Assembly (NCBI GenBank): GCA_964453605.1
Contig: CAYVOI010000001.1
Span: forward strand, 21,182-85,181
Direction: 5' to 3'
Source of the DNA: an uncultured Gammaproteobacteria bacterium
GTDB taxonomy: Bacteria; Patescibacteriota; Patescibacteriia; Veblenbacterales; UBA10138
DNA: 64,000 nucleotides
The position numbers were made by a program, and so were the translations under genes. The notes beneath the pieces were generated by a model. The model had not been told where the DNA came from. It was given only the letters and a program-made list of their open reading frames with translations, and did not search any database. The first letter of the stretch is position 1; each line of letters opens with the position of its first letter. Of the stretch, positions 1-64,000 are shown one piece after another.

Positions 1-1
1 C

Positions 2-637
2 AGTATCGAGGAGTTTCAAAGTTCAACGAGTGAAAAATCGTTCACCGCGAAGGGGAAAATCAAAAAGAAAGACTATGAGGAAGCGGGTATAGAATTTGAA
101 GACCCTTGGCAAGCGGTCGGAAAACCGAGCAACTCTGGCATTACCCTGTGGGGGGTATCGCGCCCGAAAGACGACGGTATCTTTTTCGTAAATACCAAAA
201 CGGGTGAACCAGAATTCACGGCGGCGAGCGATATCAACGAGGCGATAAAGAAATTCATCGCCAAGCACCTGACCGAGTACGAAGGTAAACGTGGCAGGGA
301 GCCTATAGTAATCAAACCGAAAAAGTACAGCGGGGCCCTGCATCGGTATGAAGGGGCGTGCCTCTGTCACCAGCTTATTAATCTTGGTGGCATAACTTTT
401 AACTGGGGAGAACACACCAAAGGAGAGTTTCCCTATAATTGTTTTGAGTGTAGCTGTGGGGAAAAGTGGTACCGCATTTCGCCGAAATACAAACGGTGGA
501 TTAGGGTTGCCGACGAGAACGCCTGGAAAATGCTCCTAGAATACGATGGAATAGCCATCCAGCCTTTGGGCATATACGAGGGGAAGGCGTACCTAGTCCA
601 AACTTTAAGGGATCAGGGGCTCATTCCATTGAGATAA
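2..637 (+). CDS. Hypothetical protein, C-terminal part (5' end lies outside the window). Cys/His-rich segment CHQ..CFECSCGEKW suggests a zinc-binding fold.
   Basis: Open frame from nt 2 to the TAA at 635-637, translated by hand. It is absent from the ORF track only because no start codon lies inside the window. The overlapping antisense ORFs are low-complexity. Confidence 0.5.
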   Translation, partial: SIEEFQSSTSEKSFTAKGKIKKKDYEEAGIEFEDPWQAVGKPSNSGITLWGVSRPKDDGIFFVNTKTGEPEFTAASDINEAIKKFIAKHLTEYEGKRGREPIVIKPKKYSGALHRYEGACLCHQLINLGGITFNWGEHTKGEFPYNCFECSCGEKWYRISPKYKRWIRVADENAWKMLLEYDGIAIQPLGIYEGKAYLVQTLRDQGLIPLR

Positions 638-639
638 GC

Positions 640-705
640 TGAAAGAAGTTTCGAAACAAAGACCGCCGAAGTAGCTTACGCTAAGGTGGTCTTTATTTAT
701 AGCCA
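640..705. terminator. Bidirectional stem-loop between convergent genes
   Basis: Inverted repeat AAGACCGCC...GGTGGTCTT followed by a T-rich tract, sitting between a plus-strand gene end and a minus-strand gene end. Confidence 0.4.
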
Positions 706-711
706 AAACCT

Positions 712-1077
712 CTAACTAATATCCCTATAATGTTTCAGATCGATTAACTCACCGTTGGGGGTCATGACCACCGCGACAACTTCAATCCGTGCCTGCTGCG
801 GCAACTGAGGATGAGCCGTGAGGTAAGCTTGCGTGGCACCACGCAACTTTTCCTGCTTTACCTTATTCACCGCATCCTCCGGATTACCAAAGCCAATGCC
901 GTGCCGGGTTTTCACCTCCACCACCACGAGCGTGCCCTGGTCTTCGGCCACAATATCAATTTCCCCGTACCGGCCAGCGTGCCAGTTGCGGGTAATTATT
1001 TGGTACCCCTTACTCACCAAGTACTGAGCTGCCAACTCTTCACCCGCACCGCCGAGCTGTTGCCGGGCGTGTGCCAT
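712..1077 (-). CDS. yraN: YraN-family (UPF0102) endonuclease
   Basis: 121 aa. Matches the YraN family pattern GEIDIVA...LVVVEVKTR. Confidence 0.8.
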   Translation of the reverse strand: MAHARQQLGGAGEELAAQYLVSKGYQIITRNWHAGRYGEIDIVAEDQGTLVVVEVKTRHGIGFGNPEDAVNKVKQEKLRGATQAYLTAHPQLPQQARIEVVAVVMTPNGELIDLKHYRDIS

Positions 1078-1493
1078 TAACGAGTTTTAGGCAAGTACTT
1101 TAGGTACTCTTGTTGTTTTTGCCGTTCAGCACGCTCCTTAGGCGCTTGCCTTATAGTGTAGCGAACAATTGACCACAGCCAGACTACCGCCACCGCGAAC
1201 CAGAGTAAAAACCAGAACCTACTCCCGAGGAGTGGTGTGTAGGTTTGGGTGAAGAAGAACGTTACCAGACTCAAGAACCCAACCGTAGCGAGCAGCTTCC
1301 CCAAGCGCACCGCCACACGGTGCCAGCCGGTGTCTTTCACTACTCGTGCACTAGCGGCCAGCAGCATACCAACCACAACCGCACCCCCCGACACGCCGAG
1401 CACCACCCAGTAGGCCGTACCTTGGAAGGCACCGGGGTAGTAGTCGAACCAGTAGGCCGGGTCGAGCAGAGGTTGTAGGAGCCCAAGCGACAT
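1077..1493 (-). CDS. Hypothetical membrane protein
   Basis: 138 aa with three or four hydrophobic helices. Start/stop overlap (ATGA) with yraN. Confidence 0.55.
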   Translation of the reverse strand: MSLGLLQPLLDPAYWFDYYPGAFQGTAYWVVLGVSGGAVVVGMLLAASARVVKDTGWHRVAVRLGKLLATVGFLSLVTFFFTQTYTPLLGSRFWFLLWFAVAVVWLWSIVRYTIRQAPKERAERQKQQEYLKYLPKTR

Positions 1494-1501
1494 AGCAGTC
1501 T

Positions 1502-2056
1502 CTACTTTACCAGTACAAACCCGTAGTGGTAGCTGCCAGCCTCAAACTGCTTATCGGCCGTAAGCCCAGCCTTACCAGCCAAGGTGGCGACTGCCTCTGG
1601 TTTGAGGCGCGACTCTAGGGGCGGCCCCAGCGGCGTGGGCTCTACTTTCCAGTCCACTACCAACAGCTTACCGCCAGATTTCAACAGGCGGTGTGCTTCT
1701 CTCAGAATGTTTTCGTTCTGGCGCGATTGGAACATGATATTGATAAGCAGTCCAAAGTCCAACGTCTCGGGTGGAACCTTAGCCGCCCCCACCCGCTCCA
1801 AGTCCGACCACACGGTTTCGATGTTGGTTAAGTTCTCAAGCTTAGCTTTGCTCGTCACACCTTCGAGTGCGGGCTTCAAAATATCTACCGCGTAAACCCT
1901 ACCCTTACTCCCCACCAGCCGCGCCGCGGGCAAAGTAAAGTAGCCAGCGCCGCCACAGCCAAAATCAGCGAGCTGCGCGCCCATGGTAACACCAAGTGTG
2001 TCTTTAAGAAGCACTTGTGGGTCGAGGAGCCTAACGCCCTGGGCTTCACCTTTCAT
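1502..2056 (-). CDS. Class I SAM-dependent methyltransferase
   Basis: Motif I DFGCGGAGY and overall Rossmann-fold methyltransferase organisation. Confidence 0.8.
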   Translation of the reverse strand: MKGEAQGVRLLDPQVLLKDTLGVTMGAQLADFGCGGAGYFTLPAARLVGSKGRVYAVDILKPALEGVTSKAKLENLTNIETVWSDLERVGAAKVPPETLDFGLLINIMFQSRQNENILREAHRLLKSGGKLLVVDWKVEPTPLGPPLESRLKPEAVATLAGKAGLTADKQFEAGSYHYGFVLVK

Positions 2057-2077
2057 ACCCGGTAGTAGAACTTTGAC

Positions 2078-2350
2078 TTAAGAGTTAGCGGTATACAGAT
2101 AATCTTTGATACGACGTTTGAGGAGCCGCCGGCCTTGGTTCGTCTTGAAATAGTGTTCGCGACGTTTAGCATCACTCTCAGACAAACAGGCTTCGTAGTA
2201 TATGAGCTCCCAGGGACGGTAGGGCCTGGTAGAAGTCACTAAACCTTGGTTATGTTCCCTAAGCCGTTTCTTGAGATCGGTAGTCTGCCCATGGTAGAGA
2301 ACTCCTTTGGCCGGGCCTCGAAGTACATATACGTAATGGAACGTAACCTG
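2078..2350 (-). CDS. GIY-YIG nuclease-family small protein (URI domain). No canonical start codon in frame, so it may be a pseudogene or use an unusual initiation.
   Basis: Hand translation of the minus strand gives QVTFHYVYVLRGPAKGVLYHGQTTDLKKRLREHNQGLVTSTRPYRPWELIYYEACLSESDAKRREHYFKTNQGRRLLKRRIKDYLYTANS*. The frame is bounded upstream by a TGA at 2351-2353, and there is no ATG, GTG or TTG in frame before the conserved YVYVLR block. Confidence 0.5.
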   Translation of the reverse strand, partial: QVTFHYVYVLRGPAKGVLYHGQTTDLKKRLREHNQGLVTSTRPYRPWELIYYEACLSESDAKRREHYFKTNQGRRLLKRRIKDYLYTANS

Positions 2351-2378
2351 TCAAAGTTTCACTACCGGGCATGCACAC

Positions 2379-3062
2379 CTAGTATACCAGGGCGTCAGCC
2401 ACTGGTCGATACGTACGCCGGTGAATAGGCGAAACGCCACGGTGCTTGAGGGCTTCGGCGTGACGGGCGGTACCGTAACCTTTGTGCTCCGCGAAAGCGT
2501 AACCACGGTACTTGCCTGCGTATGCCCTCATAAGTTGGTCGCGGTGTACCTTAGCAACTATAGATGCTAGGGCAATAGAAACTGATTTAGTGTCACCATC
2601 AACCAGCACCTCAGCCGGCACCCCAGCTACCACATTACCCAACCTAGCCACGTAATCCGCTAACACGTACCGAGGCCGCACCGTCAGGTTGGAAACTGCC
2701 AAAGCCACCGCCTCCCGATTGGCCGCGGCTATGCCGACCTTATCAATGTGCTTGCTACTCAACACCCCAACTGCCCACGGCACTACGGTTTTCAGTCCAG
2801 CAAAAACCTCCTCGCGAGCACGAGGTGTAAGCAGTTTGGAATCATTAACACACTTAAACCATGACAAGGGTCGAATCTGCTCCACAAGTTTGGCAGTGAG
2901 TACCACGGCACCGGCCACAATAGGCCCAGCCCAGGCACCACGCCCTACCTCATCCACACCTGCCACCATAGTATAAACACTGGCAAAGAGCCCTTGTTCG
3001 CGAGCCAGAGTTGGGCGCCGTGGAAAACTAACTCTTGACTTTTTCGCACGTTTAGCTACCAT
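2379..3062 (-). CDS. rnhB: Ribonuclease HII
   Basis: VAGVDEVGRG...DSKLL...SIALASIVAKVHRD...HKGYGT motifs. Confidence 0.9.
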   Translation of the reverse strand: MVAKRAKKSRVSFPRRPTLAREQGLFASVYTMVAGVDEVGRGAWAGPIVAGAVVLTAKLVEQIRPLSWFKCVNDSKLLTPRAREEVFAGLKTVVPWAVGVLSSKHIDKVGIAAANREAVALAVSNLTVRPRYVLADYVARLGNVVAGVPAEVLVDGDTKSVSIALASIVAKVHRDQLMRAYAGKYRGYAFAEHKGYGTARHAEALKHRGVSPIHRRTYRPVADALVY

Positions 3063-3097
3063 GTCACCGTTAGGTTACGTTCTTTAATAAACAATAG

Positions 3098-3178
3098 CAC
3101 GTGTTTCGGTTTCTGACGTCGGGCCCAGCAAGGTTACTCGCTAGTTCTAAGCTAGAAACCGAACACGCCGGCCTCGTG
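3098..3178. promoter_or_regulatory. Long imperfect stem-loop in the rnhB/3297 divergent intergenic region
   Basis: CACGTGTTTCGGTTTCT...(39 nt)...AGAAACCGAACACG forms a 14-bp stem with one bulge. The loop contains a smaller hairpin, TTCTAAGCTAGAA. Confidence 0.35.
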
Positions 3179-3296
3179 TAACCTACACAGGGATGGGCTA
3201 CAGCGCACCATATCTTCAGGTGCACCGCAGCATTTTGCTATGTTATATGTCTAGTCAACTAAAACACAAACCACTACAACCAATAAGGAGCAAACC

Positions 3297-3728
3297 ATGA
3301 GCACATCACCCGACCGCGTATGGCGGGGCATTAAGCTGGCCCTCTGCCTTATGGGGCTCCCCGTGTTCTACTTCGTTCCCGCGCTCGTGTTTCACTGGCC
3401 CCTCCCCACCTTTGCTGTCAACGTTCTCACTGGCCACCAAGCCGAGTACTGGTTCTTCATGGTGTACAGCACCGACAACATCCGGGGCTCTGCTGTCTTC
3501 ATCAGCTTGTGCCTTACCGCGAGCAGCTGCCTCATCATCTTCACGTACCCCAAGCTCGCCCATGAGCTCAAGAACAACTTCGCCAGCGTTTTCGCGCCAA
3601 AGGAAAAACCCGGGGCGCCCAGCTCCGCACCGCCGGTGGTGACCGCCGAACACCTTAACCCCCAACCCTGGTACCGCCGCACCGCCCGCACCACCGCTTC
3701 ACACCGGGTTCCTGAAACAAGCCCTTAG
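3297..3728 (+). CDS. Hypothetical membrane protein with a Pro/Ala-rich C-terminus
   Basis: AAGGAG Shine-Dalgarno 8 nt upstream of the ATG; three predicted TM helices. Confidence 0.6.
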   Translation: MSTSPDRVWRGIKLALCLMGLPVFYFVPALVFHWPLPTFAVNVLTGHQAEYWFFMVYSTDNIRGSAVFISLCLTASSCLIIFTYPKLAHELKNNFASVFAPKEKPGAPSSAPPVVTAEHLNPQPWYRRTARTTASHRVPETSP

Positions 3729-3782
3729 AGGGCGGATGGTTTCCAACAAACACCCATGCTCGCAACTAGCGTGGGTGTTTTT

Positions 3783-4277
3783 CTATGTCTCTACAACTTT
3801 CACTTCGTACGTTTCGCACGCCGAGGCGTCATCATTAAAGTAAAACTCGGCCTCGAGTTTTTTACCTTGGAGCACCTGTGGCAACCACAGCGGATCGTCC
3901 ACCCACATGTCAGCATAAGGAACATCACCAAGCGCAAACCACTGCGGTTTCATTTCTTCGCTTTCAACTGGCTCACCCTGCCAACGACGTAAGAGATACA
4001 CGTGGACTTCTTGGTTAAAGCTTGCGTCATGTTTAAAGTAGAACTGAAGCACGGCAACTTTTTCTAAGTCTGGTGCGGCTGCCGTAACACCACTTTCCTC
4101 TTGCAGCTCACGAAGCATCGCCTGTTCCAATGTCTCACCCGGCTGTACCTTGCCGCCGTACCCATTCCACTTACCTACCCCAAATCCACGCTTCTTCATA
4201 GCTAAGAGAAGTTCACCGGGGCGCACCAGGAAGCAGAGTGTCACTTGCCTGAGTGCCGCGTTAGCCATGAACCCCAA
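3783..4277 (-). CDS. NUDIX hydrolase (MutT-like)
   Basis: Nudix box GKWNGYGGKVQPGETLEQAMLRELQEESGV. Confidence 0.8.
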   Translation of the reverse strand: MGFMANAALRQVTLCFLVRPGELLLAMKKRGFGVGKWNGYGGKVQPGETLEQAMLRELQEESGVTAAAPDLEKVAVLQFYFKHDASFNQEVHVYLLRRWQGEPVESEEMKPQWFALGDVPYADMWVDDPLWLPQVLQGKKLEAEFYFNDDASACETYEVKVVET

Positions 4278-5513
4278 CTAGAACCTACCTCTGGCCTCGA
4301 TTGCCTGACCAATCCGCTCAATAGCTAGAACAAAAGCTGCAGTACGCAAGGGCACGTGGAGCTGCTCAGCCCGGTGCCACACCTGCTTAAATGAGGTAAC
4401 CATGATTGGTTTAAGTTTGGCCATAACCTCGCCCTCGTCCCAGTAGTACTGGGCTTGGTTCTGTACCAGTTCAAAGTACGACACGGTAACACCGCCAGCA
4501 TTTGCCAACACGTCGGGCACCACGACCACGCCACGTTTGTGGAGCTTGTCATCAGCCTCGGGCGTGGTTGGCCCGTTAGCCATTTCAAATACAATCCTAG
4601 CCTTCACCCGGCCAACGTTGGCTTTGGTAATCTGATTTTCGAGTGCGGCTGGCACTAAGACGGTCACCGGTAACTCTAAAAGTTTAGCGTTCGTAAGTTC
4701 TTTAGCGCCTGGGAAACCCTTGAGGCTGCCATGCTCTTTTTTGTAGTGTTCCACTGCCGAAACGTCTAAGCCCTTGGGGTTATAAATAGCACTCTGCGAG
4801 TCTGACATTGCTACCACCGTCATACCAGCTTGCGAGGCAAGCTGCGCCATGATGCCGCCGACATTCCCCATGCCCTGAACTGCCATAGTCACCTTCTTGG
4901 GTTGAAGTTTGAGCTTAGCCAAAAGCTCTTGGAGCACGTAGAGCCCGCCTTGGGCGGTGGCTGGTGTGCGGCCCTGGCTGCCGCCAGCTGAAAGCGGCTT
5001 GCCAGTGACCACACCTGGAACTTTTTTCCCAACGATGCGGCTGTATTCATCAGCAATCCAGGCCATGATCTCTGGTGTAGTGTTTACGTCTGGCGCGGGC
5101 ACATCTTGTTCAGGACCAATGAATGGCGCGAGCTTGCGCGCTAGTGCGCGTGACAACCGTTCAAGCTCTCCCTTAGAAAGTTTTTTAGGATCCACCGTAA
5201 TACCGCCCTTGCCGCCGCCCAAAGGTATGCCTACAACAGCACACTTAATAGCCATCCAAAACGCCAGCGCCTTCACCTCATCAAGGTTAGTCTTGGGGTG
5301 AAACCTAAGGCCGCCCTTGTAGGGCCCACGAGCTGAGGAGTACTGCACGCGGTAACCCTCAAACACTTTCACTGACCCGTTGTCCATGGTAACGGGCAAC
5401 GAAAACTGCAGCGTGCGCTCCGGCTGTTTTAAACTTTCTAGTACATAGCTCGGAAGTTTCAGATGAACGCTGGCTTTTTTAAGCTGAGCAAGGGCATTAC
5501 TGAATACAGACAT
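4278..5513 (-). CDS. gdhA: NAD(P)-specific glutamate dehydrogenase (Glu/Leu/Phe/Val dehydrogenase family)
   Basis: KGGLRFHP, GGGKGG and the glycine-rich dinucleotide motif GMGNVG. Confidence 0.9.
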   Translation of the reverse strand: MSVFSNALAQLKKASVHLKLPSYVLESLKQPERTLQFSLPVTMDNGSVKVFEGYRVQYSSARGPYKGGLRFHPKTNLDEVKALAFWMAIKCAVVGIPLGGGKGGITVDPKKLSKGELERLSRALARKLAPFIGPEQDVPAPDVNTTPEIMAWIADEYSRIVGKKVPGVVTGKPLSAGGSQGRTPATAQGGLYVLQELLAKLKLQPKKVTMAVQGMGNVGGIMAQLASQAGMTVVAMSDSQSAIYNPKGLDVSAVEHYKKEHGSLKGFPGAKELTNAKLLELPVTVLVPAALENQITKANVGRVKARIVFEMANGPTTPEADDKLHKRGVVVVPDVLANAGGVTVSYFELVQNQAQYYWDEGEVMAKLKPIMVTSFKQVWHRAEQLHVPLRTAAFVLAIERIGQAIEARGRF

Positions 5514-5527
5514 AGGTGTAGGTAAGA

Positions 5528-6553
5528 TTAAATTGGTTGCTTAACTGGCTCTATACGTGTGGCAATGGTAGTTGGTGCCTTAGCCAAACCCCAGTCGATA
5601 GACACGCCACGGAAACCTTTTACTTTTTGCAGGTACTCATAGGTCTTAAGCGCCGCCGTGGCGCCCCAACCAGCGGAAATAACAATCTGCTTGTAGGAGA
5701 TGGTGGTAATGTCACCGGCGGCAAAAATGCCAGGCTGGCTGGTTTCAGCATCAGGCGAAATCTTAATCTGCTTTCGGGCGTCGAGCTCAATAAGGCCCTC
5801 AATAAGCTTCGAGTTCACAATAAACCCCACCTCCACAAACACCCCCTCCACCGCGAGTTCGCGGGTTTTGCTCTGATCAGCGGCATCCATTACCACCAGG
5901 CCCCTAACCCTGGTATCACCCTTAATTTCTTTCACCTCGCTATTCAAAACTAGCTCAATACGCTCCTGCTTAAGCTGCTCCACCAGTACCGCCTCAGCCC
6001 GAAACTCTTCGCGGCGGTGTACCAGGTACACCTTGGGGCAGAGCTTAGCGAGGAGCAGCGCCGCATCAACCGCTGAGTTACCACCGCCGACCACGGCGAC
6101 AGATTTATTCTTAAATAGTGGTGCGTCGCAAGTAGCACAGTAGCTCACCCCTTTGGCGCCAAACTCTTTTTCACCAGGCACGCCTAAGTGTCGGTGCGTT
6201 AAGCCGTAGGCCAGAATAATGCTGTGGCCAGTGTAGGTCTCGGTATTCGTGGACACCGTAAACAAGGGGGTCTGTTTTTCGTCGTCCCCTTTCGTAATTC
6301 CGGTGACCTCAGCGTACACAATGTTGGCACCAAACTTTTCCGCCTGGTCTTTGAACTTATTCATGAGGTCGGGGCCCGTGACAAAATCCACCCCAGGGTA
6401 GTTCTCAATTTCATTGGTGGTCGCAGCTTGCCCGCCGATGTCTTGCGTGATCATGAGCACCCTCATAGCGCGGCGCGAAGCATAGAGCGCCGCGGTGAGT
6501 CCCGCCGCCCCCGCGCCGACAATTATAGTGTCGTAAATATTTTGCTCTGACAT
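5528..6553 (-). CDS. trxB: Thioredoxin-disulfide reductase
   Basis: FAD motif IVGAGAAG, redox-active CATC, NAD(P)H motif VVGGGNSA. Confidence 0.9.
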   Translation of the reverse strand: MSEQNIYDTIIVGAGAAGLTAALYASRRAMRVLMITQDIGGQAATTNEIENYPGVDFVTGPDLMNKFKDQAEKFGANIVYAEVTGITKGDDEKQTPLFTVSTNTETYTGHSIILAYGLTHRHLGVPGEKEFGAKGVSYCATCDAPLFKNKSVAVVGGGNSAVDAALLLAKLCPKVYLVHRREEFRAEAVLVEQLKQERIELVLNSEVKEIKGDTRVRGLVVMDAADQSKTRELAVEGVFVEVGFIVNSKLIEGLIELDARKQIKISPDAETSQPGIFAAGDITTISYKQIVISAGWGATAALKTYEYLQKVKGFRGVSIDWGLAKAPTTIATRIEPVKQPI

Positions 6554-6565
6554 CGCTGTTCCAGG

Positions 6566-6889
6566 CTACGCGTGCTTCTCAATAGCGAGCTTGAGCTTGT
6601 CTTTAGCTTGCACGCCCACAAACTGCTCCACCACCTGGCCGGCCTTAAAAATGAGGAGTGAGGGAATGCTCAACACGTTGTACTGGTTGGTGGTGGTGGG
6701 GTTCTCATCCACATTAAGCTTGGCGATTTTGCCTTTAGAAGCATCCACTTCTTTCGCCAGATCTTCCAGCATAGGCCCCTGCACGCGGCACGGCCCGCAC
6801 CACGGCGCCCAAAAATCAACGAGCACTGGCACATTACTCTTTAACACCTCGGACTCAAAGGTAGCGTCGGTAACAATAACTTCGTTCAT
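6566..6889 (-). CDS. trxA: Thioredoxin
   Basis: WAPWCGPCR active site. Confidence 0.9.
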   Translation of the reverse strand: MNEVIVTDATFESEVLKSNVPVLVDFWAPWCGPCRVQGPMLEDLAKEVDASKGKIAKLNVDENPTTTNQYNVLSIPSLLIFKAGQVVEQFVGVQAKDKLKLAIEKHA

Positions 6890-6901
6890 ACTAAATAAAA
6901 A

Positions 6902-7168
6902 TTAAGTAACTTTAAATAAACCAGAAACAATTTTTTCTAGATCCTTTACCTTGGCCTCGTTACTTCCGCTACCACCAAAGCAACCTTCCGCTTCAGCCTC
7001 CAGCAAAACCGTGGCCAGCTTCTGTAAGGAGGCACGAGCCGCCACAATCTGCTGGAGCACTTCAGAGCAGTCGCGCTTAGCCTCTATCATACGGCCAATG
7101 CCCGCAACCTGCCCCTCGGTTCGTTTTACCTGGTCGCTAATAGCTTGTGGATCACAACGGTCTTTCAT
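6902..7168 (-). CDS. CsoR/RcnR/FrmR-family metal- or formaldehyde-sensing transcriptional repressor
   Basis: 88 aa all-helical protein with a TEGQVxGIxRMIE...C...L...EGC pattern. Cys residues sit at the positions of the family ligand triad. Confidence 0.6.
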   Translation of the reverse strand: MKDRCDPQAISDQVKRTEGQVAGIGRMIEAKRDCSEVLQQIVAARASLQKLATVLLEAEAEGCFGGSGSNEAKVKDLEKIVSGLFKVT

Positions 7169-7199
7169 ATATTTAGTACTAGATACTGGTAGGTAGTAT

Positions 7200-7230
7200 A
7201 GCTGATAGATTAAATTAAGTCAATATCAGG
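7200..7230 (-). promoter_or_regulatory. Sigma70-like promoter for the CsoR-like gene
   Basis: Minus strand reads TTGACT, 17 nt, TATACT, about 35 nt upstream of the ATG at 7168. Confidence 0.45.
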
Positions 7231-7321
7231 CTAAATTAGTATTTTGCGACACTTAGTAAATTTTATAATCTTGTTCCACATGGAACAAAAACATACTACA
7301 TGATTTAATTGTATAGCTCCC

Positions 7322-7597
7322 CTATTGCTCTAAAAACCTATTTCTCAGGACGTCTATTTCATCTGGGGTTAAACGGAAATCATGACAAACTCTTACAAAA
7401 AGGTCATGAAACCATTTATGATTTCTAGGTATTTTTTGTGACACCTCAAAATTAGTCACCAAGGCTATCTCCTCGCTAGAAAATGAGTAGTGCGGGTTGG
7501 TTATCATGTCAGCCAACTCTTCTTTATACTTCTGTAGAAGGCTATTAACAAAAACTTCATCACTTGTTCGCTCGTGATGGTTTTCTCTGTTTTCCAT
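7322..7597 (-). CDS. Hypothetical small protein (92 aa), AT-rich
   Basis: The ORF track extends this to 7651, but that extension overlaps tRNA-Ala. The internal ATG at 7595-7597 (MENRENHH...) is the plausible start. GC is well below the genome background. Confidence 0.45.
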   Translation of the reverse strand: MENRENHHERTSDEVFVNSLLQKYKEELADMITNPHYSFSSEEIALVTNFEVSQKIPRNHKWFHDLFVRVCHDFRLTPDEIDVLRNRFLEQ

Positions 7598-7611
7598 ATG
7601 TAGATAAAAAT

Positions 7612-7687
7612 TGGTGGACCCAAGGAGACTCGAACTCCTGGCCTCTTCCATGCCATGGAAGCGCTCTACCAGCTGAGCTATGGGCCC
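7612..7687 (-). tRNA. tRNA-Ala(GGC), CCA encoded
   Basis: Manual cloverleaf fold: GGGCCCATAGCTCAGCTGGTAGAGCGCTTCCATGGCATGGAAGAGGCCAGGAGTTCGAGTCTCCTTGGGTCCACCA. Carries the G3:U70 Ala identity pair; anticodon GGC. Confidence 0.9.
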
Positions 7688-7756
7688 TGAAGTATGGGCC
7701 TAACCCAACTTCAGGGCAAGCCCAAAACCACTAAAAATCTATTAATAAGCAGAAGG

Positions 7757-7786
7757 TATTATATCGGCCTGAATAGCCTACGTCAA
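7757..7786 (-). promoter_or_regulatory. Near-consensus sigma70 promoter driving tRNA-Ala(GGC)
   Basis: Minus strand reads TTGACG, 17 nt, TATAAT. The predicted TSS is about 60 nt upstream of the tRNA 5' end. Confidence 0.6.
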
Positions 7787-7797
7787 CGCCCTATATT

Positions 7798-8585
7798 TTA
7801 CCTTTGTTCCACATGGAACATTTCTCCCAAAGAGTCCTTAATTAGATAAAAAGGGAAAGCTATGGTTGCAACCAAAATTCTCAAAAACCGCCTTGGCTCA
7901 ACTAATAATCTCCAAACCCATTCCAAACCCATTTTCCTAAATACCACGGGAGCCCTTTTTCTCTTCCCAGCAAAGTAATCAAATGTACCACCAACCCCTA
8001 TACCTACTTTTACCGGAAGTTGCGGCAAGTAGTAGTTAAGCCAAAGCTCTTGTTTGGGGTGGCCAAAACCAACTAAAAGTATGTCGGGTTTTTTTAATAT
8101 GATGTCATTAATTAGTCTCTGATTCTCCTGGCTTGTAAGCGGAAACTGGTCTTTTTCAGAAAAAATAGGACCAGTATCAAATCCAGAAATGTTAATTTTT
8201 GCGTATTTTAAGGTAAAATATTGTGTCGCTTTTTGTAAATCAGTATTACCAATAAAGTACAGGGAATACTCCTTAGCCACTGATTCTTGGACTAAAAGAC
8301 TAACCAAATCCACGCCAGTAACCCTCCCTTTTACGATTGGGGTTTTTGATAGGTAAGAAGCTAGGATCACACCTGTACCGTCCGGAGCCACTAAACTCGC
8401 CCGCTCTAAAATGGCCCGGTACTGAGGGTGCTGGCGGGCGTAAACTAATATCTCCGGGTTTGCGGTAACTACCAATTGCTTTTGGGGTAGACGAAGTGCG
8501 GCCTGAATAAGGTCGGCGGCCCCCCGCAAACCAGGATCGGCTATGGTTACACCAAAAGCTTTGTACATAAGGCGAGGTCTCCAGT
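7798..8585 (-). CDS. WecB/TagA/CpsF-family glycosyltransferase (UDP-N-acetyl-D-mannosaminuronic acid / ManNAc transferase family)
   Basis: Family-typical blocks FIGNTD...LVGFGHPKQELW...GVGGTFDYFAG. The start is ambiguous: ATG at 8583-8585 (MLNW...) or 8559-8561 (MYKAF...). The longer track ORF to 8790 looks like an N-terminal over-extension. Confidence 0.75.
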
Positions 8586-8674
8586 TTAGCATTTTGGATC
8601 CCTTTTGTGCTTCAATACAAGCAATTTTGCGAGTTTTCTTGAATCTGAGCCTCAAAAGAAGATATAATTTCAAT

Positions 8675-9178
8675 ATGGCTACAAAAGATGAACTCGAACA
8701 AAAACCCCTATTCCGTTTTGCAAAAGTTCTTTTTTCCCTGTCAGCCTTTATTGTTGCCACCCTAACAGTGTTTGTCTGGTACGGCGTCAAATCAAAGGAC
8801 TATGATACCAGTCGGTCATATTTCGTCTGCAATTCGTTCACTACACAACATGGGCTGACTGACGACGAAAAAGAGACTCTCAAAGTCTCTCAACCGCCTG
8901 CGTTTAATGCTGGCTCAGCAGCCCAAACACGTATAAACCAGGTGTGCTACCAAGAATATAGCGGTGGAAAGGATGCTGCTACACAGGCCAACATTGATTC
9001 TTTTCGTGCATTTCAGAGTGGCCCAGATGGACGAGTTTATACAATTCAAGGGACAAAAACATCAGATGATTGGCACTGGGACGGGCTGCTGATTGCCCTT
9101 GCTGTTGAGTACCTTGTCTTTTGGTTCCTAAAGCAAGCCGGCTTATACATTGCTGGCGGTAGAGACGCGTTGAAATAA
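8675..9178 (+). CDS. Hypothetical protein with N- and C-terminal TM helices, AT-rich
   Basis: ATG at 8675 (MATKDELEQ...). The upstream part of the track ORF overlaps the tagA-like gene on the opposite strand. Composition is low-GC. Confidence 0.5.
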   Translation: MATKDELEQKPLFRFAKVLFSLSAFIVATLTVFVWYGVKSKDYDTSRSYFVCNSFTTQHGLTDDEKETLKVSQPPAFNAGSAAQTRINQVCYQEYSGGKDAATQANIDSFRAFQSGPDGRVYTIQGTKTSDDWHWDGLLIALAVEYLVFWFLKQAGLYIAGGRDALK

Positions 9179-9245
9179 GCACATTTTATCGCTTCTGCGA
9201 GTAGAGTGATGATTCCCCATTGAGCAGTGGGGTGCTTTGGCCCTG

Positions 9246-9319
9246 TGGTGGACCCAGGGAGAATCGAACTCCCGCCTGCGCAATGCGAATGCGCTGTAAT
9301 ACCACTTTACTATGGGCCC
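9246..9319 (-). tRNA. tRNA-Ala(CGC), CCA encoded
   Basis: GGGCCCATAGTAAAGTGGTATTACAGCGCATTCGCATTGCGCAGGCGGGAGTTCGATTCTCCCTGGGTCCACCA. G3:U70 pair; anticodon CGC. Confidence 0.85.
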
Positions 9320-9497
9320 ACCACAGAGCCAACCTTTAGGCTACCAACTCCGACGAGCCTGCTGTCGGAGCCCCGACTTAGGCGTCGGGGCTGAGCTACT
9401 GGCCCCTGAAGTATGGGCCTCGCCCAACTCCAGGGCGAGCCTTTACTAAACTAGCATGCTCTGGCTGTGCCATAAACTGGCCCGAAGGCCTAAGGCC

Positions 9498-9572
9498 TGG
9501 TGCCCCCGGCAGGAATCGAACCTACATCTATCCCTTAGGACGGGACTGTTCTATCCATTGAACTACAGGGGC
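9498..9572 (-). tRNA. tRNA-Arg(CCT), CCA encoded
   Basis: GCCCCTGTAGTTCAATGGATAGAACAGTCCCGTCCTAAGGGATAGATGTAGGTTCGATTCCTGCCGGGGGCACCA. Acceptor GCCCCTG pairs with CGGGGGC; anticodon loop is GTCCTAA. Confidence 0.85.
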
Positions 9573-9600
9573 CCCTTGTACCACCCGAGTAGCCTAGGGG

Positions 9601-9789
9601 CTACTGGGGTTTGGAGTCAAGCAGGCGGCTGGCAAACTGGCTGAACCTGCCACCATGACTCTCAAGGTAGCCAAGAGCGCCGAGCACTCCCGCGATTATG
9701 ATACCCAAAGCCAGGAGTGTTAGCATATCCTGCTTCAGGTAGGTGTTGCTGTCGTTGGACATAGGCGTTGACGTTAGCACATCTACCAT
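9601..9789 (-). CDS. Possible small membrane protein (62 aa)
   Basis: Single TM helix. The ORF abuts the tRNA-Arg 5' end. There is no other support. Confidence 0.3.
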   Translation of the reverse strand: MVDVLTSTPMSNDSNTYLKQDMLTLLALGIIIAGVLGALGYLESHGGRFSQFASRLLDSKPQ

Positions 9790-9850
9790 ACTACAATAGC
9801 AATGATTTTTCTACCCACCTTCTAACTTCACCACTAACCTACACAACCCT

Positions 9851-10261
9851 ATGTTCAAAGGCGATAGCCACAGCGAAACTGATACCCTTATTGGCCCTTC
9901 GGTAAAAGTGGAAGGTGATTTTTCAAGCCAGGGGAACATACACATTGAGGGCGCGCTAAAGGGCACCATGGAAACCGCCGCGAACCTGACGGTGGGTGAA
10001 CACGCCCACCTGGTGGCTGACGTTAAAGCCCAGAATGCCTACGTGGCAGGCTATGTTAAGGGGAACTTGAACGTGGGTGAACGGCTCGAGCTTGCGCCCA
10101 CGAGCCACATCGAGGGTGATGTATCGGCCAAAGTGCTGGTGGTAACTGAGGGTGCTCGGCTCGACGGTAAGTGTCAGATGACAGCTGCGGCAGTGGCAAC
10201 ACCAGCAGGTACTACTCGCACCACGAGTAAAAAAACGGCCACGGTAGCACAAGTGGGCTAG
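9851..10261 (+). CDS. Bactofilin (polymer-forming cytoskeletal protein, DUF583)
   Basis: Repetitive beta-helical segments IHIEGALKG...AYVAGYVKGNLNVGERLEL...IEGDV, as in CcmA/BacA. Confidence 0.8.
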   Translation: MFKGDSHSETDTLIGPSVKVEGDFSSQGNIHIEGALKGTMETAANLTVGEHAHLVADVKAQNAYVAGYVKGNLNVGERLELAPTSHIEGDVSAKVLVVTEGARLDGKCQMTAAAVATPAGTTRTTSKKTATVAQVG

Positions 10262-10282
10262 TCGCCTGTCTCCCGGGCGCCT

Positions 10283-11056
10283 ATGCCCTACTTTTACCTT
10301 TACGATACCTACCTTGGGGACCGGTCATACGCCAGTCTCCTCATTAAGTTGGAAACAACGCTGACTGACCTGGGGCTCCAAGGGAAGATTGGCCGGTTAA
10401 CCTTGCTCAAGAGTGTCAGGGATTTGGTCACGGCAGCGATTCGCGACGGGGCTGATACAGTAGTAGCAGTAGGGAACGACACTACACTCTCACGGGTAGC
10501 TGAGGTGGTGGCTAAACACCCCAAAGTTAGCGTTGGGTTGATACCACTCGGAGCAGAGAGCCAAACCTGCGCCGAGCTCTTGGGTATACCCGTGGGGCTT
10601 TTGAGCTGCCACGTACTCTCAAGCCGGCTGGTAGAAACGGTAACCTTGGGGCAGGTTAATAACCAATACTTTCTCCAAGCCGTGGGTTGCAGCGGGCAGC
10701 CAGTCTTAGGCTGTGAGTATGGTGGCCGGGTCTACCGGGTAACGCTCGCTACGCCGCACCAGATTAAGGTTTGCAATCTTGACCGCGTACCAGAGCACCA
10801 CGGCCCAGGCAGCACAGGCCAGCTCGAGCATGCCCTAGCCACCGTGCTCGTACCCGCCAGTAAAAAGAACTGGTTTGGCTTTAGTGCTGCCAACAGTGCG
10901 GCTACCGTTATACCAACTGAGGTGGTGACTATAAGCTCACCCGATGATGAGCTGGCACTCACTGTAGATGGCTACCGTACCATAAAAACACCAGCCACGG
11001 TGCGGGTAGCTAAAGAGCGCCTCAAGCTCATTGTAGGCAAGAAACGCCTGTTCTAG
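10283..11056 (+). CDS. Diacylglycerol-kinase catalytic-domain-like lipid kinase (YegS/BmrU family), degenerate glycine motif
   Basis: VVAVGNDTTLSRV (in place of GGDGT) and GLIPLGAESQ, laid out as in the DAGK_cat domain. Confidence 0.55.
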   Translation: MPYFYLYDTYLGDRSYASLLIKLETTLTDLGLQGKIGRLTLLKSVRDLVTAAIRDGADTVVAVGNDTTLSRVAEVVAKHPKVSVGLIPLGAESQTCAELLGIPVGLLSCHVLSSRLVETVTLGQVNNQYFLQAVGCSGQPVLGCEYGGRVYRVTLATPHQIKVCNLDRVPEHHGPGSTGQLEHALATVLVPASKKNWFGFSAANSAATVIPTEVVTISSPDDELALTVDGYRTIKTPATVRVAKERLKLIVGKKRLF

Positions 11057-11075
11057 CTCAACCTAAGCAGCTGTC

Positions 11076-11351
11076 TTAGGATGATTGAGAAACAAGCCCT
11101 GGCGCTACGGGGGTCTCGGGTTTTGGTTTGAGATCCTCAACCACCATTGCGCGCGAGCTTACGCTTACCACCTGCGCGGGAGAAATGAGGAGCACCTTCT
11201 GCCAGAGCTTAAGGAATGAGAAGGGCGGCGCGACGTGGTAGAAGCAGACCTCGCGGGCGGTGGCGTCTACCTCAACATCAACCACGCGGCCTAAGAACAG
11301 CCCGCTCTTGGTGACCACGGGTAGGTTACGACAGGGCAGGCTTGGTCCCAT
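11076..11351 (-). CDS. PRC-barrel / YlmC-YmxH-like small protein
   Basis: 91 aa with a LFLGRVVDVEVD motif typical of PRC-barrel proteins. It overlaps the yidC start by 26 nt. Confidence 0.4.
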   Translation of the reverse strand: MGPSLPCRNLPVVTKSGLFLGRVVDVEVDATAREVCFYHVAPPFSFLKLWQKVLLISPAQVVSVSSRAMVVEDLKPKPETPVAPGLVSQSS

Positions 11352-12051
11352 GGTGCCTGAAGGTTAGGTACTGCTGCACAATGGTGAACACGATGTTTAC
11401 CAACCAGTACACAATGAGACCGCTCGGTAGCCGAAAACCAATGACCGCGGTTATGGCCGGCATAACGTAGAGCATTTGCTTGTTCATCATGGCTGCCTGG
11501 CTCTCGTCCTTAGAGCCGGGCGTGGCCACCGCAGGCTTGGTGGTCACCAGCATCTTGGACTGCCAGAACTGCGCCAGGCCAGCCGCCACAGCTAGGGGCC
11601 AGCTGGGTTTGAGTAAATCCCAAAACCCAAAGGCGACGTGGGACAACACCCCGGGGTTGTGCACGAAGGGGTAGAGGAGGGTAAGGCTGTTGGACGAAGC
11701 TAGCCCGCTGCGGAATACCTGGTACAGGGCGATGAGGAAGGGCAGCTGCACCAGGAGCGGCAAACACGAGGAGAAGGGGCTCACCTTTTCGGCCTGGTAG
11801 AGCTGCATGAGCTCGCGAGCCAGACGGTCTTTCTGGTCCTTAAACTTACCCTTCAGCGCCTCAACTTTTGGTTGCAGCTCTTGCAGCGCACGCTGGGACA
11901 CTACCGACTTGCGTGATAGTGGGTAGAGCACGAACTTGATGATGAGCGTGAGTATGACAATAGCCACACCCATGTCACCCACGGCATTGTAGACTGCCAC
12001 CAGCAGGTTAAACAGCGGCTGGTAGAAAATGGTAGTAAGTACGGCGCCCAC
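11326..12051 (-). CDS. yidC: Membrane protein insertase YidC (short Oxa1-type)
   Basis: Five-TM core with the conserved PLSRKS...MQLYQAEKVSP segment. Confidence 0.85.
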   Translation of the reverse strand: MGAVLTTIFYQPLFNLLVAVYNAVGDMGVAIVILTLIIKFVLYPLSRKSVVSQRALQELQPKVEALKGKFKDQKDRLARELMQLYQAEKVSPFSSCLPLLVQLPFLIALYQVFRSGLASSNSLTLLYPFVHNPGVLSHVAFGFWDLLKPSWPLAVAAGLAQFWQSKMLVTTKPAVATPGSKDESQAAMMNKQMLYVMPAITAVIGFRLPSGLIVYWLVNIVFTIVQQYLTFRHHGTKPALS

Positions 12052-12058
12052 AGGAAGC

Positions 12059-12313
12059 TCAGGTTACGGGATCAAGCCCACCCGACGACCAGGGGTGGCA
12101 GCGGGTCAGGCGCTTGGCCGCACGTACTATACCAAATAGCACCCCGTACCGCTCTAGGCTCTGGTAGGCGTACTCTGAGCAGGAAGGGTAAAAGTGGCAC
12201 CCCGCCCCAGGAAACAACGCCCTCCCCCAGCCGTGGTCGGGGGATATGGTCTTTTGGTAGCCACGTATAGCCAATAGAATTAAGGTTTTTATAAGCGTCG
12301 CACAATAGTTCAT
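12059..12313 (-). CDS. yidD: Membrane protein insertion efficiency factor YidD
   Basis: YQKTISP...CHFYPSCSEYA signature. Confidence 0.85.
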   Translation of the reverse strand: MNYCATLIKTLILLAIRGYQKTISPDHGWGRALFPGAGCHFYPSCSEYAYQSLERYGVLFGIVRAAKRLTRCHPWSSGGLDPVT

Positions 12314-12317
12314 AGAT

Positions 12318-12662
12318 CTAAGGCTTACGGCCTAACTGTTTTTTTATCGTAGTCTCTAGATCAGCTACCACCTGGTGGTAGGTTAAGTCGCGTATACCTG
12401 GAGCTACTATAAAAATGAGGTGGTAGCCGCGTGGTGGAAGGTTAGGTTTTAAGCTACGTAAGGCTGCCCACAACCACCGTCGGTAGTGATTACGCCTAGT
12501 GGCTTTGAGTGAAACTTTTTTGGAAACTACGACTCCAAAACGCGTGGCAGCAGGCTGAGCCACTACCACACAGCTAAAGCCGCGCGTTCGTAGGCGGCGG
12601 CCGTGGCGGTAGGTGGTAGCGTAGTCCTGAGCACTGGTTAACCGAAACTTACGCCTGAGCAT
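12318..12662 (-). CDS. rnpA: Ribonuclease P protein component
   Basis: Basic 114-aa protein with the RNR-like motif KATRRNHYRR, in the conserved position next to rpmH. Confidence 0.85.
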   Translation of the reverse strand: MLRRKFRLTSAQDYATTYRHGRRLRTRGFSCVVVAQPAATRFGVVVSKKVSLKATRRNHYRRWLWAALRSLKPNLPPRGYHLIFIVAPGIRDLTYHQVVADLETTIKKQLGRKP

Positions 12663-12809
12663 TTAGCGGGTTGACACGGTCAGGCGGCGGCGACCTTTCT
12701 GGCGGCGGCGGCTCAGTACCCGGCGGCCGGTGGGGCTAGCTTGGCGTGAGCGAAACCCATGACGGCGGCGGCGGCGAATTTTTTTAGGCTGGTACGTTCG
12801 CTTCGGCAT
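12663..12809 (-). CDS. rpmH: 50S ribosomal protein L34
   Basis: Not in the ORF track because it is shorter than 60 aa. Hand translation gives [48 protein letters not shown]. Confidence 0.9.
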
Positions 12810-12999
12810 AAAGCTAAGCAATAAAAATGCTTACCTACTATACCAAGCTCGGCCATAGTTGGTCAACGTAAGGGTATGGCCTAGCGCTATCCACATAGTA
12901 TCAACAGGTTATAAACACAGCTGGCCAGGTCGGCTATTTTAGTTAGCCCAGATTACCGCTATGATACGTAGGCTAGCCTAAATAGCTAAAACCAGTGCC
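12810..12999. promoter_or_regulatory. Putative oriC / dnaA promoter region with DnaA-box-like sites
   Basis: CTATCCACA at 12886-12894 and TTATAAACA at 12909-12917. A further TTATCCACC lies between dnaA and dnaN at 14438-14446. Confidence 0.45.
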
Positions 13000-14349
13000 A
13001 TGACCAACGAAGAGCTGTGGAGCTCAACCTTGGGCGAGCTTGAGCTCCTAATAAGCAAAGCGAATTTTACGACCTGGTTCAAGAACACCAGCATTGTGTC
13101 GGTGAACGAGGGGCAGGTGGTGGTGGCAGTACCAAACGCCTTTACCAAGGCGTGGTTGGAAAAAAAGTACCACAGCTTCATCGTCAAGGCCCTACAGAAT
13201 ATAGCTGGCAGCGGCATCAAACACATTGACTACCGGGTGGAGTTGGGCCAGGCGGGCACACAAAAACAGGAGCTCGCTGCCCCGCCGGCCCCAGCCACAG
13301 CTGTGCGCGAGGTGGGGGCCAGCTTTGGGCTCAACCCGCGCTACACCCTTGACGCCTTTATTGTGGGCAAGAACAATGAGCTGGCCCGGGCAGCGGCCCT
13401 GGCGGTGGCCCAGAACCCCGGCGGAACCTACAATCCACTCTTCATCTACGGCGGGGTGGGCTTAGGTAAGACCCACCTCATGCAAGCTATTGGGCATGAC
13501 ATTGTGGGGCGCACCCCGGGCAAGCACGTGCTCTACGTGCCGTGTGAAAAGTTTACCACCGAGTTCATCCAGGCCATTGGTAGTGGAAAAATAGAGCGGT
13601 TCAAGTCCACCTATCGATCGGTTGATGTACTCCTGGTTGACGATATCCAGTTCCTGGCCGGCAAAGAAGGGACGCAGGAAGAGTTCTTCCACACCTTTAA
13701 CACCTTACACCAAGCCAACAAGCAAATTGTTTTAACTTCAGACAGGCCCCCCAAAGCTATTCAAACTCTGGAGAATAGGCTTATTTCTCGATTTGAGTGG
13801 GGCATGATAGCTGATATCGCAAGCCCAGATCTTGAAACCAGAACGGCGATTTTAGAAACCAAATGCCGCGAGCGTGGCTACCACCTGGAGCCTGATATCA
13901 TCAACTACCTCGCCACCAACATCCAGCACAACGTCCGCGAGCTCGAGGGGGCCCTCAATCGTATTGTCGCCTACCACCAGCTCAACAACCGTGCCCCCTC
14001 ACTGGAATCGGTTAAAGAGCTCTTACACGGGCTGCAGAGTGGTGGCGGGCACAATAAGAGCCTGACCAGTAAGAAGATACTAGCTACCATTGCCCAGTAC
14101 TACGACGTTGGTGCTGACGACCTGCTGGGGGTTAGCCGCAAGAAGCACCTGGTTGAGCCGCGGCAGGTGGCTATGTACCTGATGCGCGAAGAGCTTAAGG
14201 CCTCGTTCCCTACCATTGGCCAAGAAATGGGTGGCCGGGACCACACCACCGCTATGCACTCGTGCCTCAAGGTGGCCAAAGAGCTTGAGACAAATGAGAA
14301 GGTTCGACAAGATATTCACAACTTACGACAGCAGTTGAGCGCACTCTAA
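13000..14349 (+). CDS. dnaA: Chromosomal replication initiator DnaA
   Basis: Walker A GGVGLGKTHL, the AAA+ core, and the C-terminal DNA-binding helix-turn-helix. Confidence 0.95.
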   Translation: MTNEELWSSTLGELELLISKANFTTWFKNTSIVSVNEGQVVVAVPNAFTKAWLEKKYHSFIVKALQNIAGSGIKHIDYRVELGQAGTQKQELAAPPAPATAVREVGASFGLNPRYTLDAFIVGKNNELARAAALAVAQNPGGTYNPLFIYGGVGLGKTHLMQAIGHDIVGRTPGKHVLYVPCEKFTTEFIQAIGSGKIERFKSTYRSVDVLLVDDIQFLAGKEGTQEEFFHTFNTLHQANKQIVLTSDRPPKAIQTLENRLISRFEWGMIADIASPDLETRTAILETKCRERGYHLEPDIINYLATNIQHNVRELEGALNRIVAYHQLNNRAPSLESVKELLHGLQSGGGHNKSLTSKKILATIAQYYDVGADDLLGVSRKKHLVEPRQVAMYLMREELKASFPTIGQEMGGRDHTTAMHSCLKVAKELETNEKVRQDIHNLRQQLSAL

Positions 14350-14466
14350 GTTTTCCACCGCGTGTCTCGGCCCCTCCCCACAAGTTGCCCCCAACCCCCT
14401 ACTATCATCTAAGCCCAAAAAGCTGGCCCCTAACCATTTATCCACCTTTCCCCACCACCTACTACT

Positions 14467-15576
14467 ATGAAATTCTCATGTACCCAAGAAAATTTTAATA
14501 CAGGGTTAAGCGCTGTGGCTCACGTAGCCAGTCGAAATGCTAACCTACCAATTTTAAGTAATATCTTACTCCGTACCAGCAAAACCGGACTAGAGCTAGT
14601 GGCGACCAACCTGGAGGTGGCGGTAGTAACCGTGGTTCGGGGCAAGGTAGATGGAGAAGGTGCCATAACTGTGAACAGTCGACTCTTAAGCGACGCGGTA
14701 GCGCTACTTCCCAGAGAGCGCATTGACCTTGAGCTCACCGGCACCGACCTTGCCCTACGCTGCGGCAAGCACCGCACCACCATACGGGGCCTGGCGGCGG
14801 ATGACTTTCCTGTTATACCTGAGGTGGTGGGCGCGGGCGGCATAACCTGTAGCGCGGCTGACCTTGAGGCGGCGCTTGGTAGTGTGGTGTTTGCAGTTAA
14901 CCCCGACGAGGGTAGGCCCGAGATAGCCGGCGTCTACTTTGAGCACAGTAGCCGAGGGTTGGTGGTGGCGGGGACCGACAGCTACCGCTTAGCTGAGTAC
15001 GTTATCTCTTCGGTAAAAGGTAAAACCACCCCAGATAAATTTATTTTACCCCTCAGGGCCGCCCAAGAAGTACTTCGCGTGGTAGCGGGGGTGAACGAAG
15101 AAGAAGTTCAGGTGCTTACTAGTGATAGCCAGGCGCTGTGGCAGCTGGGAGAAACAAGGATTATCTCCCGCCTGGTAGCTGGTCAGTACCCTGACTACCA
15201 GCAAATTATCCCCAAGGATTTTGCCACCCGGGCAGTAGCCGCGCGGGACGAGCTCTTGAGGGCGGTGCGCTCAGCCGCCCTGTTTGCTCGCTCTGGCATT
15301 AACGATGTGCGCTTAAGCTTAACCCCCGAGCAAAAAACCATTACCGTATCGTCAGCCAATAGCCAGTTGGGAGAGAATACCATCGAGCTCGCCACGCTAA
15401 GTAGTGAGGGTGAAGCGGCTGAGGTGGTGTTTAATTACCGCTACCTACTGGAGGGGTTGCAGGCTACCCCACAGAGCGAAGTTGTGCTCGAGGTGGTGGG
15501 GCCTAAGAATCCGGGGGTGCTTAAACCACAGGGCGCCTCGAGCTACCTCTACATCATCATGCCGATTCGGCAGTAA
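14467..15576 (+). CDS. dnaN: DNA polymerase III beta sliding clamp
   Basis: Three-domain clamp architecture, directly downstream of dnaA. Confidence 0.9.
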   Translation: MKFSCTQENFNTGLSAVAHVASRNANLPILSNILLRTSKTGLELVATNLEVAVVTVVRGKVDGEGAITVNSRLLSDAVALLPRERIDLELTGTDLALRCGKHRTTIRGLAADDFPVIPEVVGAGGITCSAADLEAALGSVVFAVNPDEGRPEIAGVYFEHSSRGLVVAGTDSYRLAEYVISSVKGKTTPDKFILPLRAAQEVLRVVAGVNEEEVQVLTSDSQALWQLGETRIISRLVAGQYPDYQQIIPKDFATRAVAARDELLRAVRSAALFARSGINDVRLSLTPEQKTITVSSANSQLGENTIELATLSSEGEAAEVVFNYRYLLEGLQATPQSEVVLEVVGPKNPGVLKPQGASSYLYIIMPIRQ

Positions 15577-16471
15577 TCCCCTTACAACAAAGAAGGTTGG
15601 TGTATTGTTTCTCAGTGAGGCGGTGGATTAAATCCGTTACGTTGGTTATGGGGCGAAGTACACCACCAACCTCATCAATTTCGGTTAGAGAGAAACCTAA
15701 ACTTGTTAGTTTTGATAAAAAACCAGCAGGCGAGTACCCGATCGCCTGTAAACCAGCCGGCCAAAACTCAGTAAAGAGTATTAGTTGATCTTGCTGCTTG
15801 ATAGTATCTACCATACCATCAAGTGCTAATCCCTCAGCCCCCTGGATATCCATTTTTATGAGGTTAGGCAACGGTAGGTTATGTGTAAACACTAAGGCGT
15901 CAAGCGAAGTTGCATTGATGTTTATAGATTCTCGATGAGCCCCCGGTAGTGGCGCGAGTCTGTGATCACCCTTATTCGTGGCGGAGAGGAAAAGCTCAGC
16001 TTTTCCCGTTACCCGAGATAGAGCTGTTTGGTAGCAGGAAATGTTGGTGGGGGAGGAGCAGGAGGCAGTCTTTTGTAGTAGGGTAAAATTTTCCGGCTCA
16101 GGCTCAATGGCGATTACACGACCTGTAGGCCCCACCGCACGAGCAGCTAGTGCTGTATAGTAACCAGTATTTGCGCCCACATCAACCACCACCCAGCCAG
16201 GTCGTATGTGGGAAGTAAAAAGTTTAGTTTCTAGTGGCTCATAGACCCCCAAGATAAGCGCCCCACTGATAACAGGATCGCTGGTATTGAGGGCTACGGT
16301 TACACCGTTTATGGTGAGGTAGGGTGGGAGTAGGCTTAATAGGGCCCAGTTTGTTAAGTGATTTAGTCCAGGAACCTTAGCCAAGCTTCTGTAGACAATA
16401 TGTGGGTAGCCGCGTGGCAGTAACTGAGTTAACCAGCGGATAATCTGGGTAATAGGTCGGCGGGGAGACAT
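15557..16471 (-). CDS. FkbM-family methyltransferase
   Basis: VVDVGANTGYYT motif. Convergent 20-nt overlap with the end of dnaN. Confidence 0.75.
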   Translation of the reverse strand: MSPRRPITQIIRWLTQLLPRGYPHIVYRSLAKVPGLNHLTNWALLSLLPPYLTINGVTVALNTSDPVISGALILGVYEPLETKLFTSHIRPGWVVVDVGANTGYYTALAARAVGPTGRVIAIEPEPENFTLLQKTASCSSPTNISCYQTALSRVTGKAELFLSATNKGDHRLAPLPGAHRESININATSLDALVFTHNLPLPNLIKMDIQGAEGLALDGMVDTIKQQDQLILFTEFWPAGLQAIGYSPAGFLSKLTSLGFSLTEIDEVGGVLRPITNVTDLIHRLTEKQYTNLLCCKGITAESA

Positions 16472-16482
16472 GAGGTTGGGTG

Positions 16483-18207
16483 TTAAGGGAGGCGCAGGTA
16501 TGCTGTGAGCTGGTCGTCGGGGTTAGCTGTGGTAGGTGTGGCGAATAAGTGTGGGTGGAAGTAGGCGAGCTCTGGTATGTTGTTGAAGTAGTAGTCAGTA
16601 ATGGGGAAGTGAATGAGCTGGTAGGGAGCTTGTTCGAGGAAGCGCGCAAATATATCACTGACTGGACGCCCAACTGATGTTTGGTACGCTACCTGCCCCC
16701 GCCGCTTGATGATGACATCGGGTGTAAGTTTAGCATCGACTGCTATGTTATTAAACACAAACCCAACAATCACTCGGCTCCGGAGGTAGTACATGTAGGC
16801 CGGCTCCTCGTAGTTCGTAGCAATCGTTAGGCTGGCGGGGTTAGCGTAGTGTTGCTGTAGGTAGGGTATCACAAAATCAAGGGGGCCCTCGTAGCGGTGG
16901 GTCAGTTCATGTAGGTGGCCATACCAAGCTTGAATTTTGGTTGGCAGGAATAAGAGGAGGCTGCCACAAAGTACTATGCTGGTCGCCAATCTGAGCCGTT
17001 GGCCGAGCTCGCCGCTGTAGTGGTTTTGTATCAGCCAGAGGGTAACTACAGCGTCTAAGCTTAGGGTAGTCGCCAAGAGTGGTTGTAGCATGATAACGTA
17101 GCGCTCAAACGTAGGGTAGGGAATAGTTGCTACTAAGAGTAGGTGGATGAGGCACAGGCCCATGAGAAAGCTTGAATACCAGCAGCAGTCTTTGGCCCAG
17201 CCGGTAAGCCGGCCGCGCTGCGACAGCGCGGTCCTGGTAACCCAAGTAGCCAGGGCGGCTGGCAGGAATTCGTAGCGGGTAAAAAATTTTACCGTTGAAC
17301 TGAGGTTGTAGATATAGAGCCCCAAACTAGGGTGGAAGTACAAACGAAAGGCGTAGTTGATGGTTAGGGTTTTAAAGAATACCGCACATGGTATGACGAG
17401 CGCGAGCGCTAGCACCACAGGCCAGAGCTGATACCAGAGCTTAGTGCGCACAGTAGGAGCAATGAGTGCCCACCACCAGCCGCCTAAGGCAGTTCCACGA
17501 CGGCCGGCCCCTACCATAGTGCTGAGTACTAGGCCCACACTGAGGCTTATGTAGCTGGGGTAAAAGGTATTGAAGAGTAGTATTAGCACACCAGCTAGCG
17601 CTAGTCCTGTACCAACGTTTCGCGCAGCGTCTTCAGGTTGACGCTTAACATAGAAGTATAGGGCTAGTGCAGTAAGTAGTATGGTTAAGCTGTAGTACCG
17701 GACCTCGCGGAGGTGAAGTACCAGTGATACCGATAGCAACTCAAGGAGCAAGAACAGGGCAATGAACCAGTACTTAGGTTGCTGCTCGATCTTAAAACTT
17801 AAGGGGATAAGTGTGAGTACTAAAAGGCCAGCAGCACCAGCCAGGGCGAATGGTAGCCGCATCCAAGCTGTTTTGAGGTAGAGGTCGCTGGTGAGGGTGG
17901 CCAAGGCTGCACCTGGAGCTGCAAAGTAGTACTGCACCCAACCCATACCAACAAAAGCATCTAGCTGTGGCCGTACCATGAGGCTCTGGTCGGGGTGGTC
18001 TAGGAGGTACAGTACGTTCTTGCCATCGTGAATTTTGGGGTAACCAAACTCGAGGATGCGGTTACCGAACTCAGCAGTTTCTGCCTCATCGTTCCAGAGT
18101 AGTGGGTAGGAGATGTTTTTGAGTAGGCTAAAACCGAAGAGTAGTGCCAGTAGGCTGATGGCAGCACCGGCCAGTACCTTTGACCAGGTGCCTCTAGAGC
18201 TCGCCAT
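16483..18207 (-). CDS. GT-C fold glycosyltransferase of the ArnT/PMT (GT39/GT83-like) type, 574 aa
   Basis: About 12 TM helices. A DE motif sits in the first extracytoplasmic loop: WNDEAETAEFGNRILEFGYP. Confidence 0.6.
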   Translation of the reverse strand: MASSRGTWSKVLAGAAISLLALLFGFSLLKNISYPLLWNDEAETAEFGNRILEFGYPKIHDGKNVLYLLDHPDQSLMVRPQLDAFVGMGWVQYYFAAPGAALATLTSDLYLKTAWMRLPFALAGAAGLLVLTLIPLSFKIEQQPKYWFIALFLLLELLSVSLVLHLREVRYYSLTILLTALALYFYVKRQPEDAARNVGTGLALAGVLILLFNTFYPSYISLSVGLVLSTMVGAGRRGTALGGWWWALIAPTVRTKLWYQLWPVVLALALVIPCAVFFKTLTINYAFRLYFHPSLGLYIYNLSSTVKFFTRYEFLPAALATWVTRTALSQRGRLTGWAKDCCWYSSFLMGLCLIHLLLVATIPYPTFERYVIMLQPLLATTLSLDAVVTLWLIQNHYSGELGQRLRLATSIVLCGSLLLFLPTKIQAWYGHLHELTHRYEGPLDFVIPYLQQHYANPASLTIATNYEEPAYMYYLRSRVIVGFVFNNIAVDAKLTPDVIIKRRGQVAYQTSVGRPVSDIFARFLEQAPYQLIHFPITDYYFNNIPELAYFHPHLFATPTTANPDDQLTAYLRLP

Positions 18208-18209
18208 AG

Positions 18210-21023
18210 CTAAGGGGTAACCTGTACTGTTACCTTAGGCCCAGGTTGACTACTACCATTTACGTCCGTACTGAGCAGCGAGAGGGTGTAGGTTCCTGGT
18301 GTAGCGGAGGCCCAGGTGAATTCGGCTTCAGGCCCTGGGTTTTGTACCACGCCAAGCCACTGCGATGGGCCATTCTCCGGCTTGAGGTAGAGGTCGAGTT
18401 GTTTAGTGCTGTTTGAGTTCTTCAGTGCCACTGTAATTTGCTTAGGAAATTCAGCCGCGCCGATTTGCTGGCCAGCCGTGAGGTTGCTGAACGACATTTG
18501 GTAGGTTGAAGGTAGTGGCGTGACGAGAAGGTTAAAGGTGGCGCTCGTGCTGCCGCTGTTGCCAATGTCGTCATACGCTACCGCGCGTATGGTGTGGAAG
18601 CCGTTAGCCCAATCCTCAGTTACCGGGAAGTTTAAGCTGAACGGGGCTTCCGAGACTGTGCCCAACTCCTGCTCGTCCATGAAGTAGGTTACCTTATCAA
18701 TCGGGCGCAGGCTCTGTAGGTTGACACTAAGACTGAGAGGGTTTTGGGTTACCGTTTGGTTTGGCAGTGGTGAGGTCAGCGTAACTTGTGGGCGGTTAGC
18801 CTCGGTGTGGATGTTATCGTAATCTTGCGGAAGAGGCTCATCTATCAAGCCGTGCGTTTGTGCCCAAGACCTAACTGCTGCTTCCCAAGTCGCATACTGT
18901 GGGTTAGCCTCGGGGTTTTGTGGCGCAGGTCCTAGCGGGTCGCCCGGCGTAACGTAGCGCAAGATAGTATGGTACTCGTGGAAAATTTTTGGGATGCGGT
19001 ACTCAGGTGGGGTGAGATCGGTGGCGCGTTTGCCCGAGAGTTTATCGAGTACTACCACCTCACCTAAGGTTCCGGCCAGCACTGGTTTGTCAGGTGAGGT
19101 GGCTGTGGGCGGGGTAAAGCTTTGCACCGGTAGGTCTTTGGTGGCAGCTTGCATGAACGCCTGCCAAATCGGCGCTGCCACCACTGAGCCATCAGCACCT
19201 TTCTTCATAGCTTCGTTGGCGCTATTCCCCACCCAAACCCCCGCGGCAATTTGCGGCGTGTAGCCCAAAGTCCAAGCATCATGGTAATCGTTCGTGGTGC
19301 CAGTCTTAGCGGCGACTGGTCGGTCAGGCAGAGTGAGGTGGTTAGCGCTGCCAAAAATGTAACTCCGAGCATCGTTGTCCGAGAGCACGCTGGTCAGGGT
19401 GCGCACTACGTTCGGGTCTACCACTTGGTTGCCTGGCGTGTCTTGGTACTGTTCTAGTGTTGTCCCCTTAGGGTCTTCTACCTTAAGTATACCGATGGTT
19501 GGTTTGGTAATACCCTCGCGCGCGAACGTGGCGTAGGTTGAGGTATGCTCAAGCAAGCTGACCTCGGCACCCCCCAGCACCAGCGATAAGCCGAAGCGGC
19601 TGCGGTCGGAGAGCGTGGTGTAGCCCAAAGCTTGGGCTAGGTCCAGCACCTTGCTAATGCCCGTAAGGTAGAGGAGCTTAACTGCTGGAATGTTGAGTGA
19701 GCCAGCCAGCGCTTGCCGCAGGGAAACGGGTCCGCGTTCTTTGCCATCGTAGTCATGTGGTGCGTAGTCTTTGGTGTCCGTTTTAAAGGTAGTAAAGACG
19801 TCGAAGAGTATGGTCTCGGGGGTAAACCCTTCGCTGAAGGCTTGGGTGTAGACCACAGGTTTGAACGAGGAGCCTGGCTGCCGCGGCTGCACGGCGACGT
19901 TCACCTGACCTTGGATAGCGTCGTCAAAGTAGTCGCGGCTCCCCACCATAGCGAGCACCTGGTTGGTGGGTACGTCGAGTGCGACCAGCGCCGCGTTGTT
20001 GGCGTTGTAGGCTTTGTTTTTCTGAGCACTCGCTGCCACAGCTGCCTCAGCTTGTTTTTGCTTATCAAGGTCGAGCGTGGTTATCACCTTGAGCCCGCCA
20101 CCCTCCGCGGTGCGCTCGCCGTAGGTGTTGGCTAGGAGCTCTTTAATGTAGAAGACAAAGTGAGGCGCGATAATACCCTCTCGTCGCGGCTGGAACTTGA
20201 CTTCTACCTTCTCGGCCGCTTTAGCCTCAGCCAAGGTAATGTACTTTTGGTCGGCCATGCCCTCTAAAATGTAGTGCTGCCGCGCAAACAGTTCGTCGCG
20301 GTGGTTGCCCCAAGGTGAGTAGTGGGTAGGAGCTTGGGCCATGGCTGCCAGAATAGCGCTCTCGGCCAAGGAGAGGTCTTTCACGCTCTTACCAAAGTAG
20401 GTTTGAGAAGCAGCCTCGGCGCCATAGGCATTACTCCCGTAAGGAATTTCATTAAGGTAGAGCTGCAAAATTTCATCTTTGGAAAACTTACGCTCGATTT
20501 CGTAAGCCAGGATAAGCTCCTTTACTTTGCGGAAGATGGATTTCTCATTGCCCAAGATGGCGTTCTTAATAAACTGCTGGGTGATAGTGGAGCCGCCCTG
20601 GGCTCGGCTACCTTTGACCAGGTCCACCAACATCGCGCGCAGTAAAGAGGTTAGCCTAAAACCGTGGTGTTCATAGAACTGCCGGTCTTCGGCGGTAAGC
20701 GTGGCCTCGATTAGTGTCTTGGGCACGTCTTTAAGTTCTACGGCCGTACGGCGCTCGGCGCCGTGGATGTCGTAGAGCACTACCTTGCCCGTGCGGTCGT
20801 AGATTTTGGTACTCTGGGCTACTATGCGGTGGGCTATGCCCTCCGGCGTGGGGAGGTCGCGGCTGGCCCAAGCAAATACTGCCACCAGGAGCAGTGTCCC
20901 GCTCCCCACCACAATGCCGGATAGTTTTAGCCACCACAGCCAGGTGCGTCGTGGCCGCACGCTGCGCTCGCGCCAACGCGTAGGACGGGGTTTGGTGACT
21001 CGGCGAAAATCGCGCAGGGGCAT
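18210..21023 (-). CDS. Class A penicillin-binding protein (PBP1a: transglycosylase plus transpeptidase) with a roughly 300-aa C-terminal beta-rich extension
   Basis: Transglycosylase GGSTITQQ, transpeptidase SSFKP, KTGTT. ATG at 21021-21023 is preferred over the GTG at 21080 because it avoids overlap with tyrS. Confidence 0.9.
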   Translation of the reverse strand: MPLRDFRRVTKPRPTRWRERSVRPRRTWLWWLKLSGIVVGSGTLLLVAVFAWASRDLPTPEGIAHRIVAQSTKIYDRTGKVVLYDIHGAERRTAVELKDVPKTLIEATLTAEDRQFYEHHGFRLTSLLRAMLVDLVKGSRAQGGSTITQQFIKNAILGNEKSIFRKVKELILAYEIERKFSKDEILQLYLNEIPYGSNAYGAEAASQTYFGKSVKDLSLAESAILAAMAQAPTHYSPWGNHRDELFARQHYILEGMADQKYITLAEAKAAEKVEVKFQPRREGIIAPHFVFYIKELLANTYGERTAEGGGLKVITTLDLDKQKQAEAAVAASAQKNKAYNANNAALVALDVPTNQVLAMVGSRDYFDDAIQGQVNVAVQPRQPGSSFKPVVYTQAFSEGFTPETILFDVFTTFKTDTKDYAPHDYDGKERGPVSLRQALAGSLNIPAVKLLYLTGISKVLDLAQALGYTTLSDRSRFGLSLVLGGAEVSLLEHTSTYATFAREGITKPTIGILKVEDPKGTTLEQYQDTPGNQVVDPNVVRTLTSVLSDNDARSYIFGSANHLTLPDRPVAAKTGTTNDYHDAWTLGYTPQIAAGVWVGNSANEAMKKGADGSVVAAPIWQAFMQAATKDLPVQSFTPPTATSPDKPVLAGTLGEVVVLDKLSGKRATDLTPPEYRIPKIFHEYHTILRYVTPGDPLGPAPQNPEANPQYATWEAAVRSWAQTHGLIDEPLPQDYDNIHTEANRPQVTLTSPLPNQTVTQNPLSLSVNLQSLRPIDKVTYFMDEQELGTVSEAPFSLNFPVTEDWANGFHTIRAVAYDDIGNSGSTSATFNLLVTPLPSTYQMSFSNLTAGQQIGAAEFPKQITVALKNSNSTKQLDLYLKPENGPSQWLGVVQNPGPEAEFTWASATPGTYTLSLLSTDVNGSSQPGPKVTVQVTP

Positions 21024-21063
21024 AGGTACTAGTGTAGTATATGGTACAATACAAAAACGAGCT

Positions 21064-22269
21064 ATGCGCAACGTGGCCACAACTCAACTCGAGACTATTG
21101 CTGAACTCCTCACGCGCGGCGTGGAAGAGGTGTTTGTGCGCAAGCACCTAGAAGAGCGACTCTTGAGGGGTGACAAGCTTAGGGTAAAGCTCGGCATAGA
21201 CCCCACTGGCCCCAGGGTTCACCTTGGGCGAGCCATACCTTTGTGGAAGCTTAAGGATTTTCAAACTCTCGGGCACCAGGTGGTTATTATCATCGGCGAC
21301 TTTACCGCTAAAATTGGTGACCCCTCAGATAAGCTTGCCAAGCGGCCGATGCTTAGTGATGCAGAAATAAAACAGAACCTCGCAACTTATAAAGAGCAGC
21401 TGGGGAAGATACTTGATCTGTCGAAAGTTGAGTGGCGCTACAACAGCGAGTGGTTGAGCACACTAACGTTTACCGAAACAGCCCAGTTGGCAGAGAGCTT
21501 TACGGTGCAGCAAATGCTCGCGCGCCGGAACTTTAAAGACCGCGTGAAGGCTGGGCAAGAGATAAGCCTACGCGAGCTTATGTACCCGCTGATGCAGGGG
21601 TATGATTCAGTAGCTGTTAAGGCTGACTTGGAGCTTGGAGGGGTTGACCAACTCTTTAACCTGCAGGCTGGCCGCGTTATTCAGGAGCAGTACGGCCAGA
21701 AACCGCAGGACATTTTAGTTACCGAAATGCTTGAGGGCACCGATGGCCGCAAAATGTCTACCACCTGGGGGAACGTAGTACTTATTACCGACCAGCCAGG
21801 GCAAATGTTTGGTAAGCTTATGTCGGTAAAAGATGAGCTTATAGAAAAGTACCTACTCCTCACAAGCCGGTTGCCGATGGCGCGCGTAAAAGAGCTCCAG
21901 GCCGACCTCAAGCGAGGCAAGAACTACCGTGATGTAAAAGCGGCTATGGCCAAAGCAGTTGTGGCACTCTACCACGGCACGGTAGCCGCCACTCAGGCCG
22001 AAGCTGAGTTTGGCCGGGTGCATAAAGAGGGCAAATTACCAGACGAAGTGCCAGCATTTCCAGTACCCAAGGGCAAAAAAGAAACACCCATTACTGATCT
22101 ACTGGTCTACCTTAAGTTGGCCTTATCTAAGAGTGAAGCCCGCCGTTTGGTAGAGCAAGGAGGAGTTAAGGTCGGTGGTAAGGTAGAAAAGCGGTGGCAG
22201 GCGAGCGTGAAGCTCGTCTCCGGTTTGGTAGTTCAGGTTGGCTCACGCAAGTTTGCAAGGCTCACCTAG
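21064..22269 (+). CDS. tyrS: Tyrosine--tRNA ligase
   Basis: HIGH-region GIDPTG..HLG, KMSKS variant KMSTT, and a C-terminal S4-like domain. The start is ATG at 21064 (MRNVATTQ); the longer track ORF is an upstream over-extension. Confidence 0.9.
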   Translation: MRNVATTQLETIAELLTRGVEEVFVRKHLEERLLRGDKLRVKLGIDPTGPRVHLGRAIPLWKLKDFQTLGHQVVIIIGDFTAKIGDPSDKLAKRPMLSDAEIKQNLATYKEQLGKILDLSKVEWRYNSEWLSTLTFTETAQLAESFTVQQMLARRNFKDRVKAGQEISLRELMYPLMQGYDSVAVKADLELGGVDQLFNLQAGRVIQEQYGQKPQDILVTEMLEGTDGRKMSTTWGNVVLITDQPGQMFGKLMSVKDELIEKYLLLTSRLPMARVKELQADLKRGKNYRDVKAAMAKAVVALYHGTVAATQAEAEFGRVHKEGKLPDEVPAFPVPKGKKETPITDLLVYLKLALSKSEARRLVEQGGVKVGGKVEKRWQASVKLVSGLVVQVGSRKFARLT

Positions 22270-22335
22270 GGTTTTGGGCATAAAAATAGACCCAACATAC
22301 AGGACGTATATTGGGTCAGTACTTTAGGTTGGTTT

Positions 22336-23502
22336 TCAGCGCGCGAATGGCTTGCAGACTTTAGCTTTAAGGTCGAGGTATCGTAGGTAAATAGTTTGCT
22401 TCTCCCGCGGTAGTGCATCGAGCCTTGGCACAACCGGACCATCGCATGCCACTACAGCATAGGATTTTTCCAGTTCCTGCAACCTTGTAGCTTGGGCCAG
22501 CTCCGCCTTGCGCTGTTGCTCAGCTTCTTTCTGCCGCCGCTTCGCGAGTTTTTTCTCGTCAATCGGTTTAGGGACCTTCACTTTTCTTGGCCACCAAACT
22601 CGCTCGAGCAGCGCATCTATCATGGAGACAGCCCAGAACCCGAACTCTACTAGGGCTACAATCCCAGGTGCTACGAAAGGGCTGGCGACAAGTAGGTAGT
22701 ACCACGGCGCGTAAATCTTGAATACGAAATTCAGGAGTTCCAGGACGCCGAATACGATTATGGTAAGAACCGGCACGCAGACCTGAACGATTAGCTGTCT
22801 CTCTTTACCATTTTTGTTTTCAGCAAAGAAGTTGTAAGCACGCTTTGCGTGATCCCAAACATCATCGTTGTCGTACCTGAACGGGTGGATAACAGCTTTC
22901 CAGCCAACTTCACGCTGCGCTAGTATAAAAGTCCATAAGAAAGCAGCGCAGAATCGGACCAGGGTTTTGGCGATCACCCAGAGTAGCACTAGCGGCGGCT
23001 GAATGGTGTATGCCAGGATGCGGCGACGCCGGAACTGGCACTGGTCCCGTGGGTAGGTTTCAAACCACAGGTTGACCCAGAATTTTTCCCAGCCAGCTGT
23101 CTCTTTGGCGAAGAACTCCCTTGCCACCTGAACCGTGATCCCAGTTTGGGCGTAGCCCACGGCCAGCCGATCACCTTCAAGTATATTAGATTCGTAGCCA
23201 CCGTGCCAGGTTTTGGACAGGTACAGTTTTTTTAGCTTCCGTATGCCCGTCGGGCTTGACACAATGCACGCCGCAATCCTCGTCTTGCCGGGTCGCGAGA
23301 ACGTGATGAAGGTGAGCATTTGATTGAGGGGGAGGAGCTGGCGGTCAACGTCCCGCCCGTTGTTGATGATAGCGAGCAGGATATATTGATTTTTTTCTTT
23401 CTCTTGTTTCAAGTGTTGCAGGTCTTCCTGTGTGATGCACCAGCGAACGGGGATGACAGGGCTGCCCGCGTCTTTACTGTTTACTATGAGTTTCATGCTC
23501 AC
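22336..23502 (-). CDS. Hypothetical protein (388 aa): N-terminal soluble domain, central TM helices, C-terminal K/E-rich coiled-coil
   Basis: Long ORF with coding-like composition. No recognisable family. Confidence 0.55.
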   Translation of the reverse strand: MSMKLIVNSKDAGSPVIPVRWCITQEDLQHLKQEKEKNQYILLAIINNGRDVDRQLLPLNQMLTFITFSRPGKTRIAACIVSSPTGIRKLKKLYLSKTWHGGYESNILEGDRLAVGYAQTGITVQVAREFFAKETAGWEKFWVNLWFETYPRDQCQFRRRRILAYTIQPPLVLLWVIAKTLVRFCAAFLWTFILAQREVGWKAVIHPFRYDNDDVWDHAKRAYNFFAENKNGKERQLIVQVCVPVLTIIVFGVLELLNFVFKIYAPWYYLLVASPFVAPGIVALVEFGFWAVSMIDALLERVWWPRKVKVPKPIDEKKLAKRRQKEAEQQRKAELAQATRLQELEKSYAVVACDGPVVPRLDALPREKQTIYLRYLDLKAKVCKPFAR

Positions 23503-23755
23503 TCCTCTTGGTTGTTTTACATAATGATTTATGGTTTACGGTTCTTCGCCAGGCATTCTTTGCATTAAAGTGTGCCCGCTGAAGCAGCGTAAACGTTTGT
23601 TAAATAACAATACACTATAGCTTATGCCCTTGCCGTTGTCAAGGGATAGCTTGTGTAACATTTTTCTTGTTACGCCGTTTTATATACCAGAGGGCGCCGG
23701 GCACGGTCCGCAGGAATGGGTCGTGTTTGGCGCCACTCTGCTATTTTGGCTTAGT

Positions 23756-24274
23756 TTACAAACCCCTTTGCTGGTGGGTTAAGCCGCAGAGCGCCACTGC
23801 TACAGCGTCAGCTGCGTCATCGGGCTTGGGTGCTTCTTTGAGCTTGAACATAAGCTTCAGCATCTTCTGCACCATGAGTTTATCAGCTCGGCCCTGGCCA
23901 GTGGCGGCAAGCTTTACCTCCTGCGGGCTAAACTCGTAGAGTGGACAGCCGAAGTGGGACACCGTGAGGGTAATAACCCCTCGGGCTTCTGCCACTGCCA
24001 TGGCGGTTTTGACGTTGGTAGAAAAGTACAGCCGCTCCAAGGCAACTCCGGTAGGTTGGTGTTGCTTCAAGAGTTTCTCTACTTCGTGTGTTAGCTCTAA
24101 GAGCCGTTCACTGTGGGGAAGTTTTTTGTCTGTTTCAATACAGCCGAAGGTTATAAGCTTCGGGCTGCTACCACTGCCCGTGAGTACAGCGTAGCCGGTG
24201 CGCCCAAGCCCAGGGTCAATACCCAGGATTCTAACATCAGGCCTGGTTGTCGAAGTGCCCCGTGACATCGTCAT
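23756..24274 (-). CDS. ruvC: Crossover junction endodeoxyribonuclease RuvC
   Basis: ILGIDPGLGRTGYAV and DAADAVAVAL catalytic motifs. Start ATG at 24272-24274 or 24266-24268. Overlaps the end of yebC. Confidence 0.85.
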   Translation of the reverse strand: MTMSRGTSTTRPDVRILGIDPGLGRTGYAVLTGSGSSPKLITFGCIETDKKLPHSERLLELTHEVEKLLKQHQPTGVALERLYFSTNVKTAMAVAEARGVITLTVSHFGCPLYEFSPQEVKLAATGQGRADKLMVQKMLKLMFKLKEAPKPDDAADAVAVALCGLTHQQRGL

Positions 24275-24953
24275 CTGCCTCCAAAGCTTCTCGGAGTTCA
24301 TCAAGCTTTGCCACCACCTTTTCATCCGCCACTTCTACCGTAGCTTTTGGAACCATTTCAAGGTCAGCATAGCCTGGAGTTAGGCCGCTTTGGGCTAACG
24401 CCGCCTTAACTGCCTCCAAGGCCTTAGGTTCACTAGTCACAATGAGCTGGCCTTCTTCGTCAGTGATGTCAGAAGCCCCAGCTTCAATGAGCGCTAGCTC
24501 CAACTCATCGCGACCATTTTGTGGAAGAGGCGCCTGCACAACGCCCTTGAGTTCAAACTGCCAAGCTACAGAGCCGGCTTCGGCCAGCCTCCCACCAGAA
24601 GTGTCGAGTAGGTGTTTGAGGTTGGAGTGGGTGCGGTTCTTGTTGTCGGTCAAGGTTTGAATGAGCATGGCCACACTACCTGGGCCGTAGGCTTCGTAGG
24701 TAATTTCTTCCACCTGTGTACCCTCGCCGCCGCCTGCACCACGCTTTACCGCGCGGTCAATGTTGTCTTTGGGCATGTTGACCTCGCGCGCGCGGTCTAT
24801 AGCGAGCCGGAGTTTGAAGTTCATGGAGGAATCGCCCCCACCTTTGGCCGCCACGGTAATAAGCTTGGCCATTTTCGTAAAGACCTGGCTGCGTTTAGCA
24901 TCAGCCACGCCCTTTTGCCGCTTAATTGTTGCCCACTTAGAGTGTCCGGACAT
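24237..24953 (-). CDS. yebC: YebC/PmpR-family DNA-binding regulator
   Basis: N-terminus MSGHSKWATIKRQKG. The track extension to 25037 is upstream read-through. Confidence 0.85.
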   Translation of the reverse strand: MSGHSKWATIKRQKGVADAKRSQVFTKMAKLITVAAKGGGDSSMNFKLRLAIDRAREVNMPKDNIDRAVKRGAGGGEGTQVEEITYEAYGPGSVAMLIQTLTDNKNRTHSNLKHLLDTSGGRLAEAGSVAWQFELKGVVQAPLPQNGRDELELALIEAGASDITDEEGQLIVTSEPKALEAVKAALAQSGLTPGYADLEMVPKATVEVADEKVVAKLDELREALEADDDVTGHFDNQA

Positions 24954-25035
24954 AAGCCCAGGTATTGTAGCAGCCGGCCCTGGTACTGTCAGCCTTGGCT
25001 TGGTTGGCTCCACTGCCCTTGGTATACTACTAACC

Positions 25036-26103
25036 ATGGCACAACCCTCCTACCTCGATACACCAGAAGCCGCGGCCAGCGTTGACTCAGTGGGCTTACA
25101 CAAAATTTTGCGTGAGTTCCCAGACCAGCTCGAGACGGCCACTCGGGAGTTTGCCAAACTCGAACTACCGAAAGCCTGGGCTGGGGTGACTTCAGTAGTC
25201 TTCTGCGGCATGGGCGGCAGCGCGATTGGCGCAGAGCTAGTGCGAACACTGCCTGCTGCCATGGTCCGCAAACCCTTGAGTGTGGTGCGTGACTACGAGT
25301 TGCCGGCGTACGTTGGGCCTGAAACACTTGTGGTGGTAGTAAGCTACTCAGGTGACACCGAAGAGGCGGTAGCGTGTTTTACTGAAGCTAAGAAACGTGG
25401 CTGCCCGCTGATGGTAGTAACCAGTGGAGGTAAGTTAGCCAAGCTGGCTCGTGAGGCGGACACCACCCTGTACCAGTTTACCTATCAAGCCCCGCCGCGC
25501 GACGCTTTGGGGTTTTTGTTTGCACCGCTGCCCCGGGTGCTTGAAGCAGCTGGCGTGCTGAGCCCAGGCGAGGGAGACCTCGCGAGCGCTATAGGGAGCC
25601 TTAAGGGACAGCAAGCCAGCCTGGCCCCCGAGGCGCCGAGTGCCAAGAACCCGGCCAAGCACTTAGCGTACCAGCTGCTTGACCACGTGCCGCTAGTTAT
25701 TGGTACTGAAGTAACCTCAGGCGTGGCGCGTCGGTGGAAGAACCAGTTTAACGAGCACGCCAAGAGCGCAAGCTTTAGCGAGGTGCTGCCCGAGGCAGAT
25801 CACAATATGGTGGAGGGATTCACTTTTCCCGTGCGTTTCCGTGACGATGTGGTGGTCGTTACCCTGCGCACAAGTTTTGACCAGCCTGACGTGGCGCGCC
25901 GGGTGGGGCTGCTCAAAGACTACCTCCATAAGCAGCACGTAGCTTGCGAGGAAATAACGGCGCCCAAAGGTGATGTGTGGGCGGAGAGGCTGTGTTTGGT
26001 AGCGTTAGGAGATTGGGCCAGTTACTACTTGGCACTCCTTAACCACACTGACCCCTCAGCTATTCCCGCCATAACAGAGCTCAAGGCGAAGCTCAGGGCG
26101 TAA
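25036..26103 (+). CDS. Bifunctional phosphoglucose/phosphomannose isomerase (SIS domain, archaeal-type PGI/PMI)
   Basis: SIS motif VVFCGMGGSAIG and a second SIS half. Start ATG at 25036 (MAQPSYLD). Confidence 0.7.
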   Translation: MAQPSYLDTPEAAASVDSVGLHKILREFPDQLETATREFAKLELPKAWAGVTSVVFCGMGGSAIGAELVRTLPAAMVRKPLSVVRDYELPAYVGPETLVVVVSYSGDTEEAVACFTEAKKRGCPLMVVTSGGKLAKLAREADTTLYQFTYQAPPRDALGFLFAPLPRVLEAAGVLSPGEGDLASAIGSLKGQQASLAPEAPSAKNPAKHLAYQLLDHVPLVIGTEVTSGVARRWKNQFNEHAKSASFSEVLPEADHNMVEGFTFPVRFRDDVVVVTLRTSFDQPDVARRVGLLKDYLHKQHVACEEITAPKGDVWAERLCLVALGDWASYYLALLNHTDPSAIPAITELKAKLRA

Positions 26104-26109
26104 GGCGTT

Positions 26110-27672
26110 ATGGGGTTGTTACAGTGGCTCAACGCGAAGCCTGGGCGGTGGCTGGTGGTGGTCGGCGTTTGTGCGCTGGCCGTGTTTGGGTACCTGCAGC
26201 CACCGGGTATATTTACTGATCCCGATTCCTTTTACCACCTGAGGCTTACGACCATGCTGCGGGATGGCGGTTTGGTTAGGGATTTTCCGTGGACCCAAGC
26301 CGCACTCTACAAAAACATTTTTATCGACCACCATTTTGGCTACCACCTCTTGCTCTTACCGTTTGTCAGTGTGCTGCCAGAGTTTGCCGGCATGCAGGTG
26401 GCCACGGTGGTATTTGCAACATTCTCGGTGCTGGTGGTGGCCTGGTGCCTCAAGCGCTGGAAGGTGCCGTACTGGGGTGTTGGGGTACTCGTGCTCCTAA
26501 CTTCGAGCCCGCTCCTGTTTCGCCTGTCACTGGCTAAAGCGCCGTCTATTGGTGTCGGGGTAGCATTTGTAGCGTACTACCTCATTATTGAGCGGCGTCT
26601 GGGGTGGTTGTTCTGGTGGACGTGGTTTTTTACCTGGCTCTACAGCGCCTGGCCCTTAACGATTGTTATGGCCGGCGTGTACCTTACCATTGATGCACTT
26701 AATGTTAATAAAGTAAGCTTTAGCGCGGCGTGGCAGAGGCTCTGGCGAGTGGAAAATGTAAAACTTATGGGCGTAGTGGCGGCAGGGTGTGTGGCTGGGC
26801 TTGTTATCAACCCGTACTTTCCCACCAACTTACTCTACTTAAAACAGCTTTTTACCATGGCGCTGGTAGCTTACCACAAGTTTATTGGCATTGGGGCCGA
26901 GTGGTACCCCTACGACCCGTTTGAGCTGCCGGCGCACGTTTCCTACCCGCTTCTGGTTTGGTTGCTCGCGACCGTAGCTGGCCTGTTTAGCCTCAAGCGC
27001 CAGAGCACTATGGCTCGCACCAGCTGGGCGATGACGCTTATATTTTTAGCTTACACGTTTCGGGCTCGGCGGCAGGTGGAGTACCTGGTGCCCTGGCTGG
27101 TGCTATCGAGCAGCCTGACCCTCAGGGATTGGGTAGGGAGTGACCTTAGAGCTGCCTGGGCTAGCCTTAAAGCCAAGGCCGACAGTTGGCAGCCAGACTG
27201 GCTTAAGCGGCGGGTGGTGCGCGGCGCTATCGGGCTCTACTTGCTTATTTTTATTCCCGTCGGGCTCTGGCATGGTGTGGAATCAACGCAAGAAGCACTA
27301 CGCGATGGGTTTACTTTTGGTACGCTCCGAGGTGCATCCACATGGCTCAAACAGAACACGCCAGCACATTCGATTGTGTTTCAAACTGACTGGGGAACGT
27401 TTCCCATGCTGTTCTACTACAACACCCACAACTATTACTTGACCGGCCTGGACCAGACATTCATGTACGAGCACAACCACGACCTGTACTGGGCCTGGGT
27501 GAACACCACCTCCGGCGACCGATCAGACGCCTACCACGTGGTGCACGACTTATTTGGTGCGTCCTATGTACTGGTGGAGAAGCGCGTCGGCATCATGCTC
27601 CGGGTGCTGCAGCACGACCCCAGGTTTCACAAGGTGTATGAGGACAAGGAGGCGCTGGTCTTTGCGCTCTAA
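26110..27672 (+). CDS. Polytopic membrane protein (520 aa, about 13 TM); putative GT-C glycosyltransferase
   Basis: First extracytoplasmic loop carries FTDPDSFYHLRLT, reminiscent of the DPxFxxR loop motif of STT3/ArnT-type GT-C enzymes. Embedded in the glycosylation cluster. Confidence 0.5.
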   Translation: MGLLQWLNAKPGRWLVVVGVCALAVFGYLQPPGIFTDPDSFYHLRLTTMLRDGGLVRDFPWTQAALYKNIFIDHHFGYHLLLLPFVSVLPEFAGMQVATVVFATFSVLVVAWCLKRWKVPYWGVGVLVLLTSSPLLFRLSLAKAPSIGVGVAFVAYYLIIERRLGWLFWWTWFFTWLYSAWPLTIVMAGVYLTIDALNVNKVSFSAAWQRLWRVENVKLMGVVAAGCVAGLVINPYFPTNLLYLKQLFTMALVAYHKFIGIGAEWYPYDPFELPAHVSYPLLVWLLATVAGLFSLKRQSTMARTSWAMTLIFLAYTFRARRQVEYLVPWLVLSSSLTLRDWVGSDLRAAWASLKAKADSWQPDWLKRRVVRGAIGLYLLIFIPVGLWHGVESTQEALRDGFTFGTLRGASTWLKQNTPAHSIVFQTDWGTFPMLFYYNTHNYYLTGLDQTFMYEHNHDLYWAWVNTTSGDRSDAYHVVHDLFGASYVLVEKRVGIMLRVLQHDPRFHKVYEDKEALVFAL

Positions 27673-27682
27673 ACCGCTAGCT

Positions 27683-28432
27683 ATGTCGGAAAAGTACCCT
27701 GGGGTTAAGGCGGTTGCGGTACTGCCCGCCTACCACGCCGTGCATACACTGGCCCAAACGCTGGCTGATGTACCAGGTGGCTGGATTGATGAAACAATTT
27801 TAGTTGACGACGCAAGTCACGACGGCACCGCTGAGCTCGCCCGGTCTTTGGGGCTCACGGTATTCGAGCACCCTAAGAACTTAGGCTATGGCGGCAATCA
27901 AAAAACCTGCTACCGTGAAGCGCTGAAGCGCGGGGCCGATATTGTCATCATGATTCACCCTGACCACCAGTACGATCCACGCCTTGTGCCCGAGCTGCTG
28001 CTCCCGCTCATTCGCGGCGATGCTGACGCGGTGTTTGGCTCGCGCATGATGCTCCCGGGCGGAGCCCGTAAAGGTGGCATGCCGTTCTGGAAGTATGTCG
28101 CCAACATTGCCCTCACCAAACTTGAGAACTTGGTCTTGGGGCTCCAGCTCACTGAGTACCACTCGGGGTTTCGCGCTTACTCGCGGCGAGCGCTCGAGGG
28201 CGTGAACTTTCAGGCCAATTCCGACGATTTTGTCTTCGACACCGAAATCATCATTGAGCTCAGGCTCAAGGGTTTTCGTATTCAAGAGGTACCCATTACT
28301 ACACGCTACTTCAAGGGCGCTTCTATGATCAGCTTCCGCCGTAGTGTGCAGTATGGGCTTTCTATTCTCCAAAACCTGGGGCAGTACCTGCTCTTTCGCC
28401 TCCACCTTAAGTCTTATGGCAAGTTCTGTTAG
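27683..28432 (+). CDS. GT2 glycosyltransferase, polyprenol-phosphate hexose synthase type (DPM1/GtrB-like)
   Basis: VDDASHDGT and a DxD-type catalytic core. ATG at 27683 (MSEKYPG). Confidence 0.8.
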   Translation: MSEKYPGVKAVAVLPAYHAVHTLAQTLADVPGGWIDETILVDDASHDGTAELARSLGLTVFEHPKNLGYGGNQKTCYREALKRGADIVIMIHPDHQYDPRLVPELLLPLIRGDADAVFGSRMMLPGGARKGGMPFWKYVANIALTKLENLVLGLQLTEYHSGFRAYSRRALEGVNFQANSDDFVFDTEIIIELRLKGFRIQEVPITTRYFKGASMISFRRSVQYGLSILQNLGQYLLFRLHLKSYGKFC

Positions 28433-28455
28433 CGTGCTATAGTGCGCTAAGGTTT

Positions 28456-29724
28456 ATGGCAGCTCTGTTCAGTCTTGTAACTCAGCTCAGGCGTGTGCCG
28501 CTTTCTCCCCGCCGCGCGTTCCTACCGGCTACGTTCGCCGTTCTAGTGTTGGTTATGCTTAGCTTGGCGGCCATGGCCAACTTTACCTTTACCCTGGCGC
28601 AGCACTTTACGTACCTAGCCGAGGCTCTACTCAAGGGTAAGCTCTACTACCTTGAGCTGCCCCTCCCGCGTTGGAATGATATCGCCTGGTACGGCGGCCA
28701 CGCCTACTGGCCCCTGGGACCCTTCCCCGCTGTACTGCTTACACCCTTTGTGTACCTGTTCAGTCTGGTCCACGCTCCGTTCTACCAGGGCTACCTCCAG
28801 TTCCCCCTCGTGCTCGTAACCCTGTACCTTGTGTACCGGCTGGCGCGGTTGGTGGGGTACCACCAAGGTGATGCTTGGTACCTGGGCTGTACATTCTTTT
28901 CCTCCGCGTTTTTCTTCTACGCCTGGGCGCCTACCAGTTACTACATGGCCCACGTGGTGGTCGCCGTCCTCTGGTTCGCTGCCCTCACCGAATACCTTAC
29001 CCGTAGGCGCTACTGGTTTCTAGGGTTACTCTGCGGTCTGGCGCTTACTACTCGCTTGCCAGCGGGTTTGGGCATCGCTTTCTTTGGGCTCGAGCTGTTG
29101 TTTGACAGAACCACCACCACAGGGTTACGCTGGCGCCGCCTAGGTGAACTCGCCACCCCGTTTGTAGTTATGGCCCTCCTCCTCTTGCTCTACAACTACG
29201 CCCGCTTTGGCAGCATCTTGGAGCAGGGGTACTCGTACCAAATCGCCCTAGTCTCGGCAGTTCGGCGTGCCCGTGACTACGGCCTCTTCAGCCTCATTCA
29301 CCTGCCTGGCAACCTCTACTACCTCTTCCTCGCAGCCCCCCAACCCGTATTTCGCGACGGCCTGTCCCATGTGTTGAAGTTCCCCTACCTGAAGCCTGAC
29401 CTCTGGGGTATGAGCATTTTTATCACCTCGCCCTACCTACTCTACCTCTTGGCTCGTCAGACCTGGGACAGAACAGCCACGTGCCTGCTCCTCAGCTGTG
29501 GTATCATCGCCCTCCCCATCCTCCTCTACTACGGCATTGGCTACCAGCAGTTTGGCTACCGCTACGCCCTGGACTTCATGCCCCTACTCTACTTCCTCTT
29601 CCTTAGGCAGTACCGCCTCCAGCACGCCAGGTTGTCGGAGGGGATGAAGGCACTCATGGTAGGGTCGGCCGTGCTCAACCTGTACCTGTTTGTGGGTGTT
29701 TACCTGACCCTGTTCGCGGTTTAG
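28456..29724 (+). CDS. Polytopic membrane protein, GT-C-like mannosyltransferase family, tandem paralogue A (422 aa)
   Basis: Multi-TM protein with the HAYWPLGPFP loop motif. Shares two 100%-identical nucleotide blocks with paralogue B. Confidence 0.6.
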   Translation: MAALFSLVTQLRRVPLSPRRAFLPATFAVLVLVMLSLAAMANFTFTLAQHFTYLAEALLKGKLYYLELPLPRWNDIAWYGGHAYWPLGPFPAVLLTPFVYLFSLVHAPFYQGYLQFPLVLVTLYLVYRLARLVGYHQGDAWYLGCTFFSSAFFFYAWAPTSYYMAHVVVAVLWFAALTEYLTRRRYWFLGLLCGLALTTRLPAGLGIAFFGLELLFDRTTTTGLRWRRLGELATPFVVMALLLLLYNYARFGSILEQGYSYQIALVSAVRRARDYGLFSLIHLPGNLYYLFLAAPQPVFRDGLSHVLKFPYLKPDLWGMSIFITSPYLLYLLARQTWDRTATCLLLSCGIIALPILLYYGIGYQQFGYRYALDFMPLLYFLFLRQYRLQHARLSEGMKALMVGSAVLNLYLFVGVYLTLFAV

Positions 29725-29742
29725 CCCTCTTAGTTTATTTGT

Positions 29743-30993
29743 ATGCAGCGCCTGCAGGATAGGATTCAGCTGGTAGCACAGGTAAGCTTACGCGAGCTTG
29801 CCCCCGTGTTCGTTGGTGGGGTGCTTCTGCTCGTTGTGGGCATACTGAATATGGTTTTGTCTGGGGGTGCACAGCAGTACTCGTACCTAGCCCAAGCTTT
29901 TCTCCGTGGTCAGCTGTATTTTTTGACTGACCCATGGTACCACTGGGTTGATACTGCAGCCTGGGCCGGCCACGCCTACTGGCCCCTGGGACCCTTCCCC
30001 GCTGTACTGCTTACACCCTTTGTGTACCTGTTCAGTCTGGTCCACGCTCCGTTCTACCAGGGCTACCTCCAGTTCCCCCTCGTGCTCGTAACCCTGTACC
30101 TTGTGTACCGGCTGGCGCGGCTCTTGCGGTTCTCTGGTTTAGATGCGCGTTGGCTCGTCCTGGCCTGGTTTACCTCGACCTACTTTTCTATAGCTAGTTT
30201 CCCGATCAGCTACTTTTTTGCCCATGTGGTGGCTGTTACCCTCTTGTTTGCAGCACTCTATGAGTACCTGACCTGGAGACGGCACTGGCTTTTAGGGGTT
30301 TTGTGTGGTTTACTGCTTGCCACGCGTGGGCCAGCTGGTTTAGCAGTCACCTTTTTTATGTTCGATGCCTTGCTCAAGAGTGACAAGTCGTGGCGCGAGT
30401 ATCTTGGACAAACCCTGGAACTGGTAGCACCGTTTGTAGTTATGGCCCTCCTCCTCTTGCTCTACAACTACGCCCGCTTTGGCAGCATCTTGGAGCAGGG
30501 GTACTCGTACCAAATCGCCCTAGTCTCGGCAGTTCGGCGTGCCCGTGACTACGGCCTCTTCAGCCTCATTCACCTGCCTGGCAACCTCTACTACCTCTTC
30601 CTCGCAGCCCCCCAACCCGTATTTCGCGACGGCCTGTCCCATGTGTTGAAGTTCCCCTACCTGAAGCCTGACCTCTGGGGTATGAGCATTTTTATCACCT
30701 CGCCCTACCTACTCTACCTCTTGGCTCGTCAGACCTGGGACAGAACAGCCACGTGCCTGCTCCTCAGCTGTGGTATCATCGCCCTCCCCATCCTCCTCTA
30801 CTACGGCATTGGCTACCAGCAGTTTGGCTACCGCTACGCCCTGGACTTCATGCCCCTACTCTACTTCCTCTTCCTTAGGCAGTACCGCCTCCAGCACGCC
30901 AGGTTGTCGGAGGGGATGAAGCTTTTACTGCTTGGCTCTGGGCTCGTGAACCTTTACCTCTTTGGTACTGTGTACCACATTTTACTCGGTTGA
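29743..30993 (+). CDS. Polytopic membrane protein, GT-C-like, tandem paralogue B (416 aa)
   Basis: Same architecture as paralogue A. The blocks at 29968-30120 and 30430-30921 are identical to 28696-28848 and 29158-29649. Confidence 0.6.
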   Translation: MQRLQDRIQLVAQVSLRELAPVFVGGVLLLVVGILNMVLSGGAQQYSYLAQAFLRGQLYFLTDPWYHWVDTAAWAGHAYWPLGPFPAVLLTPFVYLFSLVHAPFYQGYLQFPLVLVTLYLVYRLARLLRFSGLDARWLVLAWFTSTYFSIASFPISYFFAHVVAVTLLFAALYEYLTWRRHWLLGVLCGLLLATRGPAGLAVTFFMFDALLKSDKSWREYLGQTLELVAPFVVMALLLLLYNYARFGSILEQGYSYQIALVSAVRRARDYGLFSLIHLPGNLYYLFLAAPQPVFRDGLSHVLKFPYLKPDLWGMSIFITSPYLLYLLARQTWDRTATCLLLSCGIIALPILLYYGIGYQQFGYRYALDFMPLLYFLFLRQYRLQHARLSEGMKLLLLGSGLVNLYLFGTVYHILLG

Positions 30994-30999
30994 AATTGT

Positions 31000-32190
31000 A
31001 TGAAGTTGTTACCATACCATAACGTACCGGTTGGAACGCGGGTTGCCTACGTGGCTGTGGCTGGCCTAGTCTTATGGTCTGGCCTGAGCTACCTCTGGCC
31101 TACGGTACCTGCCTGGCACCACAATGCCATTAACGTATTTCGCGAAGATGTTGACTTTACCACCTACTTCTCTAACCTCGGCTGGCTACAACCAGGAGAG
31201 TTTTTGCTCCACCATGGCTATGCTGAGTATCCTGTGCTGGGTTTGCTCTACGTTAACTGGCCACACTACCTAACCCAGAGCTTTGAGGCCTACCACTGGC
31301 TACTGTGGTTCAGTAATGCTGCTCTACTCGTCCTGAGTATGTGGCTGTGGTTCGGTATAGCTAAGCAGCTCGAGCTCTCGCGCGGCGGCTGGTGGTTGTG
31401 GCTCTTGCCGTCGAGCTTGTACTTTAGCTTGAATCGGTTTGATATTTTCCCCGTCGCCTTAGTGCTCCTGAGTTTGTACTTGTTGGCAAAACGTCATGTG
31501 CGCTTGGCGTGGGTGGTGTACGGGTTAAGTATCATGGCTAAGGTGTACCCGGTGTTCTTGTTGCCGTTCATGTGGCAGCTTTCCCGTGAGCGTGGTGGTA
31601 CGTGGGGCGCCATGATTACCTACACCCTAAGCCCTATTGTTGGATTACTTTTTGGTTTGTACGCTGTGGGCGGGTTCGAAGCTGTAGTAGTGCCGTTCAT
31701 GCTCCAGTTCGGGCGGGCGGTAGACTACGGTAGCCTGCGTGGGGTAGCCGTACAGCTGGGGTTAGGGGTTTCACTGTGGTCGCTACTCTGGTCGTTTGGT
31801 CAGGTACTCTTGCCAGTGTGGTGGGGCTTACGCACGGTGTTTAGTCGCACGCCACTGCCATACCTGGCCGCCATCAGCCTGGCTGCGCTTAGCCTGCTGC
31901 TGCTTACTAACCTGTCCCCCTTCTACTCTAACCAGTGGTGGTTATGGGTCCTGCCATTTGTAGCCTGGGTACTGCCCGCGCCAGAACGAGTGCTGGCGCT
32001 GCTCTATGATTTGGTAAACTATGTACAGTTTCCCTTAGCGTTTGAGCTAGCTGGCAAAACAGGTGGGGTATTTGCTCTGGTGGTTGCTATTCGCGGGGCA
32101 CTCCTCGTTTGGTTACTGGTAGCGTTATGGCAACAGCTTCCTAAGGGTTGGTGGCGTATTGAACCTCTATGGGTACGGTTTGGATTGTAG
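31000..32190 (+). CDS. DUF2029/GT87-like polyprenol-phosphate-mannose-dependent mannosyltransferase-family membrane protein
   Basis: Multi-TM protein with a NRFDIFP...AKVYPVFLLP pattern typical of GT87/DUF2029. Confidence 0.5.
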   Translation: MKLLPYHNVPVGTRVAYVAVAGLVLWSGLSYLWPTVPAWHHNAINVFREDVDFTTYFSNLGWLQPGEFLLHHGYAEYPVLGLLYVNWPHYLTQSFEAYHWLLWFSNAALLVLSMWLWFGIAKQLELSRGGWWLWLLPSSLYFSLNRFDIFPVALVLLSLYLLAKRHVRLAWVVYGLSIMAKVYPVFLLPFMWQLSRERGGTWGAMITYTLSPIVGLLFGLYAVGGFEAVVVPFMLQFGRAVDYGSLRGVAVQLGLGVSLWSLLWSFGQVLLPVWWGLRTVFSRTPLPYLAAISLAALSLLLLTNLSPFYSNQWWLWVLPFVAWVLPAPERVLALLYDLVNYVQFPLAFELAGKTGGVFALVVAIRGALLVWLLVALWQQLPKGWWRIEPLWVRFGL

Positions 32191-32879
32191 TACCAACCTA
32201 CAACGAGCGATTGAACATTACTGAGCTTATAGCGCGAACTTTTGCTGCGCTGCCGATGTGTCAGCTCCTCATTGTTGATGATAACTCACCCGATGGCACA
32301 GGTGTGTTGGTTCGAGAGCTTCAGGCACAGCACCACAACTTGCACCTGCTTGAGCGTTCAGGAAAACAGGGCTTGGGTAGCGCCTACCGCGCCGGGTTCC
32401 GCTACGCCCTGGAACACGGGGCCGGGGTGGTTGGGGAGATGGACGCTGATTTGTCCCACAACCCAGCGGATTTACCAAGGTTATTGAATGCTGTTGAGCG
32501 TGGTGCTGATGTGGTCATAGGTTCGCGTCGTGTGCCAGGTGGTCGGGTGGTAGGTTGGAGTTGGCACCGCCACCTGATGAGCTGGGGGGCCATGGCTCTA
32601 GCTCGTGCGGCACTGGGGCTGACCACGCACGACGTTACCTCAGGCTTCCGTCTGTATACAAAAAAAGCCCTGACGGCTATTCCATGGGCAAAGGTGAAGA
32701 GTGATGGCTATGCCTGGCAGGAGGAGTTGCTGTTCTTGTGCGAGCGCGCAGGGCTAGGGGTGGCTGAGGTGCCGGTAGTATTCGTTGACCGTAGTAGTGG
32801 TGTCTCCAAGCTCAATATTGGTAATGTGATTGAATTCTTCGCCACGGTACTTAGACTCAAGCGTTCTCTTCAAAAATAG
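32169..32879 (+). CDS. Polyprenol monophosphomannose synthase (GT2, Ppm1/DPM1-like)
   Basis: VVPTYNE...VDDNSPDGT...GSR motifs. Overlaps the upstream gene by 22 nt. Confidence 0.8.
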   Translation: MGTVWIVVPTYNERLNITELIARTFAALPMCQLLIVDDNSPDGTGVLVRELQAQHHNLHLLERSGKQGLGSAYRAGFRYALEHGAGVVGEMDADLSHNPADLPRLLNAVERGADVVIGSRRVPGGRVVGWSWHRHLMSWGAMALARAALGLTTHDVTSGFRLYTKKALTAIPWAKVKSDGYAWQEELLFLCERAGLGVAEVPVVFVDRSSGVSKLNIGNVIEFFATVLRLKRSLQK

Positions 32880-32903
32880 CGGCGCTCAGTCCGCCATTTA
32901 TTT

Positions 32904-33308
32904 CTACTGGGGTGGCCCGGTGGCGGTGTAGAGGTTAGAGACGATGAAGTACGAAATAGCGTAGGCGGTAAAAATTATCGCCAGACCAATCACCGCGCCA
33001 GCCAACAACTTTTTAGCTTTACTAATTTTTTCTTCGTTACCAGCCGAGGTCATCCACATAGCACCAGCGTAGATAACAAGTACAACCGCCGCCACACCCG
33101 TGACGCTTAAGACTACGTTAATGATGTTGGCAGTGACAGCAGCTGGTGAGGGCTGGCTGGTGGGGAGCCCTGCCAGGTTGGCGGTTTCTGTGAGCCCATA
33201 GTCAGGTGGCAGATCAGCACTACTAGCGGCCAGCGCGAACGAGAACAGGAGCATGGCGCTGGCCGCTAGGAGACTGCCCAACCGCTGTCGGCGGTTTGGG
33301 GTTTGCAT
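32904..33308 (-). CDS. TrbC/VirB2-like pilin-fold small secreted membrane protein (134 aa)
   Basis: Signal peptide, then two hydrophobic helices separated by the SAGNEEKISKAKKLL loop. Confidence 0.6.
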   Translation of the reverse strand: MQTPNRRQRLGSLLAASAMLLFSFALAASSADLPPDYGLTETANLAGLPTSQPSPAAVTANIINVVLSVTGVAAVVLVIYAGAMWMTSAGNEEKISKAKKLLAGAVIGLAIIFTAYAISYFIVSNLYTATGPPQ

Positions 33309-33316
33309 ACGAAGAG

Positions 33317-33709
33317 TTAGCCTCTGGCTGAAGTTGCGTTGGCGAGCTGCGTGACGATGAAGTAGGCCAAAGCGTAGGCGACAAAGATAATAACCAGACC
33401 AACCACCCCAGCGCCCAAGAGCTTCTTGGCTTCGCCAATCTTTTCCTCATTACCCTGGCTTGTCATCCACTTGAAACCACCAATCAGAATAAGCACCACC
33501 GCAATAACACCGAGGAACCCCAGGAGGATGTTGATGATGTTGGCTACGGTCTGCACCACTGGTACGTTGGTACCGAGGTTAGTGGCAGCACCGAAGTTGT
33601 TAAAACCAAAGTTGGCTTCACCCTGGATACCGGCGGCCAAAACCATAGCGGGCACGGCGTACAGAGCAGTGGAGGCTGCTACTGTTAGGAATTTCTTCAT
33701 AACTTTCAC
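33317..33709 (-). CDS. TrbC/VirB2-like pilin-fold protein (130 aa)
   Basis: Signal peptide; loop motif TSQGNEEKIGEAKKLL between two TM helices. Confidence 0.6.
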   Translation of the reverse strand: MKVMKKFLTVAASTALYAVPAMVLAAGIQGEANFGFNNFGAATNLGTNVPVVQTVANIINILLGFLGVIAVVLILIGGFKWMTSQGNEEKIGEAKKLLGAGVVGLVIIFVAYALAYFIVTQLANATSARG

Positions 33710-33861
33710 CTCCTTTCTCTTGCTCCCAGACCTCGTTTGGTTACCTTGCGTAGCCAGATGAAGAATGGGTTAAGATGAACTGTTAAAATTATACTAACTT
33801 GGTATCTAACCGTCAAACAGTTGCCTGGCTCTAGCTATTGCTACCCAACCTGAGGCCTGGT

Positions 33862-34557
33862 TTAGCTTTGGGTGAGGATGTGGTAGAACGGTCCGTAGAC
33901 AAAGCTGATGAAGATGTACGAGCTCATGACCACTACCAGGCCGATGGTAGCGTAGAGCAGGGTCCGTTTGGCTTTGGCCACGCGTTCTTCGTTGCCAGCC
34001 GAGGTCAGCCAGAGCGTACCACCGTAGACGAACATCAGAATGCTTACGCCCGCCAAGCCCGACAGGATGAAGCCCAACAACCGCTGGCCAAAAAAGACAA
34101 AGCCAGCCTGCTTGGTTGGTAGCTGGTTGAGGTTGAGCGGGTCTATGAGCACGGTGTTGGTGCTGAAGGCTGGTGGCCCAGCGGTGCCGGTGAGTACGGT
34201 AATGGTGGTTGCGAGTATGGCGTAGCTGCCCACGGTTAAGATGAGCCCTAAGATGGCGTAGGTTATCATCTGCTTGCCTTTTTGGAAGTGCTCACTATTG
34301 CCGCCAGCGCTCAGAATGCGGTACCCGCCAAGGATAATAAAAAAGAGTGCCAGGGCGCCGGTTATAAAGTTAATGCCACTGGCTACGCGACCAAAAATTT
34401 CCCACACCGTGACCGTGCCCAGGGGGTTCTGGAGTGCTGTGGGTGGCGTGGCGGCATCATCTGCTCGCGCTGCCAGCGGTATGAGCTGTAAGCCCACAGC
34501 AGTTATAGTCGTGAGGGCTGTTCGTAGTAGGTGCTTCAAGTTCGGGTAGCTGAGCAT
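33862..34557 (-). CDS. Duplicated TrbC/VirB2-like protein (231 aa, two pilin modules)
   Basis: Two copies of the helix / AGGNxE..K.K loop / helix unit (SAGGNSEHFQKGKQ and TSAGNEERVAKAKR). Confidence 0.6.
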   Translation of the reverse strand: MLSYPNLKHLLRTALTTITAVGLQLIPLAARADDAATPPTALQNPLGTVTVWEIFGRVASGINFITGALALFFIILGGYRILSAGGNSEHFQKGKQMITYAILGLILTVGSYAILATTITVLTGTAGPPAFSTNTVLIDPLNLNQLPTKQAGFVFFGQRLLGFILSGLAGVSILMFVYGGTLWLTSAGNEERVAKAKRTLLYATIGLVVVMSSYIFISFVYGPFYHILTQS

Positions 34558-34560
34558 ACG

Positions 34561-35253
34561 TTAGTTGGTGTAGCAGCACTTCAGGTTGTTGGTACAGTAG
34601 CCTGCTTTTTCTGTGTAGGTGGTAGTTGGTGTGCAGTCTGGTAGGCAGGTGTAGGGGTGTGTGGGGTCGCTGGTTAGCGAGCTGCAGGCACGCTGGCCAC
34701 AGGTCTCATCAAAACAGACTAAATCTTCGCCGGTGTCGCCACACGGCGTGCCGTCAGCCTTACCGCGGCAGAACTCGGGGTTAGTTGGCGCCACCGTGCA
34801 CTGCGCCTCCCACCAGGAACTACCAAAGAGTTTTTTGCTTAGGGGCTGGCCTTGGGGGGTGATGAGTATGCCCACTACAACGTTTACAATGAAGTAGCCC
34901 CCCAGCACAATGGCCACACCTACGAGCGTGGCAGTAATGATGCCCTTACCCTTACTGACCCGTTCTTGGTTGCCAGCGGCGCGAATGATGCTCTGCCCGC
35001 CCCACACCAGCATGATGAGGGCTAGCCCGCCAAACAGGGACAGGATAACCTTTTGTAGTACCACCATAAGCCCCACGAAGTCGCACCAGGTACAGTTGCC
35101 GTTCTCGCGGCAATCTTTAGCTAAATTACCAACAATGCCGTTAGTGAGGTTGAAGGCTTGGGCCGAGTGGCTGGGGAGCAGTGGTAGGACTACCGCTGCT
35201 AGTATGGCGACACTAATGAGCGTGCCCAAGGTACGGCGGCGAGACGCGGTCAT
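34561..35253 (-). CDS. TrbC/VirB2-like module fused to a C-terminal Cys-rich (14 Cys) domain (230 aa)
   Basis: RAAGNQERVSKGKG loop module, followed by CTVAPTNPEFCRGKADGTPCGDTGEDLVCFDETCGQRACSS...CLPDC...CCYTN. Confidence 0.6.
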   Translation of the reverse strand: MTASRRRTLGTLISVAILAAVVLPLLPSHSAQAFNLTNGIVGNLAKDCRENGNCTWCDFVGLMVVLQKVILSLFGGLALIMLVWGGQSIIRAAGNQERVSKGKGIITATLVGVAIVLGGYFIVNVVVGILITPQGQPLSKKLFGSSWWEAQCTVAPTNPEFCRGKADGTPCGDTGEDLVCFDETCGQRACSSLTSDPTHPYTCLPDCTPTTTYTEKAGYCTNNLKCCYTN

Positions 35254-36626
35254 AGTGTTACCTTGGCTAAGGTTTGGGTAACCTGTTGGGCGGCAAAATC
35301 CAGCGCCTCGGTAAGGCTCGTACCACTGTCAACGCGGCGGATGAGGTCGAGCATGAACCCCTGGGCCGCCCCCGGGTTGTAGCCCCGGTACCAGGCGCGA
35401 GCGCTGAGGAGCTGCTTCGCTGGCACTGACAGGTCGGGGTCTTGCGTTTGCGCCTGGTACAGCTGGCGCTCGGCCGTGGGGAGCTTAGAATCTGCTACGT
35501 ACTTTTGAGCTTCTTCCGGGCGCACGGCAAAGTGCACAAACCCCCAGGCCTCATTTTGGTACTGGCTCTGCCGCGTAACCGCCGCCACGTTGTAGCTCGC
35601 CAGGTAGGCCGGTCGCACCGTGTTGTCAATCTGCGGGAAGTTGGCCACACCTACCGTAACGCGAGGTGAGCTCTGCTGTAAGCTCTGGTAGTCGCGCCAG
35701 TAGCCAAAGGTGAAGCCGACGCGACCCTCGGCAAAGGCCGTCCAGGCGGGGGGCTCGTCTTTGGACCAGCTGTAGGTTTCCTTGCTCGGGTTAGCAAAGT
35801 CGGTGTAGAACCGCACCGCATCTGCTCCTGGTGAGTAGGTTTCGCCGCCCACCGTGACCTGTTGGTTAAAGGTCGCGCGCGTACCACCGCTGTCCACCAT
35901 TGGCGTGTTGTTCTGTAGCATGAGGGCGGCTAGAATGTCAGCGGCGTAGGGTACGTTGTCAGCCTCACCTAAGCTCGTGCCGCTCTGTAAGAGCCGCCCC
36001 TGCTTGTCGATGCGGGTTATCTTCTGCGCCGCGTTTTTGAAGTCGGTCCAGTTTGCGGGCGGGGTGGCGAAGCCGGCGGCGTTGAGGAGGTCATGGTTGT
36101 AGAACATGACTAGACTGTCGAGGCTCAGGGGGAAGCCGTAGACCTTACCGTCTATCACCACGTCAGGCGGCACCGCGTCAACGAACAGGTCTTGCACAGC
36201 TCGGAGGTCCATGGTAGGCACGGTTTTGAGCGTAGCCGTAGGCTCTTTCTTAATCACACCTTTAAGCTCCAGGAACGGCAGCGTCAGGTTTGGCGGCAGG
36301 GGCAGCAGGTAATCTTGCCAGGCCCTTAGGGAAGTATTCGGTAGCGTGATGAGGTCAGGGCCCTGGGATGCCGCCAGGGCCCTGAGCAGGGTTTGCTCAA
36401 ACTCCTCCGGGCGTACCTGACGGTAGTGGATAGAGATGTTGGGGTGAACCGATTGGTAGTCTGCCAGCACGAGTTTTGTCCCAGCGGGCAGCGCCTCAGT
36501 CCCCCACCAGTTGAGCGCTACCGGCGGCGCGTTGAAGGGTTTCTTGCAGCCTAGGCCAGCCAGGCTTAGGGTGGCGAGGAGTAGGCCCAGGGCGTAACGG
36601 TGGGGGTGGCGAGGTTGGAAGCTCAT
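35250..36626 (-). CDS. Extracellular solute-binding lipoprotein (ABC-transporter family-1 substrate-binding protein, sugar type)
   Basis: Lipobox LSLAGLGC; SBP_bac_1-like length and composition. Confidence 0.65.
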   Translation of the reverse strand: MSFQPRHPHRYALGLLLATLSLAGLGCKKPFNAPPVALNWWGTEALPAGTKLVLADYQSVHPNISIHYRQVRPEEFEQTLLRALAASQGPDLITLPNTSLRAWQDYLLPLPPNLTLPFLELKGVIKKEPTATLKTVPTMDLRAVQDLFVDAVPPDVVIDGKVYGFPLSLDSLVMFYNHDLLNAAGFATPPANWTDFKNAAQKITRIDKQGRLLQSGTSLGEADNVPYAADILAALMLQNNTPMVDSGGTRATFNQQVTVGGETYSPGADAVRFYTDFANPSKETYSWSKDEPPAWTAFAEGRVGFTFGYWRDYQSLQQSSPRVTVGVANFPQIDNTVRPAYLASYNVAAVTRQSQYQNEAWGFVHFAVRPEEAQKYVADSKLPTAERQLYQAQTQDPDLSVPAKQLLSARAWYRGYNPGAAQGFMLDLIRRVDSGTSLTEALDFAAQQVTQTLAKVTL

Positions 36627-37489
36627 ACTACTGATTGTAGGTACTTAGCGAAGGCTTCGGCAAGTTCCGGGTGCCCGAGCCCTAAGGCTACATTGGCTTT
36701 GAGCCACCCCAGCTTACTGCCTAGGTCGTAGTAGGTACCTTCTATTTTACAGGCGTAGACTGGCCGCACCCCACTGAGTTTGGCAATAGCATCTACCAGC
36801 CAAACTTCACCGCCGCGGCCAGGGGTAGTGGCCGCTAGGTGGTCAAAGATGTCGGGCGTCAGTACGTAGCCTCCCAAAGACGCTAGCCGCGAGGGCGCCG
36901 CTCCCGGCCCTGGTTTTTCTATGATGCTATCAACCTGGTAGACGTTGTCCTCCAGCTGGTGCGACTTTATGATGCCGTACTTTTGTGTGCCTTCGTCATC
37001 CACCTCGTAGCCCGTGAGCACTGGCCCGTGGTAGCGTTCGTACACGTCAATCAGTTGTTTAAGCCTGGGCGTTGTACTAAAAATAGGCTCGTCACCCCAA
37101 ATAACGGCGAATGGTTCGTCGCCTATGAGGTGCCGCGCGTTCAGGATGGGCGTGCCGTTACCGTAGGGACCTTTCTGTCGGATGAAGATAAAGTTAGCTA
37201 TATCGGCAATCTGCTTTACCTCTTTGAGCGCGCCAGTCTTGCCCTGCTTCTCGAGCCACGCCTCAAGCTCGGTGGAGTGGTCGAAGTGGTCCTCCACTGC
37301 GCGCTTGGTGGCGCTCGTCACCATGATAATGTCCTCAATGCCGCTCGCCACCGCCTCTTCGACAATGTACTGCAGTATAGGCTTATCAACCACTGGTAGC
37401 ATTTCTTTAGGCTGCGCTTTGGTGGCGGGTAAAAAGCGCGTGCCGTAGCCCGCCACTGGGATGATGACTTTGCGAATTGGTTTTGGCAT
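36623..37489 (-). CDS. galU: UTP--glucose-1-phosphate uridylyltransferase
   Basis: IIPVAGYGTRFLPATKAQPKEMLPVVDKPILQY N-terminal signature. Confidence 0.9.
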   Translation of the reverse strand: MPKPIRKVIIPVAGYGTRFLPATKAQPKEMLPVVDKPILQYIVEEAVASGIEDIIMVTSATKRAVEDHFDHSTELEAWLEKQGKTGALKEVKQIADIANFIFIRQKGPYGNGTPILNARHLIGDEPFAVIWGDEPIFSTTPRLKQLIDVYERYHGPVLTGYEVDDEGTQKYGIIKSHQLEDNVYQVDSIIEKPGPGAAPSRLASLGGYVLTPDIFDHLAATTPGRGGEVWLVDAIAKLSGVRPVYACKIEGTYYDLGSKLGWLKANVALGLGHPELAEAFAKYLQSVV

Positions 37490-37594
37490 ACCAAATTACC
37501 TCTACCGTACCACGCTTACGGTAAAAATAAAAGCCAACGTAGCGGCTTCAACCTAAAAATACTAGTGGTGTCTGTTTGAAAATGTCTAAACCAA

Positions 37595-37628
37595 AACGTG
37601 CTCGCTCGCCGGGCGAGGGTCCTCCTCC
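37595..37628 (-). terminator. Rho-independent terminator after the 37670..38908 gene
   Basis: Minus strand reads CTCGCCCGGCGAG hairpin followed by TTTTGGTTT. Confidence 0.45.
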
Positions 37629-37669
37629 TGACCCCCCTTGCCCCTTGGCTGCCAACAGAATTTGTATCG

Positions 37670-38908
37670 TTATTGCAATAGTGACAGCAATGCTCTGAGC
37701 GCGGCTTGCTCGCTCGTTACATTCGGACTTACTGCCCGAAGTTCTCGCAAGACCGTATCAATCTTGCCGTCAATGGTTGTCCACATTGCCGGGTCTTTCG
37801 GCTTCAGCCGCGCCTGCGCGTTGTCCCATTCGTATTCCAAATCGCCAATACGTGTTGTAGCGGCAGCTTGGTTGCCGGCATGCAAGAGGTCAAGCGTATC
37901 TTGGGTAATAGTTCGGAACGCGGACAAGTCACCCAGGGGAGAGTTTTGTGACGACTTTGCCATGCCGTTTGGGTTGTTGGTTTGGCTAGTTGCGGCAGGG
38001 GCTTGCAGTGCTGACTGGCGAACATGGTAGCCAACCAGCCCGGCGATAGCAAGTACTGCCACCACCACGGCTGTTTGCCACAGACCATCTCGGCTCGCAT
38101 CTTCAGCGATTTCTGCCTTGATCTCCGCCTTGGGTTCCTTTTCAATAACGTCGCGCTTGGTTACGGAAAGGTATGCCACTATCGCCAGAATGCCGCCGAC
38201 GAAGATGAAGCTGGTGATAGTTGCGCCGAGCCCCAGGCCGCCGTACTTGTGGGGCTGTGAAAGGTAGTCGCCAATCGAAGCCCCGAGTGGTCTGGTTAAT
38301 ATATAAATCATCCAGAATGACAGAACTGGATTAAGCTTCAACCGCCAGCCAATGGTGAACACCGCAATAAGCCCGGCGATAATAAAGCCAGTTGTGGCGT
38401 AGCCGAGCGCCAGGCCCTCCGCCATGAGGTCGCCGGCAGCTGTGCCGAGTGCGAAAGTAAAGAGAATTGCAAGCCAGTAAAATGCTTCCCGCCGTGATGT
38501 AAAAATCGAGTGGATGGAAAGTGTTTTTTCAAAGTAGTACCAAATGAGGAACGTAGCGGCCAAAAGAATACTGAAAATAATCGTGCTCGTTTCCAGCGGC
38601 ACGCCGATTCTATCGGTCAGGTTGTCGGTTACCAGTGTGCCGAATACGCTAATGAGCATCACCGAAATCCAGTAGGTAGTGGGAATGTACTTTTTGGCTC
38701 GGAATTGGAAAAAGAGGGCCACGGCCAGCAATACTCCGGTTACTATGGACGTCCCCGTTAGCCCGAAGTTCAGGTTGACGTTCAGGAAGTCGGCGGCTGT
38801 TTCCCCGACGGTCGTGCACATAATTTTAATAAACCAAAACCAGAGTGTAATTTCTGGCACTTTGTTGAGCATGTGCCCGCCCAATGAGGCTGAATTTTCT
38901 TTTGTCAT
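37670..38908 (-). CDS. Hypothetical membrane protein with four internal ~50-aa repeats (each W..T.G...D.L...) and a ~150-aa C-terminal soluble domain
   Basis: Repeats contain GETAADFL / TDNLTD / GTAAGDLM / GASIGDYL. No family recognised. Confidence 0.55.
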   Translation of the reverse strand: MTKENSASLGGHMLNKVPEITLWFWFIKIMCTTVGETAADFLNVNLNFGLTGTSIVTGVLLAVALFFQFRAKKYIPTTYWISVMLISVFGTLVTDNLTDRIGVPLETSTIIFSILLAATFLIWYYFEKTLSIHSIFTSRREAFYWLAILFTFALGTAAGDLMAEGLALGYATTGFIIAGLIAVFTIGWRLKLNPVLSFWMIYILTRPLGASIGDYLSQPHKYGGLGLGATITSFIFVGGILAIVAYLSVTKRDVIEKEPKAEIKAEIAEDASRDGLWQTAVVVAVLAIAGLVGYHVRQSALQAPAATSQTNNPNGMAKSSQNSPLGDLSAFRTITQDTLDLLHAGNQAAATTRIGDLEYEWDNAQARLKPKDPAMWTTIDGKIDTVLRELRAVSPNVTSEQAALRALLSLLQ

Positions 38909-39009
38909 AGTATTTATTGTACCAGCTTCTTATTCCGACGTCATTTCCCAAAAGAAAGACCCAACATCGTGTGATGCTGGGTCAGATATGTATCTGCCAG
39001 AACGGTGGC

Positions 39010-39522
39010 TCATTGAGCCAGCAGCTTAGGGCCTGCACACTCGCCCTGGTCGGTGAGCGTGTAGATGCGATTCTGGTCTCCGTCCCACACGGTTGAGTAG
39101 TCGGACATCCAGTTAGTCACGTCGTGCTCGCTGAAAGCGAGGTAGCCCTGGTCGACCAGCTCTTGCACGCATTCGGGATGAGCCACTCGCGTGGCCTCAG
39201 TGTTGAGCCGGCCGTCCCAGTTGAAGGCTGGGCTGGGGATGACATAGAAAGCGCCGTGGCGCTCGCCCAGGCAGGTCTGCTTGCCCCACGGTCGCGTGTT
39301 GAGGTAGCCGAGCAAGATACGAGCATGGTCGGAGAGTGGCCCGGGTTGGCGAATCCACGTAGTCGTGCAGCCGGGTTGGAGGGTATTGCCCGCCGCCCAT
39401 CCAGCCGGACGCCACGTGCCGTCGGTAGATTCGTAGTTGTCATCTTGGCGGATGGTGCTGCCAGGAGGTAGCCGCACCCCCTCGATAGTTGTCCCACTGC
39501 GGGCATGAACATGAGTCTGCAT
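39010..39522 (-). CDS. Hypothetical protein (170 aa)
   Basis: ORF with coding-like composition. No recognisable motifs. Confidence 0.45.
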   Translation of the reverse strand: MQTHVHARSGTTIEGVRLPPGSTIRQDDNYESTDGTWRPAGWAAGNTLQPGCTTTWIRQPGPLSDHARILLGYLNTRPWGKQTCLGERHGAFYVIPSPAFNWDGRLNTEATRVAHPECVQELVDQGYLAFSEHDVTNWMSDYSTVWDGDQNRIYTLTDQGECAGPKLLAQ

Positions 39523-39738
39523 TTGTAGCTCCTTTCTTTGATTTTGGAATGTGCTGTTGGGTTAATAGCCTAGCATCAAGTTTAGCTAGGTGCCAAAGGA
39601 CAGTATAAACTATTTGAAATGCTAGCTAAGCGGCGGCACAGTCGCCGCGAACATTGCGTATTGCTCCGCGTCAAACTCCACTACATCAGAGTTTATGAAA
39701 CGGGCCGATCCAAGTAATAATTTTCTATTTCCCTAAGC

Positions 39739-40134
39739 CTATTTCGATTTATCCTTCATTGCCTTGAGACTGGCTTTAACAAGCTTCTTTACCAATGCCG
39801 CGGGAAGCTTTTTGTCCGCCGGGAAACTGACAGTAGCTATTGTTGTAGGGTAGCCCGCGAGTTCTTTTTTGTGGTTTTTGATAACCGGGGGCCACACATG
39901 CAAACGCACATACGGCTGTTTGAAGCTAAACCATGCGAACATACCGTTATAGACATAATCTCCTTCGTAAAAATAGCCCGGCATTTGAAAATAGCTCACC
40001 GTCTCTACGGCATCGGGCGCAACTTGGCGAATCGCCACGCGCGCGCTCTGCAATGCGCCCCGAGCCTCTTTCGGACACTTGGCGATGTATTCACCCACAC
40101 CGCCGGGTTTTATTTCAGATTTCTTCTTTGCCAT
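39739..40134 (-). CDS. DUF1801 (YdhG-like) domain protein
   Basis: VETVSYFQMPGYFYEG...FAWFSFKQPYVRLHV pattern characteristic of DUF1801. Confidence 0.5.
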   Translation of the reverse strand: MAKKKSEIKPGGVGEYIAKCPKEARGALQSARVAIRQVAPDAVETVSYFQMPGYFYEGDYVYNGMFAWFSFKQPYVRLHVWPPVIKNHKKELAGYPTTIATVSFPADKKLPAALVKKLVKASLKAMKDKSK

Positions 40135-40284
40135 AATTATTTCTCCAATATTTTTCTCTCTTATCTATTATGCAGGCACTCGGGTTATGCCGATAAAAAA
40201 TTGTCTTGGCGGTGTACGCGGATTAGATACTCCAACACTACAATGCGTTGAGAGCTTTTTCAAGGGTCAATCGGTGACGACATT

Positions 40285-40971
40285 TTAAGCACGTGGGTCA
40301 GACAATAGTGATGACGGGGGGATTGAATCACTTTGATTCGTGAGATTTACTTCAGCTACAATTTTACCCGACTGATTTGGTTGAACATCATCTAACCTTA
40401 AAGAAAATTTATTTTGTCTCTTGTATGTATCCCTACATTGAGGACAAATAGTGACAATGTATCTGAGCACACTTTCTAATTGGTTAAAGTCAATTGTAGT
40501 CCATAGGGTATGTATAAATTTATCAAGGAAATTCATGTCTAATACAGCAGTGATGTGTTTAGCTTTATCTTTGTCTTCAAAGTAGTTATCACCAGAACCC
40601 CAAACTATATGAAGTCCCTGGGGCCTACCATCGGGGTATCTCAAGGGATTTGTATCCCAATCATCTAATTGAGCTATAAACACATCAAATTTATTTAGAG
40701 AGAGGGCCGGGAAAGATTCTTTGAATATAGGCCAAAGTTTTGTTAGATCATGTTTGATCTTCCAGAGATCCTTTACAAATGTTGTGTCATATAAACTTGA
40801 AGTCTTCTTTTTAATAATGCCTGCTTTTAGCGCGAACTCGACGGAGTGGTGTAAATTATGAACAGAAACATAGGTCAAGCTCATAAAGTTTCCAGTTCTT
40901 CCGAGTAAATAATACTCGACTGAATAAGTACACCAGCTATTAAAAATTCCATGATTATAAGTGTATTCCAT
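40285..40971 (-). CDS. Hypothetical protein (228 aa), strongly AT-rich and likely horizontally acquired
   Basis: GC is roughly 33-35% against a ~55% background. Contains RPQGLH (Rx4H, HEPN-like spacing). Adjacent to tRNA-Ser and to a tRNA-derived direct repeat. Confidence 0.5.
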   Translation of the reverse strand: MEYTYNHGIFNSWCTYSVEYYLLGRTGNFMSLTYVSVHNLHHSVEFALKAGIIKKKTSSLYDTTFVKDLWKIKHDLTKLWPIFKESFPALSLNKFDVFIAQLDDWDTNPLRYPDGRPQGLHIVWGSGDNYFEDKDKAKHITAVLDMNFLDKFIHTLWTTIDFNQLESVLRYIVTICPQCRDTYKRQNKFSLRLDDVQPNQSGKIVAEVNLTNQSDSIPPSSLLSDPRA

Positions 40972-41225
40972 GATGCTGTCATTTTAGATCTTATTATTTA
41001 CGGAAAGACTCACCTAAGCAGGTGGGGCTTGTCCGATAAAAAGTTTGCCTGGCGGAGAGGGAGGGATTCGGCTTTACCTCTCGTCCGCCCGTCGGCGGAC
41101 TCGGGCTAGCCACCGCCTCGTGGTGCCACCTGGTGGTGGCACATCACTCCGGCGTTCTCACCCCACCGCACCACAAGCAGTTGTGGTGCTCCTCTCCGAA
41201 TGCTGTCCACGTGGTGGACCCCATT

Positions 41226-41312
41226 CGGAGAGGGAGGGATTCGAACCCTCGATAACCTTTCGGCTATACAGGTTTTCGAGACCTGCGCCTTCAACCACTC
41301 GGCCACCTCTCC
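41226..41312 (-). tRNA. tRNA-Ser(CGA), long variable arm, no encoded CCA
   Basis: GGAGAGGTGGCCGAGTGGTTGAAGGCGCAGGTCTCGAAAACCTGTATAGCCGAAAGGTTATCGAGGGTTCGAATCCCTCCCTCTCCG. Confidence 0.85.
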
Positions 41313-41368
41313 GTGAGCTCTACATCGTTTGTAGAGCGTTCACAGTATACGAACGGGGACTAGCTGTG

Positions 41369-42775
41369 TCAATGTAGGTCTGCTAGGACTGCAGTTAGTC
41401 TGTGGGGCACGAGGTTCAGCTTCCAAAGTGCGCCAAGGTACAACACTGCGCCCACTACTAGTTTGCCTACTAAGGGTAGTGGCAGTAGCAGCCCGAGGGC
41501 TAGCACCAGTGTGGCCAGTCCGATCTTCGGCCAACGAGCAGTAGAGAGTTTGAGTCCACGTCGCCAGAGAATGCTGAGCATAGCTAAGTTCACCGCCACC
41601 TCAAGCGCGACCGTGACCCAAGCCGCGCCCCAGTACGAGTAGCGTGGAATAAAGACCAGGTACCCCACTACCCCCCCGAGCGCCCCCCAGGCAAACACCG
41701 GTATGTTGCTCCGCTGGTACCCGAGCGCAAAAATGGCGTAGCCCGCAGCATTGCCGACGAATGAGGCTAGAATGGCGAGGCTGAGGATAGCTAGTATGTC
41801 ACCTGACACGGTAAAGTTAGCCCCAGCTATGGCGCCAATGAGCGAGTGGCCAACCAGCACCGAGCCCACTACCACAGCTAGCCCGGCAGCAAGCAAAGTG
41901 TCAGCTGCACCGATGTAGAGTGCTCGTATGGCGCCATGGTCCTGTTGCGTTTGGGCTTTTGCCAAGAGCGGGAGCAGCAGCCCACCGATAATGGCAGGCA
42001 GAGCCAAGAGCGCTTCGAGCATGCTGTAGGCTACACCGTAGAGCCCAACCTCGGCTGCTGGCCGCACTAGTGACAGCACCACCGTATCTCCCTTGAAGTA
42101 GATAACGTTTAGGGTAGTGGTCAGCGCCACTGGCCAGGTGGCGCGCCAGAGTTCAGCCCAGACCGCGGAGTCAATCCGCCAACCAAAGGGTACTAGGCGG
42201 CGGGCGGCCACCAAGTTCACCGCGGTAATGGTTAGATTGGCCACGATGAGTACAAGGAGGTACGCAGTGGGATTAGCCTTACCACTCCAGGCTACTGCCA
42301 TAGTGCCGCCTAGGAGGAGTGCGCGGCTGCCAAGTTCAAGCCAGGCTAGTGTAGTGCTCCTGAGCTTAGCCTGGTATATGCTGGTGAGCATTTGCCCAAT
42401 GCACGCGGCCCAAAACGCTACGGTGGTGAGCGTGATGCCGGACACTATAACGCTAGGGTACCCTAAGATCACCGCTACCAGTGGTGCCATAGCAAAGGCA
42501 GCGGTGGCTGTGGTTACGCGAAAGCTTAGGGCGTTACTGAGTAGTACCTCGGGCGGCAGTTTGCCGCTCCCCAGTTCCCGCGACACCGTCATGCTAAACC
42601 CTAAGCCCACGAGCAGTGCCACCAGCTGCAGGAACGCTACCACGGTGGTGTACTGGCCATAGCCAGCGGGACCTAAGGTCCTCGTCATCAGTCCCACTAC
42701 CACAATGCCTACAGCGAGGCTGACGGCACGGCTCATGAGCTGAATGCTGGTTTGGCGAGCAAGAACGTTGAACAT
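41369..42775 (-). CDS. Oligosaccharide/lipid-II flippase-family protein (Wzx/MurJ-like MOP superfamily), about 14 TM
   Basis: Polysaccharide-biosynthesis-protein-like polytopic architecture. Start ATG at 42773-42775 (MFNVLARQ). Confidence 0.6.
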   Translation of the reverse strand: MFNVLARQTSIQLMSRAVSLAVGIVVVGLMTRTLGPAGYGQYTTVVAFLQLVALLVGLGFSMTVSRELGSGKLPPEVLLSNALSFRVTTATAAFAMAPLVAVILGYPSVIVSGITLTTVAFWAACIGQMLTSIYQAKLRSTTLAWLELGSRALLLGGTMAVAWSGKANPTAYLLVLIVANLTITAVNLVAARRLVPFGWRIDSAVWAELWRATWPVALTTTLNVIYFKGDTVVLSLVRPAAEVGLYGVAYSMLEALLALPAIIGGLLLPLLAKAQTQQDHGAIRALYIGAADTLLAAGLAVVVGSVLVGHSLIGAIAGANFTVSGDILAILSLAILASFVGNAAGYAIFALGYQRSNIPVFAWGALGGVVGYLVFIPRYSYWGAAWVTVALEVAVNLAMLSILWRRGLKLSTARWPKIGLATLVLALGLLLPLPLVGKLVVGAVLYLGALWKLNLVPHRLTAVLADLH

Positions 42776-42782
42776 AGTGCGG

Positions 42783-43112
42783 TTAGGTTGTGTTGCTGGT
42801 CGGGTGCCAGAGGTAGCGGGTGAGGTCAACCCCAAAATTACCATCGCGTCCGCTGACCTCAACACCTTCGGCCGTAAGCAGTGCGGCTTGCTCCTCTTTT
42901 GTAGCGCGCCTGTTTTCAATCGAGATCATGCCCTCACGGTTGACTACCCGTTGCCAGGGGACATCTGCGGGACAAACGTTCAGGGCCCAGCCCACCAGCC
43001 GCGCCCCGCGTGGTTTGCCTAACAGTGCTGCCACTTGGCCGTAGGTTGCAACTTTGCCTTGTGGAATGGCACGCACCAGCTGGTAGACTGCTTGGTAAAA
43101 ATCATTCCCCAT
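42783..43112 (-). CDS. Alkyltransferase-like protein (ATL; O6-alkylguanine-DNA alkyltransferase DNA-binding-domain homologue without the catalytic Cys)
   Basis: Helix-turn-helix YGQVAALLG, followed by VPWQRVV where Ogt/Ada proteins have PCHRV. Trp replaces the acceptor Cys, as in ATL proteins. Confidence 0.7.
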   Translation of the reverse strand: MGNDFYQAVYQLVRAIPQGKVATYGQVAALLGKPRGARLVGWALNVCPADVPWQRVVNREGMISIENRRATKEEQAALLTAEGVEVSGRDGNFGVDLTRYLWHPTSNTT

Positions 43113-43167
43113 TAACCGTAAGTATAGCAAACCCCCGCCTTTTGAGGCGGAGGCAGCGTGCGTTCAG

Positions 43168-43238
43168 AGCGGGTAGCGGGAGTCGAACCCGCCTCATCAG
43201 CTTGGAAAGCTGAGGTAATACCGCTATACCATACCCGC
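43168..43238 (-). tRNA. tRNA-Gly(TCC), no encoded CCA
   Basis: GCGGGTATGGTATAGCGGTATTACCTCAGCTTTCCAAGCTGATGAGGCGGGTTCGACTCCCGCTACCCGCT. Confidence 0.8.
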
Positions 43239-43240
43239 TC

Positions 43241-43450
43241 TCAGGGCACGCGCTTGCCAGAGGTGGTGCCGTGCAGAGCGTTTTCTTTTTTCGCCAGGTC
43301 TACTCTCAGCGCTTGCCAGAACCCGCCCTGGCTCGGCGGCGTATTAGTAGAGAGCACTTGGTTGTAGAGCCAGAGCCCGTAGATGGTAGCCATGGCCAGT
43401 ACGGTGGCGAGGAGTACAAGTACGGTGTCACGGCCGCGGTGTTCCAGCAT
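43241..43450 (-). CDS. Possible small membrane protein (69 aa)
   Basis: One TM helix, tightly packed between the secreted-protein gene and tRNA-Gly. Weak support. Confidence 0.3.
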   Translation of the reverse strand: MLEHRGRDTVLVLLATVLAMATIYGLWLYNQVLSTNTPPSQGGFWQALRVDLAKKENALHGTTSGKRVP

Positions 43451-43455
43451 AGGCT

Positions 43456-43851
43456 CTAGCGAACTCCCCTAGGCTTGGCTGGGTTCGTGCGCGTGAGGGC
43501 GATGTTTACCCTGCCCGTCAGGATGTCGATGCGTGCAGCGGTGATGATGTCGCCCTCTCTAACCCCCGTTACCTTGAGGTACTGCTTGAGCCTTAAGCTT
43601 TTGGCGCTCACCTGTTTTTTGCCGAGCCAAATTTGGGTTTGGTCATCTACCAACACAGGGTCATCAACTTGTCGCTTCCCCTCGGGGTGGATGATGGTGA
43701 CAATTTGCCCACTAATACCGGTTACCTTGCCGCGCGGTACAACTACCGTGTAGCTGCTTCCCGCCGTGTCAGTAGGTAGCTGGGCATAGGCTGGGCTCAG
43801 GCCCTGCAGCAGTAGCACGGTGCTTAGGGCAAGTGTACTATAGAGTTTCAT
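43456..43851 (-). CDS. Hypothetical secreted protein (131 aa) with an N-terminal signal peptide
   Basis: MKLYSTLALSTVLLLQGLSPAYA signal, then a beta-rich region. Confidence 0.5.
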   Translation of the reverse strand: MKLYSTLALSTVLLLQGLSPAYAQLPTDTAGSSYTVVVPRGKVTGISGQIVTIIHPEGKRQVDDPVLVDDQTQIWLGKKQVSAKSLRLKQYLKVTGVREGDIITAARIDILTGRVNIALTRTNPAKPRGVR

Positions 43852-43947
43852 ACGAACGTTCGTTAGGAGTGACTATGGTGCCGAGGGCCACCCCGAAGTG
43901 GAGCTAAGCTCACTTCGGGGCAGGGAATCGGACACTACTCTACAGTG

Positions 43948-44019
43948 TGCCTGGGGTCAGAATCGAACTGACGACGCCAGCCTCTTCAGGGCTGCGCTCT
44001 ACCACTGAGCTACCCAGGC
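43948..44019 (-). tRNA. tRNA-Phe(GAA), no encoded CCA
   Basis: GCCTGGGTAGCTCAGTGGTAGAGCGCAGCCCTGAAGAGGCTGGCGTCGTCAGTTCGATTCTGACCCCAGGCA. Confidence 0.85.
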
Positions 44020-44113
44020 ACACTGTAGAGTATGATTGTTGTGAAATGTCTACTACTGCGCTAACGCCGTGCTCCTTGCCCCGTAGGGAACGAGCCTAAG
44101 CGAGTTCTCCTTC

Positions 44114-44137
44114 GGGGTACCACTGAGCTACCTCGGC
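44114..44137 (-). other. Truncated tRNA 5' fragment (acceptor plus D-arm only) upstream of tRNA-Phe
   Basis: Minus strand reads GCCGAGGTAGCTCAGTGGTA, then diverges into an unrelated hairpin. Compare the tRNA-Phe 5' end GCCTGGGTAGCTCAGTGGTAGAGC. Confidence 0.5.
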
Positions 44138-44148
44138 CTGTGGAAGTA

Positions 44149-44490
44149 TTAGCGATAAATAACTGAAATGATAAAGGCAATAACAATGAGCGGGAAGGCG
44201 ATGAGTGTACCACGTTCTGGCAGCTCGCGGAAGAACACGTAGTTGAGTATTGGTTCCGCTACGAGGATCGAGGCCATCGAAGCAATGCTGACAATCCAAA
44301 TTTTTTCAAAGCTCCGGTAGCCTAGGCCATACCCCACGAGCAGTAGTACGCCCGATACCAGGAATACACCGAGTAGGGCAGCGAGGTCGCGTGCCGCAAT
44401 GCCGTGCTTACCTTGGCGCGCCTGCATGAGCTCGGCGCTAATAGCTACTGCTTCGCCCACAAAAATGCTAAATACAGCAATGAGTTTCAT
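44149..44490 (-). CDS. Small polytopic membrane protein (113 aa, 4 TM)
   Basis: Start ATG at 44488-44490 (MKLIAVFS). The track's upstream extension overlaps tRNA-Pro. Confidence 0.5.
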   Translation of the reverse strand: MKLIAVFSIFVGEAVAISAELMQARQGKHGIAARDLAALLGVFLVSGVLLLVGYGLGYRSFEKIWIVSIASMASILVAEPILNYVFFRELPERGTLIAFPLIVIAFIISVIYR

Positions 44491-44592
44491 GGTTCGTATT
44501 GTTAATCGTCGGGGTACTGGGGTTTGTCGCCCCTTCGGGAGATCACCCGTAGGGTGAAACCCAGGACCTGCCCGTAGAATTTTGGTCGGGGA

Positions 44593-44668
44593 TGCGAGAC
44601 TCGAACTCGCGACCTCCTGCTCCCAAAGCAGGCGCGCTACCAACTGCGCTAATCCCCGGTAGGGTTTA
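44593..44668 (-). tRNA. tRNA-Pro(TGG), CCA encoded
   Basis: CGGGGATTAGCGCAGTTGGTAGCGCGCCTGCTTTGGGAGCAGGAGGTCGCGAGTTCGAGTCTCGCATCCCCGACCA. Confidence 0.85.
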
Positions 44669-44917
44669 CGGACCGCGCTAGCCAGCTGCGCGCTATACCC
44701 GGGTGGTGTGCCCCTCGACTACGCTCGGGGCATTCGCCTCGTCCATGGTTTACCATGAGCGAGCGGAGCGAGTCGAATGGTGGGTCGGGTGGGACTCTGT
44801 CCTGGGCAGCGCCGAATGTTGCGCTTGCTCACATTCGGCGGATGCTCCCCCGCCCTTCCCGAAGGACGAGGTCGCTCCTGCCCTTCTCGTCCCCCTACCT
44901 ATCACCTTGGTGGGTCG

Positions 44918-44993
44918 GGTGGGACTCGAACCCACGACCAATTGCTTAAGAGGCAACTGCTCTACCAGCTGAGCTACCGACCCATGAAGTATG
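44918..44993 (-). tRNA. tRNA-Lys(CTT), CCA encoded
   Basis: GGGTCGGTAGCTCAGCTGGTAGAGCAGTTGCCTCTTAAGCAATTGGTCGTGGGTTCGAGTCCCACCCGACCCACCA. Confidence 0.85.
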
Positions 44994-45075
44994 AACTCCG
45001 CTCAACTTCAGGGCAAGCCCTGAAGTTTGTGGCTGTGCCATGAACTCAAGCGAGCGTGTAGTTCATGGTGCCCCC

Positions 45076-45150
45076 GGAGGGATTCGAACCCCCAATAGCT
45101 GGTCCGAAGCCAGCCGTGATATCCATTTCACCACGAGGGCCGAAGCTTAC
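45076..45150 (-). tRNA. tRNA-Arg(TCG), CCA encoded
   Basis: GCCCTCGTGGTGAAATGGATATCACGGCTGGCTTCGGACCAGCTATTGGGGGTTCGAATCCCTCCGGGGGCACCA. Confidence 0.8.
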
Positions 45151-45240
45151 CGTAAGCTTGAGGGCTCACAAATTTAGCCCCCTCACCATAGCATAAACCC
45201 GCTCTCGGTTCAAGCCTACCGTGAGGTATGAGCAAAACCC

Positions 45241-46293
45241 TCAGTTTAAGGTTTCGGCTGACGTAACGTGGGAGAGTGCCGCCTCGCGGGTAATGGCACC
45301 TTCTTGGAGCAAGCGCTTGATGTGTTGGTCGATAGTAATCATGCCCTCTTCAGCGCTCGTTTGAATGACAGATTTTATCTGCGCGTGCTTGTTCTCACGG
45401 ATTAAGTTAGCCACCGCCGGGTTGTTGATGAGCAGCTCGCGGGCAGCCACCCGGCCACTGCCATCGGCCCTGGGCAGCAGTCGCTGTGAGATGACGGCTT
45501 TGAGCGAGAACGACAGCTGCAGCCGGACTTGGGTTTGCTGGTAGGGGGGGAAGACGTCGATAATGCGGTCAATGGTTTCCACGGCGTTGTTGGTGTGGAG
45601 GGTGGCGAGCACCAGGTGCCCAGTCTCCGCCAAGGTGAGCGTGGTGCTGATGGTGTCGAGGTCGCGCATTTCGCCAACCATAACTACGTCCGGGTCTTGC
45701 CGCAAGGTGTGCTTTAAACCCTCGGCAAATGAAGTTATGTCGGTCCCGAGTTGGCGCTGTTTGATGATGCTCTTGCCCCCAGGGAAAATAAATTCAATCG
45801 GGTCTTCCAGGGTAATAATGTTCACTGCCCGCTGCTGGTTGATGAGGTTGATCATGGCGGCAAGCGAGGTGGATTTACCAGCACCGGTGGGGCCGGTGAC
45901 CAGCACCAAGCCGTAGTCGAGCTGCGTCAGGCGGTAGACCACCTGGGGCATGGTGATGTCCTCTAGAGAGGGAATGGTGGTAGGAATAACGCGCGCTACC
46001 AGACCAATATTGTCTTTTTCGAAGTGCAGGTTAATACGGAACCGCGTACCGTCTTTTATTTGGTACGAGAGGTCAAGGTCCCGGCGCTCTAAGAACTGGG
46101 CGCGTTGCCCAGGCGCTAGAATCCCCAGCGCCAGGTCCTGGAGTTTTTTAGGAGTGAGCTCGGGGTAGCCCAAGGCCCTGAGGTCGCCGTGGAGCCGTAT
46201 GGTCGGAGGTTTGCCAACGGCCAGGTGTAAATCAGAGGCGCCTTGCTGGCTAGCTTCGTTGAACAGTACTTCGAGTGATGCTAATTCAGGCAT
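45241..46293 (-). CDS. pilT: Type IV pilus retraction ATPase PilT (twitching motility protein)
   Basis: Walker A GPTGAGKST, and the PilT-type N-terminal and His-box regions. Confidence 0.85.
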   Translation of the reverse strand: MPELASLEVLFNEASQQGASDLHLAVGKPPTIRLHGDLRALGYPELTPKKLQDLALGILAPGQRAQFLERRDLDLSYQIKDGTRFRINLHFEKDNIGLVARVIPTTIPSLEDITMPQVVYRLTQLDYGLVLVTGPTGAGKSTSLAAMINLINQQRAVNIITLEDPIEFIFPGGKSIIKQRQLGTDITSFAEGLKHTLRQDPDVVMVGEMRDLDTISTTLTLAETGHLVLATLHTNNAVETIDRIIDVFPPYQQTQVRLQLSFSLKAVISQRLLPRADGSGRVAARELLINNPAVANLIRENKHAQIKSVIQTSAEEGMITIDQHIKRLLQEGAITREAALSHVTSAETLN

Positions 46294-46325
46294 AGGTGTA
46301 CATAGGTAGCGTATGGGAGGCTGGG

Positions 46326-46700
46326 TCAGTTGTCAAAAGCCTCTGCCTCAGCGCCAAAGTACAGTTCGCGCAAACCCTCAATAATGAGTTTGGTCGGTGG
46401 CGCCGAACTAGCCTGCCCAGCGTAGAAGTACGGCCGCCCGCTGCCCAAAGCCCGCCGGCTCACGCGCCGACCTTTAGGGTCTATGTCTATACCATTAACG
46501 TGTATAGTCGGTGAGGCAAAGAACTGGTAGGCATGGGCTTGGTCCAGCGTGTCTATGGTAACAAGTCTCGGCTCTTCAGCCAGCCCAAGTTTTTTAAGCG
46601 CGGCTGCAAGGTTCTTGAGTGCCTCTGGCCAGGCACGGCAATCGCGGGTGTGGAGCAGCTCTATACCCTGGTTGGGTTCGTAGGTAGGTGTTGGTTGCAT
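46326..46700 (-). CDS. Hypothetical small protein, possibly thioredoxin-like fold
   Basis: 124 aa, no clear motif. Function unassigned. Confidence 0.4.
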   Translation of the reverse strand: MQPTPTYEPNQGIELLHTRDCRAWPEALKNLAAALKKLGLAEEPRLVTIDTLDQAHAYQFFASPTIHVNGIDIDPKGRRVSRRALGSGRPYFYAGQASSAPPTKLIIEGLRELYFGAEAEAFDN

Positions 46701-46712
46701 GGCGCGGCCGGC

Positions 46713-47738
46713 TTAAGGTTTGGCTTGGAGCGCCGCGGCAGTGTAGGTATTGTGGGGGTTCCAGAGCATCCAGCCGTTCGCAAAGCCAGCATCGGTTACA
46801 CCCTTGAACTCAGCGTGAACGAGGTCGGCAGTGTAGCGTGCGCCGAGGTTAAAGTCTTGCAGCCATGGCCGCACGATGGTGCGTGGCGTGGCGGCGAGCT
46901 GAGGCTTGCCCTGCTCTAGGGTTTGGCGCACTACCTCGTAGGGGTGCTCGGCTGGGTTGGTAAAGCCGAAGTTACCCGCGCGGTAGTGGGAGGGGTACAC
47001 CATGGGCGCTACCACGTCGAGCGTGGGTGCGAGCAGCCTAAGGTCTTGGCCTATGTTTAGGTGGTTGCGAGGTAAGAAGCTGTAGGCAAACACGTCGGCT
47101 GAGAGCACAGCCCCAGGGTGTGAAGCCTGGAGCTCGCGGTGGAGCCAGCCGACAAAGTCAGCTATGGTTTGCGCTTTGCTGACCTTGGGTTGCCAAATGG
47201 GGTAGTGAATGCTGCTCACCGCACCATCAGTAGGGAAGCGTACGTAGTCGAGGTTTACCTCGTCGAACCCGGCATCGAGTGCCGCCCGGGCCGCTTTAAG
47301 GTTGTACTCCCAGACTTCTCGCGAGCTGGCGTCCACCCACGTTTTGCCACCGCCGTCATGCCACACGCTGCCGTCGGCACGCTTCAGCGCCAGGTCGGGG
47401 CGGTGGCGTGCTAGGTCATCGTCCTGGAACACCACCTGCCGCGCAATGGTCCACATGCCCTGTGCCTTAAGCTCGGCCACCAGGTCTTTCACATGCTGAT
47501 CGAGTTTCACTCCCGAGGGTTCCTTGGTATTAATAACTATAGCGTTGAGCTCGGAGGAGGCAATTAACTGTTCTAAGTCTTTGATGTGTGCCGTGTGCGC
47601 GGTTGATGAAGTAGCGTAGATAGCTTTTACTACTGCCGGCATCGGCCGCCGTATCACGTGGGCCGCGGTGGGAGCTGGCTCGGGCTGAGGTAGCAGTTGG
47701 GTGGCGAGCAGGCTTAGAAGTGACAGCATTTTCAGCAT
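46713..47738 (-). CDS. Putative secreted TIM-barrel glycoside-hydrolase-like protein (DUF4015/GHL-type)
   Basis: Signal peptide and the NLDYVRFP motif typical of the putative glycoside-hydrolase DUF4015 family. Confidence 0.45.
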   Translation of the reverse strand: MLKMLSLLSLLATQLLPQPEPAPTAAHVIRRPMPAVVKAIYATSSTAHTAHIKDLEQLIASSELNAIVINTKEPSGVKLDQHVKDLVAELKAQGMWTIARQVVFQDDDLARHRPDLALKRADGSVWHDGGGKTWVDASSREVWEYNLKAARAALDAGFDEVNLDYVRFPTDGAVSSIHYPIWQPKVSKAQTIADFVGWLHRELQASHPGAVLSADVFAYSFLPRNHLNIGQDLRLLAPTLDVVAPMVYPSHYRAGNFGFTNPAEHPYEVVRQTLEQGKPQLAATPRTIVRPWLQDFNLGARYTADLVHAEFKGVTDAGFANGWMLWNPHNTYTAAALQAKP

Positions 47739-47787
47739 GTCAAAAGTGTACTATGGTTTGACACCCTTAGCTATCGCGTACTAAAAA

Positions 47788-47816
47788 AAGCGGGGCCCTT
47801 AGGCCCCGCTTGGGTA
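47788..47816. terminator. Bidirectional rho-independent terminator
   Basis: AAAAAAAGCGGGGCCCTTAGGCCCCGCTT: a perfect GC hairpin flanked by an A-run on one strand and a T-run on the other. Confidence 0.6.
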
Positions 47817-47821
47817 CTCTT

Positions 47822-48295
47822 CTAGCGTCCTGGGTCGTCGGCCGAGGGGCCGTAGATAGAAGGCACCTTGCCGCCGGCCATCCGGACGTACACCGAGAGC
47901 TGGCCGCGGTGGTGAATGTTGTCCCGGCTCATGCCCCACAGCCCATCCATAATCCTCTTTCCTGGGCCCCAGTCGGCAAAGGGCTGGTTCAGTTGTTCTT
48001 CAGACGTAGCGGCTATGGCAGCGCTGGTTTTAGTAAACGCGTCGTCATAGGCTTTGAGTATAGCGTCGAGCGTTGGCGGTACATCTTTAGGCAGGTTCAT
48101 CCAGTCCACCTTACCCGTTAGCATTTCTTCACTAGCTATTTCCTCTTTGGCAAAGTTGAACGCCAGCTCGCCGGCTGAGCGCGAGCGCTCGTGTGGCTTG
48201 AAGCTCAACTTATCAGCGGGGTACGCTTTCAACACCTTCATCGTAAGTTTGAACTCTTCCTGCCGTGAGGCAAGGAGCATATCTTTTTCTGACAT
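47822..48295 (-). CDS. DinB/YfiT-like (DinB_2) damage-inducible-family protein
   Basis: Four-helix-bundle DinB-superfamily pattern, including the conserved His (DNIHHRGQ). Start ATG at 48293-48295 (MSEKDML). Confidence 0.6.
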   Translation of the reverse strand: MSEKDMLLASRQEEFKLTMKVLKAYPADKLSFKPHERSRSAGELAFNFAKEEIASEEMLTGKVDWMNLPKDVPPTLDAILKAYDDAFTKTSAAIAATSEEQLNQPFADWGPGKRIMDGLWGMSRDNIHHRGQLSVYVRMAGGKVPSIYGPSADDPGR

Positions 48296-48374
48296 AGCTT
48301 TATAGTGCAGAATAGTTAGTGGGGTAAGTATAGCACAGAACACAAAACCCTCGTTTCAAGCGAGGGTTTTGTTA

Positions 48375-48449
48375 TGGGGTGACTAGAGGGAGTCGGACCC
48401 TCACTAAGGGCTCCACAAGCCCCTGTGCTACCGCTACACCATAGTCACC
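48375..48449 (-). tRNA. tRNA-His(GTG) with genome-encoded G-1 and CCA
   Basis: G-GTGACTATGGTGTAGCGGTAGCACAGGGGCTTGTGGAGCCCTTAGTGAGGGTCCGACTCCCTCTAGTCACCCCA. The extra 5' G pairs with C73. The T-loop is non-standard (TCCGACT). Confidence 0.75.
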
Positions 48450-48492
48450 ACGTGCGCACTCTCCTTATGAGAGCTGCCTTACGATAGCACAG

Positions 48493-49716
48493 CTAGTGGC
48501 TTGGTTCAAGCGTGAGTTTGGGCTGCTGGCTTAAGGCTTTTTCGGTAGCGTGATCAATAACCGATATCCAACTGTTGCCCGGGGCAAAGGCCAAGGGGTT
48601 GCCAGCAGCGTCGGTGAAGAGGAGTGGGTCACCGAGCGTGGGTTTAGACCAGCGACCTTCGAAGTGCTGCCCGTTGCGGAGCAGTATCGCCCTACCTGAA
48701 CCCAAGGTGGTAACAGTTACCTTTAGTAGTGGGTCGTTTGGTACAGGTACAATATCGGCTACCATGATAACCACATTTTTAGCCGTGAGCACGTTACCCG
48801 TGGCCCCATCCAGGTGTGGTTTGCCACCTACTGAACGTTCGTAGCTCTGTGAGGTTTGGTTCCAGTCGTAGCGTACGGCGTACTCTTTGGGGTCGTAGGG
48901 AATAGTGAAATTGGTAGCCTCTACTCCTTGAGCTGGCGTGGCGCCAAAGACAAACGGGATAAAGCCTTTAAAGTTTAGCCACTGGTGGGCTGTGATGTAG
49001 TCCCAAAATTTCTGCGCTCCCGTGAACAGGTTGTGGGGCGCTTTCTTACTCGCGTCACGTTCGTAGGCAGCGCCGTTAAAGAACTCGTTCACGTCTTGTA
49101 GGTTGCCGTACGGTTTTTTAAGCTGCTCCAATGCTTCCGTGCTCCCACCTGAGTGGCTGTAGAGCGCGCTAAAGTTAGCAGCCCAGTCGTTAAAGTACGC
49201 CCGGGCACTCCTCACCGGCCCCACGCGTTCTGGTAGCTCTGACTGGTACACAGCCATGAGCCGCGTTATGCCGGCCTCAGCCGGCGCCTCAAACACTACA
49301 TCGGCCTGTCCGAGGCCCACCTGTGGGCGTGAGGCCGCCAAGTTACTAATCATAACCGCCCAGGGACGTCGCGCGGCTAGCTCTGGGCTCACGGCTAGGC
49401 CAGTCAGAGGTGCCGTGGTGACAGGGGGTGTAGGTGTGGAGGGGGCCTCAGTTCTGGTTGTGCCGTACTGTGCCTGCAGTGAGAGTATGACGGCGCTCGA
49501 GCCAATGACCAGTACCCCTAAGGCCACCGCGCTCAGGTGTGCGAGCCACCACCAGTAGCGCCCATGCGCCTGCGGCGGGGTGCGAAAGTGTGCAGTCTTT
49601 GGTGCTAGGAGCTCAGCGTGAACTAGCCCCGTGTGCCGGCTTACCGTAGGACGGCGGGGTGCTCGTGGTTTTCTGGGGGTTGCGGCACGTTTGGTGGGTG
49701 TGTTTTTGGTTGGCAT
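48493..49716 (-). CDS. DUF3048 (YerB-like) secreted/lipoprotein-family protein
   Basis: AVMISNLAASRPQVGLGQADVVFEAPAEAGITRLMAVYQS matches the conserved DUF3048 N-domain. N-terminal basic/Pro-rich region plus a TM anchor. Confidence 0.55.
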   Translation of the reverse strand: MPTKNTPTKRAATPRKPRAPRRPTVSRHTGLVHAELLAPKTAHFRTPPQAHGRYWWWLAHLSAVALGVLVIGSSAVILSLQAQYGTTRTEAPSTPTPPVTTAPLTGLAVSPELAARRPWAVMISNLAASRPQVGLGQADVVFEAPAEAGITRLMAVYQSELPERVGPVRSARAYFNDWAANFSALYSHSGGSTEALEQLKKPYGNLQDVNEFFNGAAYERDASKKAPHNLFTGAQKFWDYITAHQWLNFKGFIPFVFGATPAQGVEATNFTIPYDPKEYAVRYDWNQTSQSYERSVGGKPHLDGATGNVLTAKNVVIMVADIVPVPNDPLLKVTVTTLGSGRAILLRNGQHFEGRWSKPTLGDPLLFTDAAGNPLAFAPGNSWISVIDHATEKALSQQPKLTLEPSH

Positions 49717-49810
49717 AGGTTTAGGTTTTAGAGGTTTTGTAGACGTAGCTTAGTATAGCAGCTCGGGCAAAATTTTTGAACTCTGGCGAACTATGGGCAG
49801 TTCACACCCT

Positions 49811-49882
49811 TGCCCCCGAGAGGAATCGAACCTCTATAACCGGCTTAGAAGTCCGGTGTTCTATCCATTGAACTACAGGGGC
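49811..49882 (-). tRNA. tRNA-Arg(TCT), no encoded CCA
   Basis: GCCCCTGTAGTTCAATGGATAGAACACCGGACTTCTAAGCCGGTTATAGAGGTTCGATTCCTCTCGGGGGCA. Confidence 0.85.
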
Positions 49883-49909
49883 ACGGGTGTGAACTGAGGC
49901 ACCACTAGG

Positions 49910-50830
49910 CTAGGTTGTTTTAGCTTCCTGGTCAACGCCTGCTGACGCTTCCGGACGTAGGTAACGGTAGAGCTTTAACGTGCTCTGGCTTTGGTGCCCA
50001 AGCGTTTGGCTGATGGTAGCAGCTGGTACTCCTTGTTTGAGAAGCCTGGCTGCAAAGGTGTGGCGGAGTGTGCCTGGTGTGAGGCGGCTGGTGATGTTAG
50101 CTGCTTTTCGGTAGTGCTCGAGTATGCGCTGCACGCTGCGCGGGGTGAGTGGTTGGTTGGCGCTACCACGCGCCCGGTCGTGCCGTACAAACAGGGCAGG
50201 GCTACTGTCGTCGCGGGCACTGAGGTACTGTTGCAGGTCGGCCAGACACTCTTTAGGTAGTGTAACAAGTTCGGGTCTTAAGCCTCGTGCTCCTAGGCGC
50301 AGTTCACCTGCGGTACTCAACTGGTCACGCGTGAGCGCGGCAGCCTCTGCCGTTTTCAGTCCAGTAGTAAGAAGGAGTGAGAGTAGGGCGCGGTCTCGGA
50401 GTTGCACCAACTGGGGCTCGCTGCTCTGAAGCGGTGCCTGGACTAGGCGTTCTACCTCTTGGGCTGAGAGTACCGTTACCGTTTCTCTGGTCAGGTGCTT
50501 AAGGTGTACCATGCCGGGCTCGAGTACCTGTTCACCTTGGGCTCTTAGGTACTTCAAGAACGACCGCAGGGCCGAGAGGTGGTAGTTCTGGGCCGCACCA
50601 GAGAGTGCTTTACCGTTCTGTTGGTTGGTTCGGGCGAGCCATCTTGTAAAAGCGCGAACTCGTTCAGTGGTGAGTTGCTCCAAGTTTGGTTCACTAAGGC
50701 TCGTTGCTTGCTTCAGCCAAATTACAAATCGCGCCAGGCTACGGCGGTAGCTTTTGAGCGTGGCTTGTCGGCGCTCTGGTTCCCGGAGCGACCCAAGGTA
50801 GGCTTCGGTGAGTTCGGTTAGATTTGGCAT
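49910..50830 (-). CDS. Tyrosine site-specific recombinase (XerC/XerD/phage-integrase family)
   Basis: Core-binding plus catalytic domain, with R..(H)..LRHTFA..LGHQSQSTLKLY (R-H-R-Y residues). It lies immediately beside tRNA-Arg(TCT). Confidence 0.8.
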   Translation of the reverse strand: MPNLTELTEAYLGSLREPERRQATLKSYRRSLARFVIWLKQATSLSEPNLEQLTTERVRAFTRWLARTNQQNGKALSGAAQNYHLSALRSFLKYLRAQGEQVLEPGMVHLKHLTRETVTVLSAQEVERLVQAPLQSSEPQLVQLRDRALLSLLLTTGLKTAEAAALTRDQLSTAGELRLGARGLRPELVTLPKECLADLQQYLSARDDSSPALFVRHDRARGSANQPLTPRSVQRILEHYRKAANITSRLTPGTLRHTFAARLLKQGVPAATISQTLGHQSQSTLKLYRYLRPEASAGVDQEAKTT

Positions 50831-50883
50831 AAGACAGGGCCAAGCTATTTTACGACACTTGTTGCGCTTAGGCCAATAGCCCT

Positions 50884-50912
50884 TGACAAATTTTAGTTAA
50901 TGGTATATGATA
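50884..50912 (+). promoter_or_regulatory. Consensus-like sigma70 promoter for the SPFH gene
   Basis: TTGACA, 17 nt, TATGAT. Confidence 0.55.
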
Positions 50913-50930
50913 GATTGTTCTTTAAAATAT

Positions 50931-50993
50931 AATTTACAGCTTCTCTTGGGCGCAGTTGTCTGTAATAGCTGTGCTGAAGAGAAGCTGTAAATT
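50931..50993 (+). promoter_or_regulatory. 17-bp perfect inverted repeat (hairpin with a 29-nt loop) in the 5' leader of the SPFH gene
   Basis: AATTTACAGCTTCTCTT...AAGAGAAGCTGTAAATT. Confidence 0.5.
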
Positions 50994-51204
50994 TATATAA
51001 CTAAATACCAAATCAACCAAACAACCACTATATAGGAGATACTCCCATATCGGATGGGGCGTGTTCAACTTCGGTTTGCAACTGATGAGCACCCCGAGTG
51101 ATGGGGCAGTCTACGCCGGCATCGGTATCATGATCTTGTACGTCGTTCTGGCGTTTTACATCGTTCGGTACGTGTTTCGTCGCGCGAAAGCCAAGGTAAA
51201 AGAA

Positions 51205-52092
51205 ATGCATACGAATCATATGCATACCATTGCTTTGGTGCTTGTATTAGGGGCCGCTTCATTGCTTACCACTGGCTGCTATACTGTTGTTCCTCCGGGC
51301 CACGTCGGTATTCTGGTCGAACAAACCGGTACAGATCGGGGAGTGCAAGACATTCCCGTTAAAACAGGGCGTGTATTCTACAATCCCTGGAATGAAAATG
51401 TACTTAGCTATCCGACTAGCGTGCAGCGCGTCATCTGGACTGTCAATAAAAGCGAAGGCAAAGAAATCAACGAAGAAATCAACTACAATTCAAAGGACCA
51501 GTTGGTTTTTACCGGCGATTTTACCGTCGCATACGAGCTCGTTGCAGAAAAGGTGCCGCACTTCTATGTCAAGTTTCGGAACGATGATATCGACGCCTTC
51601 ACGCACGGATTTTTCCGCGACCAAGTTCGTGATGCACTGAACGAGGCGGCTGTTCAGTATACAGCCGACGATTTGTATGGATCGAAGAAAGAAGAATTTC
51701 GTGACAAGGCGCTGGAAAGAGTAAGATCCAAGGTATTACCGTTCGGTGTTAACGTAATTTCGCTTGGCTACGCGAGTTCTCCGCGGCCACCGCAACAGGT
51801 AGCCGATGCCATCAACAGCAAAATTGCCGCGATTCAGAAGGCAACACAAACTGAGAATGAGATCCGGCAGACAGAAGCTGAGGCCAGAAAGAAAGTCGCA
51901 GATGCTGAGGGTACTGCCAAATCGAATGACATTGTCACTAAGTCTATCAGTCCCCAGATGATGGCCTGGCAGCAATTAAAAGTGCAGCAGTCGGCAATCG
52001 AAAAATGGGACGGGCACATGCCCCAGTATAGCGGCGGCGGTGCACTACCATTCATTCAGATTCCGATGAAACAGCAACAACAGCAACAGTGA
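51205..52092 (+). CDS. SPFH/Band-7 (stomatin/prohibitin-like) membrane-associated protein with a poly-Gln tail. The alternative upstream GTG start at 51061 would add an extra TM segment.
   Basis: Band-7 core with a coiled-coil region. ATG at 51205 is preceded by AAGGT and gives a lipoprotein-like signal ending LLTTGC. Confidence 0.7.
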   Translation: MHTNHMHTIALVLVLGAASLLTTGCYTVVPPGHVGILVEQTGTDRGVQDIPVKTGRVFYNPWNENVLSYPTSVQRVIWTVNKSEGKEINEEINYNSKDQLVFTGDFTVAYELVAEKVPHFYVKFRNDDIDAFTHGFFRDQVRDALNEAAVQYTADDLYGSKKEEFRDKALERVRSKVLPFGVNVISLGYASSPRPPQQVADAINSKIAAIQKATQTENEIRQTEAEARKKVADAEGTAKSNDIVTKSISPQMMAWQQLKVQQSAIEKWDGHMPQYSGGGALPFIQIPMKQQQQQQ

Positions 52093-52099
52093 AATAGAT

Positions 52100-52160
52100 A
52101 GTTCATCAACAAGCCGTTGAAACAATATATTGATCAAGCCCTGCTCCTTTTGAGTGGGGC
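52100..52160 (+). terminator. Rho-independent terminator after the SPFH gene
   Basis: AAGCCCTGCTCCTTTTGAGTGGGGCTTGTTTATT. Confidence 0.45.
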
Positions 52161-52298
52161 TTGTTTATTGTAACTTAAGCTCTTGCCAAGGCCAGTTACC
52201 TGTGGTAGAGTAGGTTCGCTTATTATTTGGCGCAGCCTTGGGTCTCGGGGATCTATCCGCCCTTCACTCGACCTGCCGCTTAAAGGAAAGGACATTGT

Positions 52299-52637
52299 AT
52301 GCTCGATAAAGAGAGCAAGGATAAGATAATCAAGAAGTTCAAAACTCACGAGGCCGACACGGGCAGCGCGGAGGTGCAGATAGCTATCCTCTCCGAGGAG
52401 ATTAAGCGCCTCACCGAGCACCTTGAGGGTCATAAGAAAGACTTTTCCTCGCGCCGCGGGCTTATCCGCAAGGTGAACCAGCGCCGCAGGCTTTTGAAGT
52501 TTCTGCAGCGCGAGAACCAAGTGGCATTTGAGGGCTTAACCCACAAACTTAAGCTCAAGATTAAAATTTCAGCCGTACCCCAGAGCCTGCCGGAGATAAT
52601 CGAAGAGGCCGCAGGTGAGGAGCGCGCGGCCGCCTAA
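52299..52637 (+). CDS. rpsO: 30S ribosomal protein S15 with a C-terminal extension
   Basis: [30 protein letters not shown]...[18 protein letters not shown]. Confidence 0.9.
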
Positions 52638-52643
52638 GCTTTC

Positions 52644-53183
52644 ATGCTCAAGCACCAGGACCAACGCATCGGCCTGTTTGTCGACGTACAGAACATGTAC
52701 TACTCGGCCCGTAACCTGTACGGTGCCCGAGCGAACTTTGGTAAGATTTTGGAGCAAGCTGTTGGTGACCGTAAGCTCATTCGCGCCGTGGCGTACGTTA
52801 TTAAAGCCGAGGCGCCAGAGGAGGCTAAGTTCTTTGAGGCGCTTGAGAGCCAGGGGTTTGAGCTCAAAATGAAAGACCTGCAGGTGTTCGCGGGTGGGGC
52901 GAAGAAGGGCGACTGGGACGTCGGGCTTGCTATCGACGCCATTTCCATGGCCCCTAAGCTCGACGTGGTGGTGCTTGCCACGGGGGATGGTGATTTTGTA
53001 CCGCTGGTGCAGTTCCTGCAGCTCCAGGGCGTCAGGGTAGAGGTGATAGCATTTGCCGAAACTGCTTCAGCAAAACTCAGGGAGCAGGCCGATGACTTCT
53101 TTGACCTGTCGACCGAGCGCGCTAAGTTCTTAATTCGTTCCAAAGTGCTCTCTGGTCGGCCGCCGCGTCGGTCAGAGCGCTAG
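52644..53183 (+). CDS. NYN-domain (LabA-like) protein
   Basis: IGLFVDVQNMYYSA...DVVVLATGDGDFVPLV, the NYN/PIN-like nuclease fold signature. Confidence 0.7.
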   Translation: MLKHQDQRIGLFVDVQNMYYSARNLYGARANFGKILEQAVGDRKLIRAVAYVIKAEAPEEAKFFEALESQGFELKMKDLQVFAGGAKKGDWDVGLAIDAISMAPKLDVVVLATGDGDFVPLVQFLQLQGVRVEVIAFAETASAKLREQADDFFDLSTERAKFLIRSKVLSGRPPRRSER

Positions 53184-53326
53184 GTAGTACTTATTTATTT
53201 AAGGTAGACGTTAGCGCACGGGCACGTTATTTGAAGCGAGGTTCAGCCCCGCCACGGCGGGCCGGAAGCTCCGTTCAAATAACCCCTACGCCTTGAGCTC
53301 GCCTACCCCAGAAGGAGTAGCCAGGT

Positions 53327-55552
53327 ATGGTAGAGGTAAAACGGTTTGAGACAGAGGTTGCCGGCCGCAAGCTGATGGTCGAAGTCGGCAAGCTTGCCGG
53401 CCAGGCCCATGGCGCGTGTACTGTGCAGTACGGTGACACGGTTATTTTAGCTACAGCCGTGCAGGCTGAAGCCCCTCGGGAAGGCATAGACTACTTTCCC
53501 CTCATGGTGGACTACGAAGAGCGGCTCTACGCCGCTGGCAAAATAAAAGGCTCGCGCTTCATTAAGCGCGAGGGCAGGCCTTCGGATGAAGCCATTCTGA
53601 CCGCGCGTGTTATTGACCGCTCCATTAGGCCGCTATTCAAAGACACTGAACGCCGGGACGTGCAGGTGATAGTGACGGTGCTCTCTTGGGACCAAGAGAA
53701 CGACCCCGACGTACCAGCGCTCATTGGGGCCTCGTTGGCTTTGGGCATGTCGCCTATCCCCTGGGGTGGGCCACTGGCTGCTGCTCGCGTGGGGCGCATC
53801 AACGGAGAGTGGGTGTTAAATCCCAGTTACGAAGCACGTGGCAAGAGCGACCTCGAAATCTACGTCAGTGGTACTGCCGAGCAGGTAGTTATGATAGAGG
53901 CAGCTGCCAAGCAAATTCCCGAAGAGGTGATGGCCGAGGCCATTAGCTTCGGGCACAAGCACCTGGGGAAGCTGCTGCCGTTTATTGAGAAGGTTATTGC
54001 TGATTGTGGCCACCCGAAGCGCGCTGCGTTTGAAATTGACTCTGAGACTCAAGCAGCCGAGGGTGCCCTACGTACTAAGGTGGCCGCTTATCTCGACGGC
54101 AAATTTGAGCCTGTCTTCAGCGCCAAGGGTAAAGTTGCCCGCCGCGATGCCATTGCCAAGGTAAAGGCCGAGCTCGACGAGGCTTTGAAGGCCGACAACG
54201 ACGTTTCCAAAGAAGCCAGGGCTCAAGGCCTTACCTTTATGGATGAAATGCTCGACCTTGCCGCTCGTCGCTTAGTGCTCGACCAAGGTACCCGCATCGA
54301 TGGCCGGAAGGTTGATGAAGTCCGCTCACTCTCGTGCGAAGTCGGGGTGCTGCCGCGCACGCACGGGTCGGGCCTGTTCCAGCGCGGCGAAACGCAGGTG
54401 CTCTCTGTGGTCACCTTGGGTAGCCCAGGCGCCGAGCAGACACTCGACGGTATGGAAGAGGAGGGCAAGAAGCGCTTCATGCACCACTACAATTTCCCCG
54501 GCTTTTCCGTGGGTGAAGCTAAACCAGTGCGCTCGCCTGGGCGTCGTGAAATTGGCCACGGTGCACTGGCCGAGAAAGCGCTCGAGCCGGTGATTCCTCA
54601 GGACAAAGAAAAGTTCCCCTACACCATTCGCATTGTGTCTGAGGTGTTAGGCTCCAACGGTTCGTCATCACAAGCTTCAACCTGCGGCTCATCCCTGGCG
54701 CTCATGGACGCTGGTGTGCCCATTCTGGCGCCGGTGGCAGGGGTTGCTATGGGTATTGTTTGCGACCCTAAAGACAAGTCGCGCTATAGCATTATCACCG
54801 ATGTGCAAGACATTGAGGACCACGCCGACAGCATGGACTTTAAAGTGGCGGGCACGCGCACCGGCGTTACCGCTATTCAGCTCGACATAAAACTTCCAGG
54901 GATAAGCCAGGAGATAGTGCGGAAGACCTTGCAGCAGGCGCGTACTGCTCGCCTAAAGATTCTGGACGCCATGGACGCCGTGCTGCCCGCGCCTCGGCCT
55001 GAGCTCAGCCAGTACGCCCCACGGATTGTCTCCTTCTACATTCCCGTGGACCGGATTCGCGATGTCATTGGCCCTGGCGGCAAGATCATCAACGAGATCA
55101 TCGACGCTACCGGCGTTACTATCGACATTGAGGACGACGGCTTAGTCATGGTGACCTCGGTGTCAGCGGAAGCCAGCGCTAAGGCCGTGGACTGGATCAA
55201 GAACCTGACCCGCGAGGTGGTAGTTGGCGAAACGTTCCAAGGCAAGGTGACTCGGCTCATGAACTTTGGCGCCTTTGTGGAAATTCTCCCCAAGCAAGAG
55301 GGCTTGGTACACATTTCTGAGCTCGCTTGGCACCACGTGCCGAGTGTGCAAGACGCGGTTAAGGTAGGTGACACCCTGAACGTGAAGGTGATAGAGATTG
55401 ACGAGATGGGTCGCATCAACCTTTCCCACCGACAAACCTTGCCTCGGCCGGACGGCTACGTAGAGCGCCCACCTATGCCGCGAGGGAACGGTGGCGGGCA
55501 CCACGGTAACGGGGGCCCTAGGCACAATGGGCGCAACGGCTTTAGGCACTAG
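53327..55552 (+). CDS. pnp: Polyribonucleotide nucleotidyltransferase (PNPase) with a Gly-rich C-terminal tail
   Basis: Two RNase PH domains, a KH domain and an S1 domain; FMHHYNFPGFSVGE motif. Confidence 0.95.
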   Translation: MVEVKRFETEVAGRKLMVEVGKLAGQAHGACTVQYGDTVILATAVQAEAPREGIDYFPLMVDYEERLYAAGKIKGSRFIKREGRPSDEAILTARVIDRSIRPLFKDTERRDVQVIVTVLSWDQENDPDVPALIGASLALGMSPIPWGGPLAAARVGRINGEWVLNPSYEARGKSDLEIYVSGTAEQVVMIEAAAKQIPEEVMAEAISFGHKHLGKLLPFIEKVIADCGHPKRAAFEIDSETQAAEGALRTKVAAYLDGKFEPVFSAKGKVARRDAIAKVKAELDEALKADNDVSKEARAQGLTFMDEMLDLAARRLVLDQGTRIDGRKVDEVRSLSCEVGVLPRTHGSGLFQRGETQVLSVVTLGSPGAEQTLDGMEEEGKKRFMHHYNFPGFSVGEAKPVRSPGRREIGHGALAEKALEPVIPQDKEKFPYTIRIVSEVLGSNGSSSQASTCGSSLALMDAGVPILAPVAGVAMGIVCDPKDKSRYSIITDVQDIEDHADSMDFKVAGTRTGVTAIQLDIKLPGISQEIVRKTLQQARTARLKILDAMDAVLPAPRPELSQYAPRIVSFYIPVDRIRDVIGPGGKIINEIIDATGVTIDIEDDGLVMVTSVSAEASAKAVDWIKNLTREVVVGETFQGKVTRLMNFGAFVEILPKQEGLVHISELAWHHVPSVQDAVKVGDTLNVKVIEIDEMGRINLSHRQTLPRPDGYVERPPMPRGNGGGHHGNGGPRHNGRNGFRH

Positions 55553-55577
55553 AATACAGCACTCGTTTGGTATAAAA

Positions 55578-55607
55578 AAGGATGAGCAAGCTCATCCTTT
55601 TTTGTTT
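55578..55607. terminator. Bidirectional terminator between pnp and the convergent gene
   Basis: AAAAAAGGATGAGCAAGCTCATCCTTTTTTG. Confidence 0.6.
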
Positions 55608-55625
55608 GTGAAACTTCACCATATC

Positions 55626-56117
55626 TCAGCGTGCAGCAGCTACTGCATTCTCACACGTGTCCACCAGCGTACTGTGTATGACGATATCTGAGCATTCCTG
55701 TGCGAGCCGGTGTCGAATGTAACGCTCCCCGCTGAAACCAGGTTCAATACCTAGCACGAGTTGTGCCGCACTGCGACGGTGTCGCTCTTTCCATTCAGCG
55801 AGCTCGAACCTCGAGGTCTGGGCATAGGCCCTGTCGGGATGGTGTAGCTGCTCCTTGGCCAACCAAAACAGTATCACTCCTTGTGCTGCGGCTCGGTTCA
55901 GGTAGCGCGTTTCCCAGTCGACCTGTTTGGTATAGGTCCAGCCGGGTATATCTTTATTCAGGCTACGTGGGGAGGCAATGTACAAGGAACTGTCTAAGCT
56001 GCGTAGTATAGTAATGGCCTCTTCCTGCCACGGCGCTGCTCCCTGGATTGGTCCAGCTAGAAATAGTAATGGACTGCCCACCTGAGTTTCTTCAATTGCT
56101 CGTATGACGTTGTTCAT
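55626..56117 (-). CDS. Nucleoside 2-deoxyribosyltransferase-like Rossmann-fold protein
   Basis: LFLAGPIQGA near the N-terminus, as in the Nuc_deoxyrib_tr / YtoQ-type families. Confidence 0.4.
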   Translation of the reverse strand: MNNVIRAIEETQVGSPLLFLAGPIQGAAPWQEEAITILRSLDSSLYIASPRSLNKDIPGWTYTKQVDWETRYLNRAAAQGVILFWLAKEQLHHPDRAYAQTSRFELAEWKERHRRSAAQLVLGIEPGFSGERYIRHRLAQECSDIVIHSTLVDTCENAVAAAR

Positions 56118-56307
56118 TTTTTCCTCTCGTCTTTAGGTTTGGTTTGCGTGTAGCGACCTTAGTATTAAAGGCTTAGGAAGTCAAACTTTGCCTGTTGTTA
56201 TTTTGATTAGTATTTGTGGATAAGTTGTTAATCTTGTGGATAATGAGCACTTAAAGTGCTCAGGGGTACAACAGATTTTTTAGCTTAATGTAGCAAAATA
56301 AGTACTA

Positions 56308-56336
56308 TTGACCAATTCAAAAAAGTATGCTATATT
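56308..56336 (+). promoter_or_regulatory. Sigma70-like promoter for the candidate ncRNA
   Basis: TTGACC, 17 nt, TATATT. Confidence 0.5.
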
Positions 56337-56342
56337 GTACTT

Positions 56343-56722
56343 GTTGATAGTTCGTTGTAAGCTTTAGGCAGAGGGTAGAGGAGGTTTGGACACCCAACTA
56401 CAGCGTCTAAGCCCTCTCTACTGTCCGGAGTCTGCTCGCAAGCTTTCGGGCGGGCCACAAAAATAACTTTTGAAATAAATACAAAACAGGCCGTGTACCC
56501 TTTCGGGGGTGCTCAGGACCATGAGGATGGTAGAGATAACTTGGCGTAACTTTACACCGTTAGCAGTTACGCGCCTAAGGCGCTTGTTGATACATCTTGT
56601 GATGTGCTACCTGCATCGTCAGGTAGTCGCTCAAGTAGTACAAGCGTCGCACGGGGCGCCGTTTACGCCAATAATTCAATTTTCCTAATTGGAAAGGGCG
56701 CCTAAACGGCGCCTTTTCTTTT
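56343..56722 (+). ncRNA. Candidate structured ncRNA (~380 nt) of unknown class
   Basis: A 670-bp stretch with no ORF of at least 60 aa. It is bounded by a consensus promoter and a strong GGCGCC-TAAAC-GGCGCC + T-run terminator at 56695-56725. No tmRNA, RNase P or SRP signature motifs were recognised. Confidence 0.4.
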
Positions 56723-56791
56723 TACCAACATTTGATTTGGCCAATGTGATAACCCCTTCGTTATCCGGTAGGCTTACGGTATGCTGACCAT

Positions 56792-57355
56792 ATGTATAGC
56801 ATATATATTGTACGTCATGGGCAGGACGAGGATAACGCGCAGGGTATTTTGAATGGCCACCGCGATCAAAGCCTCACAGCTTTGGGTAGGTCGCAGGCAA
56901 TACAGCTCGCTAAGAAGTTACAAGGTAAAGCTATTGGTGCAGTCTACTGCGGTCCTCTGCGGCGGCACCGAGAAACTGCCAACATTATTCTTGAAGTGCT
57001 GGGTACAATACCAGTTACTATAAACGAAAGCCTTATTGAGAGAGACTTTGGCGTCTTAACTGGTAAGCCCGTAGATGATATTCCTAAGTACGCCAAGGAG
57101 ATTCTGGCAGGTGACCGCGTAAACTATTTTCTTAGTGTTGAGGGTTCGGAGAGTTTCCCGGCAGTGTATGAGCGAGCCAGCACCTTTTTGCGAAACCTTA
57201 GGTCTCAGGCTCAAGATAAGAACGTGCTGGTAGTGACTTCGAGTGATACTGGTAAGATGATTCGCGCAGCCTTCATGGGTTGGCCGTGGCAAGAAGGTTT
57301 GATGACGTCATACTTTGATAATGCTGATAGTATTGAACTAGTGGTGCCTGACTAA
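56792..57355 (+). CDS. Histidine-phosphatase-family protein (phosphoglycerate-mutase-like)
   Basis: N-terminal IVRHGQ (RHG catalytic motif). Confidence 0.8.
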   Translation: MYSIYIVRHGQDEDNAQGILNGHRDQSLTALGRSQAIQLAKKLQGKAIGAVYCGPLRRHRETANIILEVLGTIPVTINESLIERDFGVLTGKPVDDIPKYAKEILAGDRVNYFLSVEGSESFPAVYERASTFLRNLRSQAQDKNVLVVTSSDTGKMIRAAFMGWPWQEGLMTSYFDNADSIELVVPD

Positions 57356-57412
57356 CCTAGCTTGCCGTAAGCCTTGATTGGTCTTGGACCTCGTGCTATA
57401 CTGCCCTCCGCT

Positions 57413-57784
57413 ATGGAAAAAGCATTCATTGCTGAAATGAAGCAGGCGCTTGAGCAAGAGCGCGAGCGGCTGGAGGCTGAGCTCAAGGGCTTTGCGCACC
57501 GCGACAGCCACACCGGCGCTACCTACAACGCTGACTTCCCGAGCTACGGCGACAAGGAAGAGGACAACGCTACCGAAGTTGCCACCTACACCGACAACCT
57601 CTCCCTCAGCCGTACCCTAGAGGCTAAGCTTGAGGATGTGATAAGCGCGTTGGAGCGTATGGCTAAGCGCACCTACGGTACGTGTAAGTACTGCGGTAAA
57701 GAAATTGACGAGCGCCGGCTCCGCGCTCGGCCTGAGTCAGCCAGTTGCGTAAAGTGCAAACAAGAACGCCTCCAGCGCATATAG
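57413..57784 (+). CDS. dksA: DksA/TraR-family C4 zinc-finger regulator
   Basis: Coiled-coil region followed by CKYCGKEIDERRLRARPESASCVKCK. ATG at 57413 (MEKAFIAEM). Confidence 0.75.
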   Translation: MEKAFIAEMKQALEQERERLEAELKGFAHRDSHTGATYNADFPSYGDKEEDNATEVATYTDNLSLSRTLEAKLEDVISALERMAKRTYGTCKYCGKEIDERRLRARPESASCVKCKQERLQRI

Positions 57785-58194
57785 GGCTCGCGCACAGTGC
57801 GCTACTTGCTGCTGGCACGCTGGCGCTGTTTGTAGTTGATAGGGTAGTAAAATTTTCGGCCGCGCAGGCACACCCGAGCCAAGGTGCGTTACTTTCGTTT
57901 GGTTATGTTCCGAATTCCGGCGGCGTATTCAGCGTGCCGCTACCGCACTGGCTCTTGCTGACTGCTTCCACTGTCGCGCTCACCTGTTTGGCAGTTGCGG
58001 CTAGAGGTGCTCGGCGCAAGGGGCGACTCGTGAGGCTGGTGGGGCTGGCGTTTATGCTTATAGGTGGAGCCAGTAACGTGCTGGACCGGCTCCAACTTGG
58101 TAGCGTCACCGATGTATTTACCACCATCGGCGGTTTGTCGTTCAACCTCAGTGACCTGTACCTGGTGTCTGGTTTAGTGCTCCTTTTGCTCTAG
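57745..58194 (+). CDS. lspA: Lipoprotein signal peptidase II
   Basis: GGASNVLDR, GSVTDVF and FNLSD motifs. Start uncertain: TTG at 57745 or GTG at 57754, either overlapping the dksA 3' end. Confidence 0.8.
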   Translation: MRKVQTRTPPAHIGLAHSALLAAGTLALFVVDRVVKFSAAQAHPSQGALLSFGYVPNSGGVFSVPLPHWLLLTASTVALTCLAVAARGARRKGRLVRLVGLAFMLIGGASNVLDRLQLGSVTDVFTTIGGLSFNLSDLYLVSGLVLLLL

Positions 58195-58254
58195 AGCTGC
58201 TCTAGGAGGTTGACGTTTTGTGGGTACCCCGCTAAGGTAGGGGCGTATAAAACT

Positions 58255-59781
58255 ATGTCAGCCAAAGTCTTTACCTGCGGCGTGTTTGGCCTAACCGCTC
58301 TCCCGATTGAGGTCGAGGCGGACGTTTCTTCGCAACTACCTGGGATTTTTATCGTAGGCTTGCCTGACAAGGCCGTGGAGGAAGCGAGGGAGCGGGTGCG
58401 GGCAGCGCTTAAAAATTCGGGCTGCGAATTTCCGCGCACCAAGGTGACGGTGAACCTGGCCCCGGCCGATGTAAAGAAAGAAGGTTCAAGCTACGACTTG
58501 CCGTTGGCACTTGCCGTGCTGGTAGCCTCACGCCAGCTCGAACCAGCCATGCCGCCTGATCGCACACTCTTTTTAGGCGAGCTTAGCTTGGAGGGCAAGC
58601 TCCGCGCTGTACCTGGAGTTTTGGTGGTAGCGCGGGCGGCCAAGCGATTAGGGTTCAGTACACTCTTTGTGCCGCCGGCCAATGCCGCCGAGGCTGCACT
58701 GGTGCCTGGGGTAGAGGTGTTTGCGCCACAAACACTGAGCGAGCTCTTGGCACACCTCAGTGGTCGTGCTGCACTTTCTGCACAACCTGCCACGCAGCTT
58801 GGCGAGCTTATGGCTAGTGGCGCAACTGAGGACGATTTGCAGCATGTCAGGGGCCAAGAGCAGGCCAAGCGCGCATTGGAAATCGCCGCGGCTGGCGGGC
58901 ACAACTTGCTTATGTCTGGTCCGCCAGGGAGCGGCAAGACGTTGCTGGCACGCGCACTGGCTGGTGTGTTGCCGCCATTGACACACGACGAGGTGTTGGA
59001 GGTAACCGAGCTCTACAGTGTGGCTGGGCTATTAACTTCCGCTCACCCGCTGGTGCGTGAGCGGCCGTTCCGCAGTCCACACCACACTGCCTCAGAAGTC
59101 TCACTGGTGGGCGGTGGCACAACCGTGCGCCCGGGTGAAATTTCCCTAGCCCACCGTGGTGTGTTGTTCCTGGACGAGCTGCCTGAGTTTCCGCGTGGCG
59201 TGTTGGAAAGTCTTCGGCAGCCGCTGGAGGACGGTACTATCACCGTCTCACGTGCAGCGGGCACCACCATTTTCCCTGCGCGGTTCATTCTAGTTAGCGC
59301 TATGAACCCATGCCCCTGTGGTTTCGCTGGCGACCCCGTGAAGCCATGTACGTGTACACCGGGACAAATCTACCGCTACCAACGTAAGCTGTCGGGCCCA
59401 CTCCTCGACAGGTTTGACCTGCACGTGGAAGTGCCCAGACTGCCGTTTGAGAAACTGGAACTGCCAGTAGGCGAGCCCTCGACTGCAGTGCAGGTGCGCG
59501 TGAGCGCGGCTAGGGAACAACAGCGCCGGCGCTTCCCCGGCAACGTACCGAAGCTCAACGCTGCTATGCGGGTGCCAGACCTAAAACACCACGTGGCGCT
59601 GCCACCTGAAGCGGTGGAGCTTCTGCGTTCAGCGGTAGACAGGTTCCACCTCTCGGGCAGGGTGTACCACCGCGTGCTCAAAGTTGCCCGCACCATTGCT
59701 GACCTGGCGGGTGAAGCAAACGTTCAGACAGCCCACGTGGCTGAGGCGCTGCAGTACCGCCCGCGGGCCAACGAGCGGTAG
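58255..59781 (+). CDS. comM: YifB/ComM-family Mg-chelatase-like AAA+ ATPase
   Basis: N-terminal Lon-like domain, Walker A GPPGSGKT, and a C-terminal Mg-chelatase ChlI-like domain. ATG at 58255. Confidence 0.85.
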   Translation: MSAKVFTCGVFGLTALPIEVEADVSSQLPGIFIVGLPDKAVEEARERVRAALKNSGCEFPRTKVTVNLAPADVKKEGSSYDLPLALAVLVASRQLEPAMPPDRTLFLGELSLEGKLRAVPGVLVVARAAKRLGFSTLFVPPANAAEAALVPGVEVFAPQTLSELLAHLSGRAALSAQPATQLGELMASGATEDDLQHVRGQEQAKRALEIAAAGGHNLLMSGPPGSGKTLLARALAGVLPPLTHDEVLEVTELYSVAGLLTSAHPLVRERPFRSPHHTASEVSLVGGGTTVRPGEISLAHRGVLFLDELPEFPRGVLESLRQPLEDGTITVSRAAGTTIFPARFILVSAMNPCPCGFAGDPVKPCTCTPGQIYRYQRKLSGPLLDRFDLHVEVPRLPFEKLELPVGEPSTAVQVRVSAAREQQRRRFPGNVPKLNAAMRVPDLKHHVALPPEAVELLRSAVDRFHLSGRVYHRVLKVARTIADLAGEANVQTAHVAEALQYRPRANER

Positions 59782-59909
59782 TATTAACTTTTTTTAGCGC
59801 AGTTCTCTGGTGCGGCTGTTTTAGTGTTGGAACTTGACTAGTATAGTTGGGCATGATAGAGATTAGTTAAATAAAAATAGTATCAAAAACTAAAATATAA
59901 GAGGTAGTT

Positions 59910-60323
59910 ATGAATAACATTGTACATGTATTTGCAGCGTTCGCTTTGGCTGTTTTAGCTGGATTTGTAGGCTATACTATCAGCCACGAACCATTGTTCC
60001 CGCTGGCTTGTATTGGCGGTATTACCTTTATCGCCATGATGGCTGTGCTCTATCAAAGTCAAAAAACGTCAGGAGAAGAAGCAAAAAAAGTTCTACCACG
60101 AGAACTCATCGCTTATAGTATAGTTGAATTGTTAGTTGTGGCTGGGTGGTTTTTAGGAGTATTTGCGGGCCTGATTAAGCCACCCCATAAACCGCCGGGG
60201 CTTGAGACCCCCTTGACTTTCTTAGTTTTGTTTTTTTGCTTCGGATTAGCACTCGGGATTACGTTCTTTGTTTCCAGGTCCTGGAAATCCAAAAACGGCA
60301 GAGCATGCCCAAGTGGGAGCTAG
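59910..60323 (+). CDS. Hypothetical membrane protein (137 aa, 4 TM)
   Basis: Good GAGG Shine-Dalgarno. AT-rich upstream region. Confidence 0.55.
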   Translation: MNNIVHVFAAFALAVLAGFVGYTISHEPLFPLACIGGITFIAMMAVLYQSQKTSGEEAKKVLPRELIAYSIVELLVVAGWFLGVFAGLIKPPHKPPGLETPLTFLVLFFCFGLALGITFFVSRSWKSKNGRACPSGS

Positions 60324-60391
60324 AAGTTTTCACGGTATAGTACAAGGTAAGTTTAGATATAGCGCCCGGCTAGCAGACACTAAGCCGGGCA

Positions 60392-61621
60392 TTACCTTAT
60401 ATAGATGAGCGGATTAGTACGGCGGCCGTTAACTCTTACTTCAAAGTGTACGTGCGGTCCGGTAGAGTGGCCAGTGGAGCCCATCTCGGCAATTTGCTGA
60501 CCCCTCACCACGTGGTCGCCGGCTTTAACGTACATTTTGCTGGTGTGGCCGTAGAGTGTCTGCAGCCCTTGGCCGTGGTCAATAATAATGTAAAAGCCGT
60601 AGCCGCCGCGGTTCCAGCCGGCGGTTACCACTACGCCCTCTTCAGCGGCGTAGATGGGGGTGCCGATGGAGTCGGCAATGTCTACGCCGGTGTGGCGCCA
60701 GCTAAAGTACTGGGTGATGCGGCGGTGCACCGTGGGCCAGAGCAACCTGGAGCTGCTGCCAGAGCTTACTATGGTGGGTTGCTGCACCGCAACGTACGGT
60801 GTGGTGGGTTGGGGTTTGGGTACTACCGGTGGCGCTACGTAGAGCGGCCGCCCGCCGGGTACCATGATAGTTTGCCCGGGCTGGAAGTTGCCACTAGGGT
60901 TAAACGCTAGCACATCGTCAACGTCAACGTGGAACGCGCGGGCTACCTTAGCTGGTGTGTCGCCCCTCCTAACCTTGTAGGTTACGCCGTCAGTAGGGAG
61001 AATGGTGAGCTTTTGCCCTAGGCGCAAGATGCTCCGAGCGGTGAGGTTGTTCTCCCATAGCACGGTCGTCATTTGCAGGTTGAAGCGGTTGGCAATGCTA
61101 GAGATGCTATCGCCGGGCTGTACCTCGTAGTACTCGGTGCGGTCACGGCCCACCACACCCGGCGCGGTAGTAACTAAGAGCGGTTCCAGCAGCGCGCCGT
61201 CCTCATCGCTCAGGCTCATGGGCCCGGTACTGCGAACTAGCGGTCCGCTCTCCGTTTCGGTGGTGCCAAGGTCGTTGGTGGCGTTCTGCTGGATGAATGG
61301 AAACAGCAGGTTGTGCTGGCCAAAGTCCTCGGTGGTAGCGTTGGCTATTTTGAGGCTGTTTACGGTTATGGCTACCGCCGAGAGCACCACCAGGTAGAGC
61401 ACGGTGTGGTGCCGCCGGAGTAGGTCGAGCAAGTCTGAACTCTCGAACAGCCGGTAGAAGCGTCGTTTGAGCCGGAGCGCTGTAGCGTAAGGTTTAAGCA
61501 CCAGCCACCTCAGAGCCACCCGCCCCACTGGCTCAGCCACTCCCGCTATAACCAAAATCAGAGACCGCACTGGTCTCCACATGGCTCTGCCGAGGCGCAA
61601 GAGCCCGAGCAGTAGGCGCAA
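60392..61621 (-). CDS. LysM-domain M23-family metallopeptidase (peptidoglycan endopeptidase)
   Basis: Two LysM repeats (YEVQPGDSISSIA, YKVRRGDTPAKVA) and M23 catalytic motifs HTGVD...GSTGHSTGPHVHFE. Confidence 0.85.
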   Translation of the reverse strand: MRLLLGLLRLGRAMWRPVRSLILVIAGVAEPVGRVALRWLVLKPYATALRLKRRFYRLFESSDLLDLLRRHHTVLYLVVLSAVAITVNSLKIANATTEDFGQHNLLFPFIQQNATNDLGTTETESGPLVRSTGPMSLSDEDGALLEPLLVTTAPGVVGRDRTEYYEVQPGDSISSIANRFNLQMTTVLWENNLTARSILRLGQKLTILPTDGVTYKVRRGDTPAKVARAFHVDVDDVLAFNPSGNFQPGQTIMVPGGRPLYVAPPVVPKPQPTTPYVAVQQPTIVSSGSSSRLLWPTVHRRITQYFSWRHTGVDIADSIGTPIYAAEEGVVVTAGWNRGGYGFYIIIDHGQGLQTLYGHTSKMYVKAGDHVVRGQQIAEMGSTGHSTGPHVHFEVRVNGRRTNPLIYIR

Positions 61622-62154
61622 ACCTAAAATTTTAAGCTTCTTGGGAATAAGTGGTAGTTCCGTGCTCAGGGTGAGGGCGTGTGCGCTATAGCGTACCGGT
61701 GGTGGTCAGCGTACCTGCTCTGCACTCTGCTTAACGTATATACGAGCGTTTGTTAGGCTACCATGTTTAGCACACTACGGTCAACGCGTTTACATGGTTC
61801 TGCCGAGCGCAAAATGCGTTTGAATTTGGGTTCCCGAGGTGCTAGCATACCCCAAGGGCATTACCCCATTTTTTCTTGACCTAAACAAGCTGAGCTATGC
61901 CCGGATATACAACTTCGCTAGCGCCCGCCCCGCACCAGAGCGGAGCACGGTACGGGGCTTCGCCTCGTACTACTACCGTGGTATTGGTGCAAGAGGGAGC
62001 AACGGCAGTACCCAATAAGTCCGGGCTCTTGGTGCGTGGGCTCGTTCCGACCACTATATTCACAAGTTTATGTTTTTCCTAAGGTACTTTAATCGTAAGC
62101 AGGCTCCCGTCCATCCTCGCGCTGAGGTGGGTACGCCTCGTTGATATACCGGGT

Positions 62155-64000
62155 ATGGCGCGGTACGACCACAAGGGAGTAGAGCAGAAGTGGCAAAAAT
62201 TTTGGCACGACGGTGCAACGTGGCAGGCTGCGGAAAAACCAGGCGCAAAAAAGTCCTACGTGCTCGACATGTTCCCGTACCCTTCGGCGGCCGGTCTCCA
62301 TGTTGGCCACCCCGAGGGCTACACTGCTACCGACATCTACTGCCGCTACTTGCGCATGAAGGGTGTGAACGTTTTACATCCTATGGGCTGGGACGCGTTT
62401 GGTTTGCCAGCCGAAAACTATGCTATCAAAACCGGCCGGCACCCCAAGGAGGTCACGTGGGAGAACATTGCAAACTTTAGGCGGCAGATACAGTCACTTG
62501 GCTTTTCCTACGACTGGAGCCGCGAGGTGAACACGGCCGACCCTTCCTATTATAAGTGGACGCAGTGGTTGTTCCTGAAGCTCTACGAGAAGGGCTTGGC
62601 CTACCGCAAAGAAGCGCCGGCGAACTGGTGCCCCAACGATCAAACTGTGCTGGCCAATGAGCAAGTGGTAGAAGGTTGCTGCGAGCGCTGCGGCGCTAAA
62701 GTGGAACAGCGCAACATGCAACAGTGGTTTTTTAAGACCACAGCTTACGCCGATGCCCTCCTCAATGATTTGGAAGGTTTGGATTGGCCAGTGCCGATTG
62801 TGGAAATGCAGAAGAACTGGATAGGGAAGAGTGAGGGGGCAGAGGTGGAATTCGTTTTACATTTTAAGAAGCACTCGGCAGATAATGATCGACGTGGTCC
62901 TGATGGTAAGCCGGCGCATTTGACTGTGTTTACCACCCGGCTCGACACTATTTTTGGTGCGACGTATTTGGTTTTAGCACCTGAACATCCGTGGGTGAGG
63001 TTAGCGACAGATGATAATCATGATGTCCTGTTAAATAAAGAAGAGGTCAGGGCATACATCGAGCTGACAAAAAAGAAATCAGAACTGCAGCGCGCGCAAT
63101 TGCAAAAAGAAAAGACCGGCGTTGAGTTAAGGGGTGTTAAGGCCGTAAACCCAGCAACTAAAGAAGAAATCCCGGTGTGGGTGGCGGACTACGTGCTCGG
63201 CAGCTACGGTACGGGTGCCATTATGGCCGTACCCGCGCACGATGAGCGGGATTTAGAATTTGCATTCGCACATAATCTACCGGCCAAAACAGTTGTTGTG
63301 CCAAAGAATGCAAATTGTGTAGTTGTGCATGGCTGTCCTAACTACGCTGAAGATAACCCCGACAAGAGTACATACGACAAGCACTGGATGAAGTGGCTGG
63401 GCAGAGAATTGTCTAAATTAGGAATAGTGGGAAGTTTCCCTGTCATGCCCACGCCCTGGGAGCCGAACTATGAGGCTTGGAAGAAGGAGTTTGAGAAGAA
63501 TAAAATTGACGAAAACAGTATTCTCATTGGCCACAGCTGTGGCTGCGCTTTTTTGGCGCGGTGGTTGGCGGAGACTAAAGAGGTAGTTAAACATTTAATT
63601 TTCGTAGCGCCCTGGAAAGTTGCTGATGCCAGCATGAGCCAACAAAAGGTTGATTGGTATAGTCATGATATTGATAAGTCGATAAGGTTTCGCGCCAAGT
63701 ATATGACTATTTTTACTTCAGATGACGAAGAGCTAGGCGGGAAACAAAGTGCCGCTCTCTTTGAAGAAGCGTGGGGCATTGAACCTATACTATTACACAA
63801 GCACGGCCATTATACTTTGAATGATATGGGAACTGAGGAGTTCCCCGAGCTTCTTTCTGCTATATTAAATACTTTTGTTGGCAGTATCGAAGAAGGTGTA
63901 CTAGTGCAATCAGCTGATTTTAATTGGTTAACTTCTGTTGAGGCGAAGGTACGGATCGCAAAAAAAATCGGCGCTGAGCTTAAAACACAATATCGCCTCA
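62155..64000 (+). CDS. leuS: Leucine--tRNA ligase, 5' partial. The CDS continues past the window end and carries an in-frame alpha/beta-hydrolase-like domain insertion.
   Basis: Translated by hand from ATG 62155 to the window end with no stop codons. HIGH region HVGHPEGY; editing-domain motifs TVFTTRLDT and [15 protein letters not shown]. An inserted segment with GHSCG follows, then LeuS sequence resumes at KTQYRL (compare E. coli KVNYRLRDWG). Confidence 0.85.

Follow-up and report, generated by a model that had tools for sequence, protein, structure and literature searches.

A YdeN/RBBP9-type serine hydrolase nested within the CP1 editing domain of a Patescibacteria leucyl-tRNA synthetase

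Introduction

Aminoacyl-tRNA synthetases with extra domains are already known, a further accessory domain being the INS domain of ProRS, and free-standing trans-editing factors such as YbaK, ProXp, AlaX and DTD are also described. The IleRS proteins with a GNAT N-acetyltransferase domain (NF040702), which NCBI curates as an exception family, are comparable with the LeuRS reported here in that they too combine a class I synthetase with an additional enzymatic domain. The LeuRS insert, in contrast, belongs to the alpha/beta hydrolase superfamily and is nested in CP1 rather than appended. In sister Patescibacteria LeuS proteins, NUDIX (PF00293) or HAD domains occupy the corresponding loop or a neighbouring one. 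These are likewise small hydrolase folds of the housecleaning type and, like the present insert, appear to derive from free-standing resident genes, but they differ from it in fold and chemistry. A literature search returned no account of LeuRS carrying hydrolase or NUDIX inserts, nor of domain nesting in Patescibacteria, and an intact alpha/beta hydrolase in CP1 of a bacterial LeuRS was not found there.

The family to which the insert belongs (PF06821) includes the YdeN protein of B. subtilis (1uxo) and human RBBP9 (2qs9, 7oex). In common with them, the insert has a lid-less fold of ~190 aa, a nucleophile elbow of the form GHSxG, a GH histidine further along and an acidic residue following the sixth strand. 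It is only 20-22% identical to them and falls into a Patescibacteria sub-family whose members share HGCP, the elbow GHSCGC, Glu instead of Asp as the acid and numerous invariant Trp and Pro positions; moreover, it is nested in another enzyme, whereas YdeN and RBBP9 are free-standing. Hydrolytic activity in the family has been shown only for two members, both distant from the insert: RBBP9, a serine aminopeptidase of the aromatic type that requires a free alpha-amine (PMC8866121), and ML-005, a YdeN relative that is a short-chain (C4) esterase (PMC6119806).

Results

The leuS reading frame was followed to the end of the window, that is, of the whole 64,000-nt stretch of DNA that was analysed. 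It comprises 615 codons without a stop or a frame change, in agreement with an earlier note on this DNA that had read leuS as a single continuous open frame. The gene runs off the window, and the full product is 1013 aa long (P0001). The residues encoded in the window are 100% identical to the first 615 of P0001 and to L001, an independent Logan read assembly. P0001 is a member of the bacterial LeuS family (TIGR00396 leuS_bact, 1009.9 bits against a cut-off of 548.4), and the window fragment alone scores just below this cut-off (547.1 bits) because it is truncated. The class I signatures HVGH (HIGH; aa 49-52) and KMSKS (aa 781-785) are present in P0001 and are both invariant in a 69-sequence alignment. 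Neither a T-box nor another Rfam element was found in the 530-nt leuS leader. The features of the locus are listed in Table 1.

Table 1. Positions of leuS, its CP1 parts, the nested hydrolase and the assigned catalytic residues in the window
Feature	Position	Strand	Basis
leuS (leucine--tRNA ligase), 5' 615 codons	62155..64000	+	open frame; TIGR00396; identity to P0001 and L001
CP1 editing domain, N-terminal part, aa 220-382	62812..63300	+	PF13603; motifs
Nested YdeN/RBBP9-family alpha/beta serine hydrolase, aa 383-578 (~196 aa)	63301..63888	+	PF06821; AF2; Foldseek
Ser461 codon AGC, nucleophile, GHSCGC elbow	63535..63537	+	alignment to RBBP9 Ser75
Glu525 codon GAA, probable catalytic acid	63727..63729	+	alignment to RBBP9 Asp138
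His552 codon CAT, catalytic histidine, GH motif	63808..63810	+	alignment to RBBP9 'GHF' His
CP1 C-terminal part resumed, aa 579-615 (from an 11-residue stretch to KTQYRL)	63889..64000	+	T. thermophilus alignment; window end cuts domain

The insert was compared with profile and structure collections. It belongs to Pfam PF06821 (Ser_hydrolase) with 61.5 bits against a gathering cut-off of 22 (E = 1.2e-16, profile positions 11-166 of 172), and it matches YdeN with E = 3e-9 and RBBP9 with E = 8e-4. The AF2 model of the insert has a pLDDT of 88.4, with a mean of 91 in the full-length context. Foldseek aligned this model to YdeN with TM scores of 0.80/0.84 and to RBBP9 with 0.75/0.79, and the top matches (1uxo, 2qs9, 7oex, 9fcr and 3bdv) all show the lid-less alpha/beta-hydrolase fold of ~190 residues. 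These results uphold the proposal of the earlier note that the insert is an in-frame RBBP9/YdeN-type hydrolase with a GHSxG elbow, here GHSCG, and rule out an ordinary LeuS insertion of non-hydrolase type. The Pfam and NCBIfam scans and the fold search returned only alpha/beta hydrolases and placed the insert in none of the YbaK/ProX, AlaX or DTD families; it has no sequence relation to any known editing or deacylase family. NCBIfam holds no model for the nested architecture or for the free-standing protein, and no second copy of the hydrolase was found in the 64 kb window. The insert is confirmed as a complete YdeN/RBBP9-type alpha/beta serine hydrolase, and judging from its sequence and predicted structure it is apparently active.

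The putative catalytic residues were located by alignment to RBBP9. Among 197 homologous copies, all that cover the position of Ser461 have Ser there, across all host classes (one truncated copy is gapped), and 197/197 have His at the position of His552. At the position of Glu525, E or D is found in 193/197 copies. The catalytic acid is most likely Glu525, with a one-residue alignment ambiguity towards the adjacent and less likely Asp523/524. Thus, the His that had been predicted downstream of the elbow is present along with the Ser, while the predicted Asp is most likely a Glu that takes the place of RBBP9 Asp138. A set of 46 free-standing homologues has 35 invariant positions, and the insert matches 34 of them. 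By alignment, the Ser461-His552-Glu525 triad and the family signature are retained in the canonical positions, so the nucleophile, acid or His whose absence had been named as grounds for giving up the hydrolase reading are all there.

The insertion site was mapped by alignment with LeuS orthologues. PF13603 matches aa 220-387 (profile positions 1-146 of 185, E = 2e-51). Within this part the Thr-rich motif FTTRLDT (62929-62949) is intact, and so is a 15-residue GTG...HDxRD-type motif that includes the universal Asp (aa 352-366, 63208-63252). Sixteen further LeuS residues separate this motif from the start of the insert at aa 383, which thus begins 17 residues past HDERD. The insertion point corresponds to position 146/185 of the editing-domain profile, between residues 362 and 379 of T. 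thermophilus LeuRS, where the insert takes the place of a hairpin loop. It is joined to CP1 by linkers of 3 and ~6 residues. LeuS resumes in-frame at aa 579, alignable to T. thermophilus LeuRS from residue 379, and continues for 435 more residues, of which ~47 still belong to CP1. The hydrolase had been assigned to the C-terminal edge of CP1 and is in fact inside the domain. The in-frame resumption that had been placed at SADFNWL is real, but the restart lies slightly earlier, at the 11-residue stretch that opens at aa 579, and the end of the insert, put at 63920, overshot the true end at 63888 by ~10 codons.

In the predicted full-length model (pLDDT 91.4, pTM 0.83), strand 581-583 pairs with strand 381-383, and the hydrolase sits in-frame at the tip of the CP1 beta-hairpin. 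The LeuRS body superimposes on canonical LeuRS of E. coli (4aq7/4arc) and T. thermophilus (2bte/1obc) with a TMt of 0.82-0.86. The protein shares with these enzymes HIGH (as HVGH), KMSKS and the Thr-rich and GTG...HDxRD motifs of CP1, but in place of a loop of ~16-18 residues it has an enzyme of 196 residues, at a position where solved LeuRS structures have no domain. As far as the sequence tells, the synthetic and editing motifs of the LeuRS are all kept.

The base composition of the insert was compared with that of its surroundings. Its GC content of 0.444 lies at the 5th percentile of the window. The earlier note had described it as AT-richer than the flanking leuS, and low it is; however, the CP1 flanks have values of 0.489 and 0.454, and the later leuS region encoding aa 701-850 is also low at 0.44-0.48. 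The AT-rich region forms a broad trough rather than a sharply bounded island. In addition, the LeuS backbone is a mosaic: the LeuS lineage that gave aa ~226-330 is not the one behind aa 1-225 and the residues beyond aa 585, and GC3 changes at the mosaic boundaries. On the LeuS backbone tree, proteins with different insert states are intermingled, the trees being neighbour-joining trees on protein distances only. The mosaic backbone indicates that the exchanged block is larger than the insert. A sharp compositional island as evidence of horizontal transfer was therefore rejected, given the broad trough and the CP1 mosaic. The step from AT-richness to a horizontally acquired domain is not well supported, since the trough is wider than the insert, the backbone is mosaic and the nearest relatives are resident Patescibacteria genes. 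Nothing points to a foreign source.

Two other possibilities were considered and rejected. No Hint or intein Pfam match was obtained, and splice-junction residues are not conserved, so an intein or mobile element of this kind was discarded. The junction residues vary (PKNANC, PKDINC and PKERKV on one side; IEE|G and INE|G on the other), and the +1 residue is Gly. The sole flanking repeat is a 10-nt microhomology encoding 'VVV' on both sides of the N-junction. A separately expressed internal gene was also rejected, as there are no stops and as promoter- and terminator-like matches within the insert are at or below shuffle expectation.

Homologues of the insert are numerous (>1000 matches). The best are free-standing Patescibacteria proteins of ~190 aa with 51-57% identity, from Giovannoni-, Lloyd-, Buchananbacteria and similar groups. 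They are nearer to the insert than all LeuS-embedded copies except that of P0008 (57%), whose domain occupies a different site. A hydrolase at the same site was found in 12 full-length and several partial LeuS proteins with 45-55% identity. Across LeuS proteins the hydrolase occurs at sites A, A2, B, C and D, four of the five being in or at the boundary of CP1 and D outside it; the inserts at site B and some at site A represent a second hydrolase sub-group, group I. The same sub-clade as the present insert is also nested in UvrB, Der, a GT2 glycosyltransferase and ValRS (outside CP1), and is fused to YdjC and to NUDIX. Ser and His are kept in all of these nested and fused copies, and copies in different hosts are only 35-57% identical. 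In a search with the insert only, which is unbiased in this respect, LeuS accounted for ~10/19 multidomain representatives.

Other enzymes were found in the same LeuS loop. A NUDIX domain, which likewise has free-standing relatives (65% identity), is present there in ~37 of 120 relatives, and HAD domains also occur there in sister LeuS proteins. Overall, at least one nested domain of a hydrolase superfamily (alpha/beta, NUDIX or HAD) is present in ~60% of the 120 Patescibacteria LeuS proteins most closely related to this one, and many close relatives have no insert. Nested domains occupy at least five LeuS sites and are frequently gained, lost and swapped. The CP1 editing motifs are intact in 29/29 hydrolase-bearing LeuS proteins examined, as counted overall; in P0143, with the hydrolase at site C, the Thr-rich CP1 motif is degenerate. 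The gene neighbourhood of one free-standing homologue (cupin, NDK and PRTase) gave no functional clue.

Discussion

The locus is probably best explained as an 'enzyme within an enzyme', in which a resident hydrolase was captured in a permissive CP1 loop of LeuRS and acts independently, not primarily as a LeuRS-specific proofreading module. Sequence relationships suggest that the source was the free-standing ~190-aa hydrolase gene family abundant in Patescibacteria, and the insert would adjoin or fall within the stretch of CP1 that LeuS lineages have exchanged by recombination. The LeuRS and the hydrolase would fold and act independently, and LeuRS would mainly be a permissive, constitutively expressed carrier. 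The hydrolase may catalyse the reaction of its free-standing relatives, with a small soluble ester or an aminoacyl-type compound as the most plausible substrate. A captured passenger is more likely than a dedicated proofreading helper because the family is also free-standing and nested in unrelated proteins. The CP1 loop is a general landing pad, where NUDIX and HAD domains are found as well. Against the passenger view, the strong over-representation of LeuS, the CP1-centred sites and the ValRS host could reflect a functional synergy around aminoacyl-tRNA as well as structural permissiveness. By analogy, the aminoacyl group recognised by RBBP9 has a free alpha-amine, which is exactly what aminoacyl-tRNA would present.

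The leading alternative, rather unlikely in our judgement, is the auxiliary deacylase beside the editing site that the earlier note had suggested. The hydrolase held by CP1 would clear in cis mischarged or D-aminoacyl-tRNA-Leu, or a non-cognate aminoacyl-adenylate, that CP1 handles poorly, thus extending proofreading, and the free-standing relatives would be trans-editing factors. The location within the editing domain so close to HDERD, the repeated independent insertions in and around CP1 (sites A, A2, B and C), the strictly conserved triad and the aminoacyl substrate with a free alpha-amine needed by RBBP9 are consistent with such a role. So are LeuS as the commonest host, ValRS, a second editing synthetase, as another, and the degenerate Thr-rich motif of P0143. 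However, members of this lineage are also nested in UvrB, Der and GT2 proteins or fused to YdjC, at LeuS site D and in ValRS they lie outside CP1, and the pyrophosphatase and phosphatase chemistry of the NUDIX and HAD domains in the same loop is ill-suited to ester editing. Moreover, the editing residues of CP1 are intact throughout the hydrolase-bearing LeuS proteins examined, many close relatives do without the insert, and no change at family-invariant positions of the embedded copy signals a new specificity. The deacylase role is not supported, though it keeps some probability.

A broader version is less probable again. Here the Patescibacteria hydrolases of this type, free and nested, would be an unrecognised aminoacyl-ester hydrolase acting on aminoacyl-tRNA or adenylate, whose capture in LeuRS CP1 and in ValRS would have created a second cis proofreading site, and the NUDIX and HAD domains would be further synthetase-tethered 'clean-up' enzymes for Ap4A or adenylate by-products.

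It is improbable that the YdeN-like, NUDIX and HAD genes are selfish or neutral mobile domains that spread into tolerant loops of essential genes through in-frame insertion and recombination and persist there, with no benefit to the host protein, as excision is difficult. The many hosts and sites, the interleaved insert states, the mosaic leuS and the microhomology at the N-junction would fit such spreading, but the catalytic and family-invariant residues are strongly conserved in embedded copies, which argues for selection on enzymatic function. Terminal repeats, an associated transposase or endonuclease and intein signatures were not found, and the low identity between copies in different hosts argues against recent mobility. 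It is very improbable that the domain has lost catalysis and serves as a structural or regulatory appendage, such as an additional surface on CP1 that binds tRNA or protein. The embedded copy does diverge somewhat more (53% against a mean identity of 67% among free copies) and has lost 11 of 44 positions that are at least 90% conserved; against this, the present copy and essentially all other embedded ones still have Ser461, His552 and the acid at 525, and all but one of the 35 invariant positions have been preserved. An assembly or annotation artefact joining leuS to a separate hydrolase gene, for which the modest GC dip alone would speak, can be dismissed because the frame is unbroken and LeuS restarts in-frame past the insert, because two independent assemblies carry the identical gene, and because dozens of divergent metagenomic Patescibacteria LeuS proteins (NCBI, JGI, ENA and Logan) share the architecture.

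The nested LeuRS hydrolase is not a one-off, and as a probable captured enzyme it bears on how ultra-small genomes pack accessory enzymes into essential proteins. The tolerance of CP1 for large insertions is relevant to LeuRS engineering and to drugs directed at the editing site. If the hydrolase did act on aminoacyl-tRNA, it would represent a new family of editing factors. The architecture also matters for annotation, as fused forms pass the 'leuS' label on to free NUDIX proteins. Such free NUDIX proteins already carry the wrong name 'leuS' by annotation transfer.

A hydrolase domain nested within the CP1 editing domain of LeuS

Translation of leuS from 62155 gave an open frame in 615 of 615 codons, up to the end of the window. 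The encoded fragment scored 547 bits against TIGR00396. P0001, a full-length LeuS of 1013 aa from an NCBI contig of 876 kb, was 100% identical to the window part and scored 1009.9 bits (cut-off 548.4). By these profile scores, the window product is classed as a bacterial LeuRS. In a Pfam scan, the fragment comprised a class I catalytic core, PF13603 and PF06821 (table). The earlier note had proposed an in-frame, hydrolase-like insert in leuS; the open frame, the PF06821 match and the matches to PDB sequences put its presence far above chance, and the profile search confirmed the hydrolase similarity. L001, a 5.1 kb Logan assembly of SRR12313480, carried an identical, independently assembled leuS, which matched the window base for base across 1846 nt and was followed by a Sua5/YrdC gene. 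Downstream of the insert, LeuS resumed in frame for another 435 residues, including the KMSKS motif and the anticodon-binding and C-terminal domains. An assembly artefact, a concern raised earlier, was ruled out by the identity of P0001, the second assembly and this in-frame resumption.

The insert had been placed at the C-terminal edge of CP1. The alignment with T. thermophilus LeuRS was interrupted at residues 362 and 379, and aa 383-578 stand in place of a CP1 loop of ~16 residues. Because ~47 CP1 residues follow, the insert is internal to CP1 rather than at the edge. AlphaFold modelling of the whole protein (pLDDT 91.4, pTM 0.83) showed LeuS strand 381-383 joined to hydrolase strand 387-393 by a linker of 3 residues; at the other end, ~6 residues connected the C-terminal helix of the hydrolase (564-574) with LeuS strand 581-583. 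The insertion is thus predicted to sit at the tip of a hairpin. The modelled LeuRS body shared its fold with E. coli and T. thermophilus LeuRS (TMt 0.82-0.86), whereas TMq reached just 0.71-0.74 because the insert has no counterpart in any solved LeuRS. A near-identical 10-nt direct repeat was seen at the N-junction, GTTGTTGTGC and GTAGTTGTGC, whose two units code for 'VVV' in a LeuS strand and in a hydrolase strand; it may be insertion-site microhomology or a chance match.

Features of leuS and of the window
Feature	LeuS residues or site	Window position	Strand	Remark
Hydrolase insert	aa 383-578	63301-63888	+	
PF13603, LeuRS editing domain	aa 220-387			Pfam; profile positions 1-146 of 185
PF06821, Ser_hydrolase	aa 408-566			Pfam; E=1e-16, 58.6-61.5 bits (cut-off 22)
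Triad nucleophile	Ser461	63535-63537	+	GHSCG motif
Triad acid, most probably	Glu525	63727-63729	+	aligned to RBBP9 Asp138
Triad histidine	His552	63808-63810	+	
Conserved cysteines	aa 388, 394, 462, 464	~63316-63546		
N-junction repeat		63292-63301 / 63319-63328		
N-terminal half of CP1	aa 226-326 (to ~330)	62830-63130		mosaic change
Hydrolase site A	CP1 loop used in window gene			
Hydrolase site A2	directly before YKLRDW			P0121
Hydrolase site B	between GAEVxF and TTRxDT			
Hydrolase site C	linker preceding CP1			P0143
Hydrolase site D	past HCxxC knuckle of catalytic core, outside CP1			P0008, P0095
leuS leader		61622-62154		530 nt untranslated
Short leader ORF		61839-61880		
NUDIX-like match		~4038-4175	-	E=2e-5
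tRNA gene clusters		41226-49882; 7615-9572	-	

Fold and catalytic residues of the insert

The best matches of the insert among PDB sequences were B. subtilis YdeN (1uxo, E=3e-9) and human RBBP9 (E=8e-4). A model of the insert by itself, built from an alignment with 46 homologues (pLDDT 88.4), had the same fold as YdeN (TM 0.80/0.84) and RBBP9 (0.75/0.79); another YdeN-like hydrolase was also among the best structural matches, and generic esterases and thioesterases ranked lower. The Ser/acid/His triad was intact, as judged from the RBBP9 alignment and from conservation in 197 homologous copies: Ser and His were found wherever the position was covered, and 193 copies had E or D at position 525. 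The embedded copy retained 34 of the 35 positions that do not vary among 46 free-standing relatives. The domain therefore looks like a working enzyme. Four cysteines are conserved in the Patescibacteria sub-family and mostly missing from YdeN and RBBP9. In sequence, they group around the oxyanion-hole and nucleophile-elbow motifs (C..HGCP, GHSCGC), and a redox or metal function is conceivable.

Source of the insert and mosaic structure of leuS

With the insert alone as query, an exhaustive phmmer search returned 1108 relatives. The best 120, taken from a second search, were nearly all free-standing PF06821 proteins of ~190 aa with 51-57% identity, and some were NUDIX fusions; the named sources were Giovannonibacteria, Lloydbacteria, Buchananbacteria and 'Patescibacteria group', with a few labelled Nanoarchaeota. 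Same-site LeuS inserts were more distant (48% for P0002), and the nearest LeuS-embedded copy, in P0008 (57%), lies elsewhere in LeuS. Since free-standing relatives are closer than same-site inserts, these identities indicate that the donor was a gene family resident in this radiation, not an exotic source.

The insert had also been considered acquired from its AT-richness. Its GC was indeed low (0.444, the 5th percentile among 588-nt windows), but low values extended to the flanking CP1 (0.489 and 0.454) and to aa 701-850 (0.44-0.48), and GC3 fell from 0.70 over the first 196 codons to 0.43-0.54 over CP1 and the insert. Sliding-window identity of the LeuS backbone showed aa 1-225 and aa >585 closer, by 0.1-0.33, to a P0011/P0013/P0016-type LeuS group. 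The N-terminal half of CP1 was closer, by 0.24-0.29, to a P0036/P0023/P0026-type group and possessed its characteristic indels; the GC3 drop (0.70 to ~0.5) coincided with this change. The leuS gene is thus a recombinational mosaic, and the AT-rich signal is attributed to the swapping of a block centred on CP1, not to acquisition of the hydrolase alone.

Nested domains in LeuS relatives and other hosts

We surveyed the 120 nearest relatives of the window LeuS, all Patescibacteria where named. An alpha/beta hydrolase was carried by ~37, and a NUDIX domain by ~37, at the CP1 loop equivalent to 63301-63888 (P0011, P0013, P0026 etc.). Two, P0019 and P0110, had both (hydrolase at site B, NUDIX at site A), one (P0083) had a HAD domain in the same loop, and the remainder had no recognisable insert. 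Hydrolases occupied at least five LeuS sites (table). On the backbone tree the insert states were intermingled down to sister pairs, so insert turnover is judged to be frequent. The best relatives of the NUDIX insert were free-standing Patescibacteria NUDIX proteins of ~160 aa (<=65% identity), the genes from which it appears to derive. Of the LeuS backbones, that of P0013 is nearest to the one in the window, and the NUDIX half of free hydrolase-NUDIX fusions was most like the insert which P0013 has at site A. A NUDIX insert of the P0013 type also had a weak match in the window, which probably represents a NUDIX gene that stands free in the same genome. Two free-standing 157-aa NUDIX proteins, P0417 and P0418, are named 'leuS [Parcubacteria group bacterium]' at NCBI, which looks like annotation transfer from LeuS with a nested NUDIX.

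The same hydrolase sub-clade was nested in UvrB (P0179), the Der/EngA GTPase (P0183) and a GT2 glycosyltransferase (P0129), was present as two tandem copies outside CP1 in ValRS (P0215), and was fused to YdjC (P0198, YdjC-like) and to NUDIX. The UvrB host was a normal gene adjoining uvrC on a 12.6 kb contig (L086 505-2895). Nucleophile Ser and His were kept in all these copies. In a neighbour-joining tree of hydrolase domains, free, LeuS-A/-B/-C, UvrB, Der, GT2 and NUDIX-fused copies were intermixed. Nesting of this hydrolase looks like a general habit of these genomes.

Possible function of the nested hydrolase

The CP1 motifs FTTRxDT and HDxRD-type were intact in the window LeuS and in 29 of 29 hydrolase-bearing LeuS examined, so canonical editing is not replaced by the insert. 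One chain holds two catalytic units, both intact in sequence. The hydrolase is tightly nested and keeps the signature of its family, and the domain occurs promiscuously across hosts and sites. With moderate confidence, and by analogy, we suggest that the hydrolase acts as its free relatives do and that LeuRS would serve as a permissive, constitutively expressed carrier. RBBP9, which is a Ser aminopeptidase requiring a free alpha-amine (PMC8866121), and the C4 esterase ML-005, whose triad was established by mutagenesis (PMC6119806), serve as models for the reaction, which would be cleavage of an ester or aminoacyl-type substrate that is small and soluble. The earlier note had suggested an auxiliary deacylase assisting LeuRS editing. 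This role draws support from the over-representation of LeuS and CP1 among the hosts, from the ValRS host and from aminoacyl recognition by RBBP9; we consider it unlikely, however, given the non-synthetase hosts, LeuS site D, the use of the same CP1 loop by NUDIX and HAD, and the intact CP1 editing site. On balance, a passenger enzyme is better supported than a new proofreading device.

P0143 is a divergent LeuS that carries its hydrolase at site C, and its Thr-rich motif was degenerate (FSAHFEAF versus FTTRPDT). This was the only case seen that pairs a hydrolase insert with a possibly impaired CP1 site.

Annotation and other features of the window

In the literature we found no account of a LeuRS with a nested hydrolase or NUDIX domain, nor of domain nesting in proteins of Patescibacteria. 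NCBIfam holds no model for the LeuRS-hydrolase architecture or for the free-standing hydrolase, and public databases label these sequences simply leucine--tRNA ligase. A curated NCBIfam exception exists for IleRS with a GNAT domain, likewise a synthetase with an accessory domain; such synthetases are already known, and the hydrolase in LeuRS is a variant on that theme.

The leuS leader was unusually long and had no match in Rfam. A short ORF in it, 'MLAYPKGITPFF...', is similar to 'MLAYKGEHTPFF', which is annotated as an N-terminal extension of P0013, the closest LeuS relative. The similarity hints at an upstream element conserved as DNA or RNA, which may be a promoter region. Elsewhere, the window contains 11 tRNA genes in two clusters, all on the same strand.
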